A DNA stretch of 64,000 nt, from the NCBI RefSeq assembly GCF_044704955.1, contig NC_091993.1, positions 117,056,001-117,120,000 on the forward strand, in the 5' to 3' direction. Source of the stretch: Pristiophorus japonicus (taxonomy: Eukaryota). Under the pieces are notes generated by a model, which was given only the letters and a program-made list of their open reading frames with translations, searched no databases and was not told the origin of the DNA. Made by a program: the position numbers and the translations under genes. This document shows positions 1 through 64,000 of this stretch, piece by piece; the stretch's first letter is position 1; each line of letters begins with the position of its first letter.

Positions 1-520
1 TTTGCGATAAAAATATTTGCGAAATTCCTCTCCGACCCATCTAGGCGATTGAAACTAGTCCAGGAGATCACTCTGGCCCTGAATTCCCTGCAGTACCTAC
101 CTTCTGTAAGAGATGATCTCCACCGCAGCCAGAAACAAATCCAGCTGTCGCTGAAAGGAATTCAGAGAATGAACGTCTGCTGCACGAGACGGCAGCTTGT
201 TCCAGAGGTCCACTATTCTCTGGGAAAAGAACCACCTCCTAACATCTCACCTAGATCCAGCCTTTACAATTCAAATTTGTGACCCCTGGTCCTGCCTAAC
301 CTGTTTAATTGGAACAAACTCTCTGCTGGAACAACATCAATTCCCTTCATTATTTTAAAAACCTCAATCAGTCTACTCTTCTCTGAGGTATAGAGTCCTA
401 ACTCTTTTCGCCTATCTTTATAACTAAGATGCTTTAGACTGGGAATTACACTAGTGGCCCTCCTCTGCATCCTTTCCAAAGCCACAATATCTCCCCTCCC
501 GCCCCCCCCCCCCCATGTAA
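1..520 (-). mobile_element. CR1-type LINE 3' fragment (RT C-terminal region and 3' UTR)
   Basis: ORF 264..710 contains ALERMQRRAT..LSYKDRRKELGLY..RLIEVFKIMKG..RTRGHKF, the typical CR1 ORF2 C-terminus; degenerate. Confidence 0.8.
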
Positions 521-539
521 GGCAAGGGAGGGAAACATC

Positions 540-987
540 CAAGTGCTTTATGAAGAAAGGTTGAGCAGGTTGGAGTTTAGAAGAATGAAATGTGATCTTA
601 TTGAAACATATAAGATTCTGAGGGGGCTTGACAGGGTAGATGCAGAGAGGATATTTCCCCTCATCGGGCAATCCAGAACTAGGGGGCATAGTTTCACAGT
701 AAGGGGTCACCCATTTAAAATGGAGATGAGGAGGAAATTCTTCTCTCAGAGGGTTGTGAATCTTTGGAAATGGGGTAGAAAGCTGTGGAAGCTGTCATTT
801 AATATACTTAAGGTGGAGATAGACAGATTCTTGAATGACATGAGTGTCAAGGGTTATGGGGAGCGGGCAGTAAAGTGGAGTTGAGGCCAAGATCAGATCA
901 GCCATGATCTTATTGAATGGCGGAGCAGGCTCAAGGGGCCAACTGGCCTACCCCTGCTCCTATTTCTTATGCTCTTATGTTCTTATG
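540..987 (+). mobile_element. CR1/HER1-like LINE 3' end
   Basis: ORF 543..884 YEERLSRL..RRMKCDLIETYKILRG..RTRGH..FFSQRVVNLW; 3' UTR ending in (TTCTTATG)n-like tail. Confidence 0.9.
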
Positions 988-1281
988 GTGAAAGTGCAGA
1001 GGTTAGCCTGCCTGTAATCTCTGCCCCTGACATTGTTGGACTTTCTTGGGTTCAGGGGGAGCTTTCTATTTTGCATGCTGATGCCCACAGTATTGGGGCA
1101 TGTCTTGGGTCCCAGGCTGCAAAATGTAACACATTAGCACCTGGTCCAGGAGAGATGTTGGTGCTCACTCCCCTCACCTGTCTCAAGTTCCCCTTCGGGG
1201 TGTAATTTAAATTTTTAAAAACCCGATTATTTTTATTTAGTCTTGGCCGAGACCGCCAGGTTGGTTACCCCAGTTGCTGGC

Positions 1282-1542
1282 CGTAGTGTATTTGCTTCAA
1301 CGGTTCTTTGCTTAAGAATTCATAGCAACACATTGCTGTTAAGAACGAGTTGGTTTATTAGCAAAAGGTTTAACAATCACACTCCACATTACCAGTTCAT
1401 CCACCAGCCTCACAACCACCTGCCTCATTGTGGATCCCCCGAACCCAACTGGCTGGGGTTTTATTGAGTCTTGTAAACACCATGCGACTGGCTAAGCCAC
1501 TCCCAACTCAACAGCTCTACAAACCTATGAGCATACATTACT
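1282..1542 (-). mobile_element. Solo LTR with unoccupied Tx1 target site
   Basis: Homologous to 5580-5977 plus 9624-9671; near-TSD CTGGC/ATGGC; single CAACAGCTCTACAA at 1509-1522; orientation inferred from AATAAA. Confidence 0.75.
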
Positions 1543-1716
1543 ATGGCCTAGTGTTATGCCTGGTCCTTCTTATGGATCCTTCCCAAGCCTCTGGCCTGAT
1601 TGGCAGAGATCCCGTCCCTTTCAAGCTCCACGGAAGTTAATTGATGGATGAGCCTGCACTGCGGCTGCATAGTTTCATGCTACATGTGCCTGATCGATCC
1701 CATGGATTAGTTTTAG

Positions 1717-1980
1717 CTACAACAGCAATTTTTATTTATATAGCGCCTTTAACATAGTAAACCATCCCAAGGCACTTCACAGGAGTGCTATCAAAAAAAA
1801 AATATTGACACCGAGCCGCAAAAGGAGAAATTAGGGCAGATGCCCAAAAGCTTGGACAAAGAGGTAGGTTTTAAGGAGCGTCTTAAAGGAAGAGAGAGAG
1901 GCAGAGAGGTTTAGGGAGGGAATTCCAGAGCTTTGGGCAACATGGTTAAAAGCACGATTGCCAATGGTGGAGCAATTAAA
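1717..1980 (-). mobile_element. L2-type LINE 3' fragment
   Basis: ACAACAGCAA..TATTTATATAGCGCCTTTAAC..CCCAAGGCACTTCACAGG tail shared with copies at 38790, 40955 and 56638. Confidence 0.65.
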
Positions 1981-2310
1981 CAAACACTCAGGTGGTATTT
2001 AAAAAAAAACCAATTCTATGGATAGACTTTCTTTCGCCACACTTGGTCTTATGCTACACTCTCATCTCTGATACATAACTTCAGGCTGTTCCGTTCTGTA
2101 ATCAGTCAGTAACAGATGCACGTGAGTGCTTTGAATCAACCACCTCTTTTGATTTTTGCTTTCTTGGATTCCCACTTGAAACCGGGAACGCAACACCAAC
2201 CATTATTATTATCCTTTACAGTGATAAGCCTAAAATTCACCCCACAAAAGCATTGTCATAACACTGGACTGGCAGCAATGCTCCACTCACTGAAACTCGA
2301 TGAGCAGCTG

Positions 2311-2373
2311 TTATATTCTTGTGGATTCTTTGTTGCTTTTTGAAGCAACTTTCAGACTGCTTGAACTGTTGAA
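2311..2373 (-). CDS. Gene B candidate last coding exon (short cytoplasmic tail FNSSSSLKVASKSNKESTRI*)
   Basis: Acceptor tctttctttcttttcag; phase 0 matches the TM exon donor; 21 codons ending TAA. Confidence 0.4.
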   Translation of the reverse strand, partial: FNSSSSLKVASKSNKESTRI

Positions 2374-2375
2374 CT

Positions 2376-2811
2376 GAAAAGAAAGAAAGACTTGGATTTA
2401 TATAGCGCCTTTCACGACCACCGGACATCTTAAAGTGCTTTTCAGCCATTGAAGTGCTTTTGAAGCATAGTCACTGTTGCAATGTGGGATATACGGCAGC
2501 CAATTTGTGCACAAGCAAACTCCCACAAACAGCAATGTGATAATGACCATATAATCTGTTTTTTTGATATGTTGATTGAGGGATAAATATTGGCCAGGAC
2601 ACCGGGGATAGTGCCATGGGATCTTTTACGTCCACCTGAGAGAGCAGATGGGATCTCGGTTTAACATCTCATCCAAAAGACAGCACTCTCTCAGCACTAC
2701 ACTGGAGTGTCAGCCTAAATACTTGGTGCTCAAGTTCCTAGAGTGGGACTTGAACCCACAACCTTCATGACTCAGAGGCAAGTGTACTACCCACTGAGCC
2801 ATGGCTGACAC
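2376..2811 (-). mobile_element. HE1-like tRNA-derived SINE, full length
   Basis: Head GTGTCAGCCATGGCTCAGTGGG (A box) and GGGTTCAAGTCCC (B box); (CTTT)n tail. Confidence 0.9.
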
Positions 2812-2864
2812 TGCTATGTGTAGTGATGTTGAAAATCAGAGTGATAAGATTTAAAATATCATAC

Positions 2865-2979
2865 CTGGGCATTTGCAAAGCTGGTATAGCACATGAGTGA
2901 AACTGTGTAAAAAGCTAGAGCCCCGAAGAGTATCCAGCGGAATATAGCCCATATACAGTGAATCTTCAGCTCAGCTTCC
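2865..2979 (-). CDS. Gene B transmembrane exon with Arg in the TM (EAELKIHCIWAIFRWILFGALAFYTVSLMCYTSFANAQ)
   Basis: Acceptor ttccttctttaatcag, phase 2 matching the stalk exon; donor CAG|gtatga; hydrophobic helix with W-x-x-x-R-W-I-L-F. Confidence 0.8.
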
Positions 2980-3761
2980 CTGATTAAAGAAGGAAATATA
3001 ATTAATATAGCACAAAATAGTTTATGCCCGAAGTTGGGAAATCCATTTAAATGACGTTCGTGCATGACCTCTTTCAGCCTCCCAAAAAATTGTGCAGAGG
3101 AATATTGAACGTACTGAGAGTTGGGTGTGTGAGTATGGGGGCGATTTTGCAACCTATGCCCACCTCTCGGAGGTCTTGGGCTGCCCATGATATCTGGTAA
3201 CATCAGTCTTGTACACTCCAAACACTTCTGTGCACTTTGCAGAGCAAGAAGAGCCAGGACAAAATCCACAAGTAATATCAAAGTAAACTGACTTAGCAAT
3301 GCATTGCTTTACATTTTAAGAAATAACTCTGATTATTGGAAGTATCTGTTAACAGGCCAGGAAGGTTCCATTGTTGTCACAAGTAACATACAAACTTTTA
3401 ACCGAACAGTGAAGCTTAGCTTTGTACCTGAATTTAAATTAGTACTCATGGGAATGGCTTGGCCAGAGTAATCGTCAGGTCAAGGATATAATGCTACCAT
3501 TTTTATTTAGTTAACCATCTTGTAAATAGAGAGCATAGAAAAGGGTCTTTCGAGAGAACTTGATTTCTTGCTTACCCAAAAAAGTGCCCTGGTCTGAAGG
3601 AACAGGATCTGCTATGTGATTAATGGACGACTTCATTGCTCCTTCGAATAATTGCAGTCAGCCCCGATGGTTAGTGCTAAAAAATATTCTTTGAGCTATC
3701 ATTCCTCATATATATGTACTAAAGAGGCAAATATATTGATTTCCGTTTCTGCAGAACTTAC

Positions 3762-3867
3762 TTGTGAGTTTCGTTAGTGGAAAATATGTTGTGTGGAATA
3801 GCCACGGACGCCTCAGTGCCTGGTGTCACAACCCATTGTTGTTCCTGGTTTGGGGTGGAGGTGCGGG
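3762..3867 (-). CDS. Gene B Thr/Pro-rich stalk exon (RTSTPNQEQQWVVTPGTEASVAIPHNIFSTNETH)
   Basis: Acceptor ttttatgattcctag, donor AA|gtaagt, 106 nt; phase 1 to 2 exactly bridges the V exon and TM exon. Confidence 0.8.
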
Positions 3868-4156
3868 CTAGGAATCATAAAACAAAGTCTATAAGCTCAA
3901 TAAATATTGTCGGACAACAGCTATTTTTTTGGGTGGCACAGATGAATAAAATCAGAGGCTTCTACAATCTGTCAACTGAATTGACCCTGTCGGTTGCTGG
4001 AAGCAAAGAGCAACGCAGTGAAATTGATTGGGGTATGATGGGCAAATAACAGATTGTCCGGACTCTAAATTATTCTTCCCAGTTCCTACTTGTCAAAAGA
4101 ATTAGGAGAAACTTGCATCAATAAGTACTGTATATCTACAAATGAATAAACATTTT

Positions 4157-4795
4157 ATCATCATCATCATAGGCAGTCCCTCGGAATCGAGAAAGACCTG
4201 CTTCCACTCTTAAAATGAGTCTTTAGGTGGCTGAACAGTCCAATACGAGAACCACAGTCCCTGTCACAGGTGGGATAGATAGTCGTTGAGGGAAGGAGTG
4301 GGTGGAACTGATTTGCCGCACGCTCTTTCCGCTGCCTGCGCTTGATTTCTGCATACTCTTAGCGATGAGACTCGAGGTGCTCAGCGCCCTCCTGGATGCA
4401 CTTCCTCCACTTAGGGTGGTCTTTGGCCAGGGACTCCCAGGTGTCAGTGGGGATGTTGCACTTTTTCAGGGAGGCTTTGAGGGTGTCCCTGTAACGTTTC
4501 CTCTGCCCACCTTTGGCTCGTTTGCCATGAAGGCGTTCTGAGTAGAGCGATTGCTTTGGGAGTCTCGTGTCTGGCATGAGAACAATGTGGTCTGCCCAGC
4601 GGAGCTGATCAAGTGTGGTCAGTGCTTCAATGCTGGGGATGTTAGTCAAGGACGCTAATGTTGGTGCATCTGTCCTTCCAGGGGATTTGTAGGATCGTTG
4701 GTGGCATTTCTCCAGCGACTTGAGGTGTCAACTGTACATGGTCCATGTCTCTGAGCCATACATGAGGGCGAGTATTACTACAGCCCTGTAGAACT
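4157..4795 (-). mobile_element. RTE (BovB-like) LINE 3' fragment
   Basis: RLPKQSLYSERLHGKRAKGGQRKRYRDTLKASLK; (ATG)n tail after GAGGGACTGCCT. Confidence 0.85.
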
Positions 4796-5679
4796 GTCTG
4801 CTTAAGAGCCCTGTCACATACAAACCTTCCCTTAAATCTATTCCAGATGAGCAAACGGAGCACGTAGCCCAAATTGGCCTAAACTGGGATCATTCACAGA
4901 TAATTCATATTTATTGTGAGAGCCATTTAGACTGACCTGTTGGCTGTGCAAAACAATAAATCTATCCTTATATGTAGTGTAACAGCCGGACGAGGATAAA
5001 CTAATACGTCTGAAAATGACTCTTGACAATATTAGCAGGTGAACACCGAGGCCTACAAGTTCATAGAAGCCTTTACAAGCATAAAATGGGCGCCTGAGCG
5101 TCCAATATGGTCGGCGGCGTGTGGTACATATTCCGTGCCAGATGTGCACCGCCTGACATAGTATTAAAGGGTCCAGTATAGTGCTGAGGATCCGTGCTTG
5201 AAACATTTGCAATTCGGAGGCCCCCTGCTTCCTTGAGGCCCCCATTCCCAAAACTGGACTACCCTGAACATAGCCTGCACCAGGCTGCTGCATTCAGGAT
5301 ATCCAGGTCTACGTGCGGCCCAACCAATGGTCCTTAAGCGGACTGCTGGAGGCCGCCACCAAGAATTAGGTTTAAAAATAAATTCTCGCCTGAATAAGGA
5401 GCCGGGAGCAGCAAGTGTAGGGAAGACAATTGCCGGCTCCCTCCAGATCATCTCCCCATCCACACCCCCCATCCCACCCCCAATCGCCCCCAGTAGCCCC
5501 CAATCACCCCTAATTGCCCCCAATCGAAGTGGTTCGAGCTATAGAAACAGACGCCTCAGTAGTTCCTGGTGGTTGGACCTGTAATGTATTTGCTTCATGG
5601 GCTGTTTGCTTAAGAATTCATGGCAACACATTTCTATTAAGAACTACTTGGCTTATTAACAAAGGTTCAACAATCACAC

Positions 5680-5832
5680 GGCCTTATGGCTAAAGGGATC
5701 ACAGGGTATGGAGAGAAAGCAGGAATGAGGTACTGAAGTTGTATGATCAGCCATGATCATATTGAATGGTGGTGCAGGCTTGAAGGGCCGAATGGCCTAC
5801 TCCTGCACCTATTTTCTATGTTTCTATGTTTC
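5680..5832 (+). mobile_element. CR1 3' UTR fragment nested in the solo LTR
   Basis: GGGTATGGAGAGAAAGCAGG..GCAGGCTTGAAGGGCCGAATGGCC..(TTTCTATG)n. Confidence 0.8.
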
Positions 5833-5977
5833 TCCACCGCACATTACCAGTTCATCCACTAGGCTCGCAATTGCATACCTCATCGTGGATGACTTAGACT
5901 CAACTGACTGGGGTCTTATTGCATCCTGTGAACATCGCGTGACTGGTGAAGTCACTCACAATGCAACAGCCGTACAA

Positions 5978-6564
5978 CTATTTCAAGTAACATTCAATCA
6001 AGTGCCCCCTTTTAGTAAAGGCACTAGAACCCTCAAATTTCCAAATAAAACTTTAAAGGAAACTTAAATCAAATTCAGCCCGACTCTCTTCTGCGTGCTC
6101 CATCTTCAGGGACACCATGGCTCAGATGTAACCGCAGAAGAGAGTCGGGCTGAATGACCCCCCTCGACTGCCCACTGCTTGGACCGGTTAATGGCCCCCT
6201 TGGCCAGGCCCAGGAGCAGTCCTACGAGGAGGCCCTCCGACCTGCCCGCTCCTCTCTGCAACAGGTGCCCAAAGATCAGGAGCTTGGGACTGAAGTGCAG
6301 GCAAAAATCCAGGAGTAGTCTCTTCAAGTAAAGGAATAGGGGATGTAACCTCACACATTGAAGATAGACATGGAAGATGGACTCTTCCAGACCGCAGAAA
6401 TTGTAGGCGGCTCAGGAGTTTGTGAACCGACTTAAAAACTTATTGCATGGGACTGGTCCATGCAACATCCTCCAGACCAAATCCCCAATAAATAAAGGGA
6501 GGACTGCCACATAGAGAACCCACCATTGGGGAGCCCGGCCTCCTACGGAAGGCAAGATGGCACA
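5978..6564 (-). mobile_element. Tx1-like (L1 clade) 3' fragment, unit 1 (most decayed)
   Basis: Homologous to units 3 and 5, with stops and deletions; flanked by target copies 5964-5977 and 6565-6578. Confidence 0.85.
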
Positions 6565-6578
6565 CAACAGCTCTACAA

Positions 6579-7241
6579 CTATTTTAAAGTACCGTAAATA
6601 CAAGTGCCCCTTATTAAAGGGGCACTAAAACCGACAAATTAAACAAATTAAACTTTTTGAAATACGGTCAAATTAAAATTTGGTTGCCGGGGATGATGAT
6701 GCACTCCAGTCCCTCCGGTGCCCACCTCTCGCGGAAGGCCACGAGCGTACCGGTGGACACCGCGTGCTCCATCTCCAGGGACACCCTGGCCCGGATGTAA
6801 CCACGGAAGAGAGGCAGGCAGTCAGGCTGAACGACCCCCTCGACCCGCCTGCTGCCTGGACCGAATGATGGCCCCCTTGGCCGTGCCCAGGAGCAGTCCC
6901 ACGAGGAGGCCCTCGGACCTACCCGCTCCCCTCCGCACAGGATGCCCAAAGATCAGGAGCGTGGGACTGAAGTGCAGCCAGAATTTGAAGAGCCGCCCCT
7001 TCAAATAATGGAAGAGGGGCTGCAACCTCGCACATTGTATGTAAACGTGGAACACGGACTCTTCCAGACTGCAAAAATTGCAGGCGGCCTTGGAGTCCGT
7101 GAACCGACTTCAAAACCTATTGCACGGGACTGCTCCGTGCACCACCCTCCAGGCCAAGTCCCCAATAAATAGAGAGAGGACTCCCGCGTAGAGACCAGTC
7201 CATTGGGGACCCCCGCCTCCTCCGGACAGCAAGACGGTGCA
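6579..7241 (-). mobile_element. Tx1-like 3' fragment, unit 2
   Basis: Frameshifted zf-RVT region; target copy at 7242-7255. Confidence 0.9.
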
Positions 7242-7255
7242 CAACAGCTCTACAA

Positions 7256-8012
7256 CTATTTTGAGTTGTATCAGTAATCAAGTGCCCCCTGATTAAAGAG
7301 GGGGGGGGCTGTGGGGGGCACACTCCAAAAACTTTTCAAGTGCCCCTTGGTTTTTTTTGAGGGAGTGCCCCCTGGTTAAAAGAGGGTGAGGGGGCACTAA
7401 AACCGACAATTTAAACAAATTAAACTTTAGACATTAAAATCAAATTAAAATTTGGTTGCCGGGGGTGATGATGCACTCGAGTCCCTCCGGCGCCCACCTC
7501 TCGCGGAAGGCCGCGAGCGTACCGGTGGACACCGCGTGCTCCAACTCCAGGGACACCCTGGCGCGGATGTACGCATGGAAGAGAGGCAGGCAGTCAGGCT
7601 GAACGACCCCCTCGACCGCCCGCTGCCTGGACCGGCTGATGGCACCCTTGGCCGTGCCCAGGAGCAGTCCTACGAGGAGGCCCTCAGACTTACTCGCTCC
7701 CCTCAGCACAGGGTGCCCAAAGATCAGGAGTGTGGGACTGAAGTGCAACCAGAAATTGAGGAGCAGCCCCTTTAAATAATGGAACAGGAGCTGCAACCTT
7801 GTGCATTTGATAAAAACATGGAACACGGACTTTTCCAGACCGCAGAAATTGCACGCAGCCTGGGAGCCCGTGAACCGACTTAAAAATTTATTGCACGGGA
7901 CTGCTCCATGCACCACCCTCCAGGCCAAGTCCCCGATAAATAGAGGGAGGACTCCCGCGTAGAGTGTACTCCATCGGGGACCCTTGCCTCCTCCGGACGG
8001 CAGGATGGTGCG
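7256..8012 (-). mobile_element. Tx1-like 3' fragment, unit 3 (open frame 7440-8012)
   Basis: DLAWRVVHGAVPCN..ACNFCGLEKSVFHVFIKC (zf-RVT CCHC of L1/Tx1 ORF2); target copy at 8013-8026. Confidence 0.9.
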
Positions 8013-8026
8013 CAACAGCTCTACAA

Positions 8027-8807
8027 CTCTTTTGTTGAAACAAAATAAAGATTAACTCAAGTGCCCCCTTATTAAAAGCTGTGAGACACTCCAAACACTT
8101 TTCAGTGCCCTTTTTTTTTGGTTTTTTTTGTGGTTTTTTTTTTTGGGCACCTAGAGACAAATTATACAAGTGCCCCCTGCCTCGGGGGACACTAAAACCA
8201 GCAATAAAACAAATTAAACTTTAAAACATATAAAATCAAATTAGAATTTGGTTGACGGGGGTGATAATGCACTCCAGTCCCTCCGGCGCCCACCTCTCGC
8301 GGAAGGCCGCGAGCGTACCGGTGGACACCGCGTGCTCCAACTTCAGGGACACCCTGGCCCGGATGTAGGCGCGGAAGAGAGGCAGGCAGTCAGGCTGAAC
8401 GACCCCCTCGACCGCTCGCTGCCTGGACCGGCTGATGGCATCCTTGGCCGTGCCAGGAGCAGTCCTACGAGGAGGCCCTCGGACCTACCCGCTCCCCTCT
8501 GCACCGGGTGCCCAAAGATCAGGAGTGTGGGACTGAAGTGCAACCAGAATTTGAGGAGCAGCCCCTTCAAATAATGAAACAGGGGCTGCAACCTCGTACA
8601 TTCCATAAAAACATGGAACACGGACTCCTCCAGACCGCAGAAATTGCAGGCGGCCTGGGAGACCGTGAACCGGCTTAAAAATTGGTTGCACGGGACTGCT
8701 CCGTGCACCACCCTCCAGGCCAAGTCTCCGATAAATAGTGGGAGGACTCCCGCGTAGAGTGCACTCCATCGGGGACCCCCGCCTCCTCCGGACGGCAGGA
8801 TGGTGCG
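8027..8807 (-). mobile_element. Tx1-like 3' fragment, unit 4 (one 1-nt frameshift)
   Basis: Same zf-RVT sequence; target copy at 8808-8821. Confidence 0.9.
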
Positions 8808-8821
8808 CAACAGCTCTACAA

Positions 8822-9623
8822 CTCTTTTAGAGGAGACAAAATAAAACATTTAAATCAAGTACCTCCCAATCTGGGGGACCACTCCAAACATTTTCCAATG
8901 CCCTTTTTTTTTTTTTTGTATTTTTGTAGTTTTTTTTGTGGTTTTTTTTGGGCATTAAAATCGTATATTTTACAAGTGCCCCCTATAAAAGGAGAGGGGG
9001 ACACTAAAAACCCGGCAATTAAAACAAATTAAACCTTAAAACATATAAAGTCAAATTAAAATTTGGTTGCCGGGGGTGATGATGCACTCCAGTCCCTCCG
9101 GTGCCCACCTCTCGCGGAAGGCTGCGAGCGTACCGGTGGACACCGCGTGCTCCAACTCTAAGGACACCCTGGCCCGGATGTAGGCGCGGAAGAGAGGCAG
9201 GCAGTCAGGCTGAATGACCCCCTCGACCGCCCGCTGCCTGGACCGGCTGATGGCACCCTTGGCCGTGCCCAGGAGCAGTCCTACGAGGAGGCCCTCGGAC
9301 CTACCCGCTCCCCTCCGCACAGGGTGCCCAAAGATCAGGAGCGTGGGACTGAAGTGCAGCCAGAAATTGAGGAGCAACCCCTTTAAATAATGGAACAGGG
9401 GCTGCAACCTCGCACACTCCATAAAAACATGGAACACGGACTCTTCCAGACCGCAGAAATTGCAGGCGGCATGGGAGCCCGTGAACCGGCTTAAAAATTT
9501 ATTGCACGGGACTGCTCCATGCACCACCCTCCAGGCCAAGTCCCCGATAAATAGTGGGAGGACTCCCGCGTAGAGTGCACTCCATCGGGGACCCCCGCCT
9601 CCTCCGGACGGCAGGATGGTGCG
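8822..9623 (-). mobile_element. Tx1-like 3' fragment, unit 5 (open frame 9051-9623)
   Basis: Uninterrupted frame to the natural stop; target copy at 9624-9637. Confidence 0.9.
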
Positions 9624-9763
9624 CAACAGCTCTACAAACCTATGAGCACACTCACAGGTGCATACATTTCAGGACCCATTGTTAACCTTCATACTGGGGC
9701 TAAAATAGATAAACTTACTGAACACTTTATCAAGAAATCACTTTTTGTATACTGTCTCTCCTC

Positions 9764-11077
9764 TTAATTGAGGTGCTTAATAATCTGATCAATCCAATTT
9801 TTTGCAATAAATTACCATTTTGTATTGCTTGTGTTGCTTAATTCAAATGTTTAGATCATTCCACTATTTAAGGGCAAAACATGACTGAAATAGCATTGAC
9901 TGTGGCACGAAAGGGTGAAATCGGAGGCGGCTGCTACAAAACACATGATGAGTGAACTTGACCTATTGGTGCCGACTGGATGCATATATGGCGCTGATTT
10001 ATCTCCTCCTGTGATTTTCCTCCTGTGTGAGTTGGCGGAGGTTCTGATCTCAGAGCGATCGATTGACGTTGGGGAAGTGACACGATTACAACAAAACAGC
10101 TGGCACCTAAAAACCTTCAGTGGGAACATTTTGTACAATTCCATTTCTCCCCCCCCCCTCCACCCCCACACCCTGCCCCCCGCAATTGCCCCCCCAACTC
10201 CATTCCTGATGTAGCGGTGAGATGTTGCTCTGAAAATCCAGTGTCCACCACGGTCCCCTTTTATGCAAATGAACGTTTCCCCGGGATTTGACACAGAGTC
10301 ACTGTCAGAGCAGACAGGTGGGAATTTGTTGGCTCAAATATTTACATTTGGGTAGAATAAACTAAATAGAAATACATTTGTCTTCTTACCTTCAGAAACT
10401 TTCAATTCGATCGAAAACTTTTCACTTGCTTGAAATGTTAATTGAGGTACTTAAATAATTCAATCAGTCAATAGTTTAGCATTACATTCCCTCTTTGTAT
10501 TGCTTGAGTAGCTTAATTCAAATGATGAGACCATTCCATTATATATAAGGGAAAAAAATTAATGGAATTAGCATTGACTGAGGCCCGGAAGGAAGAAATC
10601 AGAGGCAACTACAACAAAACACATGACGCGTGAATTTGACCTTTTGGTGCCTACTGGGTGCAGATATAGTGCTGACGTCCCTCCTCCTGTGTGAGTTGGC
10701 AGAGGTTCTGATCTCAGAGTGATTGGCAGCTAAAACCTTTCAGTAGGGACATTATTTTGCAAGTTCATTCCCCTTCCACGCACCCCCTCCCCCACCCCGC
10801 AGCGACTCATCACCATTCCTGATGGTGGCGAGATGTTGTTCTGGAAATCCAATGTCCCCCATGGGCTGGGCACCCCAGTAACTGGGTGCCCACCCCTTTT
10901 ATGCAAATGAACGTTTCCCCGGGATTTGACACAGAGTCACTGTCAGAACAGACAGGTGGGAATTTGTTGGCTCAAATGTTTACATTTTGGTAGCATAAAC
11001 TAAATAGAAATACATTTGTCTTCTTACCTTCAGAAACTTTCAATTCGATCGAAAACTTTTCATTTGCTTGAGATGTT
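9764..11077. repeat. Two-copy tandem duplication (about 640-675 bp) including the 3' end and donor of the V exon
   Basis: 9764-10438 aligns with 10438-11077; partial exon QASEKFSIELKVSE|gtaag at 10390-10435. Confidence 0.85.
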
Positions 11078-11316
11078 GGTTGTACTATCACACACCAGTA
11101 TTTTCCTTCATCACTCTTTGTTAGGTGGTCCATGGTTACTGAAAATATCCCTTGTGTTTTGTTATCAGTCAGTGATACTCCTCCTTTTTCTGGTTGATCA
11201 GTAGAAGCCATAACAGAGCTGCTCAAGTAATATTTACCTTTACACCATTGTTTATCATTGTCCTTGTAACTCATATCATACCGACAGTCCACAGTGACCG
11301 ATCCTCCCAATTCTGC
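11028..11316 (-). pseudogene. Gene B CD300/pIgR-like Ig-V exon, 5'-truncated
   Basis: ELGGSVTVDCRY..KQWCKG..DNKTQGIFSVTMDHLTKSDEGKYWC..IELKVSE G|gtaag; no acceptor or A-strand upstream; Cys of the extra disulfide replaced by Ser. Confidence 0.85.
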
Positions 11317-12024
11317 GCATTTCCCCCGCCCCCCCCCCCTTCACTTAAAGGGGAGAGCCTGCGCGATTTTTTAAAGTTCGGTCCACTGGGCCACCAGGGA
11401 GGGTTTCAGCCGGGCCAGTGGTCTGGCGCCCAAGAGGGGGTGCCAGACTGCCTGTTGGTGGCCCGGCCGAACCCGAGGGCATAATTGTTGGCCTGACGTG
11501 TCGGCCGACAAATAAAAACATGGCGGCAGCGGCAGTGCGCCTTCCCCTTTAATGGGAGCACCGCCATTTTAGAAGGACTCCAAACCAGGGCTGGCGAAAG
11601 GGTAATTGCCGCCCTCGGCCAACTGTTCACCTGGCACCCTGTCAATCCCCTCCACCTCAACCAATTCCAATATAAAGGAAAGAAACATTGCAAGATGTCT
11701 TACATGCACTGGTTTATTTTACATGCTACATAAACAAAATGATGGTAAACGTTACACAATTTATTAAATGTTCCACACTTTTCAAAAACCCTAGAACATA
11801 AATCACACTACATCAACTCTAATATAATTTATCAGATAAGACATGCAAATAAAAGTAAATCCTCATAAAGCCAATGCAACAGCAGGACAAATATTAGCAA
11901 TTCAAGCTAACTTCTGTTAAAGCGACATACCTTTAATAGTTTTCGAGTTATTGATGTGTAAAGAATAAGACAGACTGCTTAAAATGAAATTTTTCTCGCA
12001 ACAATTGAGTCAAAATTTAGAACT

Positions 12025-14351
12025 TTACTTTCTGTGCTTACAGTTTTCCAAATTTAGAAACAAGCTCTTTAAGCTCAAGTTTTTCTGCAATTTCCTGTTC
12101 CATTGACACAGTGACCAGTCCAACAAGCATTGTTGCAGCATTGAAGAACGAAGGTATGTTTTGATCAATTTCAGCTTTGGAAAGCTACTCTCCCCACTGG
12201 CAACAGAAACTGGAAGGGTCAAAAAAATGCGGAGAGCAATGAAAATGTTGGGAACACAGTCTGTCACAACAAATTTCAATACATCTTGAGGTGTAAGACG
12301 CTTTGCTAATTGCCCTGCAATAGCCTGAAATTCACTGCACTAATCTCCATGTTGCAAAGCTGACTCTAGTTTGATGCAATGTTCCATTATCTGTTTGGTG
12401 TGTTATTTTGTAAACTATGGATATCACAGAGGAAAACAAACACAGAATTAAGTTTATGCATCTGCTCAAATCGTCCTTCAACTGACTGTATTGCAGTATC
12501 GAGGACAGCAAAATAGAAGCTTATTTTTGAATTTTTGTGTTGGGTCATAAACTGGCTCGTCTTCTGCTTCATCTATAAACCGCTTCCTTTTTCTTCGAAT
12601 GCATACTGGCTCTGGTTCAAAGTCTGTTGGCATCTTGAACTCTTCAGCAAGTTCACGAGCATCTGCCAGCGCTTGTCTCTTCAAACCCTTTGTCACTCCG
12701 GCAGTCCACAAGAAAATTCTTGGTGTATTCCAGTTGTTGGGTAGCCGAATGCATGTCAAAATCCTTTGCCTGAAGTTGTTTACTAGTCAGGTTGATCTCA
12801 GAAAGAACATTATACCACAAAATAAGTGAAACAACAAATTTGAATTTGCAAAGGCCATTTGCAAGAGCTTTTGCATCAGTACGTGCAGTATTGCCAGATG
12901 AGCCTGTGAAGGTCGTATCATCAGAAATTTAAATTAGTGCATCATAGATATTGCCAAGCTCATAGCGAAGAGGTTGCAAAGCATCAATTCGACTCTCCCA
13001 TCTTGTTTCACGCAACGGTTTTACAGTTAGAGTAGGCACATGGCACCTAAGAACTTCCCAACGGTGTGTTGAACCTGAGAAATATATATAAACACGTTGC
13101 ATTAGGTCAAAGAAATGTGTTGCCTCCTAACCACATCTAGCAGCAACAGAAACCATAAATTCAGAGAGTGTGCACGGCAAAGAACAAATAAAGCCCGAGG
13201 ATTCATGTCTATTATTCTTTTCTGTACACCTTTTTCTTTACCTTTCATATTGCTCCCATTGACACAGCCTTGGCCACTTAAGTTCTCAACAGATAATGAC
13301 ATTCCTTCAAGCTGTTGTAAAAGGCTTTCAGTCACCAGTTGTCTTTTTCAACTGCATAAACCCCACAAAATGTTCCTTTATTGGATACCTCAGCATTATC
13401 CATATCTAAAGACTTCACATCTACAAAGCAAATGATCATTGTCATTTGCTCAACATGACTTGCATCTGGTGTACAAAACTATTGAAAAATATTTTGCAGC
13501 ATGTGCAGCTTCTAAGCTTTTCTCCTTAACAGCATTTGCTAAGAGTTGAATCAGTTTGTTCTGTATTTCCTTTCCAAGGTAATGCACATTATGAACGTGT
13601 GCTTTACTGTCAATTATTTTACACAGGTGCTTGTTCATGAGTGGATCAAACAAAGCCAGGTACTCCACAAACTTTAAATTTCCATTTATCAGTACTGTAT
13701 AATTTTTCACTTGTCCCCCAGAATGCTAGATTTTGTCCACCGGGAACCCTCATTAAAGCAATCAAATGCTCCAATATTTGCTGCCAATATTTTTCTTCTC
13801 GCTTGATCCTATGTAAATTTTCCTCATCAATGGAGCCTTTGGCACTGAGTACAGGAGCCACCTGACGATGCATTTTCTTCCACATTGGTAAGTCCCGTCT
13901 TGTAATGATTTGCAGAGAATTTTCTTTAATTTTCAGCTTTAGGAAAATGGAATTCTTGAAGTTGTTCAGGTCCATGTTCCAACAGAATTTGTCGCACACA
14001 ATCATCACACCTCGGCCATGTCGCAGGGTCGACATAGTTTAACTTATTTGCTTCTTCCTCATCTTTCACATTTCCATCCAGGCTGATTTCCTTTTGCGTA
14101 CGTTCTGTTCTCTGATAATCTGTATCTACCACAACTTCAGTACGTCTGCCTGTATGTGAATGTATTTCCTGGACTACCGTGATATTTTGATGCTGTGAAC
14201 TGTCTTCATCTCGATGTTGTCGGCGAAGATATTTCAGGAAGGACCCCTCTTGCTTTGCTTGCTCGTGTTCCTTTTCCGTCTTCCGTTTACGATACTGATG
14301 GTTTTCTTCTATCTGCCATGGGTACCATTTACCTATAACATTAACATTCAT
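12025..14351 (-). pseudogene. hAT transposase pseudogene
   Basis: Frameshifted pieces: QNLAFWG, YLGKEIQNKLI..AKYFSIV, GSNMKGKEKGVQ..CRAHSLNL, dimerisation domain PNIFIALRIFLTLPVSVASGESSFPKLKLIKTYLRSSM. Confidence 0.9.
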
Positions 14352-14384
14352 ATATTAGAATTTTTCTAAGCCAAAGGCAAGTGC

Positions 14385-14835
14385 AATATCGTACAATATC
14401 CTAGACGACTGTCAGTGGCATGTAAAATATTGTATATTGTCCCATATATAGGTACAATATTGTACATGCCTCTGGGATGTCTCTGGGATAATTTGCAATA
14501 TTGTACGTGACTCTTTGACAATGTACAATATGATATTTACCTCTGGGACAATGTACATTTTTGTACACTGTCCCAAAGACATCCCAGAGGCATGTACAAT
14601 ATTGTACATTGTTCCAGAGGCATCCCAGATTCATGTACAATATTGTACACTGTCCCAAATTCATCCCAGAGGCATGTACAATATTGTACACAGTCCCAAA
14701 GACATCCCAGATTCATGTACAATATTGTACACTGTCCCAAATTCATCCTGGAGGCATTTAAAACATTGTACATGCCTCAGGGACAGTGTACTATATTGTA
14801 CATTCTTCTGGGATGAATCTGAGAAGGTATAAAAT
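14385..14835. repeat. 41-bp minisatellite with palindromic core TGTACAATATTGTACA
   Basis: Regular units start at 14581, 14622, 14663, 14704 and 14745; degenerate and inverted units flank them. Confidence 0.85.
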
Positions 14836-15839
14836 ATGCATTGGCTAACCTGCCGGCAGCCTTGATATTGTATATAATAAATGTTATAATAATATTGTAA
14901 GTTAATAAATATAAGAACACAATATGAGTCCAGGCATTACAGGGGGCCTTTTTAATTTTTCAACTTTAAATTTAATTGAGGGGACACCAGGGGTGGCTCA
15001 ACGGGTTCGTGTAAACCCCCCTTTTTTTCAACAAAATTTAAAAGTCACTATTTTATTTTTCTATTTTGTTCTACCCATAAGGAAATGGGAGAGGCCAGCC
15101 AGTAACGGATACAGCCCTTTGTTCCCCTGTGCTCGTGACTAATAATTTGATATTGTTGGGGCTTTGTTTTGTAAACACTAGCAAACTGATGAGAGGTGCT
15201 TAGTTCATTGTATGACGAATATCTGGAATATCTTCCAACCCCAACCCCCTTCGCATCATATAGAAAAACGCAGTATTTATTATTTCTTCCAGTCCTGAAA
15301 TCTAACGACGTAAATCCACAAATTCAATTGACTTGTCAGTATGGAGTCAATCCCAAAACTGAAGTGACTTGCTGGCAACAGATCTGTTATATATGGCCCG
15401 TTACCTGACCCATGACACTACGTTGTCGTGTCAGCGCTGATGACTTTGACACTTCTCTGCGAACGGTGCAGCGGCAGGTGACTCTGATCACACTGTCAGG
15501 TGATGTCGGCAATGCCACATCGGTAACATGGATGATCCTGAGTCACCTGACAATTGTCATAACCTAATACCAAAGGGACCGCCACGGTGGCGCCATTGAC
15601 TCCTCCTGACCGTTGAGAGGATTAAGGGGCGGAAACCCTGATCACCAAAAACCTGGGCAGGTATAGGCAGTGACCGATCCAGGTAACCTGGCCGCCAACC
15701 CCAAAAATACGTAACGTGACCCAGTCTGTAGGTCACAGGTATAAACGCCCTCCAGCAGCGAGTCAGTGACCACTTTAGTTTTTCTGGCAACTCCGTCAGT
15801 GGTAAGTCATAGGAAAGATCTAACCCTGTTATCTGACCG

Positions 15840-16102
15840 ATAAGGGGATAAGGGGTTATGGGGAGCGGGCAGTGAAGTGGACCTGAGTCCATGATCTGAT
15901 CAGCCATGATCGTATTAAATGGCGGAGCAGGCTCAAGGGGCCGTATGGCCTATTCCTGATCCTATTTCTTAAATAAGTGTCTTTTTTGAAAATTGAAAAC
16001 ACCTTTTAATACATAGATATCTATGGCAAATATAAACATAAGAAACATAAGAAATAGGATCAGGAATAGGCCATACGGCCCCTTGAGCCTGCTCCGCCAT
16101 TT
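15840..16102. repeat. CR1 3' tail with a perfect 55-bp inverted copy
   Basis: 15917-15971 is the reverse complement of 16048-16102. Confidence 0.85.
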
Positions 16103-17233
16103 TTGACACTTCAGTGGAGTACTCCCGGCCAAGCAGCCTGCACAATATTCAATATATAATACGATTAAAACAGCATTATTAATGTTAAAATTCTATTTAT
16201 TGCTTACCCATTTTTTGCTGGCCAATTTTTTGCCGCCCACCAAATTTTGTCGCCCTAGGTGACCGCCTAGTTTGTCTAATGGTTGTGCCGGCCCTGCTCC
16301 AAACACAGTGCCCCGGCAGAAAAAGCTGCTTCTGGCACCGTGTGGTGGCAGCAAGATTTTTCCGGCAGAATTTAGCCATTGGAGCTAAAAGCTCTGATGA
16401 CGCACTTAGGACGGAGTGGTGGGGGGAGGATGGGGGAGCGGGTCACCGCCGGGATACGACAGGAGCAGAATTTTCAAAAGGGCGGCCATTACACGAAAAA
16501 TCGGCGGCCTTTCCACTCCGCAGATTTCCGGTGAACAGGTCTTAAGGGAAATGGGCAATTATGGCCCTGCTATAAACACAAGTTGTCGTTGTTGTTCTTT
16601 GGAGAATTTAATTTTCTAAAACCTGGAACCTAAATGAGCCATTGTGTCTTCTAATTAACAGGAATGCTGGTAATTGAAGCACTTACAAGAGTTTAGCAGA
16701 ACTAACGAGGGAGTATGAAAAAATAGCTCTTACAATGCAAATTTCAATGGGACCCTCATGGCACCTAAGTGTAAAAACCCTGGTGATTGGCATGCCAACG
16801 GTGAGGGTTGGTTTTGAAGTGCCCCGATATAATAATGGTTAAAGTGGTACAAGGTGAGAGAAAGCATACCAATGAGGTCAGCAGGCACCAGGGACAAACT
16901 CTCATGATTGCCCCAACCGTATTGAGGATGTAACACGCAATGGCCTGGCAGTGACTATGAGAAACAGGGTCCGCAGCATGGGGCCGGCTGCTCTTCGAAG
17001 CCATCTACAGCCCCGCATCATCTCCTTCCTCAATCAGTTTGCTGCCGACTCCTTCCAGGCAGGCTGTCTTGCTGTTCTCTGGGGAAGGTGCCCTAGAGGT
17101 GGCAAACAGCAGCACCTCCACTTTGATAACCATCGAACCACCGAGTCTGTTTGGTGCCTCCCAATTTATTGTGCCATCCACAAGGCGTTGCCCCAAACAG
17201 CCCCTGGAGTGGCTGAAAATATGTGTACCTTTC

Positions 17234-17518
17234 TGTTGTGTATGTATAATATAAGTATACTCCCTGTACACTCAATGTACAGTTACATCAGACTACTGGA
17301 TGTATCTTCACACTGTATATACTATGCTTGTACCACCAGAGGGTACAACTGGTGGAGACCCTGGGATCACCCGTACACAACAGGTAACCAGGTATAAAAT
17401 GGAGCTCACCATACTGTACCCTCACTCAGGAGCTGTAATAAATGGACTAAAGTCACCACAGTTCAAGTACAATACCTTACCTCGTGGAGTCATTACTAGA
17501 GTGCTTACAGACACAATA
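17234..17518 (+). mobile_element. Gypsy-type solo LTR
   Basis: TGTTGTG...CACAATA termini, TATAAAA and AATAAA, TSD CTTTC at 17229-17233 and 17519-17523. Confidence 0.8.
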
Positions 17519-18299
17519 CTTTCAAATATTTCCAGCTTATTTCAAAGGCTAACAAATGTTTTTGTCCCACATTAGTGAGCACTTACCTTTAAGTGCCAAC
17601 TGCTTTAATTTTAGCAGAACCCTTTAAGGAAGCTGGTGAAGCTATTCTCCATCCTGTCCTTTAGGTACACTGCCATTGGCAGGCCTGGTGTGGCCTGGGA
17701 GCTCACTTAGATAGCTAATTAGGACTAATCTTGGGAAACCACTCTGAAAATCTACACGGTAGTTGGAATAATGCCACGTCAAATGTCATCGAGGTGTCTA
17801 AAAAGAGCTTGAACCTTTATTTGACAGTTTTGCATTTGTTGAATATCCGTTGTGATGAGGCCCCGGAATCTATTGCATTTCGCGCATTGCTTTGTTCTTG
17901 CGACGTCGCTGGAAGGAAGTACATGAGATAAGCAGCTTGGAACCAGCATAGCAAGGGTAAAGACTGAGTGATAGACAAATGTAAAGTCATTTTTATTTTC
18001 AGCGTCCTTTCATAGGCTGATTTACTTGTCTGCAACATTCTAGCCAAGTCTAATTGAAAAGCTGACCTCTTGCATAAGGAATAGGATATAAGAAATAAGA
18101 GCAGGAGTAGGCCATTTGGCCCCTCGGGCCTGCTCCACCATTCAATGGCTGATCTGAAGCTGCCTGTTTCGGACCCAGGCCTGGACTTCACAATCCCCTG
18201 ACTGACTACTCATGTGTCCTTCTGTCTCCTTTTCTCTTTGTGTTCCCAGTAAGTGGGAAGGTGTGCCCTTTTACTTCGCCCCCATTCAATTATTTATGA

Positions 18300-18416
18300 T
18301 TTCAAGTCCCACTCCAGAAACTTAAGCACACAAATCTAGACTGCCACTCCCAGTGCAGTGCTGAGGGAATGCCTTTTGGATGAGACGTTAAACCGAGGCC
18401 CCGTCTGCCCTCTCAG
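18300..18416 (+). mobile_element. HE1-like SINE fragment
   Basis: TTCAAGTCCCACTCCAG..GATGAGACGTTAAACCGAGGCCCCGTCTGCCCTCTCAGG. Confidence 0.75.
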
Positions 18417-19452
18417 GGGGAGATGGGACCTGTACAAATCAGACGGGTTGCACCTCAACAGCGCCGGGACCAATATCCTCGCGTGGAGTTTTGCTCGTGT
18501 TGTTTGGGGAGAGTTTAAACGAGCTTGGCAGGGGGATGGGAACCTGAGAACGAATTCAAAAGGGAAGGAAGTAAAGCAGAAGTTGGATAGCAAGAATCTA
18601 GAAAGCGAATCTGTAAGACAGAGGAAACAGGGCTTAGTATGTAGTAAACAAGGAGGTCTTCCTGTGCTGAATGGTATATACTTTAACGCAAGGAGTATAG
18701 TGAATAAGGCGGATGAGCTAAGAGCACAGGTAGACTCTTGGGAGTATGACATTATAGCCATTACAGAAACATGGCTGAAAGAGGGACAGGTTTGGCAGAT
18801 TAATATTCCTGGATACAGGATTTTTAGACAAGAGAGAGGGGTGGAAACGGTGGGGTGGGGGTGGGTGGGTTTGCGATACTGAGTAAAGAAACTATTACAG
18901 TGGTGAGGAGGGATGATATTTTAGAGGGATCATTAACTGAGGCCATATGGGTCAAATTGAAAAATAAAAAAGGGCAATCACACTGCTGGGAGTATATTAT
19001 AGACCCCCAAACAGTGGGAGGGAGCTCGAGGAGCAAATATGTAGGTAAATTGCTGTGAGGTCTAAAAACCATAGGGTAGTAATAGTAGGGGATTTTAATT
19101 ATCCAAATATTGATTGGGACAAATTTAGTGTGAAGGGTATAGGGTGCGGAATTCTTGAAATGCATTCAAGAGAACTTTTTTAGTCAGTATGTAGCAAGCC
19201 CAACACGAGAGGGGGCGGTCTTGGATTTAGTTTTGGGGAATAAAGTTGGGCAAGTTGAAGGGGTATTAGTGGGAGAACACTTGCGTGCCAGTGACCATAA
19301 TTCAGTCAGATTCAAGTTGGTTATGGATAAGGACAAGAATAGGCCTGGAATAAAAGTTGCAAATTGGGGAAAAGCTAATTTTGCTAAATTAAGGAGTGTA
19401 TTGGCCATAGTGGACTGCAAACAGCAATTTGTGCGTAAATCGATGTTGGAAC

Positions 19453-22400
19453 TGTTATGTATGTAATCATTGGCAACCTGTATCACACCACCGCTAGAGG
19501 GCCTACCTGTTGGAGTCCCAAGGGATCCCAGCATCCCTTGGGAGCACTGTATATAAGCAGATCTCTCATGCTGTACCAACACTCTGGAGTTTAATTACAG
19601 GAACTAAGGTCACACTTACTCATTGCATACAGTACTCAGTTGTATCACTTTATTATGAGCTTAACAATTGGCGACGAGATAATGAACAACCACACGAAAA
19701 TGCAAAGAACTGTTGGTATCCTGGAGAAATTCTCAGAAGGGGACGATTGGGAGGCCTTCGTGGAGCGACTCGACCAATACTTCGTGACCAATGAGCTGGA
19801 AGGGGACGAGAACGCTGCCAAACGAAGGGCGATCCTCCTTACCATCTGTGGGGCAACAACCTATGACCTCATGAAGAATCTTCTAGCTCCGGTGAAACCA
19901 ACAACCAAATCCTATGGAGAACTGTGTACGCTGGCCCAGGAGCACCTAAATCCGAAGGAAAGCGTTTTGATGGCGAGGTATCGGTTCAACACGTGTCAAC
20001 GGTCGGAAGGCCAGGAATTGGCGAGCTACGTCGCCGAACTAAGGTGCCTTGCAGGACATTACGAATTCGATGGATTCCTTGAACAAATGCTAAGAGACTT
20101 TTTTATGCTTGGCATTGGCCATGAGGCAATCCTTCGCAAACTATTGACTGTTGAAATACGGAATCCGAGCAAAGCCATAACGATAGCCCAGGCATTTATG
20201 TCCACCAACGATAACACCAAACAAATTTCACAACATAAAGAGATTTCAGATAGTATTGTACACAAAGTAATGTTGTTTTCAAGCAGGAATGCATATGGCA
20301 GAACGTACACGCTGGCAGCTGCACGACCTCAGATGACCCAGAGTCCGCCATCAATCGTTAACATGAGGCACTTAACACCTTGTTGGTGCTGTGGAGGTGA
20401 TCGTCGGGCCCATCAATGCCACTTCAAACACTATGCGTGCAAAGGCTGTGGAACAATGGGACACCTCCAGCGAATGTGCTGACGAGCTGCAAATTCTGCA
20501 AACCACCACGTTGCAGAGGAGGATCGATCCATGGTGGATCAGGCTGAACTAGAGACTCGAACCGAGGAGGCAGAAGTGTTCGGGATACACACCTTCACCA
20601 CGAAATGTCCACCGATCATGTTAAAAGTTGAACTGAATGGAATTCCAGTCTCCATGGAACTGGACACGGATGCGAGTCAGTCTATAATGAGCAAAAAGAC
20701 CTTCGACAGGCTGTGGTGCAACAAGGCACACACGCCTAAGCTTAGCCCCATTCACACCAATCTAAGAACTTACACCAAAGAGCTGATCCCTGTTATTGGC
20801 AGCGCAGAAGTAAAAGTCTCCTATGATGCAGCAGTGCATGAACTCCCACTATGGATTGTGCCAGGGAATGGCCCCACACTGTTCGGCAGAAGCTGGCTGG
20901 GAAAAATCCGCTGGAATTGGGACAACATCCGAGCGCTTTCGCCCGTTGACGATGCCTCATGTACCCAGGTTCTGAGTAGATTCCCGTCGTTGTTCGAGCC
21001 AGGCATTGGAAGTTTCTTGGGGGCGAAGGTGCAGATCCACTTGGTTCCCGGTACATGGCCCATCCATCACAAGGCACGGGCGGTTCATATATGATGCGAG
21101 AGAAAGTGGAAATTGAGCTGGACAGGCTGCAGCGAGAAAGCATCATCGCAACAGTGGATCGAGTAGGCCTGTCCGATTGTTCCGGTTCTCAAAGGCGACG
21201 ACACGGTCAGAATTTGTGGGGACTATAAATTAACAATTAACCGTTTTTCGCTACAGGACCAGTACCCGCTACCCAAGGCAGATGACTTATTTGCGACCCT
21301 GGCTGGAGGAAAGATGTTCACCAAGTTGGGCCTGACCTCGGCCTACATGACACAGGAGCTGGAGGAGTCTTCGAAAGGCCTCACCTGCATCAACACGCAC
21401 AAAGATCTGTTCATCTACAACAGATGCCCGTTTGGGATTCGTTCGGCCACTGCAATTTTCCAACGGAACATGGAGAGCCTGCTAAAGCCGGTTCTGCGCA
21501 CCGCGGTTTTCCAGGATGACATACAGGTTGGGACGCCATCGAACACTTGCAGAACCTGGAAGAGGTTCTAAGTTGGCTAGATTGCGTGGGACTCAGGTTG
21601 AAATGCTCGAAGTGTGTTTTCCTGGCGCCAGAGGTTGAGTTCTTAGGAAGAAGTATCGCGGCAGGAGGCATCAGACCCACCGACGCTAAGATGGTGGCCA
21701 TCAAGAACGCGCCGAGACCGCAGAACCTGACGGCGCTGCGGTCGTTCCTGGGACTCCTCAACTATTTCTGTAATTTCCTGCCTGGGTTAAGCACCTTGCT
21801 AGAACCCCTACATGTGCTACTGAGCAAGGTAGATGACTGGGTATGGGGGAAATCACAAGAGGCTGCTTTTGAGAAAGCCAGAAATCTGTTATGTTCCAAC
21901 AAACTGCTTGTTCTGTATAACCCATGTAAACGATTAGTGCTAGCTTGCGATGCGTCGTCATACGGGGTCAGGTGTGTGTTATAACAGGCTAATGAATTGG
22001 GAACATTTCAACCGGTCATCTATGCGTCCAGGAGTTTGTCCAAGGCCAAAAAGGCTCACAACCTGATTGAAAAAGAAGCTCTGGTGTGCGTTTACGAGGT
22101 GAAAAAAATGCACCAGTATCTGTTTGGTCTCAAGTTTGAGCTAGATACTGACCATAAGCCGCTCATATCGCTATTTTCAGAGAGCAAAGGGATTAATACC
22201 AACGCCTCTGCCCGCATCCGAAGATGGGTGCTCACGCTGTCGGCATACAACTATGTAATCCGCTACAGACCAGGCACAGAGAGATGCGCTGATGCTCTCA
22301 GTCGGCTATCATTGCCCATCACCGGGGTGGAAATGGCACAGCCTGCAGACTTGCTCTTGTTGATGGATGCATTCGAAAATGAAAAGTCACCTGTTATGGC

Positions 22401-23951
22401 CCGCCAGATCAGGACCTATCTGGACCAGCCAGGTCCCTGGTAAAAAACTGTGTCCTCCATGGGAGCTGGTCCAGCGTCCCAGCAGAGATGCATGAAAAGA
22501 TCAAGCCGTTCCAGAGGCGTAAAGACGAAATGTCCATACAGGCGGACTATCTTTTGTGGGGTAATCGAGCGGTTTTGCCTAAGAAAGTTAGGGAAACGTT
22601 CATACGCGACCTACCCAGTAACCACCCAGGCATTGTAATGATGAAAGCCATAGCCAGATTCCATGTGTGGTGGCCCGGCATCGACTCAGACTTAGAGTCA
22701 TGCGTGCACCAATACAATACTTGATCTCAACTGAGCAATGTACCCAGAGAGGCACCGCTAAGTTTGTGGTCATGGCCCTCCAAACTGTGGTCTAGGATCC
22801 ACGTCGACTTAGTGGGCCCATTCCTAGGCAAAATGTTCTTGGTTGTTGCAGATGCTTATTCAAAATGTGGATTGAATGTGTAATAATGTCTGTAAGCACA
22901 TCCACTGTCACCATCGAAAGCCTTTGAGCCATGTTTGCCACACATGGCCTGCCTGACGTCCTTATCAGTGACAACGGGCTGTGTTTCACCAGTGCTGAAT
23001 TCAAGGAATTCATGACCCGCAATGGGATCAAGCACGTCACATCTGCCCCGTTCAAGCCCGCATCCAACGGCCAGCAGAACGGTCAGTCCAAACCATCAAG
23101 CAAAGCTTGAAACGTGTGTCGGAAGGCTCCCTGCAGACCCGCCTGTCCCGAGTCCTACTCAGCTACTGCACCAGACCCCACTCGCTCACTGAGATTCCCC
23201 CAGCCGAGCTGCTAATGAAAAGGGCGCTCAAAACAAGGCTCAACATGATCACGTTGAGGGCAGGCAACATCAACAAAGCATGTACCATGATCGCGCAAAC
23301 TTGTCGCGCGATATTGAAGTCAATGACCCTCTATTTGTAGTCAACTATGGACATGGTCCCAAATGGCTTGCTGGCACAGTCATAGCCAAAGAAGGGAGTA
23401 GGGTGTTTCAGGTAAAATTGGCCAATGGACTAACATGCAGAAAGCATTTGGACCAAACCAAATTGCGGTTCACAAACAGCCACGAGCAACCCGAAGAGGA
23501 CACCACCAACTTCGACCCTCCAACACACACACAAGTGGCAACCGACATCACGGTTGACCACGAAGCTGAACTCACCATCCCCAGCAGCCCAGCAAGGCCA
23601 GCTGCCCAGCAGCCCAGCGAAGAACCAACCAACTCACCCACACCTGCATTTGTACTGAGACGATCAACAAAGGAGCGAAAAGCCCCAGATCGTCTCACCC
23701 TGTAAATAAGTGTACTATTGACTTTGGGAGGGAGTAATGTTATGTATGTAACCCTTGGCAACCTGTATCACACTACAACCAGAGGGCCTACCTGTTGGAG
23801 TCCCAAGGGATCCAAGCATCCCTTGGGAGCACTGTATATAAGCAGGTCTCCCATGCTGTAACAACACTCTGGAGTTTACTTAAAGGAACTAAGGTCACAC
23901 TTACTCATTGCATTTAGTACTCAGTTGTATCACTTTATTTTGAGCTTAACA
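19453..23951 (+). mobile_element. Full-length decayed Ty3/Gypsy LTR retrotransposon
   Basis: 214-bp LTRs 19453-19666 and 23738-23951 (about 15 differences by eye); TSD GGAAC; PBS TGGCGACGAG (tRNA-Ser-like); PPT GGGAGGGAG. Confidence 0.95.
19700..23705 (+). pseudogene. gag-pol pseudogene (Gag with zinc knuckles, PR, RT, RNase H, IN)
   Basis: CKGCGTMGHLQRMC, ELDTDAS, FQDD, LACDASSYG, TDHKPL, HPGI..WWPGID, SDNG; multiple stops and frameshifts. Confidence 0.9.
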
Positions 23952-25462
23952 GGAACAGTGGGAAGCATTCAAGGAGGAGCTCCAAAAGGTTCAGGCCGAA
24001 TATGTGCCCTTAAAGAAAAAAGCTGGGAAAAATAATTCTAGAGCCCCCTGGATGTCTAGGGACTTACAGGGGATAATTAAGAAAAAAAAGGGATGTCACA
24101 TGTCAAAGGCTAAATACTTTAGAATCTTTAGAGGGATATAGAAAGATAAGAGGTAAAATTAAAAAGGATATTAGGAGTGCTAAGAGAGAGCATGAGAAAT
24201 TCTTGGCCAGTAAAATTAAGGAAAACCCTAAGATGTTCTATAAATATATTAAGATTAAGAGGGTAACTAAGGAAAGGGTAGGGCCTATTAGAGACCATGA
24301 GGGTAATTTTTGTGAGGAGGCGGAAGATGTTGGCAGGATTCTTAACGAATACTTTGCATCTGTTTTCACAAAGGAAAGAGGTAATGCAAATATTGCTATA
24401 GAGGTGGAGTGTGATATTCTGGATGAAATGAATATAGTGAGAGAGGAAATATTAAGGAGTTTAGCAACTTTGTAAGTAGATAAGTCCCCAGGCCCGGATG
24501 AAATGCATCCCAGGTTATTGAGCGAAGTAAAAGAGGAAATAGCAGAGGCCTTGACCATCATTTTCCAGTCCTCTTTGGATATGGGCAGGGTGCCGGAGGA
24601 TTGGAGGACTGCTAATGTAGTACCCTTGTTTAGAAAGGAGAAAGGGATATTCCAAGTAATTACAGGCCTGTCAGCCTAACCTCAGTGGTGGGAAAATTAT
24701 TGGAAAAACTCCTGAAAGATGGGATAAATCTGCATTTGAATAGGCAAGGATTAATTAGGGACAGTCAGCATGGATTTGTTAAGGGAAGATCGTGTTTGAC
24801 TAACCTGATTGAATTTTTTGAGGAGGTAACCAAGAGGAGCAATGAAGGTAGTGGATACGATGTAGTATATATGGACTTTAGGAAGGCTTTCGATAAGGTC
24901 CCGCATGGTAGACTCGTCATGAAGATTAAAGCCCATATGATCTAGGGCAAAGTGGCAAGTTGGATCCAAAATTGGCTCGGAGGTAGGAAGCAAAGGGTAA
25001 TGATTGATGGATGTTTTTGTGACTGGAATGATGTTTCCAGTGGGGTTCCGCAGGGCTCAGTACTGGGTTCCTTGCTTTTTGTGGTATATATCAATGATTT
25101 AGATTTGAATATAGGAAGTATGATTCAGAAGTTTTGCAGACGACACTAAAATTGGCTATGTGGTTGATAATGAAGAGGAAAGTCATGGGCTGCAGGAGGA
25201 TATCAATCTATTGGTCAGGTGGGCAGAGCAGTGGCAAATGGAATTTAATTCAGAGAAGTGTGAGGTGATGCACTTTGGGAGGGTTAATAAGGAAAGGGTA
25301 TACACATTAAGCGGTAGGCCACTTAATAGTGTAGATGAACAAAGGGACCTTGGAGTGCTTGTCCACAGATCCCTGAAAGTAGCAGGCCAGGTGGATAAGG
25401 TGGTTAAGAAGGCATACGGAATGCTTGCCCTTATTGGCCAAGGCATAGAATATAAGAGCAGA

Positions 25463-25719
25463 GATAAATGTACCGTCACCCATTCCGTGTACTGTATAGT
25501 GACATATGTAATGTAATTTGTTGAATGTACTACAATGTATCCCGTATTGTACCGAATTGTACTTGAACTGAAAAGTAAGGAAATGTATCGAATGGAACTG
25601 CCGTCAGCACCCAAATGTAGTGTATGGGATTGCTGACCGCAGCTAAATGTACTGAACTGCTTTTGAATGTACTGTACAAATTTTTATATGAATAAAGTAT
25701 ATTTTGAAATTTAAAAAAA
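25463..25719 (+). mobile_element. Short poly(A)-tailed insertion in the CR1 (3' UTR of another non-LTR element)
   Basis: Interrupts YKSR|EVMLKLY; TGTA-rich; ends AATAAAGTATATTTTGAAATTTAAAAAAA. Confidence 0.6.
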
Positions 25720-27142
25720 GGGAGGTTATGCTTAAATTGTATAATACTTTGGTTAGGCCACAGCTGGAGTACTGCGTGCAGTTCTGGTTGCCGTATTATA
25801 GGAAGGTCGTGATTGCACTAGAGAGGGTGCAGAGGAGATTTACTAAGATGCTGCCTGGAATGGAGAATCTTAGTTATGAGGACAGATTGTATAGGCTAGG
25901 TTTGTTCTCATTGCAACAGAGCAGGTTGAGAGGAGACCTCATCGAGGTGTACAAAATATTGAGGGGCCTAGACATAGTGGATAGTAAGGGTCTATTTCCA
26001 TTGGTGGAGGGGTCTATTATGAGGGGGAACAGTTTTAAAGTGGTTGGTGGAAGGTTTAGAGGGGATTTGAGGGGGGGGGGGGCGAGGAGGTTATGCAGAG
26101 GGTTGTGGGGATCTGGAACTTGCTGCCTGGAAGAGGGGTGGATGCAGAAATCCTCACCACTTTTATGAGATGGTTGGATGGGCACTTAAAGTGCAGCAAC
26201 CTGCAGGGTTCCGGACCTAGAGCTGGTAATTGGGATTAGACTGGATGACCTTTTGTTGGACGGTGCAGGTATGATGGTAAGTACTGTAGGGAATAGAATA
26301 CGGCCAGGGTGATCTCCTGGACTAGTTTCGATCGTCTGGATGGATCGGAGAGGAATTTTCCCAGATTTTTTCTCCCTAAATTGGCCTGGGTTTTTATCTG
26401 TTTTTTGCCTCTCCCAGGAGATCACATGGCTCCAGTTGGGGTGGAGTGTAGATGTTTTTAGTATAATGGGTGTCGCAATGGTGTGGGGCGGACTGGTTGG
26501 GCTGGATGCTCTTTGCCTTTCTGTTATTGTTCATGGGTTTGTATGTAACCTTTAGGGCTGCTGATGAAAGGCTGTGTGGCTCTTTGTCCGCCGGTGCAGA
26601 CACGATGGGCCGAAATGGCCTCCTTCTGCGCTGTAAATTTCTATGTTTCTATGTTTCTAAAAGATCCCAGGGCACTATTTTTCGAAGAAGAGCAGGGGAG
26701 TTATCCTGGTGTTCTGGCCAATATTTTTCCCTCAATCAACATCACAAAAACAGATTGGGCTCAATTTTCCCCAATGCCATTTTTTGGCGTATTTGAAGAG
26801 TTATGCCCGTTTTTTGGGGGCCTGACTACGCCAAAAAAAAAGTCGAAAGTTTTGCCGCTTTAACTTGTGAATGTGGCCCGGCGCACATTGTCCTTAATCT
26901 CTATGGGATTGCGCCAAAAGGATCGGGTTGCCAGGTAACGAGGGACACACTGCGGGCTGAGGCTGGAAAGTGAAACATACAACACTTTCTGGCCAGCTCA
27001 CAGCAACCTGCACAAGAACCTTGCACAATGCAGCTACTTAAGGCAGCAGCTTACCAACATGAAAATATTAAAGAGTCTTTGTGCCAAAGTCTATCCTGTA
27101 AACTGTACAAATTGGAAAGCCCCCCTGCCCCCTGCCCCCACC

Positions 27143-30100
27143 ACCATCCGCCACAGGCCAGGCACAGAAAACTGCACCGATGCTCTCAGTAGGCTGCCAT
27201 TGCCCACCACGGGGGTGGAAATGGCACAGCCCGCAGATCTAGCCATGGTTATGGAAGCATTTGAGAGTGAGCAATCACCCGTCATTGCCCAGCAGATCAA
27301 AACCTGGACAAGCCACGACTCCTTATTATCTCCAGTCAAAAGCTGTGTGCTTCACGGGAGCTGGTCCAGTGTCCCAGTGGAAATGTAGGAAGAGATAAAG
27401 CCGTTCCAGCGGCGCAAAGGTGAAATGTCTGTACAGGCAGACTGCCTTCTGTGGGGCAATCGAGTAGTGGTCCCCAAGAAGGGCAGAGACGCCTTCATCA
27501 ATGACCTCCACAGTACCCACCCAGGCATCATAATGATGAAAGCGATAACCAGATCCCACGTGTGGTGGCCCGGTATCGATGCGGACTTAGAATCCTGTGT
27601 TCACAGATGTAATACATGCTCGCAGTTAAGTACTTCGAGCATTTTAACCTGAGCCCCACGCGGTTGCGTCGACTAAGAACCTCCTCCAGGTTCTGCAGAT
27701 GCTCGACTGTGTCCCGACCTGTGACCAAGATGTCGTCCTGGAAAACCATGGCGTGCGGGACCGACTTCAGTAAGCTTTCCATGTTTCCCTGGAATATCGC
27801 CGTCGCCGATCGGATTCCAAACGGGCATCTGTTATAAACAAAAAGATCTTTGTGCGTGTTGATGCAGGTGAGGGCCTTCGATGATTCCTCCAGTTCCTGA
27901 GTCATGTAGGCTGAAGTCAGATCCAGCCTCGTGAATGTCTTTCCTCCCACCAGCGTTGCAAAGATGTTGTCGGCCTTTGGTAGTGAGTATTGGTCCTGCA
28001 GGGAGAAACGATTGATAGTTACTTTGTAATCGCCACAGATTCTGATGGTGCCATCTCCCTTGAGGACTGGGACAATAGGACTGGCCCAGTCGTTGAACTT
28101 AATCGGGGAAATGATGCCCTCTCTTTGCAGCCGGTCTAGCTTGATCCCTACTCTTTCTCTCATCATGTACGGTACTGCTCTCGCCTTGTGCTGGATGGGT
28201 CGCGCCCCCGGCATTAGGTGGATCTGCACTTTTGCTCCTTGGAATTTCCCGATGCCTGGTTTAAAAAGTGAAGGAAATTTATTTAAGACCTGAGCACACG
28301 AAGTGTCGTCAACAGGCAAAGCGCTCGGATGTCGTTCCAGTTCCAGCGTATCTTTCCCAGTCAGCTCCTGCAGAACAGCGTGGGACCATCGCCCGGTACC
28401 ACCCAGAGTGGTAGCTTGTGCACCGCTCCATTGTAGGAGATCTTTATGGTAGCACTGCCGATTACAGGGATCAGTTCTTTCGTGTAAGTTCTTAGTTTCG
28501 TGCGAACTGGAGTTAAGACTGGCCTTGAGGCCTTGTTGCACCACAACCTTTCGAAAGTCTTTTTGCCCATGATGGACTGGCTCGCGCCCGTGCCCAGCTC
28601 TATTAACACCGGGAGTCCATTTAGTTCAACATTCAACATTATCAAGGGACAATCTGTGGTGAATGTGTGCACTCCATGTACCTCTGCCTCTTCGATCTGA
28701 GACTCTGGTTCGTTGTGATCCTCCGTAGATCTGTCCTCCTCTGCAACATGGTGGTTTGCTGGTTTAACAGGCTTTGCAGCTCACCTGCACACTCGTTGGA
28801 GGTATCTTATTGTTCCACAGCCCTTAAAACGTATTCTTTGAATCAGCATGAATGGAATCGATGATCACCCGCGCAGCACCAACGAGGTGTTAATGGCCTT
28901 GCATTTATCACCCTTGATGGTGGACTCTGAGACATCTGCGGACGTGTAGCTGCAGGTATGTGTGATCTGCCCTGTACGTTACGATTTGAAAGCAACATCA
29001 CTTTGTTCACAGCACTTATAGCAGCACTTGTGTGCTACGAGATTTGCTTCGTCTTGTCACTGGTGACAACGAACGCCTGGGCTATCGCTATGGCCTTACT
29101 CAAGGTTGGGGTCTCTACAGTCAAAAGTTTGCGAAGTATGGTTTCATGGCCAATGCCAAGTACGAAAAAGTCTCTGAGCATGTGCTCCAAATGTCCTTCA
29201 AATTCGCAATGTCCTGCAAGGTGTCTTAGCTCGGCGACATAACTCGCCACTTCCTGGCCTTCAGACTTTTTGTAGGTGTAGAACCGGTATCTCGCCATCA
29301 GAACGCTTTCCTTTGGGTTCCAATGCTCTCGGACCAGTGTGCACAAATCGTCGTACAATTTCCCCGTGGGTTTTGCAGGAGTGAGCAGATACTTCATGAG
29401 GCCATACGTTGGTGCCCCACAGATGCTGAGGAGGATCACCCTTCGTTTGGCAGTGCTCTCTTCCCCATCTAGCTCATTGGCCACGAAGTATTGGTCGAGT
29501 CGCTCCACAAAAGTTTCCCAATCATCTCCCTCCGAGAATTTCTCCAGGATGCCCACTGTTCTCTGCATCTTTGGGTTTGCAATTTGTATCTCGTCGCCAG
29601 TTGTTGTGTATGGAGAAAGAGTCAGACTGAACACTGTGAGCTCAAAGTAAAGTGTGACTTTAGACTTTTATTGCAGGTCTCCAGAGTGCCACTCCAACCT
29701 GTGAAGCCTCCTTAAATTCATGTGCTCCCAAGGGATTATGGGATCCCTTGGGACTCCAGGGGATGAGCCCTCTGGTGGCTGTACAGAGTAAATACAAGTT
29801 TACAAATATAACAGTTATGCTCAAACAAATTGCTTGTGTTGTATGATCCAAATAAGCGTTTGGTACTAGTATGTGATTCATCGTCCTATGGCGTCGGGTA
29901 TGTATTGCAACAAGCTAATGATTTCGGGAAATTGCTTATGCATCCAGGAGTCTGCCTAAGGCTGAGAGAGCCTACAGCATGTTTGAAAAAGAAGCGTTAG
30001 TGTGTGTCTATGGAAATGCATCAATATCTGTTTGGGTTAAAATTCGAATTGTTAACTGACCATAAGCCACTCATATCCCTGTTTTCCGAGAGTATAAGGG

Positions 30101-33100
30101 GATGAATACTAATGCATCGGTCCGCATCCAGAGATGTGCGCTTATGTTGTCCGCATACAACTACGCCATCTGCCACAGGCCAGGCACAGAAAACTGCGCC
30201 GATGCTCTCAGTAGGCTGCCATTGTCCACCACGGAGGTGGAAATGGCGCAGCCCGCAGATTTAGTCTTGGTTATGGAAGCATTTGAGAGTGAGCAATCAC
30301 CTGTCACAGCCCAGCAGATTAAAACCTGGATGAGCCAGGACCCCTTATTGTCCCTAGTCAAAAACTGTGTGCTTCACGGGAGCTGATCCAGTGTCCCAGT
30401 GGAAATGCAGGAAGAGATAAAGCCGTTCCAGCGGCGCAAAGATGAAATGTCTATACAGGCAGACTGCGTTCTGTGGGGAAATCGAGTAGTGGTTCCAAAG
30501 AAGGGGAGAGACACCTTCATCAGTGACCTCCACAGCACCCACCCAGGCATCGTAATGATGAAAGTGATAGCCAGATCCCACATGTGGTGGCCCGGTATCG
30601 ATGCGGACTTAGAGTCCTGCGTGCAGAGATGTAACACATGCTTGCAGTGAAGTAATGCACCCAGGGAGACGCCACTAAGTTTATGGTCTTGGCCCTCCAA
30701 ACTGTGGTCTTGGGTCCATGTCGACTATGCAGGCCCGTTCTTGAGTAAAATGTTCCTTGTGGTTGTAGATGCATACTCCAAATGGATTGAATGTGAGATA
30801 ATGTCGGCAAGCACGTCCGCTGCCACCACTGAAAGCCTGCGAGCTATGTTTGCCACGCACGGGCTACCTGAGTTCAACGAATTCATGACCCGCAACGGGA
30901 TCAAACATGTCACATCTGCCCCGTTTAAACCAGCGTCCAATGGTCAGGCAGAGAGAGCAGTGCAAACCATCAAGCAGGGCTTGAAGAGGGAAACGGAAGG
31001 CTCACTGCAGACTCGCCTATCCCGAGTCCTGCTTAGCTACTGCACGAGACCCCACTCACTCAGTGGGATCCCACCTGCTGAACTAATCATGAAAAGGGCA
31101 CTTAACACAAGGCTCTCATTAGTTCACCCTGATCTAGATGAACAGGTACAGAGCAGGCAGCTTCAACAAAGTACATACCATGACAGTGCAAATGAGTCAC
31201 GCGAGATTAAAATCAATGATCCTCTATTTGTATTGAATTATGGATAAGGTCCCAAGTGGCTTCCCGGCACTGTTGTGGCCAAAGAAAGGATCAGGGTGTT
31301 TTGGGTCAAACTTTCAAATGGACTCATTCACCGCAAACACTTGGACCAAATCAAACTCAGTTTTACGGACTATCCTGGGCAACCCACTTTGGACCCTGCC
31401 TTCTTTGACCCCCCCAACACACACACCAGTGGCAACTGACACAGCGGTTGGTCATGAAGCAGAACCCATCGTCCACAACAGCCCAGCAGGACTCACCACA
31501 CCAGGCAGCCCAGCAAGGCCAGTTACACAGCACCCCAGCGAGGGCCCAACAGATGATTCACCTACACCAGCATTTTCCTGCTTAGCTACTGCACGAGACC
31601 CCACTCGATCAGTGGGATCCCACCTGCTGAACTGCTCATGAAAAGGGCACTTAACACAAGGCTCTCATTAGTTCACCCTGATCTAGATGAACAGGTACAG
31701 AGCAGGCGGCTTCAACAAAGTACATATCATTACAGTGCAAATGTGTCACGCGAGATTAAAATCAATGATCCTATATTTGTATTGAATTATGGATAAGGTC
31801 CCAAGTGGCAGATGATTCACCTACACCAGCATGTAACATACTGTTCTAAGAAACAATCCCGTATGCATTCTATGAATTCCTCCTCCAGGCTACCCCGTGC
31901 GATGACCTGGAAGAGGGGACAGAGTGTAGTGTAACAAAATTTGCAGATGACACAAAGATTAGTGGGAAAGCGTATTGTGTAGAGGACACAGAGAGGCTGC
32001 AAAGAGATTTAGATAGGTTAAGCGAATGGGCTAAGGTTTGGCAGATGGAATACAATGTCGGAAAGTGTGAGGTCATCCACCTTGAGAAAAAAAACAGTAA
32101 AAGGGAATATTATTTGAATGGGGAGAAATTACAACATGCTGAGGTGCAGAGGGACCTGGGGGTCCTTGTGCATGAATCCCAAAAAGTTTGTTTGCAGGTG
32201 CAGCAGGTAATCAGGAAGGCGAATGGAATGTTGGCCTTCATTGCGAGAGGGATGGAGTACAAAAGCAGGGAGGTCCTGCTGCAACTTTATAGGGTATTGG
32301 TAAGGCCGCACCTGGAGTACTGCGTGCAGTTTTGGTCACCTTACTTAAGGAAGGCTTTGGAGGGGGTACAGAGACAATTCACTAGGCTTATTCCGGAGAT
32401 GAGGGGGTTACCTTATGATGATAGATTGAGTAGACTGGGTCTTTACTCGTTGGAGTTCAGAAGGATGAGAGGTGATCTTATAGAAACATTTAAAATAATG
32501 AAAGGGATAGACAAGATAGAGGCGGAGAGGTTGTTTCCACTGGTCGGGGAGACTAGAATTAGGGGCACAGCCTCAAAATACGGGGGAGCCAATTTAAAAC
32601 CGAGTTGAGAAGGAATTTCTTCTCCCGGAGGGTTGTGAATTTGTGGAATTCTCTGCCCAAGGAAGCAGTTGAGGCTAGCTCATTGAATGTATTCAAGTCA
32701 CAGATAGATAGATTTTTAACCAATAAGGGAATTAAGGGTTACGGGGAGCGGGCGGGTAAGTGGAGCCGAGTCCACGGCCAGATAGCCATGATCTTATTGA
32801 ATGGCGGAGCAGGCTCGAGGGGCTAGATGGCCTCCTCCTGTTCTTAATTCTTATGTTCTTATGTTCTTATGTTCCCCGAGACGATCAACCAGACCAAGAA
32901 GGGCCCCAGGTCGACTCACCTTGTAAATAGTTACACTTTTGACTTTGGGGGTGAGTGTTGTTATATATATAAACTTGTATATACTCTGTACAGCCACCAG
33001 AGGACTCATCCCCTGTAGTCCCAAGGGATCCCATACTCTCTTGGGAACACAGGTATTTAAGGAGGCTTCACAGGTTGGAGTGGCACTCTGGAGACCTGCA

Positions 33101-33170
33101 ATAAAAGCCTAAGGTCACACTTTACTTTGAGCTCACAGTGTTCAGTTTGACTCTTTCTTCATATATCACA
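27143..33170. mobile_element. Rearranged Gypsy complex: plus-strand RH/IN piece, minus-strand LTR-PBS-gag-PR-RT, plus-strand RH-IN-PPT-LTR
   Basis: Minus LTR 29602-29813 with PBS, gag 29035-29574, RT FQDD; plus LTR 32959-33170 after GGGGGTGAG PPT; strand switches at about 27630 and 29813. Confidence 0.88.
31833..32875 (+). mobile_element. CR1 LINE, 5'-truncated with an inverted 5' segment
   Basis: KFADDTK..YNVGKCEVIH..RPHLEYCVQFWSP; (TTCTTATG)n tail; 31833-31900 is antisense endonuclease-region sequence. Confidence 0.9.
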
Positions 33171-33367
33171 GAAACCATTTCCTGCTCTTCTCAAAATGAA
33201 TAGTGGTCATCCTCACTTAATGAGCCTGGAACTAGTCAATTGACCCTCATTGTCTCAGGTTAAAGTAGACTATGACCGACTACATTCCACAAACTGACTA
33301 ATCAAGCTTTAATATATATCTGCGATGCCTGGCCCCTGAGCAGACGAACTGTAAGTTCCAGTAACTT

Positions 33368-33955
33368 CTTTTTTATTCGTTCATGGGATGTGGGTGTCAC
33401 TGGCGAGGCTGGCATTTATTGCCCATCCCGGATTGCCCCTTGAGAAGGTGATGGTGAGCCACCTTCTTGAACCGCTGCAGTCCGTGTGGTGAAGGTGCTC
33501 CCACAGTGCTGTTAGGGAGGGAGTTCCAGGATTTTGACCCAGCGACGATGAAGGAACGGTGATATACTTCCAAGTCAGGATGGTGTGTAACTTGGAGGGG
33601 AAGGTGGAGGTGGTGGTGCTCCCATGCTCCTGCTGCCCTTGTCCTTCTAGGTGGTAAAGGTCATGTGTTTGGGAGGTGCTGTTGAAGAAGCCTTGGTGAG
33701 TTGCTGCAGTGCATCTTGTAGACGGTACACACTGCAGCCACGGTGCAGCGGTGGTGGAGGGAGTGAATGTTTAAGGTGGTGGATGGGGTGCCAATCAAGC
33801 GGGCTGCTTTGTCCTGGATGATGTCGAGCTTCATGAGTGTTGTTGGAGCTGCACTCATCCAGGCAAGTGGAGAGTATTCCATCACACTACTGACTTGTGT
33901 CTTGTAGATGATGGAAAGGCTTTGGGGAGTCAGAAGGTGAGACACTCGCTGTAGA
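33368..33955 (-). mobile_element. CR1/L2-group LINE 3' fragment (family also at about 34420-34715, 46851-47190, 48330-48790, 56250-56520)
   Basis: YKTQVSSVMEYSPLAWMSAAPTTLMKLDIIQDKAARLI; shared 3' end ..CATCCCATGAACGAATAAAAAA. Confidence 0.75.
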
Positions 33956-34015
33956 AAGACTTAAACCTGCAGATGCTTAAACCTGTGCAAAATAACTTTG
34001 TTTTAAAATGCAATA

Positions 34016-34361
34016 CAGGTTGAACCTCCCTTATCCGGAACCCTCGGGACCTGGCCTGTTCTGGAAAAGGGATTTTTCTGGACGAGGGGTGATCACGTTA
34101 AATTGGATGGTACAGGTACTGAGCAAGGGGATATCGGGGCTGGCTGGCTTGGGACTGGGAGTGCGGCAGAGAGATCATGGGGGGGTGGTGGGGTGTGGTA
34201 GATCGCGGGGTCAGGCCAGCGATTGTGCGATTCGACAGCGAAGAAGGACTTCAATTTGTACATGTTTGAATTCTGCGCATGTGTCACCTGGTGGCCGGGA
34301 ATGGTTCTGGACGAGGGGTGGTTCTGGATAAGGGAGCTCTGGATAAGGGACGCTCAACCTG
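34016..34361. mobile_element. Tc1/mariner (Tigger-like) MITE
   Basis: TIRs CAGGTTGAACCTCCCTTATCC / CAGGTTGAGCGTCCCTTATCC with TA target duplication. Confidence 0.85.
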
Positions 34362-34714
34362 TACTCAAATATAATTAATTCCCAAATCTATTCCGCAAGA
34401 AAGAAACCTGCTGGGCTGGGTAAATATTGAGTCCCATGACGCAGGCACTGATGAAGCGGACTGCTCTGTCCTGGACGGCATCGAGCTTCTTTGTTGTTGT
34501 TGGGGCTGCATTCACCCAGGCAAGCTGTGAGTATTCCAACAATTGAGCCCTGTAGATGGCGGAGGGACTTTGATGGGTCAGGAAATGATTCACTTGTCGC
34601 AGCATCCGGTCTGTTTTAGTAGCAACAGTCCAGTTAAGCCTCTAGTCAAAGGTAACGCCCAAGATGTTGATGGTCGGGCACTTGGCACTGTTGGTGCCAT
34701 TGTAAGTCATGGGG

Positions 34715-36235
34715 TGTGGAAGTGGCCCTAGAAATAGTAGATGCATTGGTGGTCATTTTCCAAAATTCCATGGACTCTGGATCAGTTCCTATGGATTGGA
34801 GGGTAGCTAATGTAACCCCACTTTTTAAAAAAGGAGGGAGAGAGAAAACAGGGAATTACAGACCAGTTAGCTTGACATCAGTGGTGGGGAAAATGCTGGA
34901 ATCAATTTGTAAAGATGTAATAGCAGAACATTTGGAAAGCAGTGAAAGGATCGGTCCAAGTCAGCATGGATTTATGATATGGAAATCATGCTTGACAAAT
35001 CTTCTATAGTTTTTTGAGGATGTAACTAGTAGAGTGGATAAGGGAGAACCAGTGGATGTGGTGTATTTGTATTTTCAAAAGGCTTTTGACAAGGTCCCAC
35101 ACAAGAGATTAGTGTGTAAAATTAAGGCACATGGTATTGGGTATAATGTATTGACATGGATGGAGAACTGGTTGGCAGACAGGAAGCAGAGAGTGGGAAT
35201 AAACGGGTCCTTTTCAGAATGGCAGGCAGTGACTAGTGGGGTGCCGCAAAGTTCAGTGCTGAGACCCCAGCTATTTACAATATACGTTAATGATTTAGAC
35301 GAAGGAATTGAATGTAATATCGCCAAGTTTGCAGATGAACTAAGCTGGGTGGCAGTGTGAGCTGTGAGGAGGATGCTAAGAGGCTGCAGGGTGACTTGGA
35401 CAGGTTAGGTGAGTGGGCAAATGCATGGCAGATGCAGTATAATGTGGATAAATGTGAGGTTATCCACTTTGGTGGCAAAAACAGGAAGGCAGATTATTAT
35501 CTGAATGGTGCACCCAGGTGCAGCGAGAATGGGTGTCATGGTACATCAATCACTGGAGGTGGGCATGCAGGTACAGCAGGCAGTAAGGGGGGGCAGGTGG
35601 CAAGCTGACCTTCGTAGCGAGAGGATTTGAGTGTAGGAGCGTGGAGGTCTTGCTGCAGTTGTGTGGGGCCTTGGTGGGACCACGCCTTGAGTGTTGTGTG
35701 CAGTTTTGGTCTCGAAGGACGTGCTTGCTATTGGGGGATTGCAGTGGGGGTTTGCCAGACTGATTCCCGGGATGGCAGGACTGACATATGAACAGGTACT
35801 GGATCGGTTGGGCTTGTGCTCACTGGAGTTTGGAGGAATGGGAGGGGATCGCATGGAAACATATAGAATTGTGACGGGACTGGACAGGTTGGATGCGGAA
35901 AGAATGTTCCCAATGTTGGGGAGGTGCGGAACCAGAGGTCACGATCTAGGGCTGGGGGGGTGGGCCATTTGGGACCGGGATGAGAAGAAACTTTTTCACC
36001 CAGACAGTGGTGGGCCTGTGGAGTTCTCCACCACAGAGAATTGTTGAGTCTGGTTCATTGGATGTGTTCAAGAGGGAGTTAGATGTGGCCCTTACGGCTA
36101 AGAGGATCAGGGGGTATGGAGAGAGGGCGGGAGTGGGGTACTGAGGTTGCATGATTGGCCATGATCGTGTTGGGTGGCGGTGCAGGCTCGGGGGGCCGAA
36201 TGGCCTGCTCCTGCACCTATTTTCTATGTTTCTAG
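34715..36235 (+). mobile_element. CR1 LINE RT region with an A>G-hypermutated 3' half
   Basis: NYRPVSLTS, QHGF, KAFDKVPH, GVPQ, KFAD; G-enriched 3' half relative to the sister copy at 60334-60865. Confidence 0.9.
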
Positions 36236-36476
36236 GTCCATGCAGCAGAGCAGGTCTCCAGTCATGCTAGTTAACCCTTGCCACTGGATAAAGGCCTCGC
36301 TCTGTCGAGCCTGTGTGGTGACTGATGTGCAAAAAAATCCACAACACACAGGCATCTTCCACCCCCTCAATTGGAGTTCAGGACTGGAACATCGGGTCCT
36401 CCATTGAAACATCTGTGAATTCTTGTGGAAGCAAGTCATCCTCGTTCGAGGGACCGCCTGTGATGATGATGATGAA
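36236..36476 (+). mobile_element. Short RTE-tailed SINE-like repeat (also about 49987-50345 minus, 50845-51065 plus)
   Basis: Shared GTTAACCCTTGCCACTGG..GTGGAAGCAAGTCATCCTCG..(ATG)n end. Confidence 0.6.
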
Positions 36477-37063
36477 TAGAGTCCCCCCCCCCCCAGTGGA
36501 CTACTGTGGTAATGCAACTACTGATGTAAATACAGTAAAATGGTCATGATAACAGTTTGGAGCCATCTTGTAGAGTGTGTTTGTTAGTGATGTCGTAAGA
36601 ATATATCACAGGAAGGGGTAGTTGTGCTTATCACATTGCCTGGCACTTATGTAGTGGAGACATTACCAGGCACTTGTTGTCCAGGTCATGCTGTAGGCTG
36701 GCATGGGCCGTTTCATTATTGGAGGAATTGTGAATGGAGTTAGGCACTGTAGCACACAGTAATCATTTTTTCTCTGCTTGTATATTAATAGTCTGTCAAC
36801 CATTTTTGGTTTTACTGAGCTGGAACAACAGCCATGTTGATACTGTGCACAGAATAAGTAAATATGTGCCATGAGTGATATCTATTGTTAGACTAAAAGT
36901 ACACTTGATCAAAAAAATATGTTGGGTCAACAAGTTGAGTGTTGGACCAGAATGGTAGTCAGGGTCGTGCCTTATTCTACAGCAGAGGTCCAGTGAAGTG
37001 TCAATAATTAAAAGTTTATCCCTTCAAAGTTCAAACATCAATTTTAATATGGATGCGTTTCGT

Positions 37064-37846
37064 GTGTCAACTGGGGCTCAGTGGATAGCAACTCTCACCT
37101 CTGAGTCAGAAAGTTGTGGGTTCAAGTCCCACTCCTGAGACTTGAGCACAAAAATGTACGGTGACACTCCAATGCAGTGCTGAGGGAGTGCTGCACTGTC
37201 GGAGATGCTGTCTTTCAGATGAGATGTTAAACCGAGGCCCAGTCTGGTCTCCAAGGTGGATGTAAAAGATCTCACTGCACTATTTTGAAGCAGAGCAGCA
37301 GAGATTTCCCCGGTGTCCTGGCCAATATTTATTCCTCAATCAACATTCAAAAGCACAGATTATCTGGTCATTACCACATTGCTGTTTGTGGGAGCATTTA
37401 TATAGCACCTTTCACGACCTCAGGATGTCCCAAAGTGCTTGACAGCCAATGAAATACTTTTGAAGTGCAGTCACTGTTTTGTAATATAAGAAACGCGGCA
37501 GCCAATTTGCGCACAGTAAGCTGCCTCTATCAGCAATGTGATAATGTCCAGGTAATCTGATTTTTTTGGTGATATTGATTGAGGGATAAATATTGGCCAG
37601 GACACCAACTCCCCTGCTCTTCTTTGAAATAGTGTCATCAGATCTTTTACACCCATCTGAAAGAGCAGACTGGGCCTCGGTTTAACGTCTCATCCGAAAG
37701 ACAGCACCTCCGACAGTGCGGCACTCCATCAGCACTGCACTGGGAGTGTCAGCCTAGATTTTTGTGCTCAAGTCTCTGGAGTGGGACTTGAATCCACAAC
37801 CTTCTGACTCAGAGCTGAGAGTGCTACCCACTGAGCCACAGCTGGC
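37064..37846. mobile_element. Two HE1-like SINEs fused tail-to-tail (plus 37064-37395, minus 37396-37846)
   Basis: A/B-box heads at both outer ends in opposite orientation. Confidence 0.85.
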
Positions 37847-38490
37847 ATTTATCACCTCTGTATAATCCAACATCCACCGAAAGATTGTTGCCAAATATCA
37901 GAACGTCCATTGTTTAGGAAATAGTTTATTTGCAAAAATGTTTGTTAACAGATTGAACCTTGGTCTCCTTTTGCCATTGTATACGAGGACGTGCAATTAA
38001 GTTGATGTGCGATCAATCGACATAATAAACATAATCAATGATCCGACGAGTCTGTCAATAGCTTCTTGCGTTGCAATGGTTTTAGAAAAAAAACCTTATA
38101 AACGCAGTTGGAGGCAATTTACCTTTACTCTATAAAACCAGAAATTATTGTCAGCGATATCAGTGGATGAACAGACAACTCATCCGTGTGACATTGAGAC
38201 ATTAGCCCATTTATTTTAAGGATTACTGCGTTTGCTGAAATAGTGGGCAGTGGATTACAATAAAGAAGTGTTGAGTATTCGTCTGTTACACCGACAACAA
38301 TCTCTGAGCCATATTTCTTCAAATACCGCCCAGGTTGTAGAATTGAAGCAGTCAGCTGAGATGAAGGCACCGATTAAAATGGAGCTTCAAACTAAAGTTA
38401 GCATGTAAATTATCGGTAACAGAGGCATTACGATCGAAATACAAATGTGGAGCATTGGACTGGCTCTGAAACATCAGCAGTGCTCTCCAA

Positions 38491-38611
38491 CTAGAAAGTC
38501 TCCTTCTGTTTGTAGTCAGGTTTCTCGTAAATATAAGCTGGGAAGTCTTGTTGTGTCTGAGTGCTGGATTTGTGTGTTGCCATGTCAGATATGAAATCGT
38601 GTCCATCATCC
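38491..38611 (-). CDS. Gene A last coding exon (DDGHDFISDMATHKSSTQTQQDFPAYIYEKPDYKQKETF*)
   Basis: Strong acceptor tttttttagtctttcag; phase-2 frame gives a Tyr-rich tail; minus-strand AATAAA downstream at 38210-38215 and 37925-37930. Confidence 0.65.
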
Positions 38612-38789
38612 CTGAAAGACTAAAAAAAGAGTTCATAAATTATTCTCGTCGTACAATAGTGTGTCAGTTGATTTAAATTAGAAAAGGTAGCACTTATGGC
38701 AGATAAAGGATTATATTATCAAATGCGGCATACTTTTTCCATAAGTTGATTAAGAAGCTGGAATAAATTAGATAAAGGAGTTACCCATA

Positions 38790-39220
38790 CAACAACAACT
38801 TGTATTTATATAGCATCTTTAACATAGTGAAACATCCCAAGGTGCTTCACAGGAGTGTTATAAATTTGACACCGAGTCACACAAGGAGAAATTAGCGCAG
38901 GTGACCAAAAGCTCGGTCAAAGAGATAGGTTTTAAGGAGCGTCTTGAAGGAGGAAAGAGAGGTAGAGAGGCGGGGAGTTTTAGGGAGGGAGTTCCAGAGC
39001 TTGGGGCCCAGGCAACAGAAGGCACGGCCACCAATGTTTGAGCGATTATAATCAGGAATGCTCAAGAGGGCAGGCAGAATTAGAGGAGCCCAGACATCTC
39101 GGGGCGGGGGAGGGGGCGGTGTTGTGGGGCTGGAGGAGATTACAGAGATAGGGAGGGGATGAGGCCACGGAGGGATTTGAAAACAAGGATCAGAATTTTG
39201 AAATCGAGACGTTGCTTAAC
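38790..39220 (-). mobile_element. L2-type LINE 3' fragment
   Basis: (CAA)n then CTTGTATTTATATAGC tail; homologous to 1717-1980. Confidence 0.7.
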
Positions 39221-39618
39221 TTTTCATCATGCCCATAAGAATTTTTTAAGAATCATTTTTGTTTCTGGTTAAATAAATAAATGTAGCAATCCAACTTGCT
39301 TTCGAGTTGATCCATGCTAACCACTTAGTACGATCAGACACATGGATTGTCGGGATCGGTTAGATCCAAGTATCATTTTATATAATAAAAGGCAGCCATT
39401 ACACCTCCTCACCAAAAACTGAAAGTTTAAGTAAGTTAAAAGCTTGGGTCTGGTCAAGCTTGGAGCCCCTCGCAAGCCTGAACTCAATTTATGAACAGAT
39501 GCAATCAGTGGTATCAGCTGCTGAAATCGACTCAAAGTTTGACTCTATCTGCATGTTTCATGTCCTCTCATCTCCCATGGAGACCTGGAATCCAGTTGGG
39601 GTTCAACCATCTAACAAG

Positions 39619-40088
39619 GTGTCAGCTGTGGCTCAGTGGGTAGCACCCTCGCTTCTGAGTTAGAAGGTTGTGGGTTCAAGTCCCACTCTAGGGTCTTGAG
39701 CACATAAATCTAGGCTGATGCTCCAGTGCAGTGCTGAGGGAGTGCTGCACTGTTGGAGGTGCTGTCTTTCCGATGAGATAATAAACCAAGGCTCTGTCTG
39801 CCCTCTCAGGTGGACTGTAAAAGATCTCATCAAGCTATTTTGAAGAAGAGCAGGGGAGTTATCCCCAGTGTCCTGGCCAATATTTATCCCTCAATCAACA
39901 CAACAACAAATTATCTGGCCATTATCACATTGATGTTTATGGGAGCTTGCTGTGAGCGAATTGGCTGCTGCATTTCCCACATTAGAACAGTGACAACACT
40001 CCAAAAATACTTCATTGTCTGTAAAGGGCTTTGAGAACTCCGGTGGTCATGCGAGGAGCTATATAAATGTAAGTCTTTCTTTTTCTTT
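39619..40088 (+). mobile_element. HE1-like SINE, full length
   Basis: GTGTCAGCTGTGGCTCAGTGGG..GGGTTCAAGTCCC..AAGTCTTTCTTTTT. Confidence 0.9.
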
Positions 40089-41924
40089 AACTGTAGCAAT
40101 GATCTTGCTTTGGGAGTGGAGGACGGTGTGTTCTGTTTTGTTATGTTAACATGTAAATCCTAGTTCTAGACTATGAACCCTCGGCTCAAGCCCCAGGAAG
40201 CAGAGAGCCTGGGACAGAGTCAATGAGAAGATGGGAAAGAATGATTGAGTAAGAAACGGGAGCGAGCCAGCAGGGATGCCAAGAGGCAGTGAACAGGGAG
40301 GTTAGGATTTGGAGTTGTATGGGATAATGTTGGGACGAGAAGGGGTCAAGATGGGACAATATTGTTCCACCTATCTTACACCGAGAGCCTGATGAAAATT
40401 AAGCACTAATGCTTAAAATGAAGCTACAAAGGTAAAAAATTGAACACACCGGCCAGGATTCTCCTAACAGCTGCAGCACCAGAAGAGGCAGCTAGGGGGA
40501 TAAAGGGGCAGTAACGCCTCGAAGATTGACACATTGGTCCTTGTGGGCCTCGGCAGAGAGTAAGGCCTACAAGGCAAGATAAGCAGGGACCAGAATGAAG
40601 GAGAGGAGACCCCTACAAGGCCTTCTACCTCTATCGGGAAGTCCCAGGGCTCTTAATGCATCTCTATGGCGACCCTGGGAAGCAGCGGCAACAAGGAAGG
40701 AGAGGAGGAATATCTGCCAGCAACCCGGCCTCGTATCCCCCTCGTTTTGTTATTTGCACAGGGCACACAGGGATGGAGTGGTCGGGGCAGGGCTGGGGAA
40801 ATAGAGGTCGGGTGGTGAACTGACTGCCTGAACTTTCCATCACAGCTAAAGCCTGATAACTGCACACAGGGACGCTTTCCTGCTTGGGTCGCTGGGCTGC
40901 AATTAAGACCCAGAACCCCAGCTCATTTATCCCCCTCTCTACCCTGAGGAAGTTGGGGACAATTGGCAGCTGTGCCTTCAACTGCCTGGACCCTAAGCTC
41001 TGGAATACCCTCCCCAAACCTTTCCACCTCTCTAGCTCACTTTCTTCCTTTAAGACGCTCCTTAAAACCCCTACCTCTTTGACCAGGCATTTGGTCATCT
41101 GCCCTAATAGCTCCTTATGTGGCTTGGTGTCACTCCTGTGAAGCGCCTTGGGATGTTTTACTACGTTAAAGGCGCTATATAAATAAGCTATTGTTGTTGT
41201 TCCCTAACCACAAACTGGGTTCTTGGTCGATGTGACTCAACCAGTCCAGGGGGTGTTTTTACTTACTGGGTCACTGGAGGGCAGCAATAGTACGTACTAA
41301 ACACTTTACTTACCAAACATCTGGCTGCTCATGTCTCGCTTTCCATTGCGATCATTGATTTAATTATGAATAGGTCCATTCAATAGGAGAAACTGTCAGA
41401 ACTTCAACATGAATTCAAAATTTAAAGGTGGCTTTCAATCACTTAGTTTTAAACTAGACAGACAAATGATTGATCCATTTAAACATGTAGAATTTCTTTT
41501 CTCTTGAGGTTGAAGAGGCCACCAGTGAGATTTATCCCATTGTTGTTAAATTAGCCTCTCCATTAAGATAAACATGAAAGTAATACTGATTGGGAACTCT
41601 GGGCTACAGACTGAAACTGGTTATTAAAGGTCAAAGACAATTATTCCATCCAAATCCAAGTTTCAGTTCTTTGTTTTAACAGATAGTTTTGATTTGAACC
41701 AGAGGTGACATGGGGAAATACTTTTTTACGCAACGAGTGGTTAGGATTTGGAATGCACTGCCTGGATGGGATGGTGCATGCTGATTCAGTAGTAGCCTTT
41801 AAAAGGGAATTGGATAAATTCTTGAAGGAGAAAAAAAATGCAGGGGTATGGGGAAAGAGCGGGGGGAGTGGGACTAACTGGATTGCTCTTCAAAAGAGCC
41901 ATTGCAGACTCGACGGGCTGTACT

Positions 41925-43715
41925 ATTCTGATTTTATGGCCGCGATTTCGCCAACCGTGGTGAGTCTGGGGCGGCCGGGATAGATGGGGGGGTTGGGACC
42001 CTCGCTCCCGGCTCCATCCCGCACTGTGAAAATAATTTTCTGTTGATGGGGCTTGTTAAGCCCGCCCTGCGAGGTTCCTGGCCAATTAATAGGAAGTGTG
42101 TCCGATGACATCATTTGATGTCGCGTCATCAGCCGGTTTCCTTAAAGGGACCATGGCCACATTCATTTTGACAGTTCTTCTCTCAGTTTTTTGCAGCATT
42201 GAGCAGCTGCAAACACTGACAAGCACTGCTCAAAGGTGCACGGCTGCACCCAGGCTCTCTCATGACTCCCTCCAGATCCTTATGGAGGGAGTCACAGTAC
42301 CCAGGGAGGTTCCCTTCCCTTCCAATGGGCAGATGAGACCACCCCAGGACACCAACGCAGCCTGGTTGCACATTGCACAGGAGGGCACCAGCAGGGATGT
42401 CGTCAGGAGGACCTGGGTGCAGTAGCGCAAACCATTCAATTATTTCAGTAGATCACAAAACATTACTGTAAAACCACACTCAACCTCATCCTGCTGAGTC
42501 ACTCATCATATCCCCATCACTCTGCCTTCCCTACAGTGCTCTGCACATCCTTACTCACACCAACTTACCTTGCTCCACCACCCATCCCTCTCTATCTACA
42601 TTATCACATCCCCATCTCACTAGCCACACCTCACATTCATCCTCGTCCTTGTCCAATTATACCAACTAACAACACACATGGGTAGGCACTTGGGTCGTTT
42701 AGCCAATGTCCATGTAAAGTTTCTGTTCATGTGTTGTCAAACACTGAAATCTTTATTTTCAACACTTTGTGTTCTTGGACAGATTTGTGTGCACATTTGG
42801 AAGTAGCTTAGTGAGTTGCAGTGAATGGTGAGACATAAAGGTACCCCCTGCAATGATGATGAGTGTGAAAGGAATGGCTTGGCCATTGCAGGGATGCTTT
42901 ATGGTGTTGGTGTGGGGTGGTGCCAACCTGGTGTGTCATGTGAAGCCAGGGTGTACAGCATCAAATGAAGTCAATGTGGCCATGGTGAGGCCATCCCTGG
43001 TGTCCCAAGCAGCAATGTGGTCAGGTGCTGATGCCCTGTGTCCTGTGCAGCATCAGGTGATTGTGGAGAAGGTTGGTGTTGTTGTTGGTGCTGCTGGTAT
43101 GCCTGGTGATGTTGGTGTTGGGGTTGATCGTGGTGGGATTCTGAGGACCAAGGTGAGATTTTTTTCAAGGGCACCGATGCTGATGGAATAGATAGCAGCT
43201 GAAGTTGAGATGACAGAAGCGATCTGTCTATGGTGAGAGAGGTTGTTCCAAGGAGGTGACAGTGGTTTGAGTGTTTGCTCCAAACACTTGGAATCTCCAT
43301 AAAGCTGAAAAGAATATTCCATAGTATGAAGGCTCCACATTCTAAGATTGGAAAGTGAACAGCTGTGAAATGATAGCTGTTATATACCACTTCTGCAGCG
43401 GTCACCTAATCAGAAGAATGGAGATCCACTGAAAACCCGACCTATTTACCTGATGTGATCCCCGGGCGCCGGGAATCTCGTCCAAAAGCTACAAGAATGG
43501 CAAGTACATGGTAAAATGCTGTTTAAGTACCTTTTAATAAGCTCTTCACGATTTCAATTGGCTCACCCGCTTGGTGTCGGGTCTGTAAAGCGCAGGCAGA
43601 CCCGACCCTTGGGAAACGAGTTGACAGCGGGTTCCCGACACGCTGTCAATTTTTATATTTTGACAGCGGACCTGACTCTGAACCTGCCCTCTGAGTGGCC
43701 TATGACTTTATGAAT
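41925..43715. mobile_element. Harbinger-derived element with a decayed Myb/SANT ORF (plus strand, about 42230-42460)
   Basis: AAPRLSHDSLQILMEGV..REVPFPSNG..AWLHIAQE..RTWVQ*RKPFN, homologous to the Myb/SANT ORF at 59925-60165. Confidence 0.65.
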
Positions 43716-43754
43716 TGATTTTAACCTAAGTACAGAGATAATTGACTTATTTAC

Positions 43755-43768
43755 TTTTTTTTGACAAA
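43755..43768 (-). CDS. Gene A candidate 14-nt microexon (FVKK)
   Basis: Acceptor cctacctatcctcatttcaattgtcag with upstream TTTAAC, donor AA|gtaaat, 79-nt intron; supplies the phase 0 to 2 link. Confidence 0.45.
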
Positions 43769-43847
43769 CTGACAATTGAAATGAGGATAGGTAGGCACGT
43801 TCTGTTAAATATCTGTCATCAGATGTGCTGCGGAGTAAAACTCTTAC

Positions 43848-43903
43848 CGTAGCATTGTACACTGGGTTAGATTCTTCCTCTGTGTGTGTTAACCCTTTCT
43901 TAC
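43848..43903 (-). CDS. Gene A cytoplasmic exon (GKKGLTHTEEESNPVYNAT)
   Basis: Acceptor tatcattcttag, donor ACG|gtaaga, phase 1 to 0, 56 nt. Confidence 0.75.
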
Positions 43904-44921
43904 CTAAGAATGATACAGGTTTGGGTTACAGAGACATGAATATAAAGTTGAAAATTAATATTGTGAATCCATCACTGTATATATTTTAGTGAATACTAAT
44001 TTACAGTGAGTTTTTGCATTTGTAACAAACAGTTTTACTAAAAAGTAGCATCTTTATAATCAGAGGTCAAAGTCAGCAAATAGAATCGGATATTATAAGT
44101 CCAGAAATGACTCTTTGCAATATTTGTAATAGTAACATACATGCACTCAGAGTCAGCTGTGGCTCAGTGGGTCGCACTCTCATCTCTGAGTCAGAAGGTT
44201 GTGTGTTCAAGTCCCAGTCCAGGGACTTGAGCACAAAAAATTTAAGTTGACACTCCCAGTGCAGTGCTGAAGGAGTTGGAGGTGTTGTCTTTCGGATGAG
44301 ACGTTAAACCATGGCCCTGTCTGCTTTGTGAAGTCCAGTTGTCGTGAAAAGTGCTACCTTTTAAATTCAAGTCTTTCTTTTAGAGCAATCGTATCATGCA
44401 TCTCTGTCTGCTATTTTAATGCAGGCATTAACCCATTTATTTTAAACACATCGGGGTAAATTTTCACCTTCACTGTATTGGGTGGTAATCTGCTGGAGTG
44501 GACCGCATGTCTTTTAAACTGTCTGCTCGACATTAATTCCATTGAAACCAATTGAAAAGGTTCTGGAACTGACTGCCAATGATTTGAAATGACTTCATCT
44601 GGAATTCCATATCTAGTAAACTGTTGATTGCAATTGCATTTGAACTCCTGGTACTGGTTTACTGATTTAGTTAATAAAAAATTGAAATGTAGCGTACAAT
44701 GATTAAACCTTGATTTGAATGAAATTCAAATGCATCAAACTTAACTTTCTGCCCTGGTCTGCTGGGAACGTCATACTTACATTGGCTCTTTGCACACTTA
44801 CTTCTTGTATGTGCTGCATTGTATATTGTTCTCTTTCTATGGCTTTATTTAAAGCTTAAGGGTCAAGGCATATTCTTATTCATTGTCTAGCTTGACTACT
44901 GCTGCCCCAGAGATCCCTGCA

Positions 44922-45680
44922 GGTGTCAGCTGTGGCTCAATTGGTAACACTCTGAGTCAGAAGGTTGTGGGTTCAAGTCCCAGTCCAGAGACTTGAGCAC
45001 AAAGATCTAGGCTGACACTCCAGTGCCGTGCTGAGGCGCTGGTGCATTGTCGGAGATGCCGTCTTTCGGATGAGATGATAAACTGAGCCGCCGTCTGCTC
45101 TCCCGGGTGGATGTAAAAGGTCCTGTGGCACTACGTTGAAGGCGAGCAAGGGAATTCTCCCCAGTGCCCTGACCAATATTTATCCCTCAATCCTCAGCTA
45201 ATCTGGTCATCATCACGTTCTGTTTTTGGGAGCTTGCTGTCACGTTTCCTACATTTACGACAGTGCAAAAATCATGGGGGAGTCTAGAACTAGGGGGCAT
45301 CGTCTCAGAATAAGGGGCCGCCCATTTAAAATGGAAATGAGAAAGAATTTCTTCTCTCAGAGGGTGGTGAATTTTTGGAATTCTCTACCCCAGAGAGCTG
45401 TGGAAGCTGGATTATTGAATATATTTAAGGTGGAGTTAGGTAGATTTTTGAAGGCTAAGGGAGTCAAGGGTTATGGCGAGCGGGCAGGGAAGTGGAGTTG
45501 AGGCCAAGATCAGATTTGCCAGGATCTTATTGAATGGTGGAGCAGGCTCGAGGGGCCAGATGGCCTACTCCTGCTCCTATTTCTTATGTTCTTATGTACT
45601 TCCTTAGCTGTAAAGCGCGCTGGGACATTCTGAAGTGAATAGTGCTGTATAAATGCAAGTTCTGGCTTTCTTTTCTTTAC
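44922..45680 (+). mobile_element. HE1-like SINE interrupted by a CR1 3' fragment (about 45268-45597)
   Basis: SINE head at 44922; SINE tail resumes after the CR1 (TTCTTATG)n. Confidence 0.8.
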
Positions 45681-46439
45681 ACCTAAAACCAGGACATTTA
45701 GGCTGGTCAGGAGCCTGCGACTGATTAGTGGCCAGCAAAATTGGCTCCTATGAAAAGAGCAGAGCTATAAGTAGACAGAAAAACAGGAGTTTACTGAACT
45801 GGACAAATCACTGAGGGAAAACATTTTTACGCAGCAAGTGGTTGGGATCTGGAATGCGCGGCCTGAAAGAGTGGTGGAGGCAGGTTCGATCGTGTCTTTC
45901 AAAAGGGAACTGAATAAGAACCTGAAGGAAAATTAATTTGCAGGGTAGTGGGGAAAGGGCGGGGGGGAGGAGAAGGACTGGCTGAAGTGCTCTTGCAGAG
46001 AGCTGGCATGGGCCTCCTACTGTGCTGTAACTATTCTATGATTCTCGTCTCTCTGAATAGGTCAAGTGTCCAGAAACTGTCCCATGACAGCATAGATCAA
46101 ATTTTATTTTGCACTCTATTACAGAGGATGCAGAAACGGGTAGCCCTTGCACTTTGACCTGCAAGATCCTGCTTTACTTGAATCAAATTTGCAACCGTAA
46201 AATAGGTCAGGAAATTCTTCGCAGCTGCTCGCTGCCGCTGTGCCGGCCTAGCTTTGCCGGGAGCACGGCACAATGCCCACTTCCTCAGAATCCGCCGCGC
46301 CCTTGGCGAAGGTGGCGGCCGGTGGAGCGGGCGCAGCTCCCAGCAAATTCCCGGCCTCGCTCTTCAGCCGGCCCGCGTGGAAGCAGCGAGGTTTTCCTTT
46401 TCATCTGGAATGGGAATTTTCTAAAATGGTGTAACTCAC

Positions 46440-46546
46440 CGGCTGCAGTTTGCTTTCTGCTTCTTCTGACATAAATAGTAGCGACAAGGAGCAGTACGAT
46501 CAAAACACCCAGTGCAGGCACCAGAATGATGGGTAGATTTGTGCTG
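46440..46546 (-). CDS. Gene A transmembrane exon (STNLPIILVPALGVLIVLLLVATIYVRRSRKQTAA)
   Basis: Acceptor cttttctgtttccatag (NAGNAG), donor G|gtgagt, phase 2 to 1; uncharged helix plus basic stop-transfer sequence. Confidence 0.9.
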
Positions 46547-48993
46547 CTATGGAAACAGAAAAGTGGAAAGTTTATCTCTCCAAAGTGAGACTTATTTACA
46601 TTCTTCCAGCAGTACTGCTTCCCTTTTAAAGTTTCCCAATTTCCTTATCTCGCCTGTACTGCTAAAAGTGCTGATGTCTGCAGGATGCAATCGCACAGGC
46701 ACTGGCCAATATTCATGCGTGAGCCTTGATAGTAACTGTCAGCAGGCTATTCAGCTGCAGTAGGATCACAGCTATCTCCAATCCTGCCCTCACTTAATAT
46801 TCACGAGAAAACTTTTCCAGCAGGTTGTTGGGCAGTGATCAGGAGAGGAATTTTTTTTTTATTCGTTCACAGGATGCGTGCGTCGCTGGTAAGGCCGGCA
46901 TTTATTGCCCATCCCTAATTGCCCTTGAGAAAGTGGTGGTGAGCCACCTTCTTGAACCGCTGCAGTCCAGGTGGTGAAGGAACTCCCACAGTGCTGTTAG
47001 GGAGGGAGTTCCAGGATTTTGACCCAGTGACGATTAAGGAATGGTCGATATACTTCCAAGTCAGGATGGTGTGTAACTTGGAGGGGAACTTGCAGGTGAT
47101 GGTGCTCCCATGCTCCTGCTGCCCTTGTCCTTCTAGGTGGTAAAGGTCATGTGTTTGGGAGGTGCTGTTGAAGATGTCCCTTGTAGGGGTTGGAAGAATG
47201 TGATCTGTCTTCCCTGAGTTCCCTCTCTCCCCTCCGATCCCCCCCACCAGAGTCTCTCCATCCCTCCCCCCCCCAAGCTCTCTCTCTCCCTCTCCCCCAA
47301 TCCCTCTCCATCTCTCTCTCCGCCCCCCCACCCCCCACCTCCCAGTCTCTCTCTCTCTCTCTCTTCCACTCCCCTCTCAGCCAGCCGCGGACCATCTTGG
47401 GGCCAGATAGATCTCAGGCTTGGCACTGCCCGGGCCTCGGAGCTGCAGTGGAGGCAACGCGGTCGACGGATTGGAGGATGGATGGGCGCAATGGATGGGC
47501 GCATGTGCAGAAAAGGGTTAGTGTAAATTGCGCTGGGGGGTGGGGGGGGGGGTGGGGAGTCTGAGCCTACTTGCATGCGCAGAAGGGAGACTTAGTACAA
47601 AGAGTTACTCCGTTTTTTTAATGCAGCGAGTTGTTGTGATCTGGAATGCACTGCCTGAAAGGGTGGTGGAAGCAGATTCAAAAGGGAATTGGATATACTT
47701 GACGGGGAAAAATTTGCAAGGCCATGGAGGGAGAGCAGGGGCTGTGGGACTAATGGGACAGCTCTTTCAAAGAGCTGGCATAGGCACAATGGGCCGCGTG
47801 GCCTCTTTCTCCGCTGTAACATGCTAGAATTCTACAAGAAGTGAAATAGTGTAAGAGTGACACACAGGAAAGAAAGAAAGAAAGACTTGAATTTATTTAG
47901 CACCTTTCACGACCAACGGACGTCTGAAAGCGCTTTACGGCCAATGAAGTATTTTTGGGTGGCGTTCGGACCATACAGCCCGTGCAATTGGACGAGACCC
48001 CGAACCAGTCAACGGCGTCATGCGTATCCAGTGAAAGATCACCTACGCAGAGCAGCATTAAAGCACGGGCCTACAGGGCCCCTGTGAACACAGCTGAGAC
48101 TCAAGCATTAACTTGCACCAGCTTACATCAGTCACCAGGAGGCAGCAGACAGGAATAAACATCCCAAAGGCATGAAACACTTGGCTGAGTTCCATCAATG
48201 AAATAACCAAATTGCTGCTTGTTGGTTTCTGCACTTATTTCAGAGGCCCAGTGGATCCTCGACAGGACAATTCAGATGGCTCACAGATTCATGATTGGCG
48301 AGATAACTACATTCGGTCCCTGCTATGTTTTTTAAAATTCGTTCCTGGGATGTGGGCCTTGCTGGCGAGGCCGACATTTATTGCCCATCCCCAATCGCCC
48401 GGGAGAAGATGGTGATCAGCCGCCTTCTTGAACCGCTGCAGTCCGTGTGGTGAAGGAACTCCCATAGTGCTGACTTTGTCGTAGCAGTTTGGTACAACTG
48501 AGTGTCTCGCTGGGCCATTTCGGAGGGCAGTTAAGAGTCAACCACATTGCTGTGGGTCTGGAGTCACATATCGGCCAGACCGGGTAAGGACGGCAGATTT
48601 CCTTCCCTAAAGGAAATGAGTGAACCAGATGGGTTTTTCCGACAATCCGGTAGTTCCATGGTCACCATTACTGACACTAGCTTTTTAATTCCAGATTTAT
48701 TTAATTAACTGAATGTAAATTCCCCAGCTGCCGTGGTGGGATTTGAACTCATGTCTCCGGATTATTAGTCTAGGCTTCTGGATTACCAGTCCACCAGATT
48801 GTGTTCCAGATTGTCTTTTTAATCATTGTTAACTCAATGGAGGTTTGAGCTGCAATGTGAGCCCAGATGGATTACCCCATCCTTACTTCGAGGGACTGCC
48901 TATGATGATGATGAGCCCAGTTACTGCCGCTTGAGGAAGTATGACCATATTGGGATAGTTGTGTATTCAGGTATTGTGTTGTCTTCAATCTAC

Positions 48994-49275
48994 CTGAGGA
49001 CAGACCGATAAACGTGCTTAAGCTCTGCCCATTGTTTCCCGCGTTGTTGACTGCAATCTCTCTCCAAGATTTGGAAAAACCTTCGCTGTCCAGTTTTTGG
49101 CTGCTTCTTTTGGGTGCCGTCCTTGCTTGGCGGTGGAACACAATGTGGACCTTGCGGCTTTTTGTTTGACAGCAAAGAATCATAGGCATTCTGTGTTGTG
49201 AATGTTTGAGCTGACTGTCTTGTCTGTGCTCGTTCCTGATATGCAATGTAGTCTTTTGCCTCATTTACCTTCAAC
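48994..49275 (-). CDS. Gene A candidate 282-nt extended-stalk or secretory exon
   Basis: Non-repeat open frame of 94 codons that starts at acceptor tttccctattcttaaag in phase 2 and ends at AG|gtagat in phase 2. Confidence 0.55.
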
Positions 49276-50351
49276 CTTTAAGAATAGGGAAATACCTGCA
49301 GACGTTGGTTAAAATGGGAGATAGGATTGTTATCACTAACTCAGCACGTAACGTGCCGTGGTACTCTGGCCACCCAGGCCAAGTATTACCGGGCGCTGAA
49401 CTCTAAAGCTTACTTTAAGCCTGACGCAAAGAACAGTTGGAAATGCAGATGGGAATTACCAAGCATGCTAGAAATTTGTGCACCTCTGTCACAAGGTCGC
49501 ACCTAAATTACAGGGCCTCTCCATAATGCATTGGAGTGTCTGGACAATCCTCCAGATGTTGAGCAATCATTTCTGCCCCAGCTGTTCCTTGGCCTCCAAC
49601 AGTGAATTCTTCAAAAGGGGACTTTGTACCACAGTGCTTTGAAATAAATGGCAGGAATTGAATGGCAACCCTTCACTAGCTGCTGAGGGTGAACCTCTGG
49701 ATCTCGCCTCTTTGGTGCTCCCAATACAACATGCCAGGAACTCCAGAGAGATACTTGAAACGAGCTGACCTCATGTTATTGTGAGGGGCACAGACGTATA
49801 TTGAAACTGGGACAGCCTTACTCTCCTCGAGGCTTTCTTGCCGGTTCCCCCTGCCTAATACAACATTAACATGTCAAAAAGTACTTTATTGGCTGTAAAG
49901 CACTTTTGGACATCCTGAGGTTGTGAAAGGCGCTATAAAAATGTTACTTTTTCTTTCTTTCGTTCCTTCTTTCCTTCCTATAATGTCATCATCATAGGCA
50001 GTCCCTCGAAGCGAGGATGACTTGCTTCCACGCCAAAAAGCAATGAGTTCACAGGTGTTTCAATGAAGGACCTAACATTCCAGATCCCGAACTACATCTT
50101 GGAGGGTGGAAGATGCCTGTGCGTGGATTTTTTTAATGTGTGGTGGCCGTTGCACACCAGTCACCACACGGGCTTGACAGAGCTCGGTCTTGGTCAAGTG
50201 GCAAGGATTAACCAAGACGACTGGAGACCAGCTCTGCTGCATGGACCTAGTGTGCACACATATCGCAGTGTGGGCTGGCCCATGCTGCTCCAGGGCCCTC
50301 GCCTCTTCTGGGCCCCAGACTCACTCCTCTCCTGGGCCCCGGTCACTTCCT

Positions 50352-50594
50352 TTTGCAGATTTGTTGATCCGTTGAGGTGGGAGTGGCTTAGTCAGTCATG
50401 TGATGTTCACAAGACTCAATAAAACCAGTTGGGTTCAGGGGATCCATGATAAGGTAAGTGGTTGCGAGCCTGGTGGACGAACTGGTAATGTGCAGTGTCA
50501 TTGTTAAACCTTTTGCTAATAAACCAACCAGTTCTTAATAGCAGCATGTTGCAATGAATTCTTCAGCAAAGAACCATGAAGCAAGTACATTGCA
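50352..50594 (+). mobile_element. Third copy of the solo-LTR family, 5'-truncated, with a mutated empty target
   Basis: Reverse complement of 1282-1542; target reads TTGTTGATCCGTTG at 50361-50374. Confidence 0.75.
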
Positions 50595-51664
50595 CGTTCT
50601 TTCTTTCTTTCTTCTCCATTCTAGTTAGTTCAGAGAGGTAAGTATGGGCCATGTTTACTTCCAGGACTCAAAATGCCTCAATTCCTCTTTGTTTGGGGAG
50701 TTAACTATATTCCAGCTAGGTGTTGACTTGGTGCCTTAACTTACTGCAATGTAAGGGAACAATTCTGTGCCCTTGGAATATGTTAGCAGAGGAGTGCAAG
50801 GAAAGACTTGCTGCTACAAATCTGTCAACTTTTATGAAATGCTCCAGTCGTCTTGGTTAACCCTTACCACTGGATAAAGGCCTACCTCTGTCAAGCCCGT
50901 GTGGTGGCTGGTGTGCAACAGTCACCACACATTAAAAAAATCCATGCACAGGCATCTTCCACCGTTCAATTGGAGTTCAGGACTGGAACATCTGGTCCTT
51001 CATTGAAACATCTGCGAACTCATCTCTTTTGGTGTGGAAGCAAGTCATCCTCGTGTGATGACGATGAATGCTCTGAAAATAGACTTCTGTATTTCTGTTT
51101 CAATCTTGATTTAGAGGAACTCATGTAACACTTCAAGTCAGCAAAGGAGATTGGCACTGATACACCACCGAACATTTGAGTAAACCAGTTGTTTCATTTT
51201 GAGGTTAGGTTTGATGGATTAACTGCCAACTTAATATCATGCAATTTAAATCAGCAAGTCACTGGACAAGCTCGCTGTACTACAGTGGCAGATCTACATC
51301 AAATTCTGTTTTTAATTACTGCTGGTTCGGGCATTGCATTCGGCAATTGAATCCATTCACAATCAATCAGTCATTTTACTGCCTCCCGATCCTGGCTATA
51401 TCTCCTTACAACAGCCTGCAACTGGCTGAAGTTACCCGAGACCTTTAAAGGAGCTCAAAAATATTCTTTAAAAGGGAAAAGAAAACTCTCATGAAAAACA
51501 CTGATATCCACCAGTCAGTAGTAATGGTGTTTGACCGTGAGTACCATAACATCAAACTGCATCTTAATCTGCAAACCTAGCTGAGTGAACAACTTAGCTT
51601 CCTAGTGTAAAAATCATAAGGACCTTCTCAGTCAGGATTGTGGCTATGCAGTTCCTGATTTCAT

Positions 51665-52448
51665 ATAATCATAGAAATTTACAGCACGGAAAGAGGCCAT
51701 TTCGGCCCATTGTGTCCGTGCCGGCCGAGAAAGAGCTATTCAGCCTAATCCCACTTTCCAGCTCTTGGTCCGTAGTCCTGTAGGTTACGGCACTTCAAGT
51801 ACATATCCAAGTACTTTTTAAATGTGATGAGGATTTCTGGCTCTATCACCCTTTCAGGCAGTGAGTTCCAGACCCCACCACCCTCTGGGTGAAAACATCT
51901 CCTCTCAAATCCTCCTACTAATTACTTTAAATCTATGCCCCCTGGTTGTTGACCCCTCTGATAAAGGAAATAGGTCCATCCTATCCACTCTATCTAGGCT
52001 CCTCATAATTTTATACACCTCAATTAGGTCTTCCCTCAGCCTCCTCTGTTCCAAAGAAAACAAACCCGGCCTATCCAATTTTTCCTCATAGATAAAATTC
52101 AATCCAGGCAACATCCTCTTAAATCTCCTCAGTACCCTCTCTAGTGCAATCACATCTTTCCTGTAATATGTTGACCAGAACTGCACGCAGTACTCTAGCT
52201 GTGGCCTAACTAGTATTTTGTACAGTTCAAGCATAACCTCTCTGCTCTTGTATTCTATGCCTTGGCTAATAAAGGCAAATATTCCATATGCCTTCTTAAT
52301 CACCTAATCTACCTGGCCTGCTACCTTCAGGGATCTGTGGACATGCACTCCAAGATCCTTTTGTTCCTCTACACTTCTCAGTATCGTACTATTCAATGTG
52401 TATTCCCTTGCCTTGGTAGCCCTCCCAAATGCATTACCTCACACTTCT
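51665..52448 (-). mobile_element. CR1 LINE 3' fragment
   Basis: KKAYGIFAFISQGIEYKSREVMLELYKILVRPQLEYCVQFW. Confidence 0.9.
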
Positions 52449-53359
52449 TTATTGTAATATTACTTATAGAATAGGATTTATATATAGGATTTACTGTTCA
52501 TTGGCCAATCATTGAATCAGCCCTATAGATGAAAGTTTGATACTTGAGTGGCTTTTATATCAATTCTTTTTACATTAGAACCAATTGGACAGTGAAGCCC
52601 TGCGATAGAAAACATGTCCCTGACCTCCCCATAGGTGGGCGAAGGCACAGCGCCCAGGAAGATTCCTGGTCTAGTGCTGAGTTATTGAAACTTAGCTGAG
52701 ACGACAGATGGTGCCGGGGGTTGGGGGGGGGGGGCGACATAATTACTTTCAGCGCCTCTGGATCAGGGAAGGGAAAAGTAACAATGCAATCAGCGTCCCC
52801 TGCTGGCATTGTGCATGTACAAGCACCAGATTTGGGAGGTTTTGGGATTGGCTGTGAGGCAACTTGGGGTCAAATAGATTGCTGATGATGCCAAGGCTCA
52901 CCTATGAATAACGGACACAGTGTGATTCATTCCCCAGCAATGAATCACAGCTTCAGGAAGAAGAGGAGAAAACACGCAGAAACAATAAATATAACAAGAA
53001 AAACATGTTCATTTTTTGGAAAATACTCCGTGTCTGCTGACCAAAACTGGCTCCCAATATTCTCCTGTAATGTGATGAACTTGAGCTATTCGACAAAGAG
53101 GACTCGGACCAATGTCCTTGTCCTCCTTCTTAGAAGCAGATGTCAACCCAAGCCATGATTCCAGACCGGGAACTTTTGCTTTGATTTGTGCCCAAGGGAA
53201 CTTGGGACCACCTCATAAAGATAAATGTCATGCGGCCATATTGCTCATACTTATGTTAGAATAAGCAGCGTTTCATTAATATTGAATAAAATAAAGAGTT
53301 CTGTTCTGGAATCCTTGAAAGAATATTAATTTCATTTATTTATTTGTTCATAAAATTAC

Positions 53360-53420
53360 CTTTCATTTCCCAAGTAGATTGTTTTCTGAAGTTCAGTGAG
53401 CACTGTTGGTGTTGTAAGAG
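53360..53420 (-). CDS. Gene A stalk exon (SLTTPTVLTELQKTIYLGNE)
   Basis: Acceptor gttgttgtttttacag, donor AAG|gtaatt, 61 nt, phase 1 to 2. Confidence 0.8.
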
Positions 53421-53468
53421 CTGTAAAAACAACAACACGCTAAATATTTTGCCAATGTAAAAGTTAAT

Positions 53469-54644
53469 GGGGTAGAAATTGCAGTCGGAAGCTTCCCGTG
53501 GGCGGATGCCTCCGACTTGCAAAAAATCTACGAATTTACCTGGTGGTCCAGGGGTTTTGGCGATTTGCGGTCCTGGGCCTCCACGCGTAGACCTGCGGCG
53601 AGGCCCATGTATCCCAGCGGTGCAGGAAGTTTGCAAGCACCCTTGGGATCACATGGGCCAGTTAACCAATCAAAGAAGGGTATCCCCATTCATACTTATG
53701 GTGAGTTCCTTTTGTACGGAACTCATCATCATAGGCAGTCCCTCAGAATCGAGGAAGACTTGCTTCCACTCTTAGCATGAGTTCCTAGGTGGCTGAACAG
53801 CCCAATACGAGAACCACAGTCTCTGTCACAGGTGGGACAGACAGTGGTTGAAGGGAAGGGTGGGCAGGGAGCCTGGTTTGGCGTACGCTTCTTCCGCTGC
53901 CTGCGCTTGATTTCTGCACGCTCTTGGCGACGAGACTCGAGGAGCTCAGCGCCCTCCCGGATGCACTTCCTCCATTTAGGGCGGTCTATGGCCAGGGACT
54001 CCCAGGTGTAAGTGGGGATGTCGCACTTTATCAGGGAGGCTTTGAGGGTGTCCTTGTAACGTTTCCTCTGCCCGCCTTTGGCTCGTTTGCCATGGATGAG
54101 TTCCGAGTAGAGCACTTGCTTTGGGAACTATCATAAGTGTGAATGGGGATCACTTAAAAAACACACAAACACATGAAATAAATAAATAAAAAACATTACA
54201 TATTTAAAATGAATTAAAATGCCATTTAATTAAATATTTTAAACAAAAATTATTTTTTTGAAATCTTTTTTTATAACAGGGCTAACAATAAACTTACCTT
54301 ATGGACAGGGTTTTTAAAGTATAAATGATCGCTAACATTTTTCTATTTAAAAAAATTTGTACTCTGGTAAAAGCAGGCCTTACGCCGGCTTTTACCAGGT
54401 GTAAGAATTTCAAAGGCATTCGCTTGGGCAGAAGTTGGGCAAATAACCCAGCTCTCCGCCTGCAAATGTCCTTTTCTTTCAGATTCGTACGATCTGTCAG
54501 GGGGCATTCTTACAGATCGCAAGTTCCGGATTTTCGGCGCATGTGCAGTGCATGCCTGAACCGCAATGCATGCCGGAACTTGTGTGGCCCCTACGGGCAC
54601 GTGTGCATCTCGTACGCGCCCCTGGGGTCTGCAAATTCTGCCCC
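53469..54644. mobile_element. Harbinger-type MITE with a nested RTE 3' fragment (about 53722-54128, minus)
   Basis: TIRs GGGGTAGAAATTGC / GGGGCAGAATTTGC; RTE ORF LYSELIHGKRAKGGQRKRYKDTLK..CPTCDRDC..GLFSH. Confidence 0.75.
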
Positions 54645-57249
54645 TATATCGTGCTTCATGCACACTGTGATACATACTTTTTGCCTTTGCTGAATGTTTT
54701 AAACTTGTACTATACTAGAAGCAGCATTACACCGAGTTTTCTGCGAGCTCGGGACTGCAATGCACAGAAAGTACATATTACCTTATGGCAGATGAACGTC
54801 AATTAATATGCAGGGTGGTGGTCCCTGAAACAATGGTGTTATCACATGTTAATGCAGGCTGGATCTGAGACATACAACAGCAACCTGCATTTATATAGTG
54901 CCTTGAAAGTAGTAAAACGCCCCACGGCGCCACGAGCTATCACAGATTGATCACATAGCGGGACAAACAGCCCTGTCGGTGACAAAGATTGCAACTTTCA
55001 ATGAAGGGCCCAGCTGTTTCTTGGAGCTTTTTGGGAAATGGGACAAGGACATTGATTGGCTTGAGTCCTCTTTGAGTTCAGGGTCCCAAGTTCTCATATT
55101 GCAGAACAATATTGGGAAGCCAGACACTCTTTTTACAGCTAACATAAATAAATAGTTACTCTACTCAAACTGTACCGAACCGTGAAAATTATGAAGGGGT
55201 TTTGTAGGGTAGATGTAGAGAAAATATTTCCACTTGTTCAAGAGTCCAAAACTAGGGGCCATAAATGTAAGACAGTCAGTAATAAATCCAGTATTCAGGA
55301 GAAACCTCTTCACCCAGAGAGTGGTTAGAATGTAATGATGTAGTGATTAGCACAGACACATTTAAGGTGAAGCTAGATATATATATGAGGGAGAAAGGAA
55401 TTGAAGGATATGCTGATAGGTTGAGATGAGGTTGGGTGCGAGGAGCCTTGTGTGGAGCATTAACCACTGGCATAGACCAATCGGGTCAAATGTCCTGTTG
55501 CTGTGCTGTAAATTCTATATCATTCCATATGCTGTGGTTAATACTGAGATCAGGCCTGGGTTTCATGATGCACCTTCCAAAGTCTCTAGGGAAGGTGAGG
55601 AGCAAAGGCAATTGATCCCAAAGGGATCGATTGCCTCAAGATGCAGACCCTGGTTTCCCTGCTGGGAATTATGGAAAATGTGTTGTTCTTCTCTTTGGCC
55701 TGCTGAGGGCCTTGGGTCTCTTCTCGTGGCAGTGCAAGGTGCTGCTCCAGTGTCTCACCGGTAATTGAAGGCGGGCAACTCCGTTTTGACTCGACGGGTA
55801 TGGGTTTGCCTGCCCGAGTATGGTCCCTGGGACTTGGGACTGGATCATCACGCTGGAGAGATTGAAATCTCACCCTGCTGCCTTTCTGGCATGGGAGCAA
55901 GGACCCAGCAATATTGGGCCCTAAATTAACACTACAAAAATTCGCACTGAATTACACTTAGTGCAGACTAACCTCAGCAGTGAACGTTGTGCAATTTCAA
56001 AATAATTTTGAGATGGAGAAGTTGAGGAATTGAGCTTGGCCAAAAGCAGCAAGTAAGCCGGTTTGCGAAATAAGGTCAGCTGCCAATTAGTTTACCACAG
56101 CGGTGAAGCCTCTTCTAATTACAGAATTACAAGCATTTTATTTTTTGATTAAGTACGTATGTCAGCACTGGGGAAGTGAAGCACTTCTCCTCATGCCCGT
56201 GTCAAGCACTCTCACATCAACACTAGCTACAGAGTAAGGCGACTTCGATCTTTTTATTGCTCGTTCGCGGGATGTGGGCATCGCTGGAAAGGCCGGCATT
56301 TATTGCCCATCTCTAATTGCCCTTGAGAAGGTGGTGGTGATCCGCCTTCATGAACCGCTGCAGTCTGTGTGGTGAAGGTGCTGCCACAGTGCCGTTAGGG
56401 AGGGAGTTCCAGGATTTTGACCCAGCATCGATGAAGGAGCGGCGATATATTTCCAAATCAGGATGGTGTGTGACTTAGAGGGGACGGTGGAGGTGATGGT
56501 GTTCCCATGCGCCTGCTCCCAACCGGATGTCTGAACACCGGCCTTAAAAGGATTCTGCTATGATGAACTGGGCACGTGTTTCACACATCAGACTTTCCCG
56601 AGTGCTACTCCACAGACAGTTTTATTTCCAAGATTCTCATCGCTCCACCATTGGCAGCTGTGCCTTCAGCTGCCTGGGCCCTAAGCTCTAAAATTCCCTC
56701 CCTAAACCCCTCTACCTCTCTTCTCCTTTAAGACAATCCTTAAAACCTACCTCTTTGACCAAATTTTTGGTCACATTTCCTAATATCTCCTCATGTGGCT
56801 TGGTGTCAAATCTTCCCTGATAACGCTCTTGTGATTCACCAGGGGACATTTTATTACGTTTAAGGCACTGTATAAATGCAAGTTTTTGTAACTGTACTGT
56901 GCATACTTGGAACTGAAATTGAGAAAACACTGAGTAAGAAATTCACGGTCCCAGGAAGGACTGTTACTGCAGGTTTTCGGCGTCCATTCGGCAAAATCGA
57001 TTGGCCACCGCATTTAGGTCGACTGGCCCTGGCGACGTATTTTCAGCGCGGGGGCTTTTTCGGCAGTGAGGCCTATCCGCTTGTGGCGGCGGTGATGTCA
57101 TCAGGGTGCGGGTCGCTGCTATGTGACCACGCCGCCCAAATTCAGCGTGAAAAAGTGAGTTTTTTTCCCCCAGCAGTGCCCCCCACCAGCTTTTTGGGTT
57201 GGTGCACTTGGCTGTGCAACTCAACCCTGCTGGAGGAGGACAGTGGAGG

Positions 57250-57897
57250 ATCCTGGCAATTGGAAGGCATTCCACTTCCTCAATGTGCAGCTGGTGTGCG
57301 ACCAGCAGCGTAGGATCCTGGCAGTTGATGCCAGGTATCCAGGCAGCAGCCATCGTTCATTCATTCTGCGCCAGACCAATATGGCCGCCCTCTTTACCAG
57401 CCCAAATCAGGATTGTGGATGGCTGCTTGGCGACAAGGGGTATCCCCTGTCCACTTGGCTGCTGACTGCACTGCCCAGGACAGTGGCAGAGCATGCCTAC
57501 AATGAAGCGCATTCTGGCACCAGGTGCATCATTGAGCACTGCGTTGGGATCCTCAAGTAGAGGTTTCGTTGCCTGGGCTGGTCTGGTGGCGCATTGCAGT
57601 ACTCTCCTCAATTGGTCTCCATATTCGTGGTGGTCTGCTGCATGCTGCACAACCTGGCCCTCATGAAGGGGCCAGCCGCTGGAGGTCGAGCCAGCAGTGC
57701 CACCTAATGATAAGGAGGAGCAGGAGGAGGAGGAGGAGGCGCAGGAGGAGGAGGAAGAGGCGCAGGAGGAGGAGGAGGAGGAGGAGGAGGAGGAGGAGGA
57801 GGAGAATCCCCGTCGTCACCCAGCCAGGAGGTGTCGGCGCCAACGCGACACTGCAAGGGAGGTGCAGACACGTCTCGTTGCTGCTCGATTCACATAA
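57250..57897 (+). pseudogene. PIF/Harbinger DDE transposase (HARBI1-like), C-terminal half
   Basis: NWKAFHFLNVQLVCD..RYPGSSH..WLLGDKGYPL..YNEAH..TRCIIEHCVGILK*RFRCL..CCMLHN; poly-Glu (GAG)n tail at 57713-57803. Confidence 0.9.
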
Positions 57898-58081
57898 TGT
57901 CATCCACACATGACCCTTCAGCTCCCACTTTCCATGGCCAGCCCAATGAGTGTCTTCACACAGAACTGCCCACTCCCAAGTGAGACACCTGGCCAGATAT
58001 AGGTGCAAAAATTAAAGATTTATGACATAATTAACGGTACTATAAACTTATACAAAAACATCACTTTTCACCCTTGTGCAT

Positions 58082-60165
58082 CTCCTTATAACCCTTCTGA
58101 CACGTGCCTAACCTACTACTACGCCTAAGTGTCTCCCGTGTGGCTGCCTCATGGGTCTGGGAACGCTGCTGCGATTCGTGTGTGGGAGTTACTGATGTCC
58201 TTCTCGGACGCCCTCCACCACCTTTCGGCCTGGAAGGGCCGGGTGCAGACTGGGCAGCACCCTCCTGGGAGGGTTCCAGTCTGGCTTGGCTCAGGCGAGA
58301 TCATGCGCGGAGGCACTCGCACAGAGTGGCAGGTCTGGGGCCAGGAATGTCGTGGTCCTGAGAGAGCACATCATCAGGATCCTGGTCTGAGGAGCTTGCG
58401 TCACTCCCCGGGGCTGGCACATTACCACCATCACCGAGCTGAGGGAGGTCAGGTCGGTGCTGTGGCACGACACCGGAAGGTCCCCCATGGCTCGTGTTGG
58501 ACCCAGCCACGAATGCAACATTGAGGTATCGGGTGACATCGAGCTGAGGCTGCATGAGAACAGCCAGAGTCCCAAAACCAGCAGACATGGCAGCAGTTTG
58601 ATGCTCCGTGGCAGCAGTAAGACGCTCCGTGGCTTGTTGCCCAGAGTGCATAAGAGCATTCTAAGCTTCCAGGGCCACGGCCATCCTCTCCAATCCAGCA
58701 CCGATGCACTCGTTCCCTCGTGCCTGTGCTGAAATGGCAGCTGCCACATCACCTGCAGGTTGCGGCATCACAGCTGGATCCACACGGTCACTCTGGGAGT
58801 CCACCATCGCCTGCACACTGGCAACGATGGGCTCCATGGAGTGCGCAGAGCTGTCGACTATGCGGGAGGCGGACTCCTCCACACTCCTCACCACTTCCGA
58901 CAGCCTCTCTGGCACACTTGTCAATGCCCCCAACATCTGGGAACGCATGGCCTCCACCCTTCTCTTGTAAGCCACAACATCGCTGTCATCATCTGAGTCC
59001 TAGCCCCGTCACCATGGTGCAGCCCGCTAGGCCCTGGTGCAACACCCAGTGCAGACCCCTGTACCACCTCATCTATATCGCACCGCGCATTCCCAGTATC
59101 CGAGCTGGCGCGTGTGGGTGGAAGCAGTTGGTGCCATCAGTGTCCTCTTCCTCTTCCTCATCAGTCTCTTCCACAAACAATATAGCGCTATCCAGGCTGT
59201 CGGCGATGTTGCCGGCCTCAATCTCACCAGTGCTCGAATTATAAATGTCATCAACTATTTGGAGACAGATCTGATGCAGGCCTCCAGCTGCTCTGTGTGC
59301 TGTCTCCTGCATCTCTGCACTCATGTCTGTGCTGCCACTTGGTCTCTCACCTGCAAGCATAAATGGGAGAAGGGCTGCCGTGAGAAGGAGGTGGGGGATT
59401 GAGGCGTGGAGCCTGCAACTAGCAGACTTCCAGAAGGAAAGGCACAGTAGGCACTGGCACATTGAAGGAGAGAGCGCATTAAAGGAGGGCCCCATTTACC
59501 CACATCTGCATCAGCAGTTGCCTGGCCCACAGGGAACGCACCATGAGCACCCACAAGCATCTCAACCCTCTCCTCCAGGGGCGAGCACCTGGATGTTGGC
59601 CTCTCCACCCCCAGTCATCCTCTGTTCCATACGATTGTGAGCCAGTTTGGCCTGCAAAACAAAGCATGGTTGGTAAACACCACTGTGATGATGCATCATG
59701 AATGAGTGCACAAGTATTTGTCCCTGACATGCAGCTGTAAGTGTAAGATGAAAGGAAGCCTCCATTGCAAGAATACATATATACACATTTATATATATAT
59801 GTATGTTATGCGGCATGAACAATGATATGCTGCTTCAGTGACTAAACAGTGAGGAGGTGAATTAACAGAATTATGAAGGAGAGGCGCACAGATGCAAGTC
59901 AGCAGTTGGTGGACCAGGTACTCACTTTCATCATCCGTATTATGTCATTCAGTTGTTTTCTGCATTGTGTTGGCATCCTGCTGTGAATTGAGGTGCCTGA
60001 GACCTCCACTGCAATCTCCCTCAATGCATTTTGGATGCTCTCCCAGTTTGGTCTCCCCGCGTCAGGGTACAGGATGCACCTCCTTCCCTCCACACCCTGT
60101 GCGAAGGTCTCCAGCTCAGCATCCGTGAACCTGCTTGCTCTTCGACCTACTCCCATACCAGCCAT
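58082..60165 (-). pseudogene. Harbinger Myb/SANT-like accessory gene, multi-exon, convergent with the transposase
   Basis: Exon 1 RASRFTDAELE..RMPTQCRKQLNDIIRMMK|gtgagt; exon 2 cag|AKLAHNRMEQRMTGGG; downstream coiled-coil-like ORF 58661-58975. Confidence 0.8.
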
Positions 60166-60333
60166 CCAGCACCAAAGCTCCTTCAGCCCTCGGGGCCTGG
60201 CTGCAAATGCTGGCCTTCAAGAAGGTCTGGAAGCAGCTGGCTCGTTTGTCCACTTTATCTCCATGCCGAATTTCTCTGTGGTGATCCTGCTACAATGAAG
60301 ACACCCACACTGCTGCAAAGTGGCCTTAATACA

Positions 60334-60865
60334 GAAACATAGAAACATAGAAAATAGGTGCAGGAGTAGGCCATTCGGCCCTTCGAGCCTGCACTGCCAT
60401 TCAATATGATCATGGCTGATCATGCAACTTCAGTACCCCATTCCTGCTTTCTCTCCATACCCCTTGATCCCTTTAGCCGTAAGGGTCACATCTGACTCCC
60501 TTTTGAATATATCTAATGAACTGGCCTCAACAACTTTCTGTGGTAGAGAATTACACAGGTTCAGATTTCTCTGAGTGAAGAAGTTTCTCCTCATCTCGGT
60601 CCTAAATGGCTTACCCCTTATCCTTGGACTGTGACCCCTGGTTCTGGACTTCCCCAACATCGGGAACATTCTTCCTGCATCTAACCTGTCCAATATTGTC
60701 AGAATGTTATATGTTTCTATGAGATCCCCTCTCATTCTTCTAAATTCCAGTGAATATAAGCCGAGTCGATCCAATCTTATTCCTTATGTAGTCCTGCCAT
60801 CCCGGGAATCAGTCTGGTGAACCATCGCTGCACTCCCTCAATAGCAAGAATGTCCTTCCTCAGAA
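60334..60865 (-). mobile_element. CR1 LINE 3' fragment
   Basis: DRLGLYSLEFRRMRGDLIETY..; (TTTCTATG)n tail. Confidence 0.9.
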
Positions 60866-61244
60866 TGAGTCCAGCCACTCATTAGCGCCGAAAGCCATTT
60901 TTTTTTGTGAATTTTGGTCTGGGGCCAGACGCAAAATCTTCGGCAGTCATCGGCCGAGAAAGTTGGGAGGTGCCCGGTCTGATCACTATCTAGCTTAGTG
61001 CATTGGCAGTAGTGCGTGCATGTGGACATCAGGACATCCCAAATCCATTGGTGGGGCCAATGCTCAGGGTGAATACCCAGGCATGTTACAGCACTGTGGC
61101 AGCACACATTATAGGTTTTCTATAGGTAGAAGATCAGCCACGATCTTATTGAATGGCGGAGCAGGCTCGAAGGGTTGAATGGCCTCCTCCTGCTCCTATT
61201 TCTTATGATCACATAACTGAGGAAGCTAAGTCTTAAACTGGGTA

Positions 61245-61790
61245 CAGCTTTGGTCTCCTTACTTAAGGAGGGATATACTTGCATTGGAGGCAGTTCAGAG
61301 AAGGTTCACTAGGTTGATTCCTGAGATGAGAGGGTTGTCTTATGAAGAAAGATTTGAGTAGGTTGGGCCTATACTCATTGGAGTTTAGAAGAATGAGAGG
61401 TGATCTTATTGAAACGTATAAGATTCTGAGGGGGCTGGACAGGGTAAATGCAGAAAGGCTGTTTCCCCTCATGGGGGAATCTATAACTAGGGGGCATAAT
61501 TTCAGAATAAGGGGTCACCCATTTAAAACGGAGATGAGGAGGAATTTCTTCTCAGAGGTTTGTGAATCTTTTTAATTCTCTGCCCCAGAGAGCTGTGGAG
61601 GCTGGGTCACTGAATATATTTAAGGTGGAGATGGACAGATTTTTGAAAGATAGGGGAGTCAAGGGTTATGGGGAGCGGGCAGGGAAGTGGAGTTGAGGCC
61701 AAGATCAGATCAGCCATGATCTTATTAAATGGCGGAACAGTTTCAAGGGGCCAAGTGGCCTACTCCTGCTCCTATTTCTTATGTTCTAAC
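61245..61790 (+). mobile_element. CR1 LINE 3' fragment
   Basis: RLGLYSLEFRRMRGDLIETYKILRG.. Confidence 0.9.
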
Positions 61791-62217
61791 TGCTCCTACA
61801 CCTGTTCTCAGCAGACATGGTGGTGTATCTCATGGGATTCCTGGGGAAGCTTGGTATACACTGAAGACACTCCCCACCAAGATGTTGCTGAGATGTAAGG
61901 GTGGGAAAATGTTGGTCAAAGAAATATCTGGCCCACTGGGTCGAATTTGGCATTTCTCTGTGAATGTGGCAGAAACCCGATAGATGCATTTTCTACCCCC
62001 AAAATTCCAACACCTCCACCTGTACCAGAACATATGAAATCTACCCTCTACCAAAAGTTCTTCGTTCACTGACGGATCGCACAAATTACAATATGCTAGT
62101 CAAAAAAAAATGGTTTTGTTTGCTGAGCATTGCAATAGTCCCTCTTATCAGAACATTTAACACTTTATTTAAGTAAATAGGAACTGCTCATTAGGAAGAA
62201 ATTAATGTGTAGCTTAC

Positions 62218-62541
62218 ATTCAGAAACGTTCAGTTGTACTGGAACCATTTCGTCGTAGCCCATGATTGTAATGCCGCACCAGTAATGCCCCGCGTCCTCC
62301 ATGGATAGTTCGGTTATGGTTACTGCAAACACCCCACTGGTCTGGTTGTCCATAGCAATGATCCTTTTGCCAACGGTTGCACGCTGTTTTTGAGTACGAG
62401 CAATCACACTGCATGATTTTCTCTCCAACCCTTTGCACAAGTACTTCTCGTGGTGTTTGTAATATGATACACGATACTGACACTTTATGGTGACAGCTTC
62501 TCCTAAGATCCCGTACACCTGTTTTGGCCCAGCTACTCCGG
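62218..62541 (-). CDS. Gene A CD300/pIgR-like Ig-V exon (membrane-proximal)
   Basis: Acceptor cctcttatacctgcag, donor T|gtaagc, 324 nt, phase 1-1; GEAVTIKCQY..EKYLCKG..SC..DNQTSGVFAVTITELSMEDAGHYWCG. Confidence 0.93.
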
Positions 62542-62927
62542 CTGCAGGTATAAGAGGACAATGTATAAGTGCTTAAGGTCATGCAGAGCACACACGGGCT
62601 GTACAGAGTGAGAGCTAGCGCAGAATCGCAGTATTTTATGGCATTCGGCCCATCATGTCTGTGCTGGCTCTGTGAAAGAGCTGTCCACTTATTCCAATCC
62701 CTTTGACTTTTAAAAGAGCAAAAAGTCCGTAGACTTTTAAAATATTATTTTTCAAGGATGGCCAGATCCTTCCTACTTTACCAGTCAAACTGATCCCTGA
62801 AAGATCTTATGAAGTGACAGGGATAGATAATTCATTCATTTTTAGCCAAACAATTCACCTTGGTGGGCAATTTTGGGACAAATTCTATGTTCAACCTCAG
62901 CTTTGAACACTAAAGCATCTTCTAGAG

Positions 62928-63228
62928 TTAAACCAAGGCCCCGTCTGTCTTCTCAGGTGGACGTAAAAGATCCTATTTCGAAGAAGAGCAGTGGAGTTAT
63001 CCCCGGTGTCCTAGGCAATATTTATCGCTCAATCAACATCACTAAAACAGATTATATGGTCATTATCACATTGCTGTTTGTGGGAGCTTGCTGTGCACAA
63101 ATTGGCTGCCGCGTTTCCTACATTACAATACTGACTATACTTAAAAAGTACTTCTTTGACTGTTAAGCACTTTGGGATGTCTGGTGGCCGTGAAAGTCGC
63201 TATATAAATGCAAGTCTTTCTTTCTTTT
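62928..63228 (+). mobile_element. HE1-like SINE, 5'-truncated
   Basis: TTAAACCAAGGCCCCGTCTG..GCAAGTCTTTCTTTC. Confidence 0.8.
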
Positions 63229-63434
63229 CATTTAAGACTATTTTAATTTAATTCTTCTGCACTATCAGTCAAATGTACAGGTTATTTATTGTTCCTGAAT
63301 ATATAATTTAAGTCTAAGAATAATTTTTTAATCTCTGAGCAAGACCAAGAATGTTTAAACAGGTAACAGCCACAGGGAACAGTTTATTATTGGCATGCTT
63401 ATATTGTACTTGAAGTAAAATGGTGATTAATTAC

Positions 63435-63764
63435 TTAGCTTATCTTCAAGGACGTTCAATTTGACAGGAGCCATTTCATCCTTTCCCAGCATTGTTATCC
63501 CACACCAATACCACCCTGCATCTTCGAATGATAATTGTTTCATTGTCACAGAAAATATCCCACTGGTTTTGTTGTCCACAACGTTGAATCTTTCCTGCCA
63601 TCTTCTTTGAGTGCCAGCCATCACTGTGCAGGAATATCTCCGTGTTCCTTTACACCAGTATTTCTCGGAATTCCTGTTAAGTGGTGTGCTGTAGCGACAA
63701 TCGACAGTGACGGATCCTCCTAACTTTCCGTTCACCTCCTGTGGTCCCGATATTCCGTGGGAAC
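63435..63764 (-). CDS. Gene A CD300/pIgR-like Ig-V exon (more N-terminal)
   Basis: Acceptor ctctctgttccaacag, phase 1; ISGPQEVNGKLGGSVTVDCRY..EKYWCKG..SC..DNKTSGIFSVTMKQLSFEDAGWYWCG; usable donor A|gtaatt. Confidence 0.92.
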
Positions 63765-63809
63765 CTGTTGGAACAGAGAGCAGTGGGTTGTGTCCTGACC
63801 ATGTATCCA

Positions 63810-64000
63810 AAGCTAATGGGGCTCGACAAGGTGGATGAAGAGAGGTTATTTCCACTCATAGGGGAAACTAAAACTAGGGGGCATAGTCTCAGAATAAGGG
63901 GCTTCCCATTTAAAACTGAGACGAGGAGGAATTTCTTCTCTCAGAGGGTTGTAAATCTGTGGAATTCTCTGCCCCAGAGAGCTGTGGAGGCTGGATCATT
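63810..64000 (+). mobile_element. CR1 LINE 3' fragment running off the window
   Basis: GLDKVDEERLFPLIGETKTRGHSLRIRG..FFSQRVVNLWNSLP. Confidence 0.85.

What the first reader, a model, noticed from the sequence alone, without database searches (positions are those of the whole stretch)
5580..9671. Polarised array of a site-specific Tx1-like element stacked five times in one 14-bp site of a solo LTR
Seen: a solo LTR (TSD GGACC) is split at CAACAGCTCTACAA. This 14-mer occurs six times (5964, 6565, 7242, 8013, 8808, 9624) and separates five same-strand Tx1/L1 ORF2 3' pieces. An intact LTR copy at 1282-1542 has the 14-mer once (1509-1522), so the 14-mer is the target/TSD. Decay is ordered: unit 1 and its outer target are the most mutated, unit 2 is intermediate, and units 3-5 are nearly intact. 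Known: Tx1-group APE elements are often sequence-specific, including for other transposons. Inference: a retrotransposon parasitising an LTR element re-targets the regenerated upstream site each time. This builds a repeat-insert-repeat array that grows from one end and records insertion order.
Basis: partly seen in the sequence, partly recalled or inferred. Interest (0 to 1): 0.88.

Follow-up and report, generated by a model that had tools for sequence, protein, structure and literature searches.

The report
LINE fragments stacked in one LTR site
A jumping gene of the Tx1/L1 type landed five times in a row in the same 14-letter site of another repeat, newest copy at one end; this targeting habit is already known, but all five copies oddly begin at the same letter.

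Summary
CAACAGCTCTACAA occurs at 5964 (2 mismatches), 6565, 7242, 8013, 8808 and 9624, and once in an unoccupied LTR copy (1509). It separates five minus-strand units inside an LTR-like repeat (5580-9671, TSD GGACC). Each unit is the last 190 codons of an L1/Tx1-like ORF2 plus its 3'UTR.

The reading as repeated site-specific insertion is mostly supported.
- Differences between units sit at synonymous sites more than chance allows (dN/dS 0.18-0.41; permutation P<=0.0055).
- Private synonymous changes are about equal in units 2-5 (7,7,7,5). Private nonsynonymous changes fall along the array (16,9,3,1; trend P=0.005).
- The units therefore left a selected, autonomous lineage at different times, oldest on the left. 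One dead fragment duplicated in tandem does not fit.
- Contigs of one run join this LINE to the same site with other 5' ends.

One point is unexplained. All five units start at the same base, just after a conserved Trp codon. My favoured guess, untested, is that the neighbouring unit guides 5' joining by homology.

It is a known kind. Tx1 families that target transposons, LTR elements included, and tandem insertions around a TSD are published (Kojima 2015), as are R1 arrays. This scan has already noted the same LINE/LTR stacking in other windows of this genome.

The parts
5575..5579 (.). left target-site duplication GGACC of the LTR-like host repeat
   Evidence: the same pentamer lies at 9672-9676
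5580..5679 (+). LTR-like host repeat (LTR_A), 5' segment; starts TG
   Evidence: 86% identical to 1283-1382 and 82% to 50594-50492
5680..5837 (+). later insertion of a very abundant SINE-like repeat into LTR_A; not part of the array
   Evidence: absent from LTR_B and LTR_C; contigs of other LTR copies skip about 5677-5839, and its depth is the highest in the stretch; 94.7% identical copy at 60333-60484
5838..5963 (+). LTR_A middle segment, up to the target
   Evidence: aligns to 1385-1508 and to the copy at 50357-50594
5964..5977 (.). outermost and oldest copy of the 14-base target (CAACAGCCGTACAA, 2 changes)
5978..6564 (-). unit 1, the oldest: ORF2 C-terminal piece plus 3'UTR; stops, a 79-column gap in the alignment, and an inverted duplication at 6073-6155
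   Evidence: CpG o/e 0.39; private changes 26 synonymous / 41 nonsynonymous
6565..6578 (.). 14-base target copy
6579..7241 (-). unit 2: short 3'UTR with one GC hairpin; one stop and one frameshift
   Evidence: private changes 7 synonymous / 16 nonsynonymous
7242..7255 (.). 14-base target copy
7256..8012 (-). unit 3: intact 190-codon frame (7440-8012) and a longer 3'UTR with repeated hairpin modules
   Evidence: private changes 7 synonymous / 9 nonsynonymous
8013..8026 (.). 14-base target copy
8027..8807 (-). unit 4: one 1-base deletion in the frame; A-rich 3'UTR; 3' end AAAAGAG
   Evidence: private changes 7 synonymous / 3 nonsynonymous
8808..8821 (.). 14-base target copy
8822..9623 (-). unit 5, the youngest: intact 190-codon frame (9051-9623) and the longest 3'UTR
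   Evidence: private changes 5 synonymous / 1 nonsynonymous
9624..9637 (.). 14-base target copy that keeps the native LTR flank (ACCTATG...); inferred to be the site that is re-used
   Evidence: the re-use is inference
9638..9671 (+). LTR_A 3' segment; ends CA
   Evidence: 96% identical to 1509-1536 over the first 28 bases of 9624-9671; other copies run on unlike from about 9668 (table 7)
9672..9676 (.). right target-site duplication GGACC
1283..1543 (+). unoccupied LTR copy (LTR_B) with the 14-mer once at 1509-1522; TGGCC on both sides
50357..50594 (-). unoccupied, diverged LTR copy (LTR_C); the site reads CAACGGATCAACAA

Best explanation
A site-specific non-LTR retrotransposon of the L1/Tx1 group inserted five separate times, by target-primed reverse transcription, into one 14-base site of an LTR-like repeat. 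It lies in antisense orientation to that repeat.

Each insertion duplicates the 14 bases. Only the copy that still has the native LTR flank (on the + strand ...CTACAA|ACCTATG, now at 9624-9643) remains a good substrate for the first nick. New units are therefore always added at that end. The array reads oldest (unit 1, left) to youngest (unit 5, right).

Shown:
- the identical 14-base spacers, and the native single copy of the 14-mer in empty LTRs;
- the selection signature and its gradient along the array;
- 3'UTR versions that differ between units.

Inferred:
- that a nick requirement for the native flank is the cause of the polarity;
- the cause of the identical 5' end.

For the identical 5' end I favour, at about 0.3, the following. 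The first insertion was truncated at random. Each later cDNA, copied from an active full-length element, then paired with the resident neighbouring unit. The join was resolved where homology ends, so that one unit plus one 14-mer was added each time.

Two alternatives for the 5' end remain. One is a fixed-length 3'-coterminal RNA made from full-length elements (about 0.3). The other is recurrent microhomology with the 14-base overhang (about 0.1).
For: (1) The spacers are the LTR's own sequence, present once in the two empty copies.

(2) Differences between units are enriched at synonymous sites. Nei-Gojobori dN/dS is 0.18-0.41. In permutations that keep base and CpG context, P is 0-0.0055 for every pair among units 2-5.

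(3) Private changes are 7 synonymous / 16 nonsynonymous in unit 2, 7/9 in unit 3, 7/3 in unit 4 and 5/1 in unit 5. Synonymous counts are flat and nonsynonymous counts fall with position (Cochran-Armitage P=0.005). Units 4 and 5 together have 4 nonsynonymous of 16, against a neutral expectation of 0.70 (P=0.0003).

(4) Unit 1 has CpG o/e 0.39 against 0.68-0.75 in the others, and its outer 14-mer has 2 changes.

(5) The 3'UTRs form a nested series: one hairpin in units 1-2, extra modules in units 3-5, and an A-rich expansion with a GAG end in units 4-5. Positions inside the unit-specific 3'UTRs are covered by many other contigs, far above the unique flanks (tables 2-4).

(6) Contigs of run X16 join LINE positions 7055, 8397 and 7268 to 9624-9634 with 8, 8 and 1 filler bases. 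These are insertions at the same LTR site elsewhere, with other 5' ends (tables 5, 5c).

(7) There is precedent. Tx1 families target transposons, LTR retrotransposons included, and tandem SINEU-3 copies sandwich a 16-base TSD through sequential insertion (PMC4494074). R1 arrays carry an rDNA TSD between units (PMC5932611).
Against: All five units have exactly the same 5' end. For independent TPRT events this is unexpected. Published work uses distinct 5' truncations as the mark of independent insertion, and shared ones point to unequal exchange.

Tajima relative-rate tests are not significant, and counts per unit are small.

No outgroup copy from elsewhere in the genome could be aligned, so units could not be placed among genomic subfamilies.

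Occupancy of the site across the LTR family is unknown; 2 of 3 copies in the window are empty.

The three supporting contigs come from one run of unknown kind.
Confidence: 0.65

Rival explanations
1. One 5'-truncated insertion with a 14-base TSD was amplified locally by unequal exchange or slippage between the flanking repeats. The copies then diverged neutrally, in the way TE-derived satellites arise.
For: All units have an identical 5' end and identical spacer length. This route is documented for R1 and hobo arrays (PMC5932611). Within the window the units are each other's only relatives.
Against: The divergence is not neutral. Units 4 and 5 have 4 nonsynonymous of 16 private changes (P=0.0003 against neutral). 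There are almost no shared-derived sites among units 2-5, apart from the split of units 1-2 from units 3-5. The 3'UTR architectures differ between units, and these versions are multi-copy elsewhere.
Confidence: 0.07
2. The units are full-length copies of a short non-autonomous element: a fixed-length derivative of the LINE's 3' end, mobilised in trans by the site-specific LINE. It inserted sequentially into the same site.
For: It explains the identical 5' end without further assumptions. In the DNA runs the depth over the units falls only moderately towards the 5' end, so many genomic copies reach it (table 2). SINEs that share Tx1 targets and stack in tandem are known (PMC4494074).
Against: A lineage that carries only a headless ORF fragment should evolve neutrally, yet the sources of units 3-5 were under purifying selection on this coding piece. 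No start codon or promoter-like head is present at the 5' end. The idea survives only if the short RNA is made afresh from full-length elements each time.
Confidence: 0.18
3. A mixed origin. One or two insertions were expanded by unequal exchange. The units were later overwritten by cDNA-mediated or ectopic gene conversion from younger active copies.
For: It would reconcile the fixed 5' boundary with sequences that carry a selection signature.
Against: It needs several rare events. It predicts mosaic units and no ordered gradient, yet differences are spread evenly along the units and the order is monotonic.
Confidence: 0.08

Closest known systems
Crocodilian Tx1 families (Tx1-Mar into Mariner-N4_AMi; Tx1-8_Crp and Tx1-4_AMi into LTR retrotransposons) and their SINEU-3 partner (Kojima 2015, PMC4494074)
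   Same: A LINE of the Tx1 group that inserts at a preferred site inside another transposon family. The TSD is long (16 bases there, 14 here). Tandem copies sandwich one TSD and are read as sequential insertions.
   Different: This is another host and another target sequence. There are five stacked units with a measurable age order. All units share one 5' end although they are ORF2 fragments and not SINEs. Membership in the Tx1 clade was not tested by RT phylogeny here.
Tx1L in Tx1D of Xenopus laevis (as summarised in PMC4494074)
   Same: A non-LTR element that is specific for a site within another mobile element.
   Different: The target there is a DNA transposon. I know of no stacked, ordered arrays described there (own knowledge, not checked).
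R1 tandem arrays in Drosophila melanogaster (Roiha 1981; McGurk & Barbash 2018, PMC5932611)
   Same: A site-specific LINE in head-to-tail copies, separated by an identical duplication of the target (33 nt of rDNA).
   Different: The R1 array is explained as a double insertion followed by unequal exchange. Here the selection signature shows separate retrotransposition events for the later units. The element clade and the target also differ.
Homology-assisted 5' integration of R2 (Fujimoto 2004, cited in PMC12203849 and PMC4494074)
   Same: The 5' junction of a site-specific LINE can be set by homology with the target instead of by random end joining. This is the mechanism I propose for the fixed unit length.
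   Different: In R2 the homology comes from co-transcribed target RNA. Here it would come from the resident neighbouring unit. This is inference only.

Membership tests
Tx1 clade of non-LTR retrotransposons (L1 superfamily) | ORF2 with an APE-type endonuclease and a reverse transcriptase | tested here: inconclusive
   The units hold only the last 190 codons. No longer copy is in the window. The nearest full-length relatives (about 1300 aa) have Exo_endo_phos + RVT_1 + zf-RVT.
Tx1 clade of non-LTR retrotransposons (L1 superfamily) | C-terminal Cys/His zinc knuckle of L1/Tx1-type ORF2 | tested here: met
   CNFCGLEESVFHVFMEC, which is CX2CX7HX4C. Pfam zf-RVT gives E=1.4e-5 and 26.1 bits, just under the 27.5 cut-off.
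Tx1 clade of non-LTR retrotransposons (L1 superfamily) | placement within the Tx1 clade by RT phylogeny | not testable with these tools
   No RT sequence of this element was seen, and no reference set was at hand. The only hint is that a 34%-identical full-length relative shares a cluster with an Oryzias protein that NCBI names 'transposon TX1 uncharacterized 149 kDa protein'.
Target-specific LINE | independent insertions at the same sequence in different copies of the target | tested here: inconclusive
   There are five events at one locus. Three contigs of one run join this LINE to the same LTR site with other 5' ends.
Sequential-insertion tandem (TSD sandwich) | exactly one TSD-length copy of the target between neighbouring units | tested here: met
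   There are six 14-mers around five units, with the junctions in register.
Sequential-insertion tandem (TSD sandwich) | units of independent origin, usually shown by distinct 5' truncations | tested here: inconclusive
   Distinct truncations are not seen; all 5' ends are the same. Independent origin is supported instead by the selection signature, by its gradient, and by the different 3'UTR versions.
TE-derived satellite by unequal exchange | units diverge neutrally from one founder and are each other's closest kin | tested here: not met
   There is a non-neutral excess of synonymous differences. Kinship relative to other genomic copies was not testable.
Solo LTR | TG...CA termini and a 4-6 base TSD; derivation from an LTR retrotransposon | tested here: inconclusive
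   TG/CA termini and a 5-base TSD GGACC are present. LTR_B is flanked by TGGCC on both sides. No internal retrotransposon region or paired LTR was seen, so 'LTR-like repeat' is the safer name.

The most novel reading that the evidence does not exclude
Arrays of this LINE grow by a homology-guided form of target-primed reverse transcription. The first, randomly truncated insertion sets the unit length. Each later cDNA from an active full-length element pairs with the resident neighbouring unit and is trimmed where homology ends. Every array would then have its own constant 5' boundary, while its units remain a dated record of the active lineage.
Probability: 0.25. Interest if true: 0.65.

Novelty: new member of a known kind. 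Interest (0 to 1): 0.45.

Why it matters
It adds a clear case of a LINE that parasitises one exact site of another repeat in a jawed vertebrate.

It also shows a simple way to date stacked insertions from the window alone. Synonymous private changes run like a clock, while nonsynonymous private changes count the time since the copy left the selected lineage.

The part worth following is the identical 5' end of copies that demonstrably came from an active lineage. If the neighbouring unit guides 5' joining, this is natural evidence for homology-directed completion of retrotransposition. That question bears on LINE mechanism and on current attempts to use site-specific retrotransposons for gene insertion.

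Tried and rejected
No DNA of related copies or their flanks could be read.
- Read laying laid 140,000-220,000 contigs per DNA run, and the output overflowed. Loose ends and joints at the unit boundaries were not listed. The 5'-end spectrum and the site occupancy stayed unknown.
- The search for homologous proteins gave only 7 fragmentary relatives of at most 67% identity.
- A scan of JGI metagenome contigs for the 14-mer plus its LTR flank found one plant PPR gene, a chance match.
- A genome contigs protein scan found nothing. A viral-contig scan for the junction found nothing.
- The search of earlier findings by sequence gave a blank.
- Rfam gave nothing above gathering. The weak MIR7533 hit at 6074-6154 is the inverted duplication in unit 1.
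- I considered that the 14-mer might be native ORF2 sequence, since it reads VVELL in frame. I rejected this because eight relatives read ...PDTxW|R... at that point.
- I tested whether neighbouring units are more alike near their 5' ends, which would be a trace of conversion. There is no clear signal.
- Tajima relative-rate tests were not significant.
Full report
**What is there**

The window holds CAACAGCTCTACAA at 1509, 6565, 7242, 8013, 8808 and 9624, and a 2-mismatch copy at 5964. Shuffles give 0.57 matches, and none of 100 reached 7.

The array lies inside an LTR-like repeat, LTR_A, at 5580-9671. LTR_A starts TG and ends CA, and GGACC flanks it at 5575-5579 and 9672-9676. Two further copies of this repeat are in the window:
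- LTR_B (1283-1543) has the 14-mer once and TGGCC on both sides.
- LTR_C (50357-50594, minus strand) reads CAACGGATCAACAA at the site.

Both are unoccupied. The 14-mer is therefore native to the repeat, and the six copies in LTR_A are target-site duplications. LTR_A also carries a later insertion of a very abundant SINE-like repeat at about 5680-5837. The other LTR copies lack it.

**The units**

Five units lie on the minus strand between the 14-mers. They measure 587, 663, 757, 781 and 802 bases.

Each unit is the last 190 codons of an ORF2 followed by a 3'UTR. The ORF2 piece carries a CX2CX7HX4C knuckle (Pfam zf-RVT, E=1.4e-5, just under the cut-off). The 3'UTR ends AAAATAG or AAAAGAG directly at the 14-mer, with no poly(A) tail. 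Every 3'UTR has a GC-rich hairpin (AGUGCCCC...GGGGCACU), and units 3-5 have extra copies of it.

The nearest full-length relatives in the protein libraries are about 1300 aa and have an APE endonuclease, RVT_1 and zf-RVT. One shares a cluster with a protein that NCBI names 'transposon TX1 uncharacterized 149 kDa protein'. 'L1/Tx1-like' is therefore justified. 'Tx1 clade' was not tested.

No other copy of this LINE piece is in the window.

All five units begin at the same base, right after the 14-mer. Eight relatives read ...PDTxW|R... at this point. The units are therefore cut just after a conserved Trp codon, and the 14-mer, which reads VVELL in frame, is not native ORF2 sequence.

Five independent random truncations at one base are not credible. 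McGurk & Barbash used distinct truncations as the mark of double insertion, and shared junctions as the mark of expansion by unequal exchange (PMC5932611). Tandem duplication of one dead fragment was therefore my leading hypothesis at first.

**The test between the hypotheses**

A dead fragment diverges neutrally. The units do not.
- Pairwise dN/dS is 0.18-0.41.
- I moved the observed differences to other positions of the same base and CpG context. The observed number of nonsynonymous changes was reached in at most 0.55% of 2000 permutations, for every pair among units 2-5.
- I polarised changes by the five-way majority. Private synonymous changes are flat across units 2-5 (7, 7, 7, 5). Private nonsynonymous changes fall in array order (16, 9, 3, 1).
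- Unit 1 has 26 synonymous and 41 nonsynonymous private changes.
- The trend is significant (Cochran-Armitage P=0.005). Units 4 and 5 together have 4 nonsynonymous of 16, against a neutral 0.70 (P=0.0003).

Synonymous sites tick at the same rate in live and dead copies. Nonsynonymous changes count the time since a copy left the selected lineage. The result therefore says two things. The sources of the later units were functional elements. The time spent dead decreases from left to right.

Other observations agree:
- Unit 1 is CpG-depleted (o/e 0.39 against 0.68-0.75) and rearranged, and its outer 14-mer carries two changes.
- Among units 2-5, no grouping of units is backed by more than three shared-derived sites; only the split of units 1-2 from units 3-5 has more (ten).
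- The 3'UTRs form a nested series of versions.
- Positions within the unit-specific 3'UTRs are covered by many other contigs of the same organism, orders of magnitude above the unique flanks.

Caveats: the counts are small, relative-rate tests are not significant, and no outgroup copy from elsewhere could be aligned.

**Evidence from outside the window**

Four runs were laid on the stretch: three DNA runs of one sample, and a fourth run of the same coded organism whose kind is not on record (X16). Between 12,000 and 219,000 contigs per run fitted the stretch. Both the LINE piece and the LTR-like repeat are high-copy. Other LTR copies run on unlike from about 9668, which confirms the LTR end.

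In run X16, contigs join LINE positions 7055, 8397 and 7268 to 9624-9634, that is to the 14-mer plus the right LTR part. They carry 8, 8 and 1 filler bases (tables 5 and 5c). These are insertions of the same LINE at the same LTR site elsewhere, with other 5' ends.

The output overflowed, so joints and loose ends at the unit boundaries were not listed. Scans of the other collections found nothing relevant.

Earlier notes of this scan report the same kind of stacking at an LTR site in several other windows of this genome, and a Tx1 element at a CR1 site. I treat these as leads, not as evidence.

**Mechanism**

In element orientation the array reads: LTR right part, 14-mer, U5, 14-mer, U4, 14-mer, U3, 14-mer, U2, 14-mer, U1, 14-mer, LTR left part.

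In target-primed reverse transcription the first nick falls at the upstream edge of the future duplication. On the + strand of the window this is between ...CTACAA and ACCTATG.... After an insertion, only the upstream 14-mer keeps this native junction. All other copies have a unit's 3' end on that side. If the endonuclease reads across the nick, only that copy is re-used, and the array grows at that end. This matches the age order. The argument is an inference from the geometry of TPRT; it was not tested.

**The identical 5' end**

This remains unexplained. I see three candidates.

(a) Homology-guided joining. The first insertion is truncated at random. Later cDNAs, copied from full-length active RNA, pair with the resident neighbouring unit. 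The non-homologous 3' tail is trimmed, and synthesis continues across the 14-mer into the LTR. One unit plus one 14-mer is added. This accounts for the fixed boundary, the exact spacers, the selection signature and the polarity. It is akin to the homology-assisted 5' integration shown for R2 (Fujimoto 2004, cited in PMC12203849, and in PMC4494074). It predicts 5' ends that are constant within arrays and variable between them.

(b) A fixed-length 3'-coterminal RNA made from full-length elements. It predicts one genome-wide 5' end.

(c) Recurrent microhomology with the 14-base overhang. Only one base is demonstrably shared, so this is weak.

A purely non-autonomous short element is unlikely because of the selection signature. 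I found no excess similarity between neighbouring units near their 5' ends.

**Comparison with what is known**

The Tx1 clade is known for target preference. Published examples are Tx1 in Tx1D, Keno in U2 genes, and Kibi and Koshi in microsatellites. Crocodilian Tx1-Mar targets a Mariner family, and Tx1-8_Crp and Tx1-4_AMi target LTR retrotransposons. Tandem SINEU-3 copies that sandwich a 16-base TSD were read as sequential insertions (PMC4494074). R1 arrays carry a 33-nt rDNA duplication between units (PMC5932611).

The present case is a new member of this kind, in another host and with another target. What it adds is a five-step, datable order of insertion, and the fixed 5' end of copies that came from an active lineage.

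**Verdict**

- Observation: confirmed.
- Interpretation: mostly right on targeting and polarity; unproven on clade and on genome-wide specificity; overrated on novelty.
- Interest: moderate, and it rests on the 5'-end puzzle.

Noticed in passing
window 5680-5837; also 60333-60484 (-), 36090-36237 and about ten shorter pieces: A SINE-like repeat is inserted in LTR_A and is absent from the other LTR copies. It is by far the most abundant sequence in the stretch: its summed contig depth is about 15-60 times that of the LINE bins. The copy at 60333-60484 is 94.7% identical, so it looks younger than the LTR.
   Followed up: partly
window 6073-6155: Unit 1 has lost the end of its reading frame. In its place it carries an inverted duplication that forms a long hairpin. 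Rfam gives a weak miRNA-precursor-like hit (MIR7533, 32 bits against a gathering score of 230), most likely only because of the hairpin.
   Followed up: partly
window 8343-8849 (-): An ATG in the last bases of unit 5's 3'UTR is in frame, through the 14-mer (read as VVELL), with the ORF2 piece of unit 4. This gives a 168-aa ORF. The other junctions do not have it, so it is probably chance.
   Followed up: no
window 6579-6672, 7256-7400, 8027-8170, 8822-8965 (-): A GC-rich stem-loop (AGUGCCCC...GGGGCACU) is conserved in the 3'UTR of all units and is multiplied in the younger ones, together with A-rich expansions. It is a candidate recognition element for the reverse transcriptase.
   Followed up: partly
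run X16 laid on window 5400-9900: In this run of unknown kind, depth over each unit is 3-10 times higher at the 3' end of the coding piece than at its 5' end. The DNA runs fall much less, and not at all in some units. It might be an RNA library or a different individual. Depths from contigs cannot settle this.
   Followed up: no
L001 2328-2348: The only metagenome match to the 14-mer plus LTR flank lies in a plant pentatricopeptide-repeat gene. It is a chance match and unrelated.
   Followed up: yes
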